From the NCBI GenBank assembly GCA_001823165.1, contig MHTT01000008.1, positions 1 to 48,342 on the forward strand: DNA of 48,342 nt, written 5' to 3'. Under the pieces are notes generated by a model that was not told the origin of the DNA, did no database searches, and saw only the letters and a list, made by a program, of their open reading frames with translations. The position numbers were made by a program, and so were the translations under genes. This document shows positions 1-48,342 of the stretch, one piece after another. Numbering within the stretch: position 1 is the first letter of the stretch; the number at the start of each line of letters is the position of its first letter. The DNA comes from Candidatus Wildermuthbacteria bacterium RIFCSPHIGHO2_01_FULL_49_22b. GTDB taxonomy: Bacteria; Patescibacteriota; Minisyncoccia; Minisyncoccales; UBA10102.

Positions 1-1
1 A

Positions 2-3000
2 ACTTCAGCTGCTGTGGAACGAATGAGAATAGATAGCTCTGGCAAGGTCGGCATCGGCACTGCCACCCCGGGAGCCCTGCTCTCTGTTGCCACAGACGGT
101 GCCAACGACGCCTTCCGCATCGGAGACAATGGCGCCGGGAACATTCTTACCGTGCAGAACGGAGGCAACGTCGGCATCGGGACGGCGAGTCCGGGAACGA
201 AGCTAGAAGTAAACTTAGGGGGAGTTAGTATAACTGCTATTCGAGCCTTAAGTGGCGGTGTTAATAATTATACTGCTATAGGTATTGGAAGAACATCACT
301 AGAGGGAGCCCTCGCGATTGCAGCTGGGGCCGGACAATGGTCCAGCTTTGCCACTACTGGAGATATTATTCTGCGGTCTGACACGGAAGATTTAATTTTA
401 GGTGCCAGAAATGCTACCGGATCTCTTCGTTTTGCGACTGGCTTTCCTGATACAGAGAAAATGACAATTTTATCTGGCGGCAACGTCGGCATCGGCGACA
501 CCACCCCGGACGCTCTCTTGGAGATTGTGTCTTCCGGAGGCAAGAACCTTTTTGCCCTTACCGATACCACAGACGGAGATGTGTTTATGGTGAACAACGC
601 CGGCAGGGTGGGCATCGGAGATACCACCCCGGACGCGGCACTAGAGATTGTAACCTCCGGCACCACAGACGCGTTCCATATCTCTTCTACAGCCGCCAGA
701 GACGGAGACCTTTTTACCATTACCGCTTTAGGAAACGTGGGCATCGGGACGGCAAGCCCCGGAGTGGCTCTTGAGCTTGGAGCCGACAAATCATTCCGCA
801 TTACGGGGGGAACGGCTTTCCCCGCCTCGCCGTCTGAAGGGCAGATGTTTTTTAGAACCGACACAACCCAGCTCTATGTGTACGCCAACGCAAAATGGCA
901 GGCGGACCGGACTACGGCAACCAAGATAGTGGCTGCCAGCGACTCCAGCAACGAAGAGAAAGCCGACTATGTGGCAGACGGCACCAACGACGAGGTAACG
1001 ATTGAGGCCGCCCTAGCCGCCCTTCCGGCTGGAGGAGGCATGGTGTTTCTTTTGGAAGGAACCTACAGCATTGGGGCCGCCATAGACATAACTCAATCAA
1101 AGGTGTCGCTTGTCGGTTCAGGAAAGGCAACCATACTGCAAAGGGCCGCAAATGCCATTGACGTTATCGTGGTGGGAAACGCGGGAACCGCGTATGAGAG
1201 AGTGATTATCTCCAACCTTCAGATAGACGGAGCAAAAGCTACCCATACGAGCGGCGCGAACGATGGAATAGTTTTTAACCAGAAAATCACCAATTCAGAG
1301 ATTCTAGATACCTGGATTCACGACAATGCGGGCTCTGGCATTTATCTCTTAAGCGGCGGGACCAGCGGCACTGCCAATAACGATAATGTTGTAAGAGGCA
1401 ACAAAATTTTGTCCAACGGCGGTTATGGTCTCGTGATAGCAACTTATGGCTCCAGAAACCGCATAGAGAACAACGATATTAGCTCCAACACGAACAGCGG
1501 AATTCTTTTTTCAACCGGCGCCTATAACAATATGGCCATTGGAAATAGAATTGCCTCAAATTCCTCAAATGGAATAGAAATTGGCAGGGGAGAGGACAAC
1601 ATGATTGCGAATAATTATATTAACTCAAATACGGGAGACGGAGTGAGAATCGCAGGCGACGGCAACGACACGGCTATCATCGGCAACTATATAGAGTTAA
1701 ATACGGGCGACGCAATAGACACAACAACAGGAACCCAGGCGAGCGAACGGCACAGCATTGTATCAAACCTTATCATTGACGATATTACGCTGGGCGGCAC
1801 GGGAATACACTTGGTCTCTTCCAACCGCGTGACAGGCAATATCACCATAAACGCCAGCTCTAATGATAATTATCTTGCGGGCAACACGATTAGCGGAACA
1901 ATCACCGACAACGGCTCAAACAACGTCATTCAGCACAGCAGCCAGTTCAAAATAGAATCCACCTCTGCCACCGTGGTGCCCCTCACCATTACAGCCGATT
2001 CTCTCGCCGCGGCAAACGGCATTGCCCTTTCCGTTGACGGCCTAACCACAGGCACCGGCCTTGATATTTCTTCTACCTCTACTGCGGGAGGAGCTTCTGG
2101 CGTTTCCAAACTGATTAACCTCTCTCGGTCGGGAACCAATGCCAACGCCTCCCACACCGCCTACGGCCTGTACTCCGCGGTAACCAACACAGGGACAACC
2201 TCTACGAATATCGCGGGATATTTCTCTGCCTCCGGCGCCACAAACAACTACGCTGGTATATTTGAGAACGGAAGCGTTGGCATAGGGGATACTACCCCGG
2301 ACGCTCTCTTGGAGATTGTGTCTTCCGGAGGCAAGAACCTTTTTGCCCTTACCGATACCACAGACGGAGATGTGTTTATGGTGAACAACGCCGGCAGGGT
2401 GGGCATCGGAGATACCACCCCGGACGCTACCCTAGAGGTTGTGACGATAGGCACCACAGACGCGTTCCATATCTCTTCTACGGCCGCCGGAGACGGAGAC
2501 CTGCTTACGGTCACTGCCTTAGGAAACGTGGGCATCGGGGCGGCGAGTCCGGGAAGCAAGCTTACCATTGGAAGCGGCTCCTTTGATCTTAGCAGTCAGG
2601 GTTCCATACTTAACGTCGGCAACTCCGGCAGCGACCTTACTGACGGGGTATGGTCTGTCGCGCGCAGCAACAACCAGGCGCAGTTCAGCGTACAAACCTT
2701 TGACGACGCCGGCAACACGCCTCCTGTGCTGAATCTTGCAAGCGCCTTGAGCGACACCATAGGCACCTACACGGCGGTCACCAATACGACAGTGCTTGGC
2801 AGAATTGACTTTCAAGGAGCAGACGGCACCGGTTTTGGCACGGGAACGCGCATTGAAGGCGTTGCCACCGAGACATTCAGCGGTTCCGCCACCGGGGCCT
2901 ACCTTAGTTTCTACACTACCGATACCGGCACCAACACAAAAGACGAGCGCCTGCGCATTGACCAGGATGGGGGCATTTTCATGTATGCCATGGCCGACAA

Positions 3001-4312
3001 CTTAGTTGAAGACGGGGCAGTATGCATTTCGGGCGATGAGCTTTCAGATGAATCAGACGGCCTGTGCGATGCCTCGTCCATAAAGGTCAAGACCGATGTT
3101 CGGGACCTGGACTACGGCATTGCAGAGTTAATGCAGCTTCGTCCGGTGTTCTTCCGCTACAAGGAGGACTTCAAGCCGGACTTTCAGGCAGTGCGGGCCG
3201 GATTCATTGCCGAAGAAATGAACCTGGTTATACCCGAAGTTGTAACGTACGACAGCTACGATGAACACGGAATTCCCAACGGAGATCCTGACGGCATTGA
3301 CTACGGCAAACTGACCGCAGTGCTCACAAAAGCAATGCAGGAACAGCAAAAGCAGATTGAAGAACTGGAGCAATCGCTTCTGACTGTCGCTCAAAACATC
3401 TCTGGCGAACTGGTGAATGTGGACCCGGAATACTTCAGGCAGGGGCTTTCTTCCCTGGGTCTTGCGGTGAACACCAACGGAGTGCTGGAGGTAGACACTC
3501 TCAAAGCAAAAAAGGCGGTATTGGACACCCTTGAGTTAAAAGACCAGCTTACCGGAAAAGTATGGTGCACCTGGATTGAAAACGGAGAATGGCAAAAGGT
3601 GGAAGCAAACTGCGAGCAGATTTCGTACCTGAACGGCCAGCTTGTGATAAACGGGCAGCCCGCGGACTATGACGCCATTGCCGCGGCCAATGGCCTGGTT
3701 TTAGAGCCCCAGCCAGAGGAGCCCGCCCCTGATTCCCTTACCGACACGGTCTCTGATTCCATCTTTGACTCCACTCCCCCCATTATCTCCTTGCTCGGAC
3801 CAAGTTTGCTGGAGATTGAGCTGAACGCAGAATATGTGGATGCCGGAGCTACCGCGACAGATGACGTTGACGGCGACATTTCAGCAAACATTGCAGTAGA
3901 CAACCCAGTGGATACTTCCGTCCTTGGTGCTTATTTCGTCACCTACACTGTGTCTGATGCCGCGGGAAACAAGGCAACGCCAGCGACCCGTACCGTGAAC
4001 GTTGTAGAAGCGCTCTCTGCTCCAGAACCAGCTCTGGAACCAGAGCCAGAACCCCAGGACAGCATGCCTCCGGTCATCACTCTTCTTGGCGAAGCTGTGG
4101 TGGAGCTTGAAGTCGGTGGAATATACGAAGACGCTGGAGCCACCGCGGCAGACGATGTGGACGGAGACATCACTGCAAACATTATTGTCAGCAACCCCGT
4201 AGATACCGCTACTGTTGGCGCCTACACCGTTACCTATATCGTTTCTGACGCGGCCGGTAACGAGGCTGCCCCAGCCGCCCGCACCGTCAATGTCGTACTA
4301 AATCCGATTTAG
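2..4312 (+). CDS. Giant surface/tail-fibre-like protein, 5' partial (frame open to the window edge). Contains GNVGIGT..P repeat modules, a right-handed beta-helix (NosD/pectate-lyase-like) region, an internal peptidase-S74-like intramolecular chaperone domain, a coiled coil and two C-terminal DUF5011/Ig-like repeats.
   Basis: 1432-aa ORF with no stop back to nt 2. Recurrent GNVGIGTASPG/GRVGIGDTTPDA motifs. N/G/I-rich ~22-aa repeats (NNDISSNTNSGI, GNRIASNSSNGIEI, NNYINSNTGDGVRI) typical of parallel beta-helix. DLDYGIAELMQLRPVFFRYKED...GFIAEEMNLVIPEVV...IDYGKLTAVLTKAMQEQQKQIEELE matches the S74 chaperone-of-endosialidase pattern. Two PP(I/V)I(S/T)LLG...YxDAGATAxDDVDGDIxANI...GAYxVTYxVSDAAGN units match the DUF5011 pattern. 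Confidence 0.85.
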   Translation, partial: TSAAVERMRIDSSGKVGIGTATPGALLSVATDGANDAFRIGDNGAGNILTVQNGGNVGIGTASPGTKLEVNLGGVSITAIRALSGGVNNYTAIGIGRTSLEGALAIAAGAGQWSSFATTGDIILRSDTEDLILGARNATGSLRFATGFPDTEKMTILSGGNVGIGDTTPDALLEIVSSGGKNLFALTDTTDGDVFMVNNAGRVGIGDTTPDAALEIVTSGTTDAFHISSTAARDGDLFTITALGNVGIGTASPGVALELGADKSFRITGGTAFPASPSEGQMFFRTDTTQLYVYANAKWQADRTTATKIVAASDSSNEEKADYVADGTNDEVTIEAALAALPAGGGMVFLLEGTYSIGAAIDITQSKVSLVGSGKATILQRAANAIDVIVVGNAGTAYERVIISNLQIDGAKATHTSGANDGIVFNQKITNSEILDTWIHDNAGSGIYLLSGGTSGTANNDNVVRGNKILSNGGYGLVIATYGSRNRIENNDISSNTNSGILFSTGAYNNMAIGNRIASNSSNGIEIGRGEDNMIANNYINSNTGDGVRIAGDGNDTAIIGNYIELNTGDAIDTTTGTQASERHSIVSNLIIDDITLGGTGIHLVSSNRVTGNITINASSNDNYLAGNTISGTITDNGSNNVIQHSSQFKIESTSATVVPLTITADSLAAANGIALSVDGLTTGTGLDISSTSTAGGASGVSKLINLSRSGTNANASHTAYGLYSAVTNTGTTSTNIAGYFSASGATNNYAGIFENGSVGIGDTTPDALLEIVSSGGKNLFALTDTTDGDVFMVNNAGRVGIGDTTPDATLEVVTIGTTDAFHISSTAAGDGDLLTVTALGNVGIGAASPGSKLTIGSGSFDLSSQGSILNVGNSGSDLTDGVWSVARSNNQAQFSVQTFDDAGNTPPVLNLASALSDTIGTYTAVTNTTVLGRIDFQGADGTGFGTGTRIEGVATETFSGSATGAYLSFYTTDTGTNTKDERLRIDQDGGIFMYAMADNLVEDGAVCISGDELSDESDGLCDASSIKVKTDVRDLDYGIAELMQLRPVFFRYKEDFKPDFQAVRAGFIAEEMNLVIPEVVTYDSYDEHGIPNGDPDGIDYGKLTAVLTKAMQEQQKQIEELEQSLLTVAQNISGELVNVDPEYFRQGLSSLGLAVNTNGVLEVDTLKAKKAVLDTLELKDQLTGKVWCTWIENGEWQKVEANCEQISYLNGQLVINGQPADYDAIAAANGLVLEPQPEEPAPDSLTDTVSDSIFDSTPPIISLLGPSLLEIELNAEYVDAGATATDDVDGDISANIAVDNPVDTSVLGAYFVTYTVSDAAGNKATPATRTVNVVEALSAPEPALEPEPEPQDSMPPVITLLGEAVVELEVGGIYEDAGATAADDVDGDITANIIVSNPVDTATVGAYTVTYIVSDAAGNEAAPAARTVNVVLNPI
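500..765 (+). repeat. Intragenic direct repeat, copy 1 (~265 bp) inside the giant surface protein gene
   Basis: accccggacgctctcttggagattgtgtcttccggaggcaagaacc... recurs at offset +1791. About the first 130 nt are identical by eye and the rest is diverged. Confidence 0.9.
2291..2556 (+). repeat. Intragenic direct repeat, copy 2
   Basis: Same sequence as 500-765. It encodes the duplicated module TTPDALLEIVSSGGKNLFALTDTTDGDVFMVNNAGRVGIGDTTPDA. Confidence 0.9.
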
Positions 4313-4338
4313 CTATCCCCACCTAAATCGGATTTAGG
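4298..4338. repeat. REP-like palindrome doublet (family C) immediately upstream of the RayT-like gene
   Basis: ctaaatCCGatttag (4298-4312) and cctaaatCGGatttagg (4322-4338). Each is a 7-bp-arm perfect palindrome, and the two differ only in the central base (opposite orientations). The first copy contains the TAG stop and the last codons (LNPI*) of the giant protein. Confidence 0.85.
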
Positions 4339-4382
4339 ATATAGGGGAAACAGAGTCAGTAGATTAGAATATAATATAAAGC

Positions 4383-5099
4383 ATGCCAAGAACAAAACCA
4401 GAAAAGGGAAAAATCTACCATATTTTCAACCGTGGCGTAGAAAAGCGGAACATCTTTATATCCGAAGGAGATCGCTGGAGATTTTTGCAGGGGATGTATT
4501 TGTTTAATAATGAAGATTCCACCACAAATCTTCTCTATCGTCTTGAGCAAAGAAAGGGCAAGATGCATTTTGGCATCCTGCGAGATTATATGCAGCGAGA
4601 AGGCGTTAAGCGCAAGCCCTTGGTACGCATTATGGCAGATTGCCTTAAGCATAATCACTTTCATTTTAGCATTGAAGAAACTCAAGAAAACGGCATTTCC
4701 CGTTTTATGCAAAAGCTGGGTATTGGATATACAAAATATTTTAATAAAAAATATGAGCGCGTAGGACCGCTGTTTCAAGGAAAGTTTAAACTGGTAGAGA
4801 TACAAAGCGATGCGCAGCTTATGTATCTTATTGCCTATATTAATGCGATTAACCCCGGCCAAGAGTTAGAGCCAGAACTAAAATCAGTAGCGCAAGATCC
4901 AGAGCAAATCCTTGAGTTTATTCAACATTACCCATGGAGTACTCATTTGGAGTATTTGGGCAAAAGAGATTCTATTATTATAGATAAAGGTGTTGCGGGA
5001 GAATTATTTGGTACCCCAATTGCTTACCGAAAGTTTGTAGAAGATATTGTAAAAGGCAAAAAAAGTTTTGGTTTGTCAAAGAAAGATTTTCTTGAGTAG
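4383..5099 (+). CDS. IS200/IS605-like Y1 (HUH) transposase of the REP-associated RayT type (COG1943-like)
   Basis: YHIFNRGVEKRNIF N-terminus. HUH motif in CLKHNHFHFSI. GPLFQGKFK and the LIAYINAINP Tyr helix. HYPWSTHLEY tail. Flanked on both sides by the same palindrome doublets. Confidence 0.8.
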   Translation: MPRTKPEKGKIYHIFNRGVEKRNIFISEGDRWRFLQGMYLFNNEDSTTNLLYRLEQRKGKMHFGILRDYMQREGVKRKPLVRIMADCLKHNHFHFSIEETQENGISRFMQKLGIGYTKYFNKKYERVGPLFQGKFKLVEIQSDAQLMYLIAYINAINPGQELEPELKSVAQDPEQILEFIQHYPWSTHLEYLGKRDSIIIDKGVAGELFGTPIAYRKFVEDIVKGKKSFGLSKKDFLE

Positions 5100-5101
5100 T
5101 T

Positions 5102-5138
5102 CCTAAATCCGATTTAGTTTTACTAAATCGGATTTAGG
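5102..5138. repeat. REP-like palindrome doublet (family C) immediately downstream of the RayT-like gene
   Basis: cctaaatCCGatttag (5102-5117) and ctaaatCGGatttagg (5123-5138), in the same CCG-then-CGG order as the upstream doublet. Confidence 0.85.
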
Positions 5139-5153
5139 AGAATTAGGAGAATT

Positions 5154-5969
5154 ATGAGAGAAATTTTAGAAAAAGTAAAAAATGGGGTGCTGGACGCGGT
5201 ATTTCCGGCAACCTGCATGGGTTGCGGTAGAGAAGGAAAGTATATCTGCCAAAGGTGCGAAGGTTTTGTAAGCGAAGTTGCTTTCATCTGCCCAGTATGT
5301 GAACAGTCGAGTTTTGCCGGAGAGCGGCACCAAACCTGCAAATCGTTCTATGGTTTTGATGGTTTGGTAAGCATTTGGGAATACGAGGGGCTCATGAAGA
5401 GTTTACTGCATTATATAAAGTACAATGGCATTACCCATGCTGCCAAAGAAACCACGGAGCGCGCATTTGAGGTGATTGGGCGCGACAGAGAACGATTTGG
5501 CGCATTTTTATCTTTTTTGTTATCTCAAGATACTTTTGTGACGTATGTGCCCATGTTCAAGAAAAAAGAGAGAAAAAGAGGGTTTAACCAGGCGGAGATA
5601 CTTGCAAGAGAGCTTGGAAAAATAGCCGGGAAAGAAACTCTTTGCGCCTTAGAGAAGATACATGATACAAAACCGCAGGTTGAGCTGAAGAAAGAAGAAC
5701 GGCTGGTAATCGTACAAGGCGCCTTTCAGACAACATTGCCCGCCTTTGCCGACCTGCCTGCTGGCAAGGTGGGGGCTTTGGCGGGCAGGCAAATTACAAA
5801 TCCAGACAATCAATTATCAATGGTCAATCATCAATGGTCGGCACCGCAGAAAGTGGTGCTGGTAGATGACGTGTGGACCACAGGAGCTACCATGAAAGAA
5901 TGCTGCAGGGTTTTGAAAAGGGCTGGCGCCAAAGAAATATGGGGGCTTACTATCGCAAGAACCCCCTAA
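5154..5969 (+). CDS. comF: ComF-family protein (phosphoribosyltransferase-like competence protein) carrying a ~30-40 aa extra segment
   Basis: N-terminal CxxC...CxxC zinc finger. RGFNQAE, VQGAF and VVLVDDVWTTGAT PRTase motifs. SD aggaga lies 5 nt upstream of the ATG. Confidence 0.85.
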   Translation: MREILEKVKNGVLDAVFPATCMGCGREGKYICQRCEGFVSEVAFICPVCEQSSFAGERHQTCKSFYGFDGLVSIWEYEGLMKSLLHYIKYNGITHAAKETTERAFEVIGRDRERFGAFLSFLLSQDTFVTYVPMFKKKERKRGFNQAEILARELGKIAGKETLCALEKIHDTKPQVELKKEERLVIVQGAFQTTLPAFADLPAGKVGALAGRQITNPDNQLSMVNHQWSAPQKVVLVDDVWTTGATMKECCRVLKRAGAKEIWGLTIARTP

Positions 5970-6040
5970 ATTTTCAATCAATGACCCAATTTCACAATTT
6001 TTCAATTGAACATTAAAACATTGATAATTCATTGAAAATT
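5967..6040. repeat. AT-rich TIR-bounded miniature element (family E), copy 1. It fills the comF-dprA spacer.
   Basis: Begins taaattttcaat (the TAA is the comF stop) and ends cattgaaaatt. aaattttcaat and attgaaaatt are reverse complements. It shares the blocks cccctaaattttcaat, caatgacc.aattt and tgataatt...cattgaaaatt with 43185-43271. Confidence 0.7.
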
Positions 6041-6046
6041 AGTGTC

Positions 6047-6952
6047 ATGGCTGACAGTATAACTAAAGAAAGTCCTCGATACCCAACACTACTCGGTGAA
6101 CTTAGGGACGCGCCAAAGCAGCTGTATTATAGGGGAAATTGGGACGGGATTTTTTCCGTCGAAGGCGGATCCGCCTCTGGCGGAGAAAAATGCCTGGCGG
6201 TTGTAGGCACGCGGAGAATGACCAGCTATGGAAAGCGCATGACCGAGCAGATCGTGGGTGAGGTTGCTGCGGCCGGGGTGACCGTTGTTTCTGGTTTTAT
6301 GTACGGTATTGATGCTGAAGCCCACAAAGCAGCTTTGAGAGCCGGCGGCAAAACCATTGCCGTAATGCCCTGCGGAATTGACGTTGTGCACCCAGAATAT
6401 CAGGCGGACTTATATCAAGAGATTTTAGATACGGGCGGCTTAGTGGTTTCAGAATACGAAGGCACGCATCCTGCTTTGTATTGGACGTTTCCACGCCGAA
6501 ATCGCATTGTAGCAGGCCTTTCAAAGGCAACGCTGGTAGTGGAGGCCGGTGAAGACAGCGGAGCATTGATTACCGCAGACCTTGCTAAAAAATACGGCAG
6601 AAAACTCTTTGCCGTGCCAAATCCTTTAACGAGCGCGGTTTCGCAAGGAGTAACGCGGTTGCTAAAAGAGGGTGCAACGATTGCAAGCAGCGCAGACGAT
6701 ATTTTGAAGTATTTTGGGTTTCGTACGCGGAGTAGGGTCAGACCCTACTCGCAAGTAGGGTCTGACCCTACTCCGCAGATTGCAGGCGAACTTGAGCAAA
6801 AGATTATGCAGGTGCTTTTCAAGGAATCAATGCAGATTGACGCGCTTGCCAGAAAACTTAAGATACCGGCAGCGCAGCTGGGAGCCGCAATTTCCATGTT
6901 GCAGTTGGAAGGATGCATAACAGAAGAACAGGGCAAATTATATGTTGTTTAA
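6047..6952 (+). CDS. dprA: DNA processing protein DprA
   Basis: LAVVGTRRMTSYGKRMT, VVSGFMYGIDAEAHKAAL, FPRRNRIVAGLS and a C-terminal winged-helix-like tail. The ORF is open from TTG 6032 but ATG 6047 is the more likely start. Confidence 0.9.
   Translation: MADSITKESPRYPTLLGELRDAPKQLYYRGNWDGIFSVEGGSASGGEKCLAVVGTRRMTSYGKRMTEQIVGEVAAAGVTVVSGFMYGIDAEAHKAALRAGGKTIAVMPCGIDVVHPEYQADLYQEILDTGGLVVSEYEGTHPALYWTFPRRNRIVAGLSKATLVVEAGEDSGALITADLAKKYGRKLFAVPNPLTSAVSQGVTRLLKEGATIASSADDILKYFGFRTRSRVRPYSQVGSDPTPQIAGELEQKIMQVLFKESMQIDALARKLKIPAAQLGAAISMLQLEGCITEEQGKLYVV
6727..6776. repeat. Family B palindromic doublet translated in frame within dprA
   Basis: gcggaGTAGGGTCaGACCCTACtcgcaaGTAGGGTCtGACCCTACtccgc. 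It is two 8-bp-arm hairpin units and the whole 50-mer is nearly self-complementary. It encodes [17 protein letters not shown] in the linker between the Rossmann and winged-helix domains. Confidence 0.85.
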
Positions 6953-8474
6953 GGTGCAATCTGCAGCAAACTCGGGACTGGAGGCACTCGGGGTGGACAT
7001 TGAAATAAGCGTTTCAAACAGGGGGTTGCCGGGTTTTGACATTGTGGGGCTTCCCGACAAGGCCGTTCAAGAAAGCAAGGAGCGGGTGAGAGCTGCCATT
7101 GGAAATTCAAAAATTGAGTTTCCTCAAAGAAAAATTACCGTAAACTTGGCGCCAGCCGATATTCCCAAAGAAGGCTCTCTGTACGACTTGCCCATAGCAG
7201 TGGGAATTATGGCCTCGGTTTTGCAATATGAGATTCCCCCAAACAGCTTATTTTTGGGAGAGCTTTCTTTAGACGGCAAGCTTCGCCACACAAAAGGGGC
7301 CGTACTTATGGCGCTTTTTGCAAAAGAACAGGGATTTCAAAATGTGTTTGTTCCAGCAGAATCCGCAAACGAGGCAGCTATTATTCAAGGCGTAAACGTG
7401 TACGGAATAAAAAACCTTACCGAAATAGCCGGACTTTTCTTGGGTAAATCTTTTTTGCGGCCCGTTGCTTACCAGAAAAAAGAAGAGCTCACTGAGGATA
7501 TAGAGTTTGACATGGCAGAAGTACTTGGCCAGGAAACCGCCAAGCGCGCCGTAGAGATAGCTGCCGCCGGCGGCCATAATATATTAATGATAGGAAGCCC
7601 TGGTTCCGGGAAAACCATGCTGGCGCGGGCCTTGCCAGGCATTTTGCCAAGGTTAAATGAAGAAGAGTCCTTGGAGGTTACGAAACTCTATTCTATTGCA
7701 GGGAGCATGCCGCCCCGGGGATCTCTTATCACCACGCGCCCTTTTCGCTCGCCCCATCACAGCGTTTCTCAAATTGGGCTGATAGGAGGCGGTCAAAAAC
7801 CGCAACCTGGAGAAATAAGCTTGGCTCACCGAGGGGTCTTGTTTTTAGACGAGTTTAACGAGTTCCCTCGGTCTGTATTAGAAGGTCTCCGCCAACCCGT
7901 AGAAGACGGCGCGCTTACCATTTCAAGAAGCAAAGAACGAGTAACCTATCCTTGCCGTTTTATGTTGGTGGCGTCTGCAAATCCTTGTCCGTGCGGATAC
8001 TTAAATCACCCAAGGAAACCCTGTGTCTGCACTCCTCGAGAGATAAAAAAGTACCGGAAGCGAGCATCCGGCCCTATTTTAGAGCGCATTGATTTGCATG
8101 TTGAAGTGCCGGAGGTTGACGTGGAAGAGTTTCGCGGCAATCAAAAGTCCACGAGCGCCGCAGAAAGCTCTTGTTCTATTCGGGAACGAATGAGCGAGGC
8201 GCGAAAAATCCAAGAAACAAGATTTGCAGAAGAGTCCATCTATACGAATGCAGAAATGAAAAACGCGCATATTAAAAAATACGCCGCACTTTCAAAAGAG
8301 GCCGAGCAGATGGTACTACGGGCTGCGCTTCAATATCAGCTTTCTGCAAGGTCATTTATGAAAATGATAAAGATCGCCCGCACCATTGCAGACCTTGCCT
8401 TTGAGCAACAGATTGGAAAAGAACACATGCTCGAGGCCTTGCAGTATCGCCCCAAGATATATGAGTTGGACTGA
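6942..8474 (+). CDS. comM: YifB/ComM-family Mg-chelatase-like AAA+ ATPase
   Basis: 510 aa. Walker A IGSPGSGKT, Walker B VLFLDEF, a Lon-protease-like N-terminal domain and ALQYRP near the C-terminus. It overlaps the dprA stop by 11 nt. Confidence 0.92.
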   Translation: MLFKVQSAANSGLEALGVDIEISVSNRGLPGFDIVGLPDKAVQESKERVRAAIGNSKIEFPQRKITVNLAPADIPKEGSLYDLPIAVGIMASVLQYEIPPNSLFLGELSLDGKLRHTKGAVLMALFAKEQGFQNVFVPAESANEAAIIQGVNVYGIKNLTEIAGLFLGKSFLRPVAYQKKEELTEDIEFDMAEVLGQETAKRAVEIAAAGGHNILMIGSPGSGKTMLARALPGILPRLNEEESLEVTKLYSIAGSMPPRGSLITTRPFRSPHHSVSQIGLIGGGQKPQPGEISLAHRGVLFLDEFNEFPRSVLEGLRQPVEDGALTISRSKERVTYPCRFMLVASANPCPCGYLNHPRKPCVCTPREIKKYRKRASGPILERIDLHVEVPEVDVEEFRGNQKSTSAAESSCSIRERMSEARKIQETRFAEESIYTNAEMKNAHIKKYAALSKEAEQMVLRAALQYQLSARSFMKMIKIARTIADLAFEQQIGKEHMLEALQYRPKIYELD

Positions 8475-8482
8475 AAAAATAT

Positions 8483-8845
8483 ATGAGAGTACACAATATG
8501 ATAGGAGAGAGAGGGGAGGAGATTGCGCGCCAGTTTTTGGAGAACAAAGGATATACAATTATTGAGTGCAATTACAGGACAAAGAGAGCAGAAATTGATA
8601 TCATTGCAAAACATAAAAATAAACTAGTGTTTGTGGAGGTGCGAACAAAGCACCGCGAACAATACGGAACCCCAGAAGAAACTATTGATTATAAAAAACG
8701 CATGAGATTGAAAAAGAATGCCGCAGCTTATGTCCATCGAAAGAAATATTATGGGCCTTTTCGCATAGACGCCGTATGTCTGGTACTAGATGAGAACGCG
8801 GGGCTCCAGCGGATTAACCACTATGAAAACATTGTGGAAAACTAG
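8483..8845 (+). CDS. yraN: YraN-family (UPF0102) putative endonuclease
   Basis: GERGEEIARQFLENKGYTIIECNYRTKRAEIDIIAK...VFVEVRT...IDAV pattern. ATG 8498 is an alternative start. Confidence 0.85.
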   Translation: MRVHNMIGERGEEIARQFLENKGYTIIECNYRTKRAEIDIIAKHKNKLVFVEVRTKHREQYGTPEETIDYKKRMRLKKNAAAYVHRKKYYGPFRIDAVCLVLDENAGLQRINHYENIVEN

Positions 8846-8905
8846 GCGAGACCAAGGATTCCTTGGTCTCGCCTAAGAGCTAAAACTAAGGAGCTCATGG
8901 GAACA
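8762..8905 (+). repeat. 144-bp direct repeat, left copy (yraN 3' end, hairpin, and start codon of the next ORF)
   Basis: Identical to 10847-10990 except one mismatch (8790 t versus 10875 c) by my alignment. Contains the 13-bp-stem hairpin ggcgagaccaagg-att-ccttggtctcgcc (8845-8873). Confidence 0.9.
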
Positions 8906-9418
8906 AACGAGGCCGAAATGTCTGTTTTCCAAAACAGGACTGTTCTTGGAAGTATTGCACGAGGAATACAAAAGATACCGGGGGGAGAAATAGTGGTGCC
9001 GTTCGGACGCACTCCTTCTGCTGTGGCAATGCAAATTATCAACTATTCACCAGTAGGGATTGTAAGGGCCATTGTGCAGAACATTGGCAAGGGCAGGTTT
9101 GACCAAAGAACATTCTCCCAGATGATGGGACGCGGCATTGTTGGTACTGGACCATATTTATTGGAATGGAGCTTTTTGGAAAAGACCTTATTTCTCTTGA
9201 TTGGCCTACCACAGAAAGGGAACGCAAGTGGCGAATTGAAAAGCCCAAAGAAACTTCAAAGAACGCTTACGCCTTCTCCGCTACGTCCATTCTTGAGAGA
9301 AAAAAAGCAGAAGCCTTTTGCGGTTCCTGCCGGAGCTGGGTTTGGGGAGTTTCCTAACTTTCCTGACTTTCCCGAGTTCCCTGATTTCCCAGAGTTCCCT
9401 GAGTTTACGGGATTTTAG
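8897..9418 (+). pseudogene. Chimeric, frameshifted remnant ORF. Its first three codons (MGT) come from the duplicated start of the downstream Wzy/TPR gene.
   Basis: It starts inside the direct repeat with the same catgggaaca as 10982. The reading frame appears to switch near 9150-9170, where the 9166..9357 frame continues with GKDLISLDWPTTERERKW. It ends in a 9-bp tandem repeat. Confidence 0.5.
9346..9408 (+). repeat. 9-bp tandem repeat, about 7 units
   Basis: gagtttcct aactttcct gactttccc gagttccct gatttccca gagttccct gagtttacg, encoding (E/D/N)FP x7. Confidence 0.85.
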
Positions 9419-9429
9419 AAAAAACCTAC

Positions 9430-9597
9430 TTATTCCTCTATATGTTTTTCAAACTTTTCCTTGTGAGCATTATCATTATCTATTATGTATAACCAGAATA
9501 AAATACCCCCAAGCCACATCCAAAAGCCAGACATACCCCCAAACTTTATGAGCAAGAATAATGAAACAACAATACCAAAAGCTTTAACCCAGCTCAT
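9430..9597 (-). CDS. Small 55-aa two-TM protein, possible holin (below the ORF-track length cutoff)
   Basis: My reverse-strand translation is MSWVKAFGIVVSLFLLIKFGGMSGFWMWLGGILFWLYIIDNDNAHKEKFEKHIEE. It has two hydrophobic helices and a charged tail. A G-rich ggggggagg lies directly upstream, though the spacing to the ATG is short. Confidence 0.3.
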   Translation of the reverse strand: MSWVKAFGIVVSLFLLIKFGGMSGFWMWLGGILFWLYIIDNDNAHKEKFEKHIEE

Positions 9598-9635
9598 ACC
9601 TCCCCCCTACCACCCCTAACCCACCTCGTCAAGCT

Positions 9636-9878
9636 ATGGAACAAAACCACGAACAACTAAACAACATTGAGTGTACCCTCGGAGAAGTTTTGGGGGAAAT
9701 GAAAGGTATAAACGGACATCTTGCTCGTATCAACGGCCGCCTTGACATCCATTCCGACAGAATACGCAATGTTGAAGGCGAACAGAAAGTGCTGAAAACC
9801 AAGGCGGCTATGTTAGGAGGCGGACTTGGGGTTGGCGTTGTGGTAATATGGGAGTGGTTGAAAATGCAATTCAAGTAG
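9636..9878 (+). CDS. XhlA-like small protein (N-terminal coiled coil plus C-terminal TM helix), phage-lysis associated
   Basis: 80 aa. The coiled-coil segment is LNNIECTLGEVLGEMKGINGHLARINGRLDIHSDRIRNVEGEQ, followed by the TM helix AAMLGGGLGVGVVVIWEWL. The architecture matches the XhlA family. No clear SD. Confidence 0.45.
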   Translation: MEQNHEQLNNIECTLGEVLGEMKGINGHLARINGRLDIHSDRIRNVEGEQKVLKTKAAMLGGGLGVGVVVIWEWLKMQFK

Positions 9879-9947
9879 GATTTTCTTGAGGGGACAAGAA
9901 TAACTTGCCCTCTCAATAAAGTTCTTTCAAAAGAAAGGAGGAAGTCA

Positions 9948-10190
9948 ATGTGTCCGTACTGCAAGACCGAGAGCGCCTTGGTCAAAGAAAGAGATAGATA
10001 CGGCCTTTACATTTCATGTCGGGTGTGCGGGTGGCTCAAAGACCTTGGAGTTCCTTCGCCAGACAAAATCCTCGCTTCAGACGAAAGAAGCAAAGGAAGG
10101 AGGGGAATGGTATTTTTGCCCCGCAACGGCAGAAACCCATATTTTCATCTAAAGCGCACAAGGAGGGAAAGGAAGAGAAGAAAGGAGTGA
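9948..10190 (+). CDS. Small zinc-ribbon protein with a very basic C-terminus
   Basis: CPYC...CRVC pair. Strong SD aaggagg lies 7-8 nt upstream of the ATG. K/R-rich tail. Confidence 0.5.
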   Translation: MCPYCKTESALVKERDRYGLYISCRVCGWLKDLGVPSPDKILASDERSKGRRGMVFLPRNGRNPYFHLKRTRRERKRRKE

Positions 10191-10257
10191 ACGAAATGAA
10201 GCTTGAGGCATTGGAGGTTTTAATGCTCACTGACCGAGTGAGGAACGAAGACACGAA

Positions 10258-10773
10258 ATGACTTCTCTCAAGAAGGGCGGGGAAAAGGAGAATAAAAATA
10301 ATCCCCAGTACCTGCCCACCGATTCAATGAAAAATAATATGAACAAGTTTATCTACAGGCCCATTAAGTTTAATCGGATAACCCAGATTTTCGGAGAGAA
10401 CAAAACAGATTACTCCAAACTTGGTATGCTCGGACATAATGGTCTTGATATGGCTACCTGGAATGGGACACCAATATATCATTCTGGTGACTATATGGGT
10501 TATATGAAGACAGAAATTGATGCAATGGGTGGCATAGGAGTAGATATCTATTCTAATACTCCCCAGATTGATGGAAAACGTATCAAATTGCGTTATTGGC
10601 ACTTAAAGCAAGTTGTAGGGTGGGATGGAAAAGAAGTGCGACCAGGACAACTTATAGGTTTTGCTGATAATACTGGATTTTCAACAGGAGACCATTTATA
10701 CTTTGATTTAAAATGTGTAGATGAGAATGACAAAACATCACGAACAATACGGAAGCCCGGAAGAAACCATTGA
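10258..10773 (+). CDS. M23/LytM-family peptidase-like protein (endolysin-like), 3' end running into the yraN-like fragment
   Basis: GHNGLDM (HxxxD) and NTGFSTGDHLYFDL. The usual HxH reads HLY, so it is possibly degenerate. The C-terminus is read out of the yraN-homologous DNA in another frame. Confidence 0.55.
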   Translation: MTSLKKGGEKENKNNPQYLPTDSMKNNMNKFIYRPIKFNRITQIFGENKTDYSKLGMLGHNGLDMATWNGTPIYHSGDYMGYMKTEIDAMGGIGVDIYSNTPQIDGKRIKLRYWHLKQVVGWDGKEVRPGQLIGFADNTGFSTGDHLYFDLKCVDENDKTSRTIRKPGRNH

Positions 10774-10930
10774 TTATGAAAAACGCATGAGACTGCAGCG
10801 AAACGCAAGAGCGTATATTCACCGAACAAAGTACCGCGGCCCATACCGCATAGACGCCGTATGTCTGGTACTAGACGAGAACGCGGGGCTCCAGCGGATT
10901 AACCACTATGAAAACATTGTGGAAAACTAG
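10722..10930 (+). pseudogene. Displaced, duplicated 3' fragment of a yraN-like gene
   Basis: It encodes ...HEQYGSPEETIDYEKRMRLQRNARAYIHRTKYRGPYRIDAVCLVLDENAGLQRINHYENIVEN, parallel to residues ~53-120 of the intact YraN. The N-terminal catalytic part is absent. Confidence 0.8.
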
Positions 10931-10990
10931 GCGAGACCAAGGATTCCTTGGTCTCGCCTAAGAGCTAAAACTAAGGAGCTCATGGGAACA
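10847..10990 (+). repeat. 144-bp direct repeat, right copy
   Basis: See 8762-8905. The hairpin copy is at 10930-10958. Confidence 0.9.
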
Positions 10991-13198
10991 TTTTTTGACT
11001 TCATTATTAGAACAAGTGTTGTCCTTTTGGTGTTCTTGGTTCCTTTAGCGTGGAGCCCCTGGACCTTTGAGGCCTTTGAGTTTTCAAAGCAGTATCTTTT
11101 GTTCTTTTTGGTTCTCTTGGGCCTGTTTGCTTGGATAGCACGCATGGTGCTGGTTGAGCGCGAGGTGCGGTTCAAGAAGACCCCGCTTACCTTCTTTGTC
11201 TTTCTGTTTGTTGCCGCCGCCCTGCTTTCTAGCTTGTTTTCAGCTGACCGCTGGTCTTCTTTGTTTGGGCACTACGGAAGTTTTTCTGACGGACTCCCAG
11301 GCATTCTTGCTTCTGCGGGGGTTTACTTTCTTGTGACCAACGCCGTGCGCCAGCCGCGTTTTCTACTCAAGCCCTTTTTCGCTTCAGCTGCTCTTGCGGT
11401 GTTCCTCGCTTACCTTTCTTTGTTTGGAGTGCTGCCCCAAGCGGGTTTTAACCCGGTAGCGGAAAATTTTGAGAGCTTTTCCGTCTTCCTTGCCTTTCTC
11501 ATTTCTCTCCTTTCCTTTTTTGTCATACGCCCCCAACAAAACCAGCTGCCGTTTGCCGGAACTATTGTTTTGCTGGTTTCCGCTTTTGGCTTACTCCTTG
11601 CGGCGCATGAATCTACGAACTGGGCCGTGGTTTTTGCGGGCCTGCTGCTGTCGCTGTTTGCAGGACTACTGCAACGTTTGTGGACAGGGGAGGCGGGAAA
11701 AATAAGGGGATTGGGGTTGCCTCTGCTGCTTTTGTTCCTGACCTTTGTTGCCTTGCTTTCCCCGGCCTGGCCGGATCTTCCCTGGGCGTTTCCCCTGGAA
11801 CCCGCGCTTTCTCAAAGAATGTCTTGGGGTATTGCCCTTGACACTGTCAGCGACAACGCTAAAAACCTGTTCTTGGGTTCGGGACCCGGCACCTTTGCCC
11901 TGGATGTTTCCCTGCACAAGCCGGTTTCTTTGAATCAAACAGACCAGTGGCAGACCCGTTTTGACCGGCCCTCCAGCTTTTTTGCAGGACTTTTTGCCAC
12001 GACAGGACTCCTTGGTTTTCTCTTGTATCTTGCGCTGCTTTGCTGGTTCTTCCTGGTTTCTCTGGCGTTCTTGAGAAAACAGGAGAGCATGCCTTTTCTT
12101 CTTGGGGCCGCGGTGCTTGCGGCAGGCCAGGTCGCGCATGACCAGATGACGGCGCTCCAGCTTTCTTTTTGGCTGTTTTTGGGGCTCTGCCAGGTTTCCT
12201 GGAAAATTCCTGCCAGGGAGACCCGCTTTTCCCTGCCAAGGACCGCCGAGTTTCAGCTTGCAGCCAGGGCCGCGCTCCTGCTGGTGTTCCTTGCCTCTGC
12301 GGCAGCTTTCTTTTTTGGGAGCCGCCTGTACGCAGCAGATATGAAGTACGCGGCTTCCGTGAAGGCCGCGCCGTATTTTCCTGCAGCGGGCATTGAACAG
12401 GGACAAGAAGCCGCAGGATTGAATCCCTGGCAGGCAGAATACAGGATTTTCCTCTCCCGGCTTCACCTGCAGCGCGCCCTGGCCGAATTGCAAAAGCCAG
12501 AAAACCTCCGCAGCAAAGAGCAAGTTTCCAAGGACGTGCAGCTTGCCATTGCATACGCGAGGGGAGGCAGTGTGGAAGACCAAAGGATCGTGGGCGCCTT
12601 GGAGCTTAGTTCAGCCAGGGTCGCCTCGTGGGAAACGCTCGGAACAGTGTACAAAAACATTGCGTCAGCTCCCGGGGCCTTGGATTGGGGTATCCGTTCT
12701 TTTGAGACAGCGATTGCCCTGGAACCCGCAAATCCCGTTCTCCACACTGAATTGGGAAAGCTGTATGTCAAAAATGAGCAGTTTGACAAGGCGCGAGAGC
12801 GCTTTCAAAAAGCGATTGAATTAAAGCCCGACTACGCGCAGGCCCGAATGCAGCTTGCCTTGATTGCGGAAAAAGAGGGGAATGCCGGCAAAGCCATTGG
12901 GCAGCTCCATGACCTCGTTGTCCGCTTTCCTCGGGATTCAGAAACCCTGTTCCAGCTGGGAAGATTGTATTATAATGAAGGGGAGGTTGCCGGGGCGATT
13001 TCCCAATTTGAACGGGTGCTTGCAGGAGCCCCCAATCATTCCAACGCCTTGTTTGCCTTGGGTCTTGCCTATGAAAGCCAGGGGAGAATCCAGGAGGCCG
13101 CGCAGAAGTTTGAAAGGGTCTTGCAGCTGAACCCCGGAAACGAGGAAGTCCGCCGAAAGTTGCAAGAGCTTGGCAGGGAAAGTATAATACGGGAATAG
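10982..13198 (+). CDS. Polytopic O-antigen-ligase-like (Wzy_C) membrane protein with C-terminal TPR repeats
   Basis: About 10-12 hydrophobic helices. LFLGSGPGTFALDVSLHKP motif. The C-terminal third has TPR-like repeats (AIALEPANPVLHTELGKLY, AIELKPDYAQARMQLA, VLQLNPGNEEVRRKL). Confidence 0.8.
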   Translation: MGTFFDFIIRTSVVLLVFLVPLAWSPWTFEAFEFSKQYLLFFLVLLGLFAWIARMVLVEREVRFKKTPLTFFVFLFVAAALLSSLFSADRWSSLFGHYGSFSDGLPGILASAGVYFLVTNAVRQPRFLLKPFFASAALAVFLAYLSLFGVLPQAGFNPVAENFESFSVFLAFLISLLSFFVIRPQQNQLPFAGTIVLLVSAFGLLLAAHESTNWAVVFAGLLLSLFAGLLQRLWTGEAGKIRGLGLPLLLLFLTFVALLSPAWPDLPWAFPLEPALSQRMSWGIALDTVSDNAKNLFLGSGPGTFALDVSLHKPVSLNQTDQWQTRFDRPSSFFAGLFATTGLLGFLLYLALLCWFFLVSLAFLRKQESMPFLLGAAVLAAGQVAHDQMTALQLSFWLFLGLCQVSWKIPARETRFSLPRTAEFQLAARAALLLVFLASAAAFFFGSRLYAADMKYAASVKAAPYFPAAGIEQGQEAAGLNPWQAEYRIFLSRLHLQRALAELQKPENLRSKEQVSKDVQLAIAYARGGSVEDQRIVGALELSSARVASWETLGTVYKNIASAPGALDWGIRSFETAIALEPANPVLHTELGKLYVKNEQFDKARERFQKAIELKPDYAQARMQLALIAEKEGNAGKAIGQLHDLVVRFPRDSETLFQLGRLYYNEGEVAGAISQFERVLAGAPNHSNALFALGLAYESQGRIQEAAQKFERVLQLNPGNEEVRRKLQELGRESIIRE

Positions 13199-13230
13199 TA
13201 ATTTATTTTTCTCATATAATATAAATATAT

Positions 13231-15552
13231 ATGAAACTCATTCTCTGGCTTGAAAGGATTTCAAAGGGAAGCTTGTACGCTGCGGTGCTTCTTTTGCCCC
13301 TTTGGTTTTTGCCCTTTACGCAGAATATGGTGATATACCAAAAGCAGACCCTGCTCTTGGTGCTGGTGTTTGTGGGGCTGGTTGCGTGGCTGGCCAAGGC
13401 GGTGAACCAAGGCGAGATTCGTCTTAGGCTCTCTCTGATATTTATTCCCGCCTTCCTCCTGCTTTTGGGCGCGGGGGTTTCCACCCTGCTTTCTCTGTGG
13501 GTTTCCTCCAGTTTCTGGGGCTGGCCCCTGGATGTTACCGACAGCTTCCTGACATTGGCCGCTTTCGTCCTGTTTTCCTTTTTGGCATTCCAGGTTGTCC
13601 AAGACCACAAGGAGCTGTTTCGTCTGCTCTTGGTCCTGCTGGTTTCCTCGGGGCTTGCCGCGCTGTATGCTTTGGCGCAGGTCTACGGGGCGTATGTCTT
13701 GCCCTTTGCCTTTGCGAAATCTTCTGTTTTCAACACCATAGGGAACAGCAATGATGTTTCCCTGTTTGCCGCCGTGCTTCTGCCTCTTGCCCTGGCCCTG
13801 GCATTTGTCGCAAAGCGGCAGCTTCGCTTGGCCCTATGGGTTGTAGCAGGTATATTATTGGCATGCGTTGTGCTCTTTAACTTTCAGACGGCCTGGATTG
13901 TTCTTATAGCAGGACTCTTGGTGCTTTTGGCTTTTGGCATATGGAACATGCAAAAGAGAGCCGAGTCGGGGTGGATTTCCTTTCCCATGGCCCTGATTAT
14001 TGCGGCCGTGTTCTTCCTGACATTTCAGGTTTCTCTGCCTGGAGCTCCCAAAGACCTGCCGGTTCAGGTTTCCTTGAGCCAGCGGGCAACGCTCAATGTC
14101 GCAAAAGACGTGCTTAAAGAACGGGCGCTCTTTGGAGGGGGTCCCGGAACCTTTTCCTTGGAGTATGCAAGGCACCGGCCAGCAGAGCTGAACCAGACCA
14201 TATTTTTTGGCACAAGGTTTGCCTCGGGCGCGACAGAATTGTTTGACTGGTTCGTGACCAAGGGAGCGGTCGGCTTGCTCTTGCTCCTGGCGCTTTTTGG
14301 GGTCTTAAAGGTGGTTGGAGCTAAATCCCTGGTGGATTTTCGGGGTGAAAAGGTTGTGTGGATGCTGCAGCTGGGAATCTTTGCCTCGCTTGTCGCCCTG
14401 GTGGTTTCCCAGTTTTTGTATCCTTCCTCCTTTCTGCTCTGGTTTGTCTTTTGGGTACTGGCTGCGGCCCTGGCGCTTAGCGCGGCCCCAAAGACCCTGC
14501 ACTTTACGGTTTCCACGTACCCGTTTCTTGCCTTAGCGTCTTCGTTCGTGTTCTTGGTTGTTTTTGTCTTTGGGCTCGGGCTCTTGTTTCTCGGAGGGCA
14601 AAAGTATGCAGCTGAAGTTCTGTACCTGCAGGGAGCAAAGGCCTCAGCGGCAGGGGATTTGCAAGGAGCCATTGCCAAGATTGGTTCTGCTGCCAACCTG
14701 AATGGCAGCGTTGATATCTACTGGAGGGACCTGGCCCAGCTGTACCTGCTCAAGATGAATCAGGTTGTTGGCGCCGCAGGCCTTTCTCAAGAGCAAAAAC
14801 AGCAGCAGACGCAGACAGCAATATCCAACGTGGTTAGAGCGGCCCGGGCCGCGACCAGCGCAGCTCCCGCAAACGTTGCAAACTGGAATGTGCAGGGATT
14901 TGTGTACCGTTCCCTCATTGGCATTCAGGGAGCGGAAGCGCTGGCGCAGGAGGCCTACCTGAAGGCGGCAGAACTGGAGCCAACTTCTCCTTTCCCTTGG
15001 ACCGAGCTGGCGCGTTCCCAGGTAATGCAGGCCAAGAACCTTGGCAGACAGCAAGGCGTTTCGCAGATTCAGGGCCAGATGCTGGAGAATGCCTTAGAAA
15101 ACCTGCAGAAGGCCTTGGCGTTAAAGTCCGACTATGCCCCGGCCCATTACCTTTTGGCCGTGGTGTATGAGCAACAGGGAAAGGTTGAAGAAGCCGTTGC
15201 CAAGCTTGAGGAAACAAAGCTCATTGCCCAAAACGACGTGGGCCTTGCCTTCCAGCTTGGAGTCATCTACTGGCAGCGCCAAGAATGGGATAAGGCGGCC
15301 CTAGAACTGGAACGCGCAAGAAGAATTAATCCCAACTATTCTAACGCAAGATACATTCTGGGTTTAGTGTATGATGTGAAAGGCAACAAGGAAGCGGCGC
15401 GCCAGGAGTTTTCTGCGGTCTGGCGCCTGAACCCCGACAATGAAGAGGTGCAGCGCATTCTGGAAAACCTGGAGCAGGGGCTCCCTGCTTTAGAGGGTAT
15501 TACTCCAGCACAACCTCCGGTGCAGGAAACTCCGCCTGAAATCCAGAAGTAA
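13231..15552 (+). CDS. Paralogous O-antigen-ligase-like (Wzy_C) membrane protein with C-terminal TPR repeats
   Basis: Same architecture as the preceding gene. LFGGGPGTFSLEYARHRP motif. TPR repeats (ALALKSDYAPAHYLLAVVY, ARRINPNYSNARYILGLVY, VWRLNPDNEEVQRIL). Confidence 0.8.
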   Translation: MKLILWLERISKGSLYAAVLLLPLWFLPFTQNMVIYQKQTLLLVLVFVGLVAWLAKAVNQGEIRLRLSLIFIPAFLLLLGAGVSTLLSLWVSSSFWGWPLDVTDSFLTLAAFVLFSFLAFQVVQDHKELFRLLLVLLVSSGLAALYALAQVYGAYVLPFAFAKSSVFNTIGNSNDVSLFAAVLLPLALALAFVAKRQLRLALWVVAGILLACVVLFNFQTAWIVLIAGLLVLLAFGIWNMQKRAESGWISFPMALIIAAVFFLTFQVSLPGAPKDLPVQVSLSQRATLNVAKDVLKERALFGGGPGTFSLEYARHRPAELNQTIFFGTRFASGATELFDWFVTKGAVGLLLLLALFGVLKVVGAKSLVDFRGEKVVWMLQLGIFASLVALVVSQFLYPSSFLLWFVFWVLAAALALSAAPKTLHFTVSTYPFLALASSFVFLVVFVFGLGLLFLGGQKYAAEVLYLQGAKASAAGDLQGAIAKIGSAANLNGSVDIYWRDLAQLYLLKMNQVVGAAGLSQEQKQQQTQTAISNVVRAARAATSAAPANVANWNVQGFVYRSLIGIQGAEALAQEAYLKAAELEPTSPFPWTELARSQVMQAKNLGRQQGVSQIQGQMLENALENLQKALALKSDYAPAHYLLAVVYEQQGKVEEAVAKLEETKLIAQNDVGLAFQLGVIYWQRQEWDKAALELERARRINPNYSNARYILGLVYDVKGNKEAARQEFSAVWRLNPDNEEVQRILENLEQGLPALEGITPAQPPVQETPPEIQK

Positions 15553-15562
15553 ACAAGAGACC

Positions 15563-15586
15563 ATGTGTGAAACCTGGTTTCACACA
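15563..15586. repeat. Family D palindrome, copy 1, 11 nt after the stop of the TPR protein
   Basis: atgtgtgaaacctggtttcacaca is identical to 42247-42270. The arms tgtgtgaaacc/ggtttcacaca are perfect reverse complements. Confidence 0.9.
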
Positions 15587-15629
15587 ACTTGTTGAAAACG
15601 TGGGGAAAAGCCCGGTTTGACATGAGGGC

Positions 15630-15658
15630 TTGACATTTTTGCTAAGATTGCTTACCAT
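15630..15658 (+). promoter_or_regulatory. Candidate sigma-70 promoter upstream of rpoB
   Basis: TTGACA, 17-nt spacer, TACCAT. The -10 is weak. Confidence 0.3.
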
Positions 15659-15763
15659 GATGTTCAGTTAAATATTTTGAAAGGTTCCCAAACCTTGGCC
15701 TCTTTTTTTGCATAAGCAGTAAGTCGCCGCCAGGCCCTTTTTGTATTGGGACCTTTGTTTTGT

Positions 15764-18700
15764 ATGCCTGTTCCGCAGCCTTCCTTTAAAAACTTTGGCA
15801 AATCCGGCGTTCATTTTCCCTTGCCCTATCTTTTGCAGGTACAGCAGGACAGCTGGAGCCAATTTTGGCGCGGGGATTTTAAAGAACTGCTGCAGGAAAT
15901 CTCGCCCATATACGACCACACGAAAAAAGAGTTTGAGCTGTGGTTTGTGGACTTTAAACTCGGCGAGCCCAACTACGCCACGGACCTGGAGGCCAAAGAA
16001 AACGATGATTCTTTTGAGGCGCCCCTGCGCGTGAAGGTGCGTTTGGTGAACCTCAAAACCAAAGAGCAAAAAGAGCAGGAGATTTTCCTTACTGATTTCC
16101 CCTTGATGACCGAGCGGGGCACGTTCATTATCAACGGGGTGGAGCGAGTCGCCATTTCCCAGCTCATTCGTTCTCCGGGGGCCTTCTTTACCGGACAAGA
16201 AGCCAAGGTAACAAGAAAGCTGTTCGGAGCAAAAATCATTCCCAACCGCGGGGCCTGGCTGGAATTTGAAACGGAAAACTCGGGATTCATCGGTGTTCGC
16301 ATTGACCGAAAAAGAAAGGCGCCCGCCACCACGCTCCTGAAGGCCTTTGGCCTGGAGACTGAGGAAGCCATACAGAGCGCCTTTTCTGACGTGGACAAAG
16401 GCAGCGTGAGTTACATCGCGGAAACCCTGAAAAAAGATACCGCCAAAGGGCAGGGAGAGGCCTTAATGGAGATTTACCGACGGTTGCGCCCCGGCGACTA
16501 CGTCACTCCCGACACCGCAAAAGAACTGATAGGGAACATGTTCTTTAATTTTGAACGATATGACCTTTCCCGGGTGGGGCGATGGAAAACGCTGCAGCGC
16601 CTGCCCGCGTTAAAAAATCCAAAATCCAAAACAGAAGAGGAAGTTTCTCTTAAAGACAGAGTGCTGAAATTAGAAGACATCATTGAGGTTTTGCGGGAAA
16701 TCATCCGTCTCAACAATGCGCCGGGGGCCGTGCCCGACCAGATTGACCACCTGGGAAATCGAAGGGTGAGAACGTTCGCCGAGTTCTTGCAGAACCGCCT
16801 GCGCGTCGGGTTCATGAGAATGGAACGCATCGTGAAAGACAGGATGTCCACCCTTGACGCAAGCATGTTGACGCCTGCCCAGCTGGTGAACCCCAGGCCG
16901 GTCATGGCCATGGTCAAGGAGTTCTTTACGTCATCCCAGATAACGCAGTTCATGGACAATGAAAACCCGCTGGCCGAACTGGAGCACAAAAGAAGGGTGT
17001 CTGCCACGGGACCCGGGGGATTGACCCGAGAGCGGGCCGGCTTTGAGGTGCGGGACGTGCAGCCCTCCCACTACGGAAGGATTTGCCCCATTCAGACCCC
17101 CGAGGGCCCCAACATCGGACTCGTTGGGCATATGGCAAGCTACGCACGCATTAACTCGTACGGATTCCTGGAAACTCCGTACTTTGAGGTGCGCAAAGAG
17201 AAGGTGACCGAAAGGATTAAGTATCTGAACGCGTTTGAAGAAGAGCAGGAGGTTATAGCGCACGCGGGAATTCCCCTGGATGCAAAGGGCGCCATTATCC
17301 CCGACAAGGTGGAAGCCAGGGTTAGGGGGGAAGCGGGAATGGCCGCAAAGAAGGACGTCACGTACATTGACGTGGGCCCCGAGCAGTCCATTTCCGTTGC
17401 CACGGCCCTGATTCCCTTTTTGAGAAACGACGACGCAAACCGCGCACTCATGGGTTCTAACATGCAGCGCCAGGCCGTTCCCTTGCTGCGGGCCGAAAGT
17501 CCTTTGGTGGGAACTGGCCTTGAGGAAAAGGTGGCAAAGGATTCCGGTTTGGCCGTGGTGGCGCAGGAAGACGGGGTTGTAAAGGAAGTTGACGCAAGAC
17601 ATATTACGGTTAAGCCCGCAACCGAGAAATCGCATACCTATGAGCTCAAAAACTTTGTAAGGACAAACCAGTATACTTCCTTTCATCAGCGTCCCATCGT
17701 GGATGTGGGCCAAAAGATAAAAAAAGGACAGGTGATAGCAGACGGGGGCGCCATTGACCAGGGACGCCTGGCTTTGGGAACCAACCTGCTGGTTGCCTTC
17801 ATTTCCTGGCGGGGAGGCAACTACGAGGACGCCATTATCTTGTCTGAACGCCTGGTAAAGGATGACCGGTACACCTCAATCCATATTGAGGATTTTGTGG
17901 CCGACATCAGGGAAACCAAGCTGGGCCCAGAACTGACCACATCAGACATTCCCAACGTAGGGGAGGAGAAATTAAAGGATTTGGACGAAGAGGGAGTGGT
18001 GCGCGCGGGGGCTGAAGTGGGGCCCAACGACATTCTGGTTGGTAAGATTTCTCCCAAAGGGGAAGCCGATCTCACGTCGGAAGAACGGCTCTTGCGAGCC
18101 ATATTCGGGGAAAAGGCGCGGGACGTGAAAGACAGCTCTTTGCTGATGCCCCACGGAAAGCGTGGGCGGGTGGTTTCCGTAAAAGTGTTTGAACGCGTCC
18201 AGGGCCATAAGCTAGAGCCCGGGGTGATAAAGCGCATCCATGTTGAGGTGGCAGAGCTTAGAAAAGTGCAGCCGGGAGACAAGCTGGCAGGAAGACACGG
18301 CAACAAAGGGGTCATTTCCTTTGTACTCCCCGAAGAGGATATGCCCTTTATGGAAGACGGAACCCCCGTGGATATTGTTTTAAACCCGTTGGGGGTTGCT
18401 TCCCGAATGAACATCGGCCAAATCCTGGAAACGCATCTTGGCTGGGCGGCAAAGAAGCAAGGGTACTTTGCTTTGACCCCGGGCCTGGCGGGAGCAAATG
18501 AAAAAGACATCAAAGCGGAACTCAAGGCAGCCGGGCTCCCGGAAGACGGTAAGGTGACCCTGTTTGACGGCAGGGACGGAACGTCCTTCCCCCAGAAAAT
18601 CACGGTGGGCATGATATATATGATGAAGCTCATTCACATGGTGGAAGACAAGATTCACATGCGCTCCATTGGCCCCTATTCTTTGATTACCCAGCAGCCC

Positions 18701-18997
18701 CTGGGAGGGAAAGCGCAGTTTGGAGGACAGCGGTTCGGGGAAATGGAGGTGTGGGCGCTGGAAGGATACGGGGCCTCTCACATCCTCCAGGAAATGCTTA
18801 CCATCAAGTCAGACGATGTTCCGGGAAGGGCAGCCACGTATGAAAGCATCCTGCGGGGACAGCCCATTCAAACCCCCAACCTGCCTGCCTCCTTTTCGCT
18901 TTTACTTGCTGAATTGAGGTCGCTTGGCCTTAACATTGAAGTAAAGGAGACGCAACGGGCGGAAAGAAAACAAGAAGACGAAAGAGAAAAATCCTAA
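15764..18997 (+). CDS. rpoB: DNA-directed RNA polymerase subunit beta
   Basis: Full-length conserved RpoB (FMDNENPLAELEHKRRVSATGPGGL, NMQRQAVPL, GRHGNKGVIS, GGQRFGEMEVWALEGYGA). The ORF is open from TTG 15746 and ATG 15764 is preferred. Confidence 0.97.
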   Translation: MPVPQPSFKNFGKSGVHFPLPYLLQVQQDSWSQFWRGDFKELLQEISPIYDHTKKEFELWFVDFKLGEPNYATDLEAKENDDSFEAPLRVKVRLVNLKTKEQKEQEIFLTDFPLMTERGTFIINGVERVAISQLIRSPGAFFTGQEAKVTRKLFGAKIIPNRGAWLEFETENSGFIGVRIDRKRKAPATTLLKAFGLETEEAIQSAFSDVDKGSVSYIAETLKKDTAKGQGEALMEIYRRLRPGDYVTPDTAKELIGNMFFNFERYDLSRVGRWKTLQRLPALKNPKSKTEEEVSLKDRVLKLEDIIEVLREIIRLNNAPGAVPDQIDHLGNRRVRTFAEFLQNRLRVGFMRMERIVKDRMSTLDASMLTPAQLVNPRPVMAMVKEFFTSSQITQFMDNENPLAELEHKRRVSATGPGGLTRERAGFEVRDVQPSHYGRICPIQTPEGPNIGLVGHMASYARINSYGFLETPYFEVRKEKVTERIKYLNAFEEEQEVIAHAGIPLDAKGAIIPDKVEARVRGEAGMAAKKDVTYIDVGPEQSISVATALIPFLRNDDANRALMGSNMQRQAVPLLRAESPLVGTGLEEKVAKDSGLAVVAQEDGVVKEVDARHITVKPATEKSHTYELKNFVRTNQYTSFHQRPIVDVGQKIKKGQVIADGGAIDQGRLALGTNLLVAFISWRGGNYEDAIILSERLVKDDRYTSIHIEDFVADIRETKLGPELTTSDIPNVGEEKLKDLDEEGVVRAGAEVGPNDILVGKISPKGEADLTSEERLLRAIFGEKARDVKDSSLLMPHGKRGRVVSVKVFERVQGHKLEPGVIKRIHVEVAELRKVQPGDKLAGRHGNKGVISFVLPEEDMPFMEDGTPVDIVLNPLGVASRMNIGQILETHLGWAAKKQGYFALTPGLAGANEKDIKAELKAAGLPEDGKVTLFDGRDGTSFPQKITVGMIYMMKLIHMVEDKIHMRSIGPYSLITQQPLGGKAQFGGQRFGEMEVWALEGYGASHILQEMLTIKSDDVPGRAATYESILRGQPIQTPNLPASFSLLLAELRSLGLNIEVKETQRAERKQEDEREKS

Positions 18998-19085
18998 GAA
19001 ATCCTAAATCCGATTTAGAGAAATCCTAGATTTAGTAAGAAATCCTAAATCCGATTTAGTAAGAAATCCTAAATCCGATTTAGAA
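18988..19085 (+). repeat. Tandem array of family C REP-like palindromes in the rpoB-rpoC spacer
   Basis: cctaaatccgatttag at 19003-19018, 19044-19059 and 19068-19083, with a degenerate copy at 19024-19035, at ~24-nt period (aagaaatcctaaatccgatttagt). All are in the CCG orientation. The rpoB TAA stop (18995-18997) lies in a partial unit aaatcctaag. Confidence 0.85.
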
Positions 19086-19125
19086 ATTTTAGAAATTAGA
19101 ATTTAGAGTTTTAGTTTTAGCATAC

Positions 19126-22100
19126 ATGAGGGTAACCGATTTAGAATCCATTCGAATAAAGCTCGCCTCCCCGGACAACGTTTTGGCGTGGTCTCACGGG
19201 GAGGTTACGAAGCCCGAAACCATCAACTACCGCACCCAGCGCGCGGAAAAGGAAGGTTTGTTTGACGAGCGCATCTTTGGTCCGGAAAAGGACTATGAGT
19301 GCTATTGCGGCAAGTACCGCAAGATACGCTACAAGGGCGTGGTGTGCGACCGGTGCCAAGTGGAGGTGACCAAATCCTCGGTGCGCCGCGAGCGCATGGG
19401 CCACATCAAGCTGGCCTCGCCCTGCTCGCACATCTGGTTTCTGCGGGGGGTGCCCTCGCGCATGGGCCTTGTTTTGGATATTCCTTCTGGCGCCTTGGAG
19501 CGCGTCATCTACTTTGCCTCGTATATCATCACCAAGGTGAACGAGGAGGCAAAAGCCAAGGCCGCAGACGAGATTGAGGCGGAATTCAAGCAGAAATTCA
19601 AGAACAAGGGAGAAGAAGAAAAGCAGCAGCTCAAGGGAGCGCGCGACCGGGCCAGAGAAGAGCTCAAGCTCCTCCAGCCCTTGAAAATCCTTTCTGAAGC
19701 AGAGTATCAGAACCTTTCTTTAAAGTACGGCCAGGCCTTTGAGGCGGGAACCGGAGCTGGAACCCTAAGAAAAATATTTCAAGAAGTGGATTTAAAGAAG
19801 CTTCTCAATCAGGTAAAAAAAGACCTGGAAAAGGCGAGTTTGGTGACGAAACGAAAACTCTTGGTCAGGATGCGACTGCTGCAGGGAATGCTGGAGTCCT
19901 CTATTCGCCCCGAATGGATGTTTTTCACCCACTTGCCTGTTCTTCCTCCCGACCTGCGTCCCATGGTGCAGCTGGACGGGGGAAGGTACGCTTCCTCTGA
20001 CTTAAACGACCTGTACCGCAGGGTGATTAACCGCAACAACCGCTTAAAGTATCTGCTGGAAATTGAGGCCCCGGACGTGATTGTGCGCAACGAGAAGCGC
20101 ATGCTGCAGGAAGCCGTGGACGCCCTGATTGACAACTCTATGAGAAAAGGACAACTCACGTCAGCTACCACGGGAGGAAGGCGCCTGTTAAAGTCCCTAG
20201 CGGACATGCTCAAGGGAAAGCAGGGACGGTTCCGCCAGAACCTGCTGGGAAAGCGTGTGGACTACTCGGGGAGGTCGGTCATTGTGGTGGGTCCCACCAT
20301 GAGTTTGAAGAACGTGGGACTGCCAAAGCGCATGGCCCTGGAGCTGTTTAAGCCCTTTGTGATTCAAAAAATCCTTGAACGGGAGTTTGCCTTCAATGTC
20401 CGGGGAGCAAATCGGCTTATTGAACAGGAAACCAACGATGTATGGGCGATTTTGGAAGAGGTTGTCGCAGAAAGAATGGTGCTCTTGAACCGCGCGCCGA
20501 CTCTTCACCGCTTGGGCATCCAGGCCTTTTACCCGCAGCTCGTGGAAGGGGAGGCCATCCGCCTGCATCCTCTGGTGTGCTCCGCCTTCAACGCGGACTT
20601 TGACGGAGACCAGATGGCCGTCCATGTGCCTCTGTCCAAAGAGGCCCAGGAAGAGGCCAGAAACCTGATGCTGTCGGCAAACAATCTGTTAAAGCCCGCC
20701 ACGGGAATCCCGGTGGCCGGTCCCCGCCAGGATATGGTGCTCGGCTGCTATTACTTGACCGGCGCAGACAAAAAACCGCAGGAACAAAAGAAGAGTTTTT
20801 CGTCTCCGCAGGAGGTCCTGCTTGCCATGGAAGCCGGGGCTGTCGGGTTGCGGGACGCCATACGGGTGCGTATGCCAAAGACCTGGGGAGGGGACGGTAT
20901 TTCTCTTGCGGAAACCACGCCAGGCCGCCTCATTTTCAACGAGTCCTTGCCTTCCGGGTTCCCGTTTGTCAACGAACAGATTACCGCAAAAAGAATGGAA
21001 CGCCTGGTGGCGGATATTATTAAGCATTATCCTGCCGAGGAGGCCCCCGGCATGTTAGACAAAATCAAGGAGCTGGGATTTGAATATGCGACCAAGTCCG
21101 GAATCACTTGGGGCATGGATGATCTGACGGTCCCGGAAGAAAAGAAAGAGCTGCTGGGGCAAGCTGCGCAAGAGATTGAAGTCATTGATTCCCATTTTGC
21201 AAGGGGATTGCTTTCCAAGGAGGAGAGGTCGGCTAAGGTCATTGAAATCTGGCAGCGGGTGAAGTCCGCGGTGGAAAAACTCGTGCCGAAATCCCTGCCT
21301 GAAGGCGGTTCGGTCTTTTCCATTATTGACTCCGGGGCAAGGGGTTCTTGGTCCCAGCCCGTGCAGATGGCGGGCATGAAGGGCTTGGTGATTAACCCGG
21401 CAGGCCGCATTATTGAGCTGCCCGTCAAGAGTTCTTTCAAGGAAGGGTTTGACGTACTGGAGTACTTCATTTCCACGCACGGGGCAAGAAAGGGAACCGC
21501 GGACACCGCCTTGAGAACGTCCACGGCAGGGTATCTTACCCGCCGTTTGATTGACGTTGCCCATGACGTGCTGGTAACCTTGCATGACTGCAAAGACACG
21601 GCGGGCATCGTCATTACCAAGGCCGTGGCCCAAGAGCTGGGCCAGAACATTGCTTTAAAGCTTGCTGGCAGGATTTCCCTGCAGGACCTGAAAGGAATTG
21701 TGAAGAAAGGAGGGTACATTGATTGGGACAAGGCCCAGGCAATTGGAGAAGACGAGAAGGTAAAGGAGGTGTGGGTACGCTCGCCTTTGTCGTGCCGCGC
21801 GGTGCGGGGAGTGTGCCAGCTGTGCTACGGATGGGATATGGGCAGGAACAGGGAGATTGAGCTGGGAGCGGCTGTTGGCATCGTGGCGGCCCAATCCATT
21901 GGAGAGCCGGGAACGCAGCTTACCATGAGAACATTCCACACGGGAGGGGTTGCTGGAGGAGGCGACATTACCCAGGGACTTCCCCGCGTAGAGGAAATCT
22001 TTGAAGGAAGGGTTCCGAGCGGCAAGGCCGTCTTATCAGAGCTTGCAGGGAAAGTGGTTGAGATAACTCCAGAGGGCGCGGTGAAGATACAAGCAACAAT

Positions 22101-22716
22101 TGACAATTTACAATTGACAATTGACAAGAAGAATAGTCGTCAAAAGTCAAAAGTCAAGAGTCAAGAGTCAATCGTGGAATACCAGATTCCCGCAAAGCGG
22201 GCTTTGTGGGTAAAGCTTGGAGACCAGGTCGTGAAAGGGCAGCAACTGTGCGAAGGGCACCCGGACCTTCAAGAGATATTTTCCCTCACCGGAAAGGACG
22301 GCGCGGCGTCTTATATCGTCAGAGAAGTGCAAAGTATTTACACTTCCCAGGGCGCTTCCATCCACGACAAGCATATTGAGACCATAGCGCGCCAGATGTT
22401 TTCCCGCATCAGAATCAAGGATGCGGGAGACGCCGCCTTCACGGAAGGGGAAGTGGTAGAAAGGGCCGTATTTCTGGAAGAAAACGCCAAGGTCAAGAAG
22501 CTTTCAAAGAGAGGAGCCGTGGGCTCCCAGCTTCTCTTGGGCATTTCCAAAATTGCCCTCACCACGGACAGCTTTCTGTCCTCGGCCTCGTTCCAGGAAA
22601 CCTCCCGCGTTTTGATTAAGGCCTCTCTGGAAGGCAAGGAAGACCGCCTGCGGGGTCTGAAAGAAAACGTGATTATCGGGAAGCTTATTCCTGCGGGAAC
22701 CGGGTTCAAGAAATAA
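19126..22716 (+). CDS. rpoC: DNA-directed RNA polymerase subunit beta-prime
   Basis: Zn-finger CYCGKYRKIRYKGVVCDRCQVEV, catalytic NADFDGDQMAVHVPLS, trigger-loop region GEPGTQLTMRTFHTGG and C-terminal ASFQETSRVL. Confidence 0.97.
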   Translation: MRVTDLESIRIKLASPDNVLAWSHGEVTKPETINYRTQRAEKEGLFDERIFGPEKDYECYCGKYRKIRYKGVVCDRCQVEVTKSSVRRERMGHIKLASPCSHIWFLRGVPSRMGLVLDIPSGALERVIYFASYIITKVNEEAKAKAADEIEAEFKQKFKNKGEEEKQQLKGARDRAREELKLLQPLKILSEAEYQNLSLKYGQAFEAGTGAGTLRKIFQEVDLKKLLNQVKKDLEKASLVTKRKLLVRMRLLQGMLESSIRPEWMFFTHLPVLPPDLRPMVQLDGGRYASSDLNDLYRRVINRNNRLKYLLEIEAPDVIVRNEKRMLQEAVDALIDNSMRKGQLTSATTGGRRLLKSLADMLKGKQGRFRQNLLGKRVDYSGRSVIVVGPTMSLKNVGLPKRMALELFKPFVIQKILEREFAFNVRGANRLIEQETNDVWAILEEVVAERMVLLNRAPTLHRLGIQAFYPQLVEGEAIRLHPLVCSAFNADFDGDQMAVHVPLSKEAQEEARNLMLSANNLLKPATGIPVAGPRQDMVLGCYYLTGADKKPQEQKKSFSSPQEVLLAMEAGAVGLRDAIRVRMPKTWGGDGISLAETTPGRLIFNESLPSGFPFVNEQITAKRMERLVADIIKHYPAEEAPGMLDKIKELGFEYATKSGITWGMDDLTVPEEKKELLGQAAQEIEVIDSHFARGLLSKEERSAKVIEIWQRVKSAVEKLVPKSLPEGGSVFSIIDSGARGSWSQPVQMAGMKGLVINPAGRIIELPVKSSFKEGFDVLEYFISTHGARKGTADTALRTSTAGYLTRRLIDVAHDVLVTLHDCKDTAGIVITKAVAQELGQNIALKLAGRISLQDLKGIVKKGGYIDWDKAQAIGEDEKVKEVWVRSPLSCRAVRGVCQLCYGWDMGRNREIELGAAVGIVAAQSIGEPGTQLTMRTFHTGGVAGGGDITQGLPRVEEIFEGRVPSGKAVLSELAGKVVEITPEGAVKIQATIDNLQLTIDKKNSRQKSKVKSQESIVEYQIPAKRALWVKLGDQVVKGQQLCEGHPDLQEIFSLTGKDGAASYIVREVQSIYTSQGASIHDKHIETIARQMFSRIRIKDAGDAAFTEGEVVERAVFLEENAKVKKLSKRGAVGSQLLLGISKIALTTDSFLSSASFQETSRVLIKASLEGKEDRLRGLKENVIIGKLIPAGTGFKK
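22097..22172 (+). repeat. Family A heptamer-array hairpin element translated within rpoC
   Basis: caa TTGACAA TTTACAA TTGACAA TTGACAA gaagaat agtcgtc AAAAGTC AAAAGTC AAGAGTC AAGAGTC aat, encoding TIDNLQLTIDKKNSRQKSKVKSQES. Homologous to 36963-37036 and to the reverse complement of 34589-34662. Confidence 0.85.
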
Positions 22717-22725
22717 CAGAAACCA

Positions 22726-22750
22726 AAAATCGCCTTCAAGGCGGTTTTTT
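22726..22750 (+). terminator. Rho-independent terminator after rpoC
   Basis: aaaaatCGCCttcaaGGCGgtttttt, a short GC stem flanked by an A-run and a T-run, 10 nt after the stop. Confidence 0.55.
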
Positions 22751-22799
22751 GGTACAATAGGGTGGAGGATATTCTCTAGGTTTGATATAATAAGGGAAC

Positions 22800-24968
22800 G
22801 TGGCACGGAAAAAACGCAAGAAGAATAACGTGAACAAAAGAGGATTCCATCTTGATGTTCCAGAGGATGCCAAGCGAAAGATTGCCGGCGTTTTGATGTT
22901 TGTGCTGGCTCTCATTTTTGCCTTTGCCTTTTTTCAGAAGGCGGGGTCGGCGGGCGTCCTGCTCTTTGACGGCGCCGCTCTTTTAGCTGGGAAGGTGGTA
23001 TTCTTGATTCCCCTGTTTTTGGTTATCTCGGGCCTGGTGTTCTTTGGCATGAGGTACTGGGGCCTTTGGCAGGTGATGCTTGCCTTGCTGCTGCTGTTTT
23101 TGGGTGCGGGGGGAATCGTGGGGACTCTTGCGCGTTCTCAAGAAATGAACATTCAGCAAGCAGCCGGCTGGCTGGGGTTCTTGGTGTCCTGGCCCGTGTT
23201 TTCTGCCTTTGGGTTCTGGGTGGCAGAGATTATCTTTGCCGCTTTGGTTGCGGTTTCAGGCATCATCTTCTGGCAGTTATTAGACCATGAGAAGATTGGA
23301 GAATCTTCGTTTGCCCAGGGGGCGAAAGAGAAGATGCGGAAAATCTTTGAACCGAAGTTCAGCGTGGAGTCCGTGGAACCTGAAGTGAAAGGCCAGGAGT
23401 TAGCTCCCAAGGAAGAAGAAAAAGTCGCCTCATCAGCGACCCACCGAGAAGGCGGAAAAGAGGAGGGGGGCTTTCAGACCTTGCCTCTGGCCGGCAGCTA
23501 TCAATTTCCGCCTGCCTCCATTTTAGAGTCAGAAAGCGGCGTTCCCAACGCGGGGGATATTAAAATATATTCTGCCATCATTAAAAAAACCCTGGCGAAC
23601 TTTGACATCCCCGTGGAGATTTCCGAGGTGAACATTGGCCCTGCGGTCACCCAGTACGCCTTCAAGCCCGCGGAAGGCATTAAACTGGCCCGCATCACGG
23701 CCCTTTCCAACGACTTGGCCTTGGCCTTGGCGGCCCACCCCATTCGTATTGAAGCCCCCATTCCGGGAAGGTCCCTGGTGGGCATTGAGATTCCCAACAA
23801 GGTGCGCACCGTGGTTCGCCTGCGCACCCTGATTGAGAACTCCAGGTTTAAGAATTCCCCCGACCCTTTGCTTTTTTCCCTGGGAAAGGATGTTGCGGGA
23901 AACCCCATTTTCACGGATTTGGCCCACATGCCCCATCTTCTGGTAGCTGGGGCCACGGGAACGGGCAAGACCATTGCCTTGAGCAACATTATCTTGAGCC
24001 TGATTTACCGCAACCCGCCTTCCCGGGTACGTTTCATTCTTGTTGACCCAAAGCGGGTGGAGTTCCCGGTGTACAACGACCTTTCCCATCTCTTGACCCC
24101 CGTCATCTTGGACACCCAGCGCGCCCTGAATGCCTTAAAATGGCTGGTCAAGGAAATGGAGCGAAGGTTTCTGGCGCTCTCGGCCGCGCGCGCCAGGGAC
24201 ATTGCAAGCTATCACGTCCTCCAGCAGCAGGGGCAAGAGAAAGGAAAGAAAAAAAGAGGAGAGGACCAGGATACCATGCCCTACATTGTAGTTATCATTG
24301 ATGAATTAGCCGATCTTATAGCCTCAAGGGGAAAAGAGATTGAGGCCTTGGTGGTGCGTTTAGCTCAGATGGCGCGGGCCGTAGGCATTCACCTGGTCTT
24401 GGCAACCCAGCGCCCTTCCGTGGAGATTATCACCGGACTCATTAAAGCCAACATTACCTCGCGCGTTGCATTTCAGGTCGCCTCGCAAGTGGATTCCAGG
24501 ACCATTCTGGATGCAGCCGGAGCAGAAAAGCTCCTGGGAAGGGGAGACATGCTGTTTATTTCCTCTGAATTTTCCCGTCCAAAGAGGATTCAGGGTGCGT
24601 ATGTTTCAGACAAGGATGTCAAGCGCGTGGTGGAATGGATTCAAAAGAACACCAAGGATTTTGTGAGGGAAGGAATAGCGGAAGATGAGCTTTCCCAGGC
24701 CGCGACAGAGGGCATGGGAGTTGCGTCCAGCGGGGACCGCGAAGACCCAATGTACGAGGAGGCAAAGCGCTTGGTGGTGGAGTACAAAAAGGCATCCGCC
24801 TCCCTGCTGCAGCGGCGCCTGAAGGTTGGATACGCCAGGGCAGCCCGTCTGCTGGATATTTTGGAAGAGCGGGGAGTCATTGGCCCGGGAGAGGGGGCAA
24901 AACCCAGGGAAGTGTACGGGTCGCCCCAAGGAGAAAGCTCAAAGGCCTCTGACTGGTTCAGTCCTTAG
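22800..24968 (+). CDS. ftsK: FtsK/SpoIIIE-family DNA translocase
   Basis: GTG start. N-terminal TM helices. Motor domain with VAGATGTGKT, IVVIIDELADL and ATQRPS. C-terminal gamma winged helix (LLQRRLKVGYARAARLLDILEERGVIG). Confidence 0.93.
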   Translation: MARKKRKKNNVNKRGFHLDVPEDAKRKIAGVLMFVLALIFAFAFFQKAGSAGVLLFDGAALLAGKVVFLIPLFLVISGLVFFGMRYWGLWQVMLALLLLFLGAGGIVGTLARSQEMNIQQAAGWLGFLVSWPVFSAFGFWVAEIIFAALVAVSGIIFWQLLDHEKIGESSFAQGAKEKMRKIFEPKFSVESVEPEVKGQELAPKEEEKVASSATHREGGKEEGGFQTLPLAGSYQFPPASILESESGVPNAGDIKIYSAIIKKTLANFDIPVEISEVNIGPAVTQYAFKPAEGIKLARITALSNDLALALAAHPIRIEAPIPGRSLVGIEIPNKVRTVVRLRTLIENSRFKNSPDPLLFSLGKDVAGNPIFTDLAHMPHLLVAGATGTGKTIALSNIILSLIYRNPPSRVRFILVDPKRVEFPVYNDLSHLLTPVILDTQRALNALKWLVKEMERRFLALSAARARDIASYHVLQQQGQEKGKKKRGEDQDTMPYIVVIIDELADLIASRGKEIEALVVRLAQMARAVGIHLVLATQRPSVEIITGLIKANITSRVAFQVASQVDSRTILDAAGAEKLLGRGDMLFISSEFSRPKRIQGAYVSDKDVKRVVEWIQKNTKDFVREGIAEDELSQAATEGMGVASSGDREDPMYEEAKRLVVEYKKASASLLQRRLKVGYARAARLLDILEERGVIGPGEGAKPREVYGSPQGESSKASDWFSP

Positions 24969-24993
24969 AGATTTTCAATAGTAATATAAAGTT

Positions 24994-26001
24994 ATGCCAA
25001 AGAAAAAATCAGAACCAAAAGAGTTAGCCGACCTCCAAGAGGCCATTGATGAGATAAAGCAAAGATTCGGGGAGGGAGCCATTATGAAACTTTCGGAAGC
25101 TACAGCCATGGACGTTGAGGTTATCCCCACCGGCTCTGTTTCCATTGATTTGGCCCTGGGAGTAGGGGGCATACCCAGAGGACGGGTGGTTGAAATCTAT
25201 GGACCAGAAGCCACCGGCAAGACAAGTTTGTCGCTGCATATTATAGCTGAAGCTCAAAAAAAAGGCGGAGTCGCCGCGTTTATTGACGCTGAACACGCCC
25301 TGGACCCTGACTATGCAAAGAGGATTGGAGTGAAGGTGGAGGATCTCTTAATCTCCCAGCCCGATTCGGGCGAGCAAGCCCTGCAGATATTGGAAACCCT
25401 GGTGCGCTCGGGCGAGGTAGACGTTATCGTTGTTGACTCCGTGGCGGCGCTCACCCCCAGAAACGAGATTGCAGGGGAGATGGGGGAATTTCAAATTGGC
25501 CTGCAGGCCCGGCTCATGTCTTCTGCCCTGCGGAAATTGTCTGCCATTGTTTCCAAAACCAAAACCACGGTTATTTTCTTGAACCAGATTAGAATGAAAA
25601 TCGGGATTGTCTATGGCAATCCGGAAGTCACGCCGGGAGGTCTGGCCCTCAAGTTCTACTCTTCCGTGCGCATTGAGCTGAGAAGAATAGCGCAGTTAAA
25701 ATCAGGGGATCAGATTATCGGGAACCGCGTTCGGGCAAAGATTGTCAAAAACAAAGTGGCCCCTCCGTTCAAGACCTGCGAGTTTGACATCTACTACAAC
25801 GAGGGGATTTCGGCTGCAGCAGATCTCTTGAACGCGGGGGTCAAGGAAGGAGTGGTAACGAAAGCCGGCTCCTGGCTGCAGTACGAAACCGTAAGGATGG
25901 GCCAGGGCATGGAGGCCTCAAGAAAGTTCCTGGGAGAGAACCCCAAGATTGCAAAGGAAATCCGAGAAAAGCTACTTTTGCGAGGCAGAGAGCAGGCCTA
26001 G
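24994..26001 (+). CDS. recA: Recombinase RecA
   Basis: [10 protein letters not shown] Walker [21 protein letters not shown] and [10 protein letters not shown]. Confidence 0.97.
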
Positions 26002-26169
26002 GTGACGGGCCCGCTTGACGGCTCTTGCAATGCGGCGCTGGTGGGTGGAACACAGCCCTGTTTTTCTTTTTGGGCGTATCTTTCCAAGCCCTGAAATGTA
26101 GTTTCGCAAAAGAAAGGTTTCCTTAAAATCAATGTCCTTGATGTTTTTTTTGCACAAATAGCACTCCAT
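25972..26169 (-). CDS. rpsR: 30S ribosomal protein S18
   Basis: 65 aa: [48 protein letters not shown]. Convergent 30-nt overlap with the recA 3' end. Confidence 0.9.
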
Positions 26170-26292
26170 AGATTTTACTGCGTAAAAGAAATTACAAATT
26201 CAAAGCACCAAATTCCAAACGCTTTTGGTTTGTGATTTGTGGTTTTGGTCATTGTAATTTGTTTGTAGTTTGGAATTTGTAATTTGTGATTT
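26170..26292 (-). repeat. Family F intercistronic element (ssb-rpsR spacer)
   Basis: The reverse complement is colinear with the groES-groEL spacer. It has a CA-rich tract (aaatcacaaa...), then gcgtttggaatttggtgct(t/g)tgaatttgtaatttcttttacg(c/a)agtaaaa directly before the ATG. Inverted termini are aaattacaaattc.../...tttggaatttgtaattt. Confidence 0.8.
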
Positions 26293-27182
<890 letters not shown>

Positions 27183-27290
27183 AAAGTCAGGGTATCACAG
27201 AGGGGTCTTTGGGTCAAGCTTCCCCGCAAACTAAGCTTAATTTTAGCATACCCAGCATCACTTTTTTTGGAAAGCGGCGCTGGGTATGGT

Positions 27291-28088
27291 ATGATGGGGG
27301 ATATGAAAAATATCAAAGACATCACAGAACAAGAGTTGGGGGCGCTTCGGGTTATTACTTTTGATATTGACGGCGTTATCATTCCTACTGGCACCCAGCT
27401 TCAGGAAAACGCGGATGGGACGGAGCTACACATGAAATCAAAACAGCTCTCAAGGCAGTTTGTCGAGAACTTAAAAGAGCTGAAAAAGCATCTCAAGTTA
27501 AACTTCTCCTCTGGCAGGAATATTCTGTATCTTAAAAGTTTGGTGAATGAAATTTTTGATGAGGATATATTTTTGCAGGCAGAGAACGGCAATATCAGCT
27601 GGTTTGAGGGAAAGCTCACCCATTCCAGCCATTCTGCAGATTACTTCCAGAAGCTGAAAATCATCCGGGAGCGGATAAAAGGGATGATTGCTGGGGGAGA
27701 CAAAAGAATCAGGGGCTTTGAGCCCAAGATGTTCATTCTTACCTCTCATTCTGACCAGATGGAAGACATACCGAATCTGGTACAGGAGGTGGATCCCGAA
27801 GGAGAATTATACTGCCTGTGGACGAATGAAGGTTATGATATAGGGAGTAAAAGCATGAGTAAGGGAAAGGGTATTAAAAAACTTGCGCGGCATCTCGGCA
27901 TTAACCCTAAAGAGATTATGACTACAGGGAATAATTATAACGATGCTGAAATGCTGAAGGTGGGCACGGGAGTCACGGTGGAACCTGTCAGGGTGGAGGC
28001 GCAATATTTTATTGAACACCAACCAGATGAACTCGGTGGAGAGTTGCTTGCCGAATTTCTCCTGGACTATTATAGGAAACGCGCTTGA
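27291..28088 (+). CDS. HAD-superfamily (Cof/SPP-like, type IIB) phosphatase
   Basis: ITFDIDGVIIP (DxD motif), SGRN, and KGKGIKKLARHLGI...TTGNNYNDAEML. The 5' part of the 420-aa track ORF (26826-27290) is antisense to rpsF and was discarded. Confidence 0.75.
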   Translation: MMGDMKNIKDITEQELGALRVITFDIDGVIIPTGTQLQENADGTELHMKSKQLSRQFVENLKELKKHLKLNFSSGRNILYLKSLVNEIFDEDIFLQAENGNISWFEGKLTHSSHSADYFQKLKIIRERIKGMIAGGDKRIRGFEPKMFILTSHSDQMEDIPNLVQEVDPEGELYCLWTNEGYDIGSKSMSKGKGIKKLARHLGINPKEIMTTGNNYNDAEMLKVGTGVTVEPVRVEAQYFIEHQPDELGGELLAEFLLDYYRKRA

Positions 28089-28101
28089 GGCCTTGACCAT
28101 C

Positions 28102-28137
28102 ATAACACTAATTTGACGGTCGTCTCTCTAATGTTAT
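28102..28137. repeat. Left ~35-bp terminal inverted repeat flanking the PaaX/Cas2-like gene
   Basis: ataacactaatttGACGGTCGTCTCTctaatgttat. Its reverse complement aligns with 28704-28738 (13-bp perfect core plus the outer ataaca/tgttat arms). Confidence 0.8.
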
Positions 28138-28146
28138 TTTGGGGAT

Positions 28147-28707
28147 ATGCGCTTGATGAGACAAAATTCTCTTCCGTACAAAATTCTTAGCCACCTAGAA
28201 GATATCGGAGAAGATATGCTTGATTTTATCGTGAACCCTCCAAAAACCATGTATCAAGCTGTGAAAAGATTGGATCGGGAACAGCGCAAGCAAAGGATAC
28301 AATATGCATTGTTTCGATTATGGAAACGAGGGTTAATAGAGAGTACTATGCGCAATAATAAAAAATATATTGCGATTAGTAAAAAAGGAAGAATTCAAAT
28401 TGCCCGATATGTTATAGAAAAAAAGAAAAAGATGCCTTGGGACGGAAAATGGCGCATTGTGATTTTTGATATCCGGGAGGCAGCAAGAAGAGATAGAAAT
28501 TTTTTTCGGCGACAGCTTCAATGGTTTAGTTTTATAGAATTGCAAAAAAGTGTATGGGTTATTCCTTGGGATGTGACGAAGGAATTCCGCGATTTTCTTT
28601 CTGCATGCAAAGCTGAATTAACAGGCGATATGCGTTTTCTTGTTGTGGAGAAGATTGATACTGATTACGATTTAAAAAAACGTTTTGGTTTGGTTGAAAC
28701 AAAATAA
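28147..28707 (+). CDS. PaaX-family-like regulator (wHTH plus Cas2-like ferredoxin-fold segment)
   Basis: 186 aa. WDGKWRIVIFDIREAARRDRNFFRRQLQWFSFIELQKSVWVIPWD matches the PaaX/Cas2-type motif (W.G.W..v.fdIpe..R..R...r..L...gF..lq.SvWv.P). The N-terminal part looks wHTH-like. Confidence 0.6.
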   Translation: MRLMRQNSLPYKILSHLEDIGEDMLDFIVNPPKTMYQAVKRLDREQRKQRIQYALFRLWKRGLIESTMRNNKKYIAISKKGRIQIARYVIEKKKKMPWDGKWRIVIFDIREAARRDRNFFRRQLQWFSFIELQKSVWVIPWDVTKEFRDFLSACKAELTGDMRFLVVEKIDTDYDLKKRFGLVETK

Positions 28708-28738
28708 CACAAAAGAGACGACCGTCGCATTAATGTTA
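28704..28738. repeat. Right ~35-bp terminal inverted repeat flanking the PaaX/Cas2-like gene
   Basis: ataacacaaaAGAGACGACCGTCgcattaatgtta. It overlaps the TAA of the PaaX-like gene (28705-28707) and the TAA of the convergent trpS (28736-28738). Confidence 0.8.
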
Positions 28739-29719
28739 AGATTGGAGGAGGCCGATTTTTTCCCGGACGTCTTGCATGGTGGCTTTTGCAATGGAGGAAG
28801 CCCGGTTTTGTCCCTGGCGCAGGATTTCTTTTACGTACAGCTCCCGCGAATCCAGCTCCCTTTTCTTTTTCCTGAGAGGTTCCAATTTTTGAGTGAGCAG
28901 GGCGGCAAGGGATTTCTTTAAAAAGGCGTAGTCCTTTTTCTGGAACTTCTTTTCCGCCTTCTGCATGGGTTCTTTTGAGAATAAAGAATAGATGGTGAGA
29001 AGGTTGGAAATGCCGGGCTTTTTCTTTTCGTCAAACTTTATCTCTTTGCCCGTATCCGTGGTTGCCGCCATGATTTTCTTTTTCATGCTCTCTGGCTCCT
29101 CAAAAATGCCAAGATAGGAGTCGGGTTTGTCTGACTTGGACATCTTCTTTCTTGGCTCTTTCAACGACATGATTCTTGCTCCTTCCTTTTTGAGAATGGT
29201 CTTTGGCTCAACAAATGTTTCCCCGAATCTTGAATTGAACTTTTTAGCCAGAGTTCTTGTGAGCTCCAGATGCTGGGCCTGGTCTTGCCCGACCGGGACC
29301 GCCTGGGTCTTGTACAAGAGGATGTCTGAAGCCATAAGCACGGGGTAGTTGAAGAGTCCCGCGAAGACCTCCGTCTTTTGCTTTTTTGCCTTGTCTTTGA
29401 ACTGCGTCATTCGCTCCAGTTCCCCCAGGGGAGTCATGGTATTGAGAATCCAGGCAAGTTCGGTGTGTTCTGGCACTTGAGATTGTACGAACAAGGCGCA
29501 TTTCTCGGGGCTAATGCCCGTGGCCAGGAGTTCAATGACCTTGTTTCTTGTCGCTAGCTCCAGCTCTTTTGGGTTCTGGGGAACGGTAATGGCGTGCAAG
29601 TCAACCACGCAAAAGAAGCATTCGTGCTGTTTTTGCAACTCTAACCACTGGGAGACAGCTCCCAGGTAGTTTCCAATGTGCATTGGGCCTGTTGGTTGAA
29701 TCCCGCTGAATATACGCAT
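28736..29719 (-). CDS. trpS: Tryptophan--tRNA ligase
   Basis: SGIQPTGPMHIGNYLGA (HIGH-type) and KMSKS. Class Ic size of 327 aa. Confidence 0.95.
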   Translation of the reverse strand: MRIFSGIQPTGPMHIGNYLGAVSQWLELQKQHECFFCVVDLHAITVPQNPKELELATRNKVIELLATGISPEKCALFVQSQVPEHTELAWILNTMTPLGELERMTQFKDKAKKQKTEVFAGLFNYPVLMASDILLYKTQAVPVGQDQAQHLELTRTLAKKFNSRFGETFVEPKTILKKEGARIMSLKEPRKKMSKSDKPDSYLGIFEEPESMKKKIMAATTDTGKEIKFDEKKKPGISNLLTIYSLFSKEPMQKAEKKFQKKDYAFLKKSLAALLTQKLEPLRKKKRELDSRELYVKEILRQGQNRASSIAKATMQDVREKIGLLQS

Positions 29720-29788
29720 ACGCTTAGTGTAAATCTAAATCTTGAAAATACAACGTCTTTGCCCACGCCCGTTCGCCCATGCCCGCGG

Positions 29789-31471
29789 TTATACCTCAAT
29801 AATCACGGGGAGCACCATGGGGCGTCTGTTGGTTTTCTTTTGCAGGAAATCCGACACCTCCTTTTTCACCTGGTCTCTCACATATACCCAGTTCACGGCC
29901 CCTCCGGTTCCAGAGGCCCTGTCTACGATTCCCACCACCCTTCTTCTCACGTCTCGCAAAAGGTCTTTTGATTCCCGCAGGTAAATGAATCCCCTGGAGA
30001 TGATGTCCGGGGAGCCCCGCACGGTTCCTTTTTGGCGGTCCACCACGGCGATAATCACGAACATGCCGTCTTTGGCCAGGTTCTGGCGATCCCGGAGCAC
30101 AATTTCTCCCACGTCTCCCACGCCCAGACCGTCCACCATGATAAGGTTTGAGGGAACGGTCTTTTTATCAATGGACACCTGGTTTTTCGTGAGGTTTATG
30201 ATGTTTCCGTTTTCCGGGATGACAATGTTTTTTTCCGCAACACCCTCTTTTTGCGCCAGGTCCGCATGGGCATACATCATGGAAAACTGGCCGTGAATTG
30301 GCATGAAAAACTTGGGTTTCAGGTATGAGATGAGCTCTTTGAGCTCGTCTTCGTTGGCGTGTCCTGAAGCATGAATGTCCATCATTTTGTAGTGAAAGAC
30401 CAAGGCGCCCTGGCGGTAGAGATGGTCCTTCACAAACTGCACGGTCCGTTCGTTTCCCGGAATAACCGAAGAAGAGAAGATAACAGAATCCCCCCTCTGA
30501 ATGCGCAGGGTCTTGTGCTCTTTGTTGATGATGCGCATTAAGACCGCATTTTCTTCCCCCTGGGCGCCCGTGGCAAGAATGGTCACCTTATGGTCGGGGT
30601 ATTTTAACACCTCGCTGGTGGAGAGCAGGGTGCCCTTCTTTGCTTTTATGTACCCCAGCTGCTTTGCGATTTCCACGTTGGTTTTCATGGAGTATCCTTC
30701 AATGGCGACTCTCCTGCCGTGCTTTTCAGACAGGGTGATAATTTGCTGGATGCGGTTCAAAAGGGAACCGAAGGTTGCCGTGATAATCCTGCCCTGGGCC
30801 TGTTTGAAGATTTCATCCAGGTTCTCCATGATTACTTTTTCAGACAGAGAGTGGTTGGGCTGTTCGGCGTTCGTGGAATCGGACATTAAGAGGAGTACGC
30901 CTTCTTTGCCGAATCTCTTTAACCTCTCATAGTCGGTCGGAGGGTCATTGACGGGGGAGTCGTCGAACTTGAAGTCCGATGTGTGAAGGATTTTTCCCAC
31001 CGAGGTTTCAATGACGAACCCAAAGTTGTCATTGATGTTGTGGTTCTGGCGGAAGGGCTCTATGGAGAAAGGACCTATGCGCAGCAGCTTGCCGTCTTCA
31101 ATTGGGGCTATCTTGAGCTTGGGCTGACGCTGAAAGTCCTCCTGGCGTTTTAAGATGATGCCTTTGGAAAGAGGCGAGGCCCACAGGGGAGGACTGCCGA
31201 GTTTTCCCACCAGGTACGGGATTGCCCCCACGTGGTCTAAGTGTCCGTGGGTGATGAGAATACCCGCGATGTCCCGCTCTCTTCCCTTTAGGAAAGTGAT
31301 GTTGGGGATGATGTAGTCAATGCCGGGCATGTCTTCTTCTGGCATGCGAAGGCCCATGTCAACAATCAAAAGTTTGCCCTGGTCTTCAATGACGAGCATG
31401 TTTTTGCCAACCTCACCTAATCCCCCCAAGGGGATTATCTTAACTGTTTGTTGAGTACGTTGTTGGGGCAT
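29789..31471 (-). CDS. rnj: Ribonuclease J
   Basis: Metallo-beta-lactamase HGHLDHVGA, beta-CASP region and C-terminal domain, 560 aa. The N-terminus VKIIPLGGLGEVGKNM is typical of RNase J. Confidence 0.92.
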   Translation of the reverse strand: MPQQRTQQTVKIIPLGGLGEVGKNMLVIEDQGKLLIVDMGLRMPEEDMPGIDYIIPNITFLKGRERDIAGILITHGHLDHVGAIPYLVGKLGSPPLWASPLSKGIILKRQEDFQRQPKLKIAPIEDGKLLRIGPFSIEPFRQNHNINDNFGFVIETSVGKILHTSDFKFDDSPVNDPPTDYERLKRFGKEGVLLLMSDSTNAEQPNHSLSEKVIMENLDEIFKQAQGRIITATFGSLLNRIQQIITLSEKHGRRVAIEGYSMKTNVEIAKQLGYIKAKKGTLLSTSEVLKYPDHKVTILATGAQGEENAVLMRIINKEHKTLRIQRGDSVIFSSSVIPGNERTVQFVKDHLYRQGALVFHYKMMDIHASGHANEDELKELISYLKPKFFMPIHGQFSMMYAHADLAQKEGVAEKNIVIPENGNIINLTKNQVSIDKKTVPSNLIMVDGLGVGDVGEIVLRDRQNLAKDGMFVIIAVVDRQKGTVRGSPDIISRGFIYLRESKDLLRDVRRRVVGIVDRASGTGGAVNWVYVRDQVKKEVSDFLQKKTNRRPMVLPVIIEV

Positions 31472-31669
31472 ATATTATGTTGAATGTGTGATACAATTAG
31501 TATACGGGGCGATTAACCAGGGCATGCATTACGTGTATTCCCGCCAGAACTCCGCTTTTGCGGGGTTTTTGTTTTTTCATGATTATTTTTTGATGCCTGG
31601 GGCGAGACCCGGGGAGTGATAAACACTCCCCGCCCCGTGTTCATCACGGGGCGAACTCGCTTGTGCTTG

Positions 31670-31753
31670 TGTCGGAGGAGGGACTCGAACCCTCATGGGT
31701 GTTACCCCACATGGTCCTGAACCATGCGCGTCTACCGGTTCCGCCACCCCGAC
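31670..31753 (-). tRNA. tRNA-Leu(CAG), class II with a long variable arm. CCA is not encoded.
   Basis: The reverse complement folds as GUCGGGG UG GCGGAACCGGUAGACGC G CAUGG UUCAGGA CCAUG UGGGGUAACACCCAU GAGGG UUCGAGU CCCUC CUCCGAC A. Confidence 0.9.
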
Positions 31754-31756
31754 AAT

Positions 31757-33763
31757 TCATCGCGCCCACACCCTTTTTGTCTTTATATACCACTCCGCGA
31801 TTCCAGAAAACCTTTGGGAGGGCTCGGGCAGGAGCTGTTCTTTCACGCCTTTAACTTCCTTTGAAACGATATACTGAAAGGGAAGATCGTAGAGGGCAAG
31901 GGCGGGAAGGTCTGAAAGCAGGAGTTCCTGGAGCTGAAGCAGAAGAGCTCCCCGATTCTCCTTGTCAAAGCTTCTGCGAATCTGTTCTAAGAGCGCGTCT
32001 GCCTTGCTGTTGTCGTATCCGGTGAGATTGAGCCCGGGGTCCTTGACCTGCGAGGAATGCCAGAAGGGAAGAGGGTCTGGAACCTTGCTTAAAATCTCTC
32101 CAAACAAGAGTATTTCAAAGTTTCTTGGTTTTAGCACATCTCGCTCCAATTCACCAGGGGTCAAAAGGACAAGCTCGGTGGCAATGCCAAGCTCCTGCCA
32201 CGAGAAAGCAACAAAGGAAGCCGCATCTTTTAAGGGGGACTGGTTGAGCGTGGTGAGCTTGAGGGTGAGGGGAGTTGCCTCTTGCGGGACAGAGCAGACC
32301 TCCTTGAGTTTCGCCCTTGTTGAGGGGCCCGCGGTTCCCGTTCCCTTCTTGAGCCCCGAGGGATTGAGCACGTCTTTCGCGTATTTTTCCTGAAAGGCAA
32401 TGACTGCTTGCTGGGTTACGGGACCAAATATGCCGTTCACGGTTCCTTGGGGGTATACCTCTTTGTCTTTCGCTAGGCATTCTTGCAGGGCAATGACACT
32501 GGGTCCTTGGTTTCCCCGGCGGAGATCTGCTGAAAAGTCGTCCGACAAGACAATCTTCGCCAGATTCCCGGAATCTGTCCGTTCGTATCCTCCTTTTGAA
32601 AGCAGCGAGAGGGCCAGTTCAACGTCTTTGCGCTGTACAGGAGGGTTCTCAAACGAAAACAGGTCCGGACGCAGCGGGGAAGACAGGAGTATCGCGTTTC
32701 CTCCAAACACGCTTTTGTTCAGCTCCTCTTGGTCAATTGCCAGAGCAAGGGCTTTTCGCACGGAGTATTCTGCAACCGGGGAATTCGCCTCAAGATTAAA
32801 AAACAAAGAGTAGGAGCGCGGCAGAGAGAACGCGTACAGCTGGAGCGCGGGATTGCGCAGCCTGGAGGGGGCGGGGTCGGCCAAAGAGAAACTCTGCAGC
32901 TTGCCCTCGTTAGCTTCGCGGAGGAGGTCGGCCTCCGTTTCAAAGAATTTGAACACCAGGGTTGAAATGAAGGGGCCTTCCAAATGGTAGCGCGTATTGG
33001 CCTGAAGCCGCATTTCTTTCACCGTTCCTGACTTGTCGCGTTTTACGTCCGAGAGGCGGTAGGGCCCGGTTCCCACGGGCTGCAGGTTATACAGAGAAAG
33101 GGCAAAGTTTTCAGGGCTGATTTCTTCCCAGAGGTGCCGGGGCAGAATGTTTAGAGTCAGGCGGTCAGGGAAGCCGGCAAAGGGATCTTTAAGAACAAAC
33201 CTCACCTTGAGAGGGGAAAGCTTTTCTACGCTTACCCCCACCCAGTTTGCCCGCACCGGCGACTTGTACCTGGGGTCTTGCGCGGTCTGCACGGTAAAGA
33301 GAACGTCGTCTGCGGAAAATGCGTAGCCGTCGTGCCACCTTACGCCGTCTTTGAGGTTGACCTCAAATATCTTCCCGCCCTCCAGGACGCTGTAGCTTTC
33401 GGCCAGGTCGGGCGCCAGGTTGCCTTGGCTGTCGTAACGCAAGAGCCCTGAAAAAACGAGCTCCGTAAGGCTCCGGTCAATGTCGTTTACCTCAGCATAC
33501 ACCGGATTGAGAAAACGGGGACTGCCCACCACGCCTTCCACCAGAGTCCCTCCTTGAGTTGGGACTTGCACGGTGGAGGTGATGTAAGCCCTGGAGGTCA
33601 GGAAAACGAAGGAACCCGCAAAGAGCAGGGAAAGCGCGACAAGCGCCTTTTTTTCTTTTGGGGAGAGAACGCGCGGGAACTTTGTCCATTGATTAAAGGA
33701 AGGAAAGCTGGTTTTCCGCGTGAAATTGGCGAACTGTTCAAAATAAGGGAGTTTTTGAAACAT
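31757..33763 (-). CDS. Family-5 (peptide/nickel type) ABC substrate-binding protein with an N-terminal TM anchor and an embedded PG_binding_1-like module. No ABC partner genes are adjacent.
   Basis: SBP_bac_5-like blocks (GGTLVEGVVGSPRFLNP, WHDGYAFSADDVLFT, GTGPYRL). An inserted segment GNQGPSVIALQECLAKDKEVYPQGTVNGIFGPVTQQAVIAFQEKY (~32293-32545) matches the peptidoglycan-binding domain pattern. Confidence 0.8.
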   Translation of the reverse strand: MFQKLPYFEQFANFTRKTSFPSFNQWTKFPRVLSPKEKKALVALSLLFAGSFVFLTSRAYITSTVQVPTQGGTLVEGVVGSPRFLNPVYAEVNDIDRSLTELVFSGLLRYDSQGNLAPDLAESYSVLEGGKIFEVNLKDGVRWHDGYAFSADDVLFTVQTAQDPRYKSPVRANWVGVSVEKLSPLKVRFVLKDPFAGFPDRLTLNILPRHLWEEISPENFALSLYNLQPVGTGPYRLSDVKRDKSGTVKEMRLQANTRYHLEGPFISTLVFKFFETEADLLREANEGKLQSFSLADPAPSRLRNPALQLYAFSLPRSYSLFFNLEANSPVAEYSVRKALALAIDQEELNKSVFGGNAILLSSPLRPDLFSFENPPVQRKDVELALSLLSKGGYERTDSGNLAKIVLSDDFSADLRRGNQGPSVIALQECLAKDKEVYPQGTVNGIFGPVTQQAVIAFQEKYAKDVLNPSGLKKGTGTAGPSTRAKLKEVCSVPQEATPLTLKLTTLNQSPLKDAASFVAFSWQELGIATELVLLTPGELERDVLKPRNFEILLFGEILSKVPDPLPFWHSSQVKDPGLNLTGYDNSKADALLEQIRRSFDKENRGALLLQLQELLLSDLPALALYDLPFQYIVSKEVKGVKEQLLPEPSQRFSGIAEWYIKTKRVWAR

Positions 33764-33818
33764 TTCCTAATTTTGAGCAAGGTGAGAAATCAAGGTTTTT
33801 GAGCGAAGCGAAGGGTTC

Positions 33819-34034
33819 TCATGCCACGAGATTGGCAAGGGCAAGAAGCACGAAAAGAGTGCCCAGGACAACGCTTGCCCAGTAGAGTTTTCGCTGGAGG
33901 CCCCTTCTTGCCGCGTAAAATCCTCCGCCTTCACCCCCGAAGGCGCCGCCCAGGCCTCCTCCTCTTTGCTGGAGAAGAATGGCTGCAACCAAGAGGACTG
34001 CGATTGCTATCTGCGCTAGGGAAAGGTAGGACAT
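33819..34034 (-). CDS. secG: Preprotein translocase subunit SecG
   Basis: 71 aa, two TM helices, LLQQRGGGLGGAFGG glycine-rich loop. Confidence 0.8.
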   Translation of the reverse strand: MSYLSLAQIAIAVLLVAAILLQQRGGGLGGAFGGEGGGFYAARRGLQRKLYWASVVLGTLFVLLALANLVA

Positions 34035-34040
34035 GCAAGA

Positions 34041-34382
34041 TTAGATCTTGCCTTTGCTAAACAGGGAAAGCACGATAAGCACTGCTGCGACCGCAAACCC
34101 CGTCAGCGCAAGAGACGTGAGGTTGGGAATGGTGAGCTCGGGAAAGAATATGTCCAGCGCCCATACGGCGGAAAAAACCAGGGCCAAGAGAACCGCGAGC
34201 TTCACAATCAAGGAAAAAAGATTCAGTAAGGGGCGCGCCACAGCCAGAATGATACCAAGAATGAGCCCCGCAATCAAGAAGTTTTTCAGCTCCCCCGTAA
34301 AATCCACTCCCGGCACGAACTCTGTTGCAATCCAAAGGCCGGCCAATCCCGCGAGCAGAGAGAGAACAATGGTATGAAGCAT
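34041..34382 (-). CDS. Four-TM membrane protein, DUF360/phage-holin-4-like family
   Basis: 113 aa and entirely hydrophobic helices. Its start overlaps the uvrC stop (TAATG), implying translational coupling. Confidence 0.6.
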   Translation of the reverse strand: MLHTIVLSLLAGLAGLWIATEFVPGVDFTGELKNFLIAGLILGIILAVARPLLNLFSLIVKLAVLLALVFSAVWALDIFFPELTIPNLTSLALTGFAVAAVLIVLSLFSKGKI

Positions 34383-35788
34383 TAAGATAGCGTACCCCGC
34401 TTTTGAGATTTGGTCAATCCGAGGACTTGTTCCCTGAGCTTTCGATGGTAAGAAATGGCAAAGCGGTGCGCTTCGTCCCTGATATGGAGAAACAGATTCT
34501 CAAGGGGCCTCGGCAGGTCTCTCAAAAGCACTGGTCTTGATTTGCCGGGAAAGAACAGCTCGTTTTGTTTTTTTGCCAGTGCCACCATGATTGACTTTTG
34601 ACCTTTGACTTTTGACGATTGACTTTTTTTGCTGTCAATTGTCAATTGTGAATTGCCAATTGTTAGCTCCCGCAGCGCAGAGAGCGCTGCGGTGAGCTGC
34701 CCCTTTCCTCCGTCAATGACCATGAGCTGGGGATAGGGCCATTCGGGGTGCCGGAGACGCCTTGAGAGAAGTTCTTCCATCATAGCATAATCATTTGATT
34801 TACCAGATATGCGAATCTTGTACTTTCTATAGGATTCCTTGAGAGGGGCCCCTTTAAGAAAGGTAACCTGGGAACCTGTTGCTTGTTTCCCTTGGATGTT
34901 GGAGATGTCATAGGCCTCCATGCGGGAGATTCGTTTTCTTGTTTCAAAGAGCTTCTGGAGTTCCTTTTCTATGAGGTTCCAGTTGGTGGAGGGCGCGGTC
35001 TCGCGGGAAAGGAGCCGCGCATGAGAAACAATGCGCTCTAAAGCGAGAAATTGATCTCTCAATCCTGCTGCTTTTTCAAAACCCTGATTCTTTGCGGCCT
35101 CGTTCATTTCTTTTTTCAGTTGTCTGAAAACCGAGGTTCTCTTTCCTTTGAGGACGGCGGCAAGTTTGCGCAGGTTCTTTTTGTATGTTTTCTCATCTGG
35201 GTCGGGTCCCGGGCAGAGATTGAGCTGGCACCAGGAGCAGGGAAGGGAGCCGTGCTTTTTTGCCGTGTAATAGGGGAATACCCTCCGAAGCAATCTCAAT
35301 ACCCGCCTGATTGCCTTTCCTTCCGTGAAAGGGCCAATATAGTTTGTATCTTGTATTTTGTATCTTGTATTTTGTATTTTTTTCTCCTTTTTCATACCAG
35401 ATACCAGATACGAGCTACAAGATACAAGGCGGGGCTGATGCGTCAAAAAGATTCTCGGAAGTTTATCTTTTGTTATTCCAACAAAAAAATACCCCTTGTC
35501 GTCTTTCCACATGACGTTGTATTTGGGCTGCAGCTTCTTTATGAGCTGCGACTCCAGCAACAAGGCATCAATTTCAGATTGAGTTTCAAGATATCCTACC
35601 CTGGTTACTTGGGATGTGAAAAGATTGTCCCGGTAGCTGGGCTGGGCAAAGTGGATTCTGACCCGGTCTTTGATATTCCCCGCCTTTCCTATATACAGCA
35701 CCGCTTTGGGAGAAGCCAAAGCATACACCCCGGGTGCTTTTGGAAGGGTTGAGAGTTTTGATTTGGGAACATACCGAAACTTTTCCAT
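34382..35788 (-). CDS. uvrC: Excinuclease ABC subunit C, short form (no C-terminal HhH2 domain), carrying two in-frame repeat insertions
   Basis: GIY-YIG (GVYALASPKAVLYIGKAGNIKDRV), UVR domain (EMNEAAKNQGFEKAAGLRDQFLALERI) and endonuclease V-like domain ending IRDEAHRFAISYHRKLR. ATG 35788 fits the canonical N-terminus, but the frame stays open to TTG 36091. Confidence 0.9.
   Translation of the reverse strand: MEKFRYVPKSKLSTLPKAPGVYALASPKAVLYIGKAGNIKDRVRIHFAQPSYRDNLFTSQVTRVGYLETQSEIDALLLESQLIKKLQPKYNVMWKDDKGYFFVGITKDKLPRIFLTHQPRLVSCSSYLVSGMKKEKKIQNTRYKIQDTNYIGPFTEGKAIRRVLRLLRRVFPYYTAKKHGSLPCSWCQLNLCPGPDPDEKTYKKNLRKLAAVLKGKRTSVFRQLKKEMNEAAKNQGFEKAAGLRDQFLALERIVSHARLLSRETAPSTNWNLIEKELQKLFETRKRISRMEAYDISNIQGKQATGSQVTFLKGAPLKESYRKYKIRISGKSNDYAMMEELLSRRLRHPEWPYPQLMVIDGGKGQLTAALSALRELTIGNSQLTIDSKKSQSSKVKGQKSIMVALAKKQNELFFPGKSRPVLLRDLPRPLENLFLHIRDEAHRFAISYHRKLREQVLGLTKSQKRGTLS
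34589..34662 (-). repeat. Family A heptamer-array hairpin element translated within uvrC
   Basis: The coding strand reads caa TTGGCAA TTCACAA TTGACAA TTGACAG caaaaaa agtcaat cGTCAAA aGTCAAA gGTCAAA aGTCAAT cat, encoding TIGNSQLTIDSKKSQSSKVKGQKS. Confidence 0.85.
35344..35428. repeat. Family G heptamer-array hairpin element translated within uvrC
   Basis: The plus strand reads TTGTATC TTGTATT TTGTATC TTGTATT TTGTATT tttttctcctttttc ATACCAG ATACCAG ATACGAG CTACAAG ATACAAG. ttgtat and atacaa are reverse complements. It encodes the extra segment ...LVSCSSYLVSGMKKEKKIQNTRYKIQDTNY.... Confidence 0.8.
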
Positions 35789-36091
35789 GAGTATAGTATA
35801 TCTGCTTTGCGGAGTTGCGTCTAAAAAAAAGTGTCCTGAAGCGCTTGGCTCAGGACACAGGAACAGCAGGACACAGAAACAAGGATGGTATGGCCCTAGT
35901 TTATTATGATTGGCAGAGCAGATGCTCCTTGCTGCCGTAAGGCCAAGGAAGCATCCGGCAAGGCCCAGAACCAGGGTTGAGACAACGATGGAGGTCTGGC
36001 TGGGTCCTTGGGGAAGAAGGGATACCAGGATGCCAATTCCTGCACCCAGCAACCCTCCGATTATGATAATGATGCCGAATATCTTATCCAA
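35789..36091 (-). CDS. SD-led two-TM ORF segment in frame with uvrC. It is either a separate small membrane protein whose stop is missing or frameshifted, or an N-terminal membrane anchor of UvrC.
   Basis: TTG start at 36091 preceded by gaAGGAGGaatc (SD 5 nt upstream). Translation is MDKIFGIIIIIGGLLGAGIGILVSLLPQGPSQTSIVVSTLVLGLAGCFLGLTAARS, then low-quality Cys-rich sequence across the terminator hairpin. TAA TAA and TAG occur in the other two frames right after TM2. Confidence 0.35.
35823..35858 (-). terminator. Rho-independent terminator-like hairpin on the minus strand, between the upstream 2-TM ORF segment and the uvrC ATG
   Basis: The minus strand reads GTGTCCTGA-gccaagcgct-TCAGGACAC followed by TTTTTTTT. 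Confidence 0.55.
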
Positions 36092-36189
36092 GATTCCTCC
36101 TTCGTGCCTTGCTCAACTTGAATTTGCTTGTATTAGAACTTGTATCATATATTTTTCTCAATGTCAATAGTCGCGAGCGTCCTTATCTC

Positions 36190-36218
36190 TTGAAATGATT
36201 TGACGGGGAAGGTATAAT
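36190..36218 (+). promoter_or_regulatory. Candidate sigma-70 promoter of uvrA
   Basis: TTGAAA, 17-nt spacer, TATAAT. SD-like aagga lies 5 nt before ATG 36230. Confidence 0.5.
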
Positions 36219-36229
36219 TGTAAGGACCT

Positions 36230-39157
36230 ATGGCACAGGATTTCATTAAAATCAGGGGAGCACGGGTTCACAACCTCAAGAACATTGACGTTGATATCCC
36301 CAAGGGCAAGCTTGTGGTGATTACCGGGCTTTCCGGGTCAGGGAAAAGCTCTCTTGCCTTTGATACTCTGTATGCTGAAGGACAGAGAAGGTACGTTGAG
36401 AGTTTGTCCGCATACGCGCGGCAATTCCTGGGCGTCATGCAAAAGCCCGATGTGGATTCCATTGAGGGCATTAGTCCTGCCATTGCCATTGACCAGAGAA
36501 AGGGAGCTCACAACCCTCGTTCTACCGTTGGGACCATTACGGAGATATATGACTATCTCCGTCTTTTGTTTGCAAGGATAGGAGTTCCGCACTGTCCCAA
36601 CTGCGGCAGGGAAGTCAAGCGCCAGTCGGTTTCCTCCATTGCAGACCAGGTGCAGAAACTTCCCGCCAAAGACGAGATTGCCATTCTTGGTCCTGTAATC
36701 AGGGAGAAAAAAGGGGAGCACCGGGGAGTTTTAGAAGAAATCCAGCGTTCCGGGTTTGTGAGGGCTCGCATTGACGGCATTGTGGAGCGCGTTGAAGAGG
36801 CCCTGGAAAAGGAGTTGGACCGCAAAAAGAAGCATTCCATTGAAGTGCTCGTGGACCGGCTAACCATAGACAAGGATCTGGACCGCCCCCGCCTCATCGA
36901 TTCTTTAGAGACCGCCTTAAAGCTTGGGAAAGGGCTGGTGATTGTGCGGGCACAGTCACCAACAATTGACAATTCACAATTAACAATTAGCAAGAAGAAT
37001 CGTCGTCAAAAGTCAACAGTCAATAGTCAAAAGTCAGGAGAAGACCTGGTCTTCAGCGAGCGCTTTGCCTGCGAGCAATGCAGTATTTCCCTGCCAGAGA
37101 TTGAGCCGAGAATGTTTTCTTTCAACTCTCCCTTTGGGGCGTGTCCTGCGTGCCAGGGATTAGGAGAAAAGCTGGAGGTTGATCCCAAACTGGTGATTCC
37201 CAACCCCCGGCTTTCCCTTGCCGAGGGCGCCATTTTCCCCTGGGCGCACGCTTCCCATAAGATAGGACGCCAGGGATTCTTTTGGTGGAAACTGGAAGAC
37301 CTGGCGAAAGAAAGGAAGTTTTCTTTGAATACTCCAGTAGAGGAGCTTTCTCCTAAAGTCATTAGCCTGGTCTTGCAAGGAGATAGAGGGTTTGCCGCCC
37401 GCAGAAGCGGGCGAGCCTCACCCGCCTCTGAAGAGGCGAGGTGGGAAGGAGTGATTCCCTGGCTGGAACGAAGATACCATGAGACCGACTCTGAATACGC
37501 CAGGGAAGAGATTGAGCAGTATATGATAGAGCGCTTGTGCGAAATGTGCCAGGGAAAGAGGTTGAAACCCGAGGTGGTGGCGGTAACCGTGGGGGCAAAG
37601 TCCATTCACGGGGTCGTAAACCTGCAGCTCAACCGCGTCAAAGAGTTTTTTGGCAAACTCTTCTTGAAAGAGCATGAGAAAAAGATAGCAAGCCCCATTG
37701 TAAAAGAGATTGTGAATCGCCTTCAGTTTTTAATTGATGTGGGCTTGGAGTATCTCACCCTGGCGAGAAAAGCCGCGACCCTGTCAGGAGGAGAAGAACA
37801 GAGAATACGGCTCGCCACCCAGATTGGCTCAAAGCTTACTGGGGTCTTGTACATATTGGACGAGCCCTCTGTCGGTTTGCATGCCAGAGACCAGCATCGC
37901 CTCATTGCGACCTTGCAGCAATTGCGCTCTTTGGGCAATACCATTGTAGTAGTAGAGCATGACCCCCAAACCATACGGTCAGCTGACTGGGTGGTGGATA
38001 TTGGCCCTGGAGCAGGAAAGCACGGGGGCCGTGTCACTTTTACCGGAACGCCAAAACAGCTGCTCAAGTCGCGCACACTTACCGGAGATTACCTAGCGGG
38101 GCGCAGAACTGTTCAGATAAGCAAAGTAGGGTCAGACCCTACTCGGGTGAGTAGGGTCAGACCCTACTCACAGCTGATTGTCCAGGGGGCAACGCACAAC
38201 AACTTAAAGAACATTGACGTTGCAATACCGCTGGAAAGGATGGTGTGCGTGACCGGGGTTTCAGGGTCTGGCAAAAGTTCTCTGGTCAGCGATATTGTGG
38301 CAAAAGCCCTGCTGCAGAAGTTCTACAGGGCAAAGGAAGAACCGGGAGAGCATAAGGCAATTTTAGGCACGGAGCATCTTAACAAGGTGGCGCTGGTGGA
38401 CCAGTCGCCCATTGGCAGAACTCCGCGTTCCAACCCCGCAACCTACACAGGGTCCTTTTCTGTCATACGGGATTTGTTTGCTTTATGCAAAGAGGCCAGG
38501 GTGCGGGGCTACAAGCCGGGAAGATTTTCTTTTAATGTAAAGGGAGGAAGATGCGAGTCCTGCGAGGGCCAGGGGCTAAAAAAGATTGAGATGTACTTTT
38601 TACCGGACGTGTATGTGGAGTGCGAGGAATGCCAGGGACAGCGATACATGAAAGAGGTCCTGGAGGTGGAATACCGAGGCAAAAACATTGCCCAGGTTCT
38701 GGCAATGACCGTGGAGGAAGCCCTGGCGTTTTTCAGAAACATTCCCGCCCTGACAGCGAAGTTGAAGACCTTAAACGACGTGGGACTCTCGTATGTGGAG
38801 CTGGGACAGCCCGCCCCCTCCCTTTCTGGGGGAGAGGCCCAGCGAGTAAAGCTGGCAACCGAGCTTGCAAAGAAAGCAACAGGAAAGACCCTGTACATTC
38901 TAGACGAGCCAACCACGGGTCTTCATTTTGACGACGTGAAAAAACTGCTTCAGGTGTTGGGGGAACTGACGGACAAGGGAAACACGGTATTGATTATTGA
39001 GCACAATCTTGATGTGGTGCGCAATTCGGACTGGATTATTGACCTGGGACCAGAGGGAGGAGAAAAAGGGGGGAAATTGGTCGCAGAGGGAACCCCAAGA
39101 GATGTTGCCAAAATAAAAAAGAGCTATACGGGGCAGTACTTGCGTAAGTTCAGCTGA
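36230..39157 (+). CDS. uvrA: Excinuclease ABC subunit A, carrying two in-frame repeat insertions
   Basis: Two ABC modules ([51 protein letters not shown]), zinc modules (CPNCG, CEQC...[12 protein letters not shown]...CEECQGQRY), 975 aa. Confidence 0.97.
36963..37036 (+). repeat. Family A heptamer-array hairpin element translated within uvrA
   Basis: caa TTGACAA TTCACAA TTAACAA TTAGCAA gaagaat cgtcgtc AAAAGTC AACAGTC AATAGTC AAAAGTC a, encoding [25 protein letters not shown]. Confidence 0.85.
38125..38168. repeat. Family B palindromic doublet translated within uvrA
   Basis: aGTAGGGTCaGACCCTACtcgggtgaGTAGGGTCaGACCCTACt, encoding [17 protein letters not shown]. These are the same two peptide readings as in dprA but in swapped order. 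Confidence 0.85.
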
Positions 39158-39385
39158 TTTGGTATGATTTTTGTAGATTTTTCTCGGAGATGCATATAAG
39201 GCGCGGGACATCCTTTCGCGGAATGTTACCCCTGCGCTAAAGGACATCCGCAAGATGCTATCGTGGATCTTTCCGCCTTTGCTTTTTGCCGCAGGTGCTT
39301 TGCGACTTGGAACCCAGACCCAGAGGCGAGACCTTCTGAAAAACGAGGATGGATAAGGAGATTCTTCGGATGGCACAGCTCTTGA

Positions 39386-39419
39386 CCCCCACCCTTTGCA
39401 TTTATGCAAAGGGTGGGGG
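39386..39419. repeat. Perfect 16-bp-arm palindrome upstream of the groES promoter
   Basis: cccccaccctttgcat-tt-atgcaaagggtggggg, followed by ttgactttttt. Confidence 0.85.
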
Positions 39420-39447
39420 TTGACTTTTTTGCGGGGCTGTGTAAGAT
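39420..39447 (+). promoter_or_regulatory. Candidate sigma-70 promoter of groES-groEL
   Basis: TTGACT, 16-nt spacer, TAAGAT, located just upstream of the CIRCE-like inverted repeat. Confidence 0.5.
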
Positions 39448-39457
39448 AGGGACTGGA

Positions 39458-39484
39458 TTGGCACTCAAAGGTCTTGTTTGCTAA
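39458..39484 (+). promoter_or_regulatory. CIRCE-like inverted repeat (putative HrcA operator)
   Basis: TTGGCACTC-aaaggtctt-GTTTGCTAA against the consensus TTAGCACTC-N9-GAGTGCTAA (8/9 and 7/9 matches). The position between the -10 and groES is canonical. Confidence 0.6.
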
Positions 39485-39522
39485 CGTATATAATTCAAGA
39501 ATAAAAAACAAAGATTCACCAT

Positions 39523-39816
39523 ATGCAGATAAAGCCATTGGCAGATCACGTTTTGATTGAGCCCTTAGAGGAGGAGCAAAAGACCAAGACCGGCATTCTT
39601 TTGCCGGAAACAGCGGAACAAGAAAGGTCAGAACAGGGGACCGTTGTCGCCGTGGGTCCCGGCAAGAAAGGCAAAGACGGCAAGGTGATTCCTTTGGAGG
39701 TAAAGGCGGGGGACCTTGTACTGTTTGCCAAGTACGGTCCAAGCGAGGTGAAGGTGGACGGCAAAGAATACCTTATTGCAGAAGAAAAAGACATCCTCGC
39801 GATTTTAGAGCGCTAA
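39523..39816 (+). CDS. groES: Co-chaperonin GroES
   Basis: MQIKPLADHVLIEPLEEEQKTKTGILLPE...GDLVLFAKYG...ILAILE. Confidence 0.96.
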   Translation: MQIKPLADHVLIEPLEEEQKTKTGILLPETAEQERSEQGTVVAVGPGKKGKDGKVIPLEVKAGDLVLFAKYGPSEVKVDGKEYLIAEEKDILAILER

Positions 39817-41586
<1,770 letters not shown>

Positions 41587-41615
41587 TATATATCCTTCCT
41601 CCGAGGAAGAAAAAG

Positions 41616-41655
41616 AACAACATGCGCCCCCTCCAGGGCGGTGTTGTATTTTTTG
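41616..41655 (+). terminator. Rho-independent terminator after groEL
   Basis: aacaacatgcgccc-cctcca-gggcggtgttgt followed by attttttt. Confidence 0.6.
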
Positions 41656-41680
41656 GGGGTTGTTGGTATACTAGAAACAT

Positions 41681-42244
41681 ATGAACACCATACAAATTAT
41701 CATTTTGGTCGCAGCCATTGTCGTTGTCTGGGCCATTTTTAGCTACAACCGCCTTATCGCGTTGCGCAATCGGGTAAAGGAGGCATTCTCTGACATTGAT
41801 GTGCAATTAAAGCGCAGATACAACCTTATCCCCAACTTAGTGGAAGCGGTGAAAGGATACGCCGCACACGAAAAAGGGGTTTTTGAGAAGGTGACTGAGG
41901 CGCGGGCAAAGGCGCTTTCCGCAGAGCAGACAGGAAAGGTAAAAGATATGGCGGGAGCGGAAAACATGCTCTCGGGGGCATTGAAGTCCCTGTTTGCCGT
42001 AGCAGAGAATTATCCCCAGCTGCAGGCATCCCAGAACTTCATGGAGTTGCAGCGGGAATTGCGCGACGCAGAAGACAAGATTCAGGCGGCGAGAAGATTC
42101 TTTAATACCACGGTCATGTCTCTGAACACAAAGATTGAGAGCTTTCCCGTGGTGCTTGTTGCCAAGAGTTTTGGATTCAAAGAAGAAGAGTTCTTTGAGA
42201 TTGAAGAAGAAGTGCAGCGGGCAGTTCCAAAAGTAAAATTTTAG
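41681..42244 (+). CDS. lemA: LemA-family membrane protein
   Basis: N-terminal TM helix, then YNRLIALRNRVKEAFSDIDVQLKRRYNLIPNLVE...YPQLQASQNFMELQ...RRFFN. Confidence 0.9.
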   Translation: MNTIQIIILVAAIVVVWAIFSYNRLIALRNRVKEAFSDIDVQLKRRYNLIPNLVEAVKGYAAHEKGVFEKVTEARAKALSAEQTGKVKDMAGAENMLSGALKSLFAVAENYPQLQASQNFMELQRELRDAEDKIQAARRFFNTTVMSLNTKIESFPVVLVAKSFGFKEEEFFEIEEEVQRAVPKVKF

Positions 42245-42246
42245 CA

Positions 42247-42270
42247 ATGTGTGAAACCTGGTTTCACACA
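42247..42270. repeat. Family D palindrome, copy 2, between the lemA stop and the htpX start
   Basis: atgtgtgaaacctggtttcacaca, identical to 15563-15586. Confidence 0.9.
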
Positions 42271-42281
42271 TCCTTGAGCTT

Positions 42282-43187
42282 GTGAATATCTACTCGCACG
42301 CTGAAGCAAACACAAGAAAAACATGGTTGTACCTTCTGGGGTTTTTTGTCTTTGTGGTTGCGATTGGCTGGTTCATGAGTTATGCCTTAGGCAGTCAGGT
42401 CATCTTGTGGATTGCGGTTGGTTTGAGCATTGTCATGAGCTTTGGTTCTTTTTGGTATTCAGACAAACTGGTGCTGTCTTTATCGCATGCAAAACCCATT
42501 GAGAAGAAAGATGCCCCCGAATTGTACCGTATGGTGGAGAATTTGAGCATCACGGCAGGACTGCCAACGCCGCGAGTATTCATTATCCAGGACGCGCAGC
42601 CCAACGCTTTTGCAACAGGCAGGGACGCAAAGCACGCCGTGGTGGCAGTAACCACGGGTTTGTTCAGTCGTTTGGAGCGCACCGAGCTGGAAGGAGTGCT
42701 TTCCCACGAACTCTCCCACATTGGCAACAAGGATATGCTGGTTTCCACGGTTGTGGTGGTTTTGGTTGGCGTGGTGGTTTTGCTTGCAGATCTTTTCTTT
42801 CGCCTTGCCTATTTTGGAGGCATGGGAGGGCGAAGCGATAGAGGAGGAGGGCAGGCAAGGATCGCGCTCATTCTGATTGCGCTCGCCTTCCTTATCCTGG
42901 CCCCCATGCTGGCCCAGGCAATGAAGTTTGCCATTTCCCGGAAACGCGAGTTTCTGGCCGACGCTTCCGGAGCCCTTCTCACAAGGTATCCTGAAGGCCT
43001 GGCCTTGGCCCTAGAAAAGATTTCAAGCGACCCGCACCAGTTAAAATCCGCCAACGACGCCACCTCCCATCTATATATTGCAAATCCGTTTAGGGGCAAA
43101 GAGCAGAAGAGCTGGATTCACAAACTATTCATGTCGCATCCGCCGGTAGAGGAGCGCGTCAAGGCATTGCGCGGTATGCGCCCCTAA
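42282..43187 (+). CDS. htpX: M48-family zinc metalloprotease HtpX
   Basis: GTG start, HELSHI zinc motif, four TM helices, EFLADASGALLT, SHPPVEERV. Confidence 0.93.
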   Translation: MNIYSHAEANTRKTWLYLLGFFVFVVAIGWFMSYALGSQVILWIAVGLSIVMSFGSFWYSDKLVLSLSHAKPIEKKDAPELYRMVENLSITAGLPTPRVFIIQDAQPNAFATGRDAKHAVVAVTTGLFSRLERTELEGVLSHELSHIGNKDMLVSTVVVVLVGVVVLLADLFFRLAYFGGMGGRSDRGGGQARIALILIALAFLILAPMLAQAMKFAISRKREFLADASGALLTRYPEGLALALEKISSDPHQLKSANDATSHLYIANPFRGKEQKSWIHKLFMSHPPVEERVKALRGMRP

Positions 43188-43271
43188 ATTTTCAATTATC
43201 AATTTCCAATTTTTAATCAAACCCCAATGACCAAATTTTTAAACAGTCTGATAATTGAAGCATTGAAAATT
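43185..43271. repeat. AT-rich TIR-bounded miniature element (family E), copy 2
   Basis: It starts at the htpX TAA (cccctaaattttcaat...) and ends ...cattgaaaatt. It shares blocks with 5967-6040. Confidence 0.7.
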
Positions 43272-43303
43272 CACTGAAGATTGAGAATTGCAAATTGAGA
43301 ATT

Positions 43304-43840
43304 ATGCGTAAATTGTGTCCGCATCATCAGACATCTTTAGAGCAAGCAGCCATCTTGGGGGTGCAGATTGATTACTGCCCCCAGGACTACGGCCTGTGGT
43401 TTGACGAAGAGGAACTAAGAGAAGCAAAAGATGCCAGAGACCGGGATTTGAGATGGCTGGATATTGATTTGTGGAAAGATCCCGCCAAGTTTATTCTTTC
43501 CCCAAAGCAAAAGCTGTGCCCCAAAGACCGCCTTCCTCTGTACGAAGTGGAATACGGGGACTCCGGCATTAAGGTGGACGTGTGCAATCTGTGCCATGGG
43601 GTGTGGCTGGACCGAGGAGAGTTTAAAAATCTTACTGTTTACCTGCGAGAGAAAGCCGAACACCGGATTCTGTACCACTATGCCCGAGATGTGTTTGAGG
43701 AGGCCTGGGAAGTGTTTTCGGGGCCTGAAATCTTAAGAGAGGAAATTCTGGACTTCCTGGCTGTGCTCAAGCTTTTAACGTACAAGTTTGCCGCCCAGTA
43801 TGGCCGGCTTTCCCAGCTTATGGTATCTTTGCCGAGGTGA
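43304..43840 (+). CDS. Protein with two TFIIB-type zinc-ribbon (zf-TFIIB-like) modules
   Basis: CPHH...YCPQDYGLWFDEEELREA and CPKD...VCNLCHGVWLDRGEFKNL. The ORF is open from TTG 43295. Its stop overlaps the first bases of tRNA-Ser. Confidence 0.7.
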   Translation: MRKLCPHHQTSLEQAAILGVQIDYCPQDYGLWFDEEELREAKDARDRDLRWLDIDLWKDPAKFILSPKQKLCPKDRLPLYEVEYGDSGIKVDVCNLCHGVWLDRGEFKNLTVYLREKAEHRILYHYARDVFEEAWEVFSGPEILREEILDFLAVLKLLTYKFAAQYGRLSQLMVSLPR

Positions 43841-43925
43841 GGTGGCTGAGCGGCCGAAAGCGATTGCTTGGAGAGCAATTATGCAGGAAACTGCATCGTG
43901 GGTTCGAATCCCACCCTCACCGCCA
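43836..43925 (+). tRNA. tRNA-Ser(GGA), class II, CCA encoded
   Basis: GGUGAGG UG GCUGAGCGGCCGAAAGC G AUUGC UUGGAGA GCAAU UAUGCAGGAAACUGCAUC GUGGG UUCGAAU CCCAC CCUCACC G CCA. Confidence 0.92.
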
Positions 43926-43971
43926 GTTCTCAAAGAAAGGTTGAAGATAATAGCTTATTATTTCTTTCACT

Positions 43972-44418
43972 ATGCCGAAAAATGTCTATCTCATTATTGG
44001 AGTTGTCGCGTTTCTCATCGTTGGAGGATTTTTGTTTTTGCGGGGCAGCGAGGTTCAGGCTCCAGGTCAAGAGCAGACCACGCAAGAGCAAGTGGAAGCT
44101 CCTCTTGAGGTTGTTGTAACCTACACGGACTTTGGGTTTTCCCCGCGCGAGGTTACCGTAGCAAAGGATGGCACCGCGACGTTCCAGAATCAAAGCTCCA
44201 GGGACATGTGGCCTGCCAGTGCCGTGCACCCCACGCACATGGCGTACCCTGGCTCTGACATTGAAAAGTGCGGAACTGCAGAAGAACCCCGGCTCTTTGA
44301 CGCCTGCGGTCCTGTTGCTCCAGGTGAAAGCTGGTCTTTTGTGTTTACAGAGCAGGGGAGCTGGGGATACCACGACCACCTAAATGTTTCCAACACGGGA
44401 CGAATTGCCGTACAATAG
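43972..44418 (+). CDS. Membrane-anchored cupredoxin-like domain protein
   Basis: N-terminal TM helix, then a beta-rich domain with FSPREVTVAKDGTATFQNQSSRDMWPASAVHPTH...C...WGYHDHLN (His/Cys ligand-like pattern). Confidence 0.6.
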   Translation: MPKNVYLIIGVVAFLIVGGFLFLRGSEVQAPGQEQTTQEQVEAPLEVVVTYTDFGFSPREVTVAKDGTATFQNQSSRDMWPASAVHPTHMAYPGSDIEKCGTAEEPRLFDACGPVAPGESWSFVFTEQGSWGYHDHLNVSNTGRIAVQ

Positions 44419-44501
44419 CGGTATATGTTCCAGCACGTCTACGCAATCCTCATTTTGGCCCTTGCCTTGAGCCGGTTGAACAGGTAGAATAAAGCAGAAT
44501 T

Positions 44502-46262
44502 ATGCTTCAGTCGCCAATTGAGGAGGTGAAGAACCGCCTGGATATTGTACAGGTGGTGGGAGAATACCTTAAGCTGCAAAAGGCCGGGGCGAACTTTCGC
44601 GCCCTGTGTCCGTTTCATGCTGAAAAAGGCCCCTCTTTTTTTGTGACCCCGGCCCGTCAGATGTGGCATTGTTTTGGGTGCGGCATCGGGGGGAGCGTTT
44701 TTGATTTTGTCATGCACATTGAGGGCTTGGAGTTTGGGGACGCCCTGCGCCTGCTGGCTCAAAAGGCAGGGGTGGAGCTCCCAAAGCGCAGCCCTGCCTT
44801 TGTGCAGCAAGAGACGGAACGAAAGCGTCTTTTGGAAATCACCGAGCTTGCCGCCAGATTTTTTGAAAAGCAGCTGTCTTCAAAGGCGGGAGCGGCGGCC
44901 AAAGAATACTTACAGAAAAGAGGGGTAAGCAACGAGTCGTTTGCGGCTTGGCGCATTGGGTACGCCCCAGGAACCAAACGCTCCATGCTGGATTTCTTGG
45001 TGCAGCAAGGATACCGCGAGCAGGAAATTGGCAGGGCAGGATTGCTGGTGCGGGGAGAACAAGGAGTGTTTGACCGCTTCCGTTCCCGCATCATGTTTCC
45101 CGTGTTCAACCTGCAGGGAGAGGTTATGGGATTTGGGGGAAGGATTTTTGGGAAGGAAGACAAGGACATGGCAAAGTATGTGAATACCCCGAATACACCG
45201 CTGTATGACAAGGGCAGGATTCTGTACGGGCTAGACAAGGCAAAACTGGAGGTCAGAAAGCAGGATTCCTGCGTTCTGGTAGAAGGGTACATGGATGCCA
45301 TCTTGGTTTCGCAGGCAGGCACGAAAAACGTGGTGGCTACGTCTGGGACCGCCCTAACCTCTTTTCACCTTCAGCTCTTGCGGCGCTACTCAGAAAACCT
45401 TGTGCTGGCTTTTGACATGGACATTGCGGGAGATACCGCGACAAAGAGAGGTATTGAACTGTCAATGGCCGAGGGGTTTTTAGTAAAGATTGTGCGTCTG
45501 ACAGAAGGCAAGGACCCGGCTGAAGCCGCGCACAACCCCGAGTCCTGGCATTTGGCCTTGGACAGGGCAACCTCCATCATTGATTACTATTTTGAAAGCA
45601 CGTTTTCCTCTTTTAACAAGAGAACGCTTGATGGAAAGAGCAAGGCGGCCTCCCTTTTGCTTTCCGTCATCTTTAAGCTCCCGAACAAGATTGTGCAGAG
45701 CCACTGGATTCAGCGTTTGGCAGAGGAACTAGGGGTGAGAGAGGAGGCAGTGAGGGAAGAACTGGCAAAGGTGAAGGCCGAACCTCGCCTGCAAAGAACA
45801 AACGCTCCCTTTGCGCTCTCGGCGCGGGAAAAGAAGGGGAGAAGGGAACTGATTGAAGAGCGCATTCTCGTGCTCGTGTTTTGCGACCCAGGCAATCTTA
45901 AACAATTAAAAGAAGAGGACGTCCGCCAGATGTCGCTCACGATGCAGGAAATCGTTGCCGGGCTGCAGCAGGCCGAAAATCTGGAGTTTTCTTCTTTGGA
46001 ACAAGTGTTCTCTCAAACAAATCTGCAGACGGTACGGCACGCAGCCCTGCTTGCTGAACTTGAAAAAGGTGAGGAAGAGCTCAAAGACGAGTTCAGCTTG
46101 TGCTTAAAATCCCTCGCCATCTTTTCCTTAAAAGGGCGCCTGGAGGAGATTATGCGGGAAATCAAGAAGGCGGAAGGGGAACAGGAGTTGTCCAGGATTG
46201 ATTTGCTTTTGCGCGAATTCCAGGAGATAGCCAAGGAGTTGACAGTTCCCCCGACCCCCTGA
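44502..46262 (+). CDS. dnaG: DNA primase
   Basis: Zinc-binding CPFHAEKGPSFFV...WHCFGCG, and a TOPRIM domain with VLVEGYMDAI and AFDMDIAGDTA. Confidence 0.95.
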   Translation: MLQSPIEEVKNRLDIVQVVGEYLKLQKAGANFRALCPFHAEKGPSFFVTPARQMWHCFGCGIGGSVFDFVMHIEGLEFGDALRLLAQKAGVELPKRSPAFVQQETERKRLLEITELAARFFEKQLSSKAGAAAKEYLQKRGVSNESFAAWRIGYAPGTKRSMLDFLVQQGYREQEIGRAGLLVRGEQGVFDRFRSRIMFPVFNLQGEVMGFGGRIFGKEDKDMAKYVNTPNTPLYDKGRILYGLDKAKLEVRKQDSCVLVEGYMDAILVSQAGTKNVVATSGTALTSFHLQLLRRYSENLVLAFDMDIAGDTATKRGIELSMAEGFLVKIVRLTEGKDPAEAAHNPESWHLALDRATSIIDYYFESTFSSFNKRTLDGKSKAASLLLSVIFKLPNKIVQSHWIQRLAEELGVREEAVREELAKVKAEPRLQRTNAPFALSAREKKGRRELIEERILVLVFCDPGNLKQLKEEDVRQMSLTMQEIVAGLQQAENLEFSSLEQVFSQTNLQTVRHAALLAELEKGEEELKDEFSLCLKSLAIFSLKGRLEEIMREIKKAEGEQELSRIDLLLREFQEIAKELTVPPTP

Positions 46263-46410
46263 TTTAGAAACAATGTACCTGGGCATTTCCTTATCTCGCG
46301 GTCCTTCGATAAACTTAGGATATCGTTTGCAGAGAAAATGCCCGCCGAAAGCAAAGCAGTTTGCTTTTGGTCCGCGAGGGGAACTAAAAATTTTGTAAAC
46401 AAAATTTTGC

Positions 46411-47619
46411 ATGGCAATAAAAAAAGGTAAAAAGAAACCAGTCAGAAAAAAGCTGCAAAAGAAGGGCAGGGTTCCAAAGAAAAGAAAGTTGGCTCAAAAA
46501 AGGCGCGCCGCCAGAAAAAAGCCCCTGCGAGAACAAACAAGCAAAAAAAGAAAGGCGTCCCTGCTCCCGGAAGACCAGCTGCGAGGGCTTTTTGAAAGGG
46601 GCCAGCCCCGGGGGTTTGTAACGTATTCTGAAATTTTGTACGCCTTCCCTGGCATTGAAAAGAAAATCCCCGCCCTGGAGGCCTTGTACGCAAAACTTGA
46701 GGAGTCCGGGATTCGGGTGGAAGAGGTGAGGGAGTATCTGAATTTGCCAGAAAAGGAAGAGGTAGAAAGGAGAAAAGTAGAAGAAGAAGCCCCCCTGGAC
46801 CCCGTGCAAATGTACCTGAAAGAGATCGGCAAGATTTCTTTTGTGACGGCCGAGCAGGAAAAGGAGTTGGCAAAACGCATTGAAAAAGGCGACTTGGAAG
46901 CAAAAAAGCAGCTGGCCAGAGCAAATCTTCGCCTTGTGGTTTCCATTGCCAAAAGATACGTTGGCAGGTCTCCGAACCTTACCCTCCTGGATTTGATTCA
47001 AGAGGGAAACCTTGGCCTGTTTCGGGCAGTGGAGAAGTTTGACTGGAGGCGGGGATACAAGTTTTCAACGTACGCTACCTGGTGGATACGTCAGGCCATA
47101 ACCAGGGCTTTAGCTGACCAGGCAAGGACCATACGCATTCCCGTTCACATGATTGAAACCATCTCAAAGTACACCCAGGTAAGGAGGCGTCTCCTGCAGG
47201 ACTTGGGCAGAGAGCCCCTGGCAGAAGAGGTGGCAGCGGAAATGGGGCTGGAAGTGGAAAAGGTGCACCAGATTCAGAGAATCTCCCAGGAAACCGTGTC
47301 CCTGGAGACCCCGGTGGGGGAAGATGAAGAAGACAGCGTGCTGGCAGAGTTTGTAGAAGACGAAAAGGTTCCCCCTCCTTCGGTGGAAGCTGCGCGCAAT
47401 CTTCTCAAGGAACGATTAAAAGAGATTCTCATTGACTTGACCCCGCGGGAACAAAAGATTCTTGCCATGCGTTTTGGTTTGGATGATGGAGTAACCCACA
47501 CGTTAGAGGAGGTGGGGAGTGAGTTTGGCGTGACCCGAGAAAGAATACGCCAGATTGAAGCCAAAGCCCTAGAGAAAATCCGCGACCACCGCTCGTTAAA
47601 GAAACTGAGAGGATATTAA
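46411..47619 (+). CDS. rpoD: RNA polymerase sigma-70 factor RpoD with a lysine-rich N-terminal tail
   Basis: Region 1.2 [11 protein letters not shown], region 2 [12 protein letters not shown]...[17 protein letters not shown]...[13 protein letters not shown], region 3 and region 4 [20 protein letters not shown]. Confidence 0.96.
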
Positions 47620-47638
47620 AGCCTAACGGGGGGCAAGG

Positions 47639-47666
47639 ACAGTCGGCATAGGGCCGGCTGTTTTTG
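47639..47666 (+). terminator. Rho-independent terminator after rpoD
   Basis: acagtcggc-loop-gccggctgt stem (one G-U pair) followed by ttttt. Confidence 0.55.
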
Positions 47667-47669
47667 CTG

Positions 47670-47698
47670 TTGCAATCTTGCGTGTCTTCTCCTATAAT
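47670..47698 (+). promoter_or_regulatory. Candidate promoter of the intron-containing tRNA-Asn
   Basis: TTGCAA, 17-nt spacer, TATAAT. The -10 ends 16 nt before tRNA position 1. Confidence 0.55.
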
Positions 47699-47714
47699 GG
47701 CACTGCTATCATAT

Positions 47715-47999
47715 TCCGCGGTAGCTCAGCTGGTAGAGCGGCTCGCTGTGAGTAAAGTTGCAGCTTCTTGGAGCAATCCAGGTTGAAAAACGGGGTTAAT
47801 TGCGGGAAACCTAAAGCGAAAGCCAAGGCAATCCGCAGCCAAGGGATGTAACATTTTGCCTTGCAAAATTGTACGTTCAAGGTTCAGAGACTATACGCCC
47901 CGCACCCCTTTGGGGTGATGAGATAGTCCACGCCAGTATGAAAGTATTGGGTTGCGTGTAACGAGATGGTCGTAGGTTCGAATCCTACCCGCGGAGCCA
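47715..47999 (+). tRNA. tRNA-Asn(GUU) interrupted in the anticodon loop by a group I intron. Exons are 47715-47749 and 47959-47999 (CCA encoded).
   Basis: The spliced product is UCCGCGG UA GCUC AGCUGGUA GAGC G GCUCG CUGU|UAA CGAGA UGGUC GUAGG UUCGAAU CCUAC CCGCGGA G CCA. U1-A72, G73 and overall similarity to bacterial tRNA-Asn support the call. One 27-43 mismatch. Confidence 0.85.
47750..47958 (+). ncRNA. Group I self-splicing intron (209 nt, tRNA-intron/IC3-like, no ORF)
   Basis: The canonical core elements are all present: P aattgcgggaaa (~47798), Q aatccgcagc (47830-47839), R gttcagagacta (47882-47893) and S agatagtcc (47921-47929). P1 pairs exon gcugU (47745-47749) with IGS Gcagc (47760-47764), giving a U-G wobble at the 5' splice site. 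The intron ends in G (47958). Confidence 0.88.
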
Positions 48000-48342
48000 A
48001 ATAGGATGATACGAGTTCTCCGCCTCGGGGCTTCGCCCCTCGGCGGGCAAATCGGCGAGAATTTTCCACGACTTTTTGGGTTCAAAGCAAATCGCTTGCA
48101 AGCGCAAAACGCGGTTCGCCGCGCGAAGCGCCGAGGCAACAAACTCACAACATACAATTTGGCTCCGAACGCTGAACGAAATCCGAACATTTTTTAGCGA
48201 AAATCCGAACGCTGAATTTTGACGCTCCGCCCCGCCGCCGCTCGCTACCACTCGCCGCACTACAGAAAAATACTCTTTGCTCTTTTCGTTTTGCGCGCGC
48301 CCAATTTTTTCTTCTAAAAGGAAAAGAATGTTTTGCTTGGCT

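Follow-up and report, generated by a model that had tools for sequence, protein, structure and literature searches.

The DNA analysed here, a stretch of 48,342 nt from Candidatus Wildermuthbacteria bacterium RIFCSPHIGHO2_01_FULL_49_22b, a groundwater member of the Patescibacteria (CPR) (hereafter the window), carries near its 3' end the two halves of a tRNA gene separated by 209 nt. This locus raises three questions: which tRNA the two halves encode, whether the segment between them is a working group I intron, and whether an insertion at this position is new. The reading favoured here, with a probability of about 0.93, is that the segment is a compact group I intron of 209 nt without an open reading frame (ORF), located between U35 and U36 of tRNA-Asn(GUU), removed by guanosine-dependent splicing, belonging to the class named Asn.4Ug and inherited vertically within its lineage.

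The interrupted gene and its group I core

The gene lies on the forward strand directly behind two conserved protein-coding neighbours and a putative promoter:

44502-46262, + strand: dnaG, conserved upstream neighbour of the tRNA-Asn gene
46411-47619, + strand: gene of an rpoD-type sigma factor, conserved upstream neighbour (dnaG and rpoD together span 44502-47619)
47670-47698, + strand: putative promoter of sigma-70 type (TTGCAA-17 nt-TATAAT), about 17 nt ahead of the tRNA
47715-47749, + strand: 5' exon of tRNA-Asn(GUU), 35 nt (nucleotides 1-35), comprising the acceptor 5' strand, the D arm, the anticodon-stem 5' strand and C32 U33 G34 U35; U47749 is the -1 nucleotide
47750-47958, + strand: group I intron, 209 nt (Rfam RF00028)
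47959-47999, + strand: 3' exon of tRNA-Asn(GUU), 41 nt, comprising U36 A37 A38, the anticodon-stem 3' strand, the variable loop, the T arm and the acceptor 3' strand, with G73 at 47996 and an encoded CCA at 47997-47999

The 5' half reads UCCGCGG-UA-GCUC-AGCUGGUA-GAGC-G-GCUCG-CUGU (47715-47749) and the 3' half reads UAA-CGAGA-UGGUC-GUAGG-UUCGAAU-CCUAC-CCGCGGA-G-CCA (47959-47999). Removal of the 209 nt in silico leaves a 76-nt cloverleaf, called tRNA-Asn(gtt) by ARAGORN, in which the predicted ligated junction is GCUCGCUGU joined to UAACGAGA and the tRNA body displays U1-A72 and G73. The latter are features of bacterial tRNA-Asn; G1-C72 and A73 are identity elements typical of tRNA-Thr. The original prediction had placed a 209-nt insertion in CUGU/UAA, between nucleotides 35 and 36, and had read the joined exons as a tRNA-Asn with U1-A72, G73 and a GUU anticodon; both statements were confirmed, the insertion occupying 47750-47958. 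In its default mode ARAGORN calls no tRNA at 47715-47999, and the other tRNAs which it finds in the 48-kb window are Leu and Ser only. The promoter candidate agrees with the consensus at 10 of 12 positions (one site observed against 0.4 expected in shuffled sequences) and was called by consensus match alone. No intrinsic terminator was detected downstream of the tRNA-Asn gene, and in the longer strain contigs the downstream DNA was inspected for a repeated copy of the tRNA 3' end resembling an att site, with a negative result.

The Rfam model RF00028 matches positions 47740-47950 over its full length (model positions 1-253) with 92.5 bits, above the gathering score of 50, and an E-value of 1.4e-22, far from anything that chance would produce, in agreement with the group I assignment first proposed; in this alignment the consensus splice-site U falls on U47749. 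There is no ORF internal to the 209-nt intron, the overlapping ORFs of at least 40 aa being read-through artefacts that run past it. The structural elements are as follows, all on the + strand, with the compensatory and paired fractions taken from the covariation analysis presented below:

47745-47764, + strand: P1, exon strand GCUGU (47745-47749) with guide GCAGC (47760-47764); U47749·G47760 is the wobble pair at the 5' splice site
47767-47782, + strand: P2 hairpin, 6 bp with a GCAA (GNRA) loop; 6/6 pairs compensatory, 98.1% of cells paired
47791-47795, + strand: P3 5' strand CGGGG, partner of 47898-47902; 4/5 pairs compensatory
47801-47837, + strand: P4 with P5/P5a; P4 is 47801-47806 with 47832-47837 (99.8% paired, 5/6 pairs compensatory), and the P and Q motifs are here
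47810-47828, + strand: P5/P5a, inside P4, with a GAAA loop
47838-47883, + strand: P6 with P6a; P6 is GCC 47838-47840 with GGU 47881-47883, and the peripheral P6a hairpin is 47844-47878
47887-47893, + strand: P7 5' strand G(A)GACUA, in the R motif, forming a pseudoknot with 47924-47929; expected to bind guanosine
47898-47902, + strand: P3 3' strand CCCCG, partner of 47791-47795
47903-47917, + strand: P8 hairpin, 6 bp; 5/6 pairs compensatory
47924-47929, + strand: P7 3' strand UAGUCC, in the S motif
47930-47958, + strand: P9.0 with P9; P9.0 is ACG 47930-47932 with CGU 47955-47957 (3/3 pairs compensatory), and omega-G is G47958
47933-47950, + strand: P9, inside P9.0, with a GAAA loop; 7/7 pairs compensatory

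The P, Q, R and S motifs that had been recognized in the sequence are indeed present, at 47798, 47830, 47882 and 47921 respectively (R and S being UCAGAGACUA and AUGAGAUAGUCC), and the proposed P1 between the exon and GCAGC, with its U-G wobble at the 5' splice site and a terminal G on the intron, corresponds to U47749·G47760 and G47958. Standard pairs suffice to draw every canonical helix, and the core helices are all intact; a minimum free energy fold computed without constraints recovers P2, P3, P4, P5, P6, P6a, P8 and P9. P10 is weak, with 3 bp (GUU/AAC) offset by one nucleotide in the window intron, and the corresponding pairing of the guide region with the 3' exon, sought in the relatives, amounts to 0-2 bp in most of them, so that no P10 is claimed.

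The splice junction and the identity of the host tRNA

Homologous loci were collected by a pattern scan of 185,579 species-representative genomes, anchored on the intron S element and the 3' exon, which yielded at least 120 loci. A strict exon parser requiring U8, A14 and the D stem resolved 110 of the 120 listed loci as CUGU/intron...G/UAA (slashes marking the splice sites), the remaining 10 being left unparsed, several of them ended by contig edges. Among these 110 parsed homologues from the matches listed, G73 occurs in all, U1-A72 in 107, and a P1 of at least 4 bp with the U·G wobble in 102; a terminal G ends the intron in 110 of 110, a count that is not independent evidence of omega-G across the family, since the scan pattern demanded this nucleotide. 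At least 110 species-level genomes carry the intron at site 4 of tRNA-Asn, and they belong to Patescibacteria, Omnitrophota, Nitrospirota, Cyanobacteria and other phyla.

Uninterrupted genes were sought on metagenome contigs with the predicted ligated 24-mer CGGCUCGCUGUUAACGAGAUGGUC as the query. The exact 24-mer is present, without interruption, on 58 contigs, six of which have rpoD just upstream (64-74% identical to that of the window) and a tRNA called Asn(gtt) by ARAGORN. Judged by this linkage, the six loci are orthologous "empty sites" that match the predicted splice product exactly. Rfam reports a plain tRNA at two of three tested empty-site loci (L183 and L184); the tRNA of the third (L147) is uninterrupted too and is reported 81 nt off in the coordinates of the tool.

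These data bear on the host tRNA, whose assignment needed a real test of the junction, because a second junction 2 nt upstream likewise has U at -1 and G at omega. If exon 1 ended at U47747 and the intron at G47956, the host would be a tRNA-Thr(UGU) interrupted between nucleotides 33 and 34, which is precisely what ARAGORN reports in its intron mode, as tRNA-Thr(tgt) i(34,209); a Thr.2Ug class is present in the seed alignment of Williams (bioRxiv 10.1101/2020.01.27.920355). The original prediction had foreseen that another exon parse might lead to an already known intron-bearing tRNA. Such a parse, Thr(UGU) at site 2, does exist formally, but it fails on the comparative evidence. The sole U·G wobble of P1 is at U47749, whereas U47747 pairs with A, and the consensus splice-site U of RF00028 also speaks against the upstream junction. 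The tRNA body has the Asn features and not the G1-C72/A73 of tRNA-Thr. In 46 of the 110 parsed homologues among the matches listed the intron tails are UUG, AUG, UCG, CUG, ACG and others, not GUG, making the Thr junction impossible there; the Asn junction is the sole one valid in all 110. Finally, CUGUUAA is the sequence at the orthologous empty sites, whose tRNAs are called as Asn. On the P1 wobble, the tRNA body, the intron tails and the empty sites, the tRNA-Thr(UGU) parse was rejected; it is effectively refuted, with practically no probability left to it.

Selection on the fold, activity and descent

With the host settled as tRNA-Asn(GUU), the fold of the intron was compared across the family. 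A covariance model (R1) was built from the source organism alone, combining the core of the window intron with the short P6a of a strain variant. It gives 222.5 bits with its own sequence and 40-118 bits with homologues, and finds full-length matches in essentially all of the 120 listed loci. RF00028 gives 72-91 bits in six representative relatives; two further loci (L084 and L016) have no RF00028 entry at the gathering threshold, yet reach about 76 bits with the model of the source organism.

The 88 best matches to this model were aligned to it, with P7 entered as a pseudoknot. Standard pairs were found in 93.7% of cells, compared to 35-42% when the 3' partners were slid by 1-3 columns; an alignment fitted to a structure inflates the paired fraction, and the slid and shuffled controls argue against this as the explanation. 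Compensatory changes affect 46 of the 58 pairs in these 88 homologues, the covariation score reaches 0.525, the slid versions giving 0.04-0.09, and none of 500 shuffles matches any of the observed covariation measures. Such changes are present in P2, P3, P4, P5, P6, P6a, P8, P9.0 and P9; the exon strand of P1 is fixed by the tRNA, and the sequence of P7 is near-invariant over the 88 homologues. The family-wide compensatory substitutions indicate selection acting on the intron fold.

On this basis the following course of events is proposed. The tRNA-Asn gene would be transcribed alone from the sigma-70-like promoter, and the intron, as the model score and the covariation show, folds into a canonical P1-P9 core. 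By the mechanism of the family, an exogenous guanosine held in P7 would attack the phosphodiester 3' of U47749, which forms the U·G wobble of P1. As in group I introns generally, G47958 would then take the guanosine site, and the 3'-OH set free on U35 would attack after G47958. Joining of the exons would yield CU-GUU-AA and thereby make the GUU anticodon, the exons being aligned probably by the anticodon stem and not by a strong P10. Four elements of this scheme are directly shown: the fold, the omega-G, the wobble pair U·G by which the 5' splice site is defined and, from the empty sites, the exact ligation product.

Variation among strains bears on the same point. The window sigma factor is identically encoded on at least eight groundwater metagenome contigs (Rifle ANAN16, JGI 3300002502, 3300025323 and several ENA assemblies). 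Across seven other assemblies of the source organism the intron shows 100% identity, the exception being a variant (L005) in which the 35-nt P6a is swapped for an unrelated 15-nt hairpin and one base of L1 is changed, the remaining intron and both exons being unaltered. This pattern is what would be expected if the ribozyme is functional and can do without the peripheral element.

The intron could instead be a decayed relic that no longer splices, in which case the interrupted gene would be a pseudogene and Asn codons would be decoded by another, uninterrupted tRNA-Asn. The visible part of the genome is only 48 kb, which leaves room for a second such gene; in addition, P10 is weak. Against a relic stand the intact core helices, the compensatory substitutions pointing to selection for the fold, and the retention of a near-consensus promoter and of the encoded CCA. 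Intron and exons are moreover conserved over eight assemblies, the single variant altering the peripheral P6a, where a hairpin is kept, and one L1 base. CPR genomes are small and usually hold one copy of each tRNA, and no uninterrupted copy of the exact tRNA of the window occurs on the metagenome contigs, the closest differing at 7 positions. A relic is accordingly considered very improbable, and the element is a real and well-formed group I intron that is probably functional.

A different issue is how the intron came to its place. Long introns of more than 400 nt are found in 28 of the 110 parsed relatives among the matches listed, and within them, on the sense strand, is an ORF of about 100-120 aa that displays an invariant CxxC...HH...CxxCH signature. 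All 21 aligned ORFs were scanned against Pfam HNH, and 16 of the 21 match, single-sequence scans being marginal; a profile search of these ORFs against the PDB returned one weak match, to a group II intron maturase, which was not used. Since relatives longer than 400 nt bear HNH ORFs, the family includes mobile members, with the window copy as an ORF-less form. The homing endonuclease that characterizes a mobile group I intron is absent from the window copy, and this intron is probably an immobile form derived from relatives equipped with an HNH enzyme of that kind.

Long residence with vertical descent was weighed against recent acquisition from another organism through homing or reverse splicing. 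By RpoD, the closest named relatives of the source organism are Patescibacteria, for instance a Nealsonbacteria MAG at 60% identity. Arrival from outside would fit the HNH endonucleases encoded by about a quarter of the family members among the matches listed, and the distribution of the Asn site-4 family, which spans many phyla and even DPANN archaea. It would fit, too, the patchy presence of the intron among relatives at similar RpoD distance: one locus (L088) has the intron and another (L183) lacks it, both at about 74% RpoD identity, from which it follows that gains and losses occur. The window copy, however, lacks an ORF and so is unable to home on its own. The identity of the intron core tracks that of RpoD in 19 syntenic CPR loci (Spearman rho 0.62; none of 2000 permutations as high), and the order dnaG-rpoD-tRNA-Asn is common to about 30 intron-bearing loci among the matches listed and to six intron-less loci. 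No recent donor is visible, as the nearest intron among the matches listed from species-representative genomes is only about 73% identical over 183 nt. A recent horizontal origin is therefore regarded as unlikely. The window intron looks fixed in its lineage, and the correlation suggests mainly vertical descent.

Known tRNA introns and the meaning of the Asn insertion

The classical group I introns of bacterial-type tRNAs interrupt tRNA-Leu(UAA) in cyanobacteria and plastids, tRNA-fMet, tRNA-Ile(CAU) in Azoarcus and tRNA-Arg(CCU) in Agrobacterium, and these four belong to subgroup IC3. They share with the window intron a P1 built from anticodon-loop nucleotides and GNRA tetraloops on peripheral helices, and the P2-P9 layout of the window intron resembles that of the 205-nt Azoarcus ribozyme. 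They differ from it in their host tRNAs and in the position of the insertion, at loop sites 3, 2 and 5 as opposed to site 4. The preprint of Williams KP cited above extended the four classical classes to 21 with the use of ARAGORN, Rfam and tRNAscan-SE, and its seed alignment includes Pam37.Asn.4Ug, that is, an Asn host, site 4, U-1 and omega-G. This comparison does not support the suggestion that Asn(GUU) might be a new insertion site: the preprint of 2020 lists both the host and the site, and with at least 110 genomes carrying the intron they are also widespread.

The window intron is assigned to the catalogued Asn.4Ug class by (i) its host, tRNA-Asn(GUU); (ii) its insertion at site 4; (iii) U-1 and omega-G; and (iv) homology to the seed through the covariance model. 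Pam37 has the same host tRNA and the same 35/36 site, and is 93-97% identical to three cyanobacterial loci of the genome scan (L107, L037 and L027), which the model of the source organism matches over their full length with 55.5-59.8 bits. Compared directly, Pam37 and the window intron are about 52% identical. Pam37 is 273 nt long and has, in the alignment of the preprint, extra helices after P2 and P7, which the minimal 209-nt intron of the window lacks. On account of this low identity and the missing helices, the window intron is placed in a separate sequence subfamily within that class.

The R and S motifs of the window intron differ from the GUAGAGACUA and AAGGGAUAGUCC of the IC3 class seeds in the preprint and are closer to the seeds of its new, non-classical classes; the compact P2-P9 layout, which has no extra helices after P7, resembles that of IC3. 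The Tyr.4Ug and Asp.4Ug seeds of the same source are 53-59% identical to the window intron and have the same CUGU context before the splice site, with a P1 of the type CUGU/...GCAG. They reside in other host tRNAs, and their 3' exon begins with A or C, in contrast to the U of Asn. The context shared by Tyr, Asp and Asn stems from the C32-U33-G34-U35 common to tRNAs with GUN anticodons.

In the literature searched, neither a peer-reviewed description of an Asn-hosted group I intron nor an experiment on one was found. The combination of tRNA-Asn and group I intron led to organelle papers and to one cyanobacterial tRNA paper of 2017, set aside as irrelevant because its "group I introns" are of 22-49 nt and interrupt tRNAs for Arg, Gly and Lys. 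Searches on DPANN or other archaea and on Patescibacteria found nothing on tRNA group I introns.

Three DPANN archaeal MAGs were observed to have the same intron in a tRNA-Asn of archaeal type (G1-C72, no CCA). The contigs concerned also encode aIF-2beta and display conserved archaeal synteny, which shows that the archaeal intron loci are real. They would be group I introns in archaeal tRNA genes, in which, to our knowledge, only protein-spliced introns of the bulge-helix-bulge kind are expected.

For annotation the consequences are direct. The default mode of ARAGORN misses the gene and tRNAscan-SE 2.0, according to the paper describing it, is not designed for the detection of group I introns, so that the organism would seem to be without tRNA-Asn; the intron mode of ARAGORN mislabels the gene as tRNA-Thr(UGU). 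As the host and site are catalogued and widespread, the finding opens no new question. Its value lies in a clean, minimal 209-nt representative with natural variation of P6a, suited to a first experimental test of the Asn class.

For the family as a whole, a broader view is tentative and judged somewhat less probable than its opposite: the site-4 intron of tRNA-Asn may be old and mostly vertically inherited, its removal being required for the maturation of tRNA-Asn in much of the Patescibacteria, and the family may have crossed into DPANN archaea. If this is true, the standard annotation of those Patescibacteria genomes shows them as lacking tRNA-Asn. For the source organism, if the interrupted gene is its only tRNA-Asn gene, the reading of all AAC and AAU codons would hinge on a ribozyme reaction that needs a free guanosine nucleotide, and splicing would be essential. 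Such a dependence would be notable for a symbiont with a reduced genome; it would not be new in principle, since the tRNA-Leu of cyanobacteria likewise relies on group I splicing.

Strain variation and the region downstream of the tRNA-Asn gene

Some of the metagenome contigs of the window organism (L001-L008) differ from the window, in the intron or in the 3' exon of the tRNA. The strain variant L005 (ERZ27254754, 6192-6385), with an RpoD identical to that of the window, carries an intron of 189 nt. In place of the 35-nt P6a hairpin (window 47844-47878) it has a 15-nt hairpin of unrelated sequence, GUCGCC-UAA-GGCGAC; G47757 in L1 is replaced by A, and all other positions are identical. In L001-L004 the intron is unaltered, and the 3' exon has single-nucleotide changes: C48 to U (window 47970) in L001, L003 and L004, and C66 to A (window 47988) in L002. 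The latter would disrupt the acceptor pair G7-C66 and may be an assembly error. Two other tRNA genes of the window are uninterrupted:

31669-31753, - strand: tRNA-Leu(CAG)
43836-43925, + strand: tRNA-Ser(GGA)

When window 48000-48342 is compared with the ends of contigs L001-L008, contigs of several independent assemblies end no more than about 420 nt past the 3' end of the tRNA-Asn gene, and L005, L006 and L008 depart from the window sequence 112 nt after it. Further on lie HTH_3 genes and a gene matching LexA/S24 peptidase and DNA methyltransferase domains. These observations suggest that a strain-variable or integrated element adjoins the tRNA-Asn gene. A search downstream in the longer strain contigs gave no att-like repeat matching the 3' end of the tRNA. 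Eleven IMG/VR contigs classed as "viral" also match the scan pattern, several of them at a contig end.

tRNA-Thr calls and possible mis-parsing of site-4 introns

In intron mode, ARAGORN assigns a large share of the Asn genes in loci L009-L128 to Thr(tgt). The cause is an intron tail in GUG, which permits a second junction with U at -1 and G at omega. The seed Pgr210.Thr.2Ug in the alignment of Williams (2020; bioRxiv 10.1101/2020.01.27.920355) begins CUGUC…GGCAG, and its P1 wobble thus falls after CUGU. For this reason, judged by the 5' end of the seed alone, the Thr.2Ug class may partly consist of mis-parsed introns at site 4 (between anticodon nucleotides 35 and 36) of GUN-anticodon tRNAs.

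Archaeal tRNA-Asn loci

The same group I intron, at site 4 of tRNA-Asn, was identified in three contigs of archaeal assignment:

L011:1943-2179, Pacearchaeota JAGVXA010000008.1
L016:1151-1351, Pacearchaeota JAFCDH010000004.1
L114:2716-2959, Nanoarchaeota JBFYLU010000046.1

All three introns score 72-77 bits with the covariance model built from the window organism's intron, and those of L011 and L114 reach 82-83 bits with Rfam RF00028. Each host gene is an archaeal-type tRNA-Asn, with G1-C72, G73, a T-rich 3' flank and no encoded CCA. In L011, aIF-2beta (PF01873, 104 bits) lies a short way upstream. The gene order KH/PNO1-like, tRNA-Asn, nitroreductase-like, FtsZ is common to all three, and these contigs therefore look like true archaeal DNA rather than mis-binned bacterial DNA, the origin that Williams (2020) supposed for a Pacearchaeota match. 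The literature searched yielded no account of group I introns within archaeal tRNA genes.

HNH reading frames in long introns

Among the matches listed, introns longer than 400 nt occur in 28 of the 110 loci parsed, out of at least 120 from species-representative genomes (for example L087, L013, L043 and L114). Conserved in the long introns is an ORF on the sense strand, about 100-120 aa long, which starts 13-67 nt inside the intron and has the invariant residues CxxC…HH…CxxCH. A Pfam HNH match was obtained for 16 of 21 such ORFs (best E 3.5e-6), and the archaeal intron of L114 also contains an HNH ORF. Besides its tRNA-Asn intron, locus L026 contains a second region that matches the intron model, less strongly (4686-4897, + strand, 40.1 bits) and about 1.6 kb away; this may be a further group I intron, in a neighbouring gene. 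The HNH ORF probably encodes the homing endonuclease of the Asn site-4 intron family.
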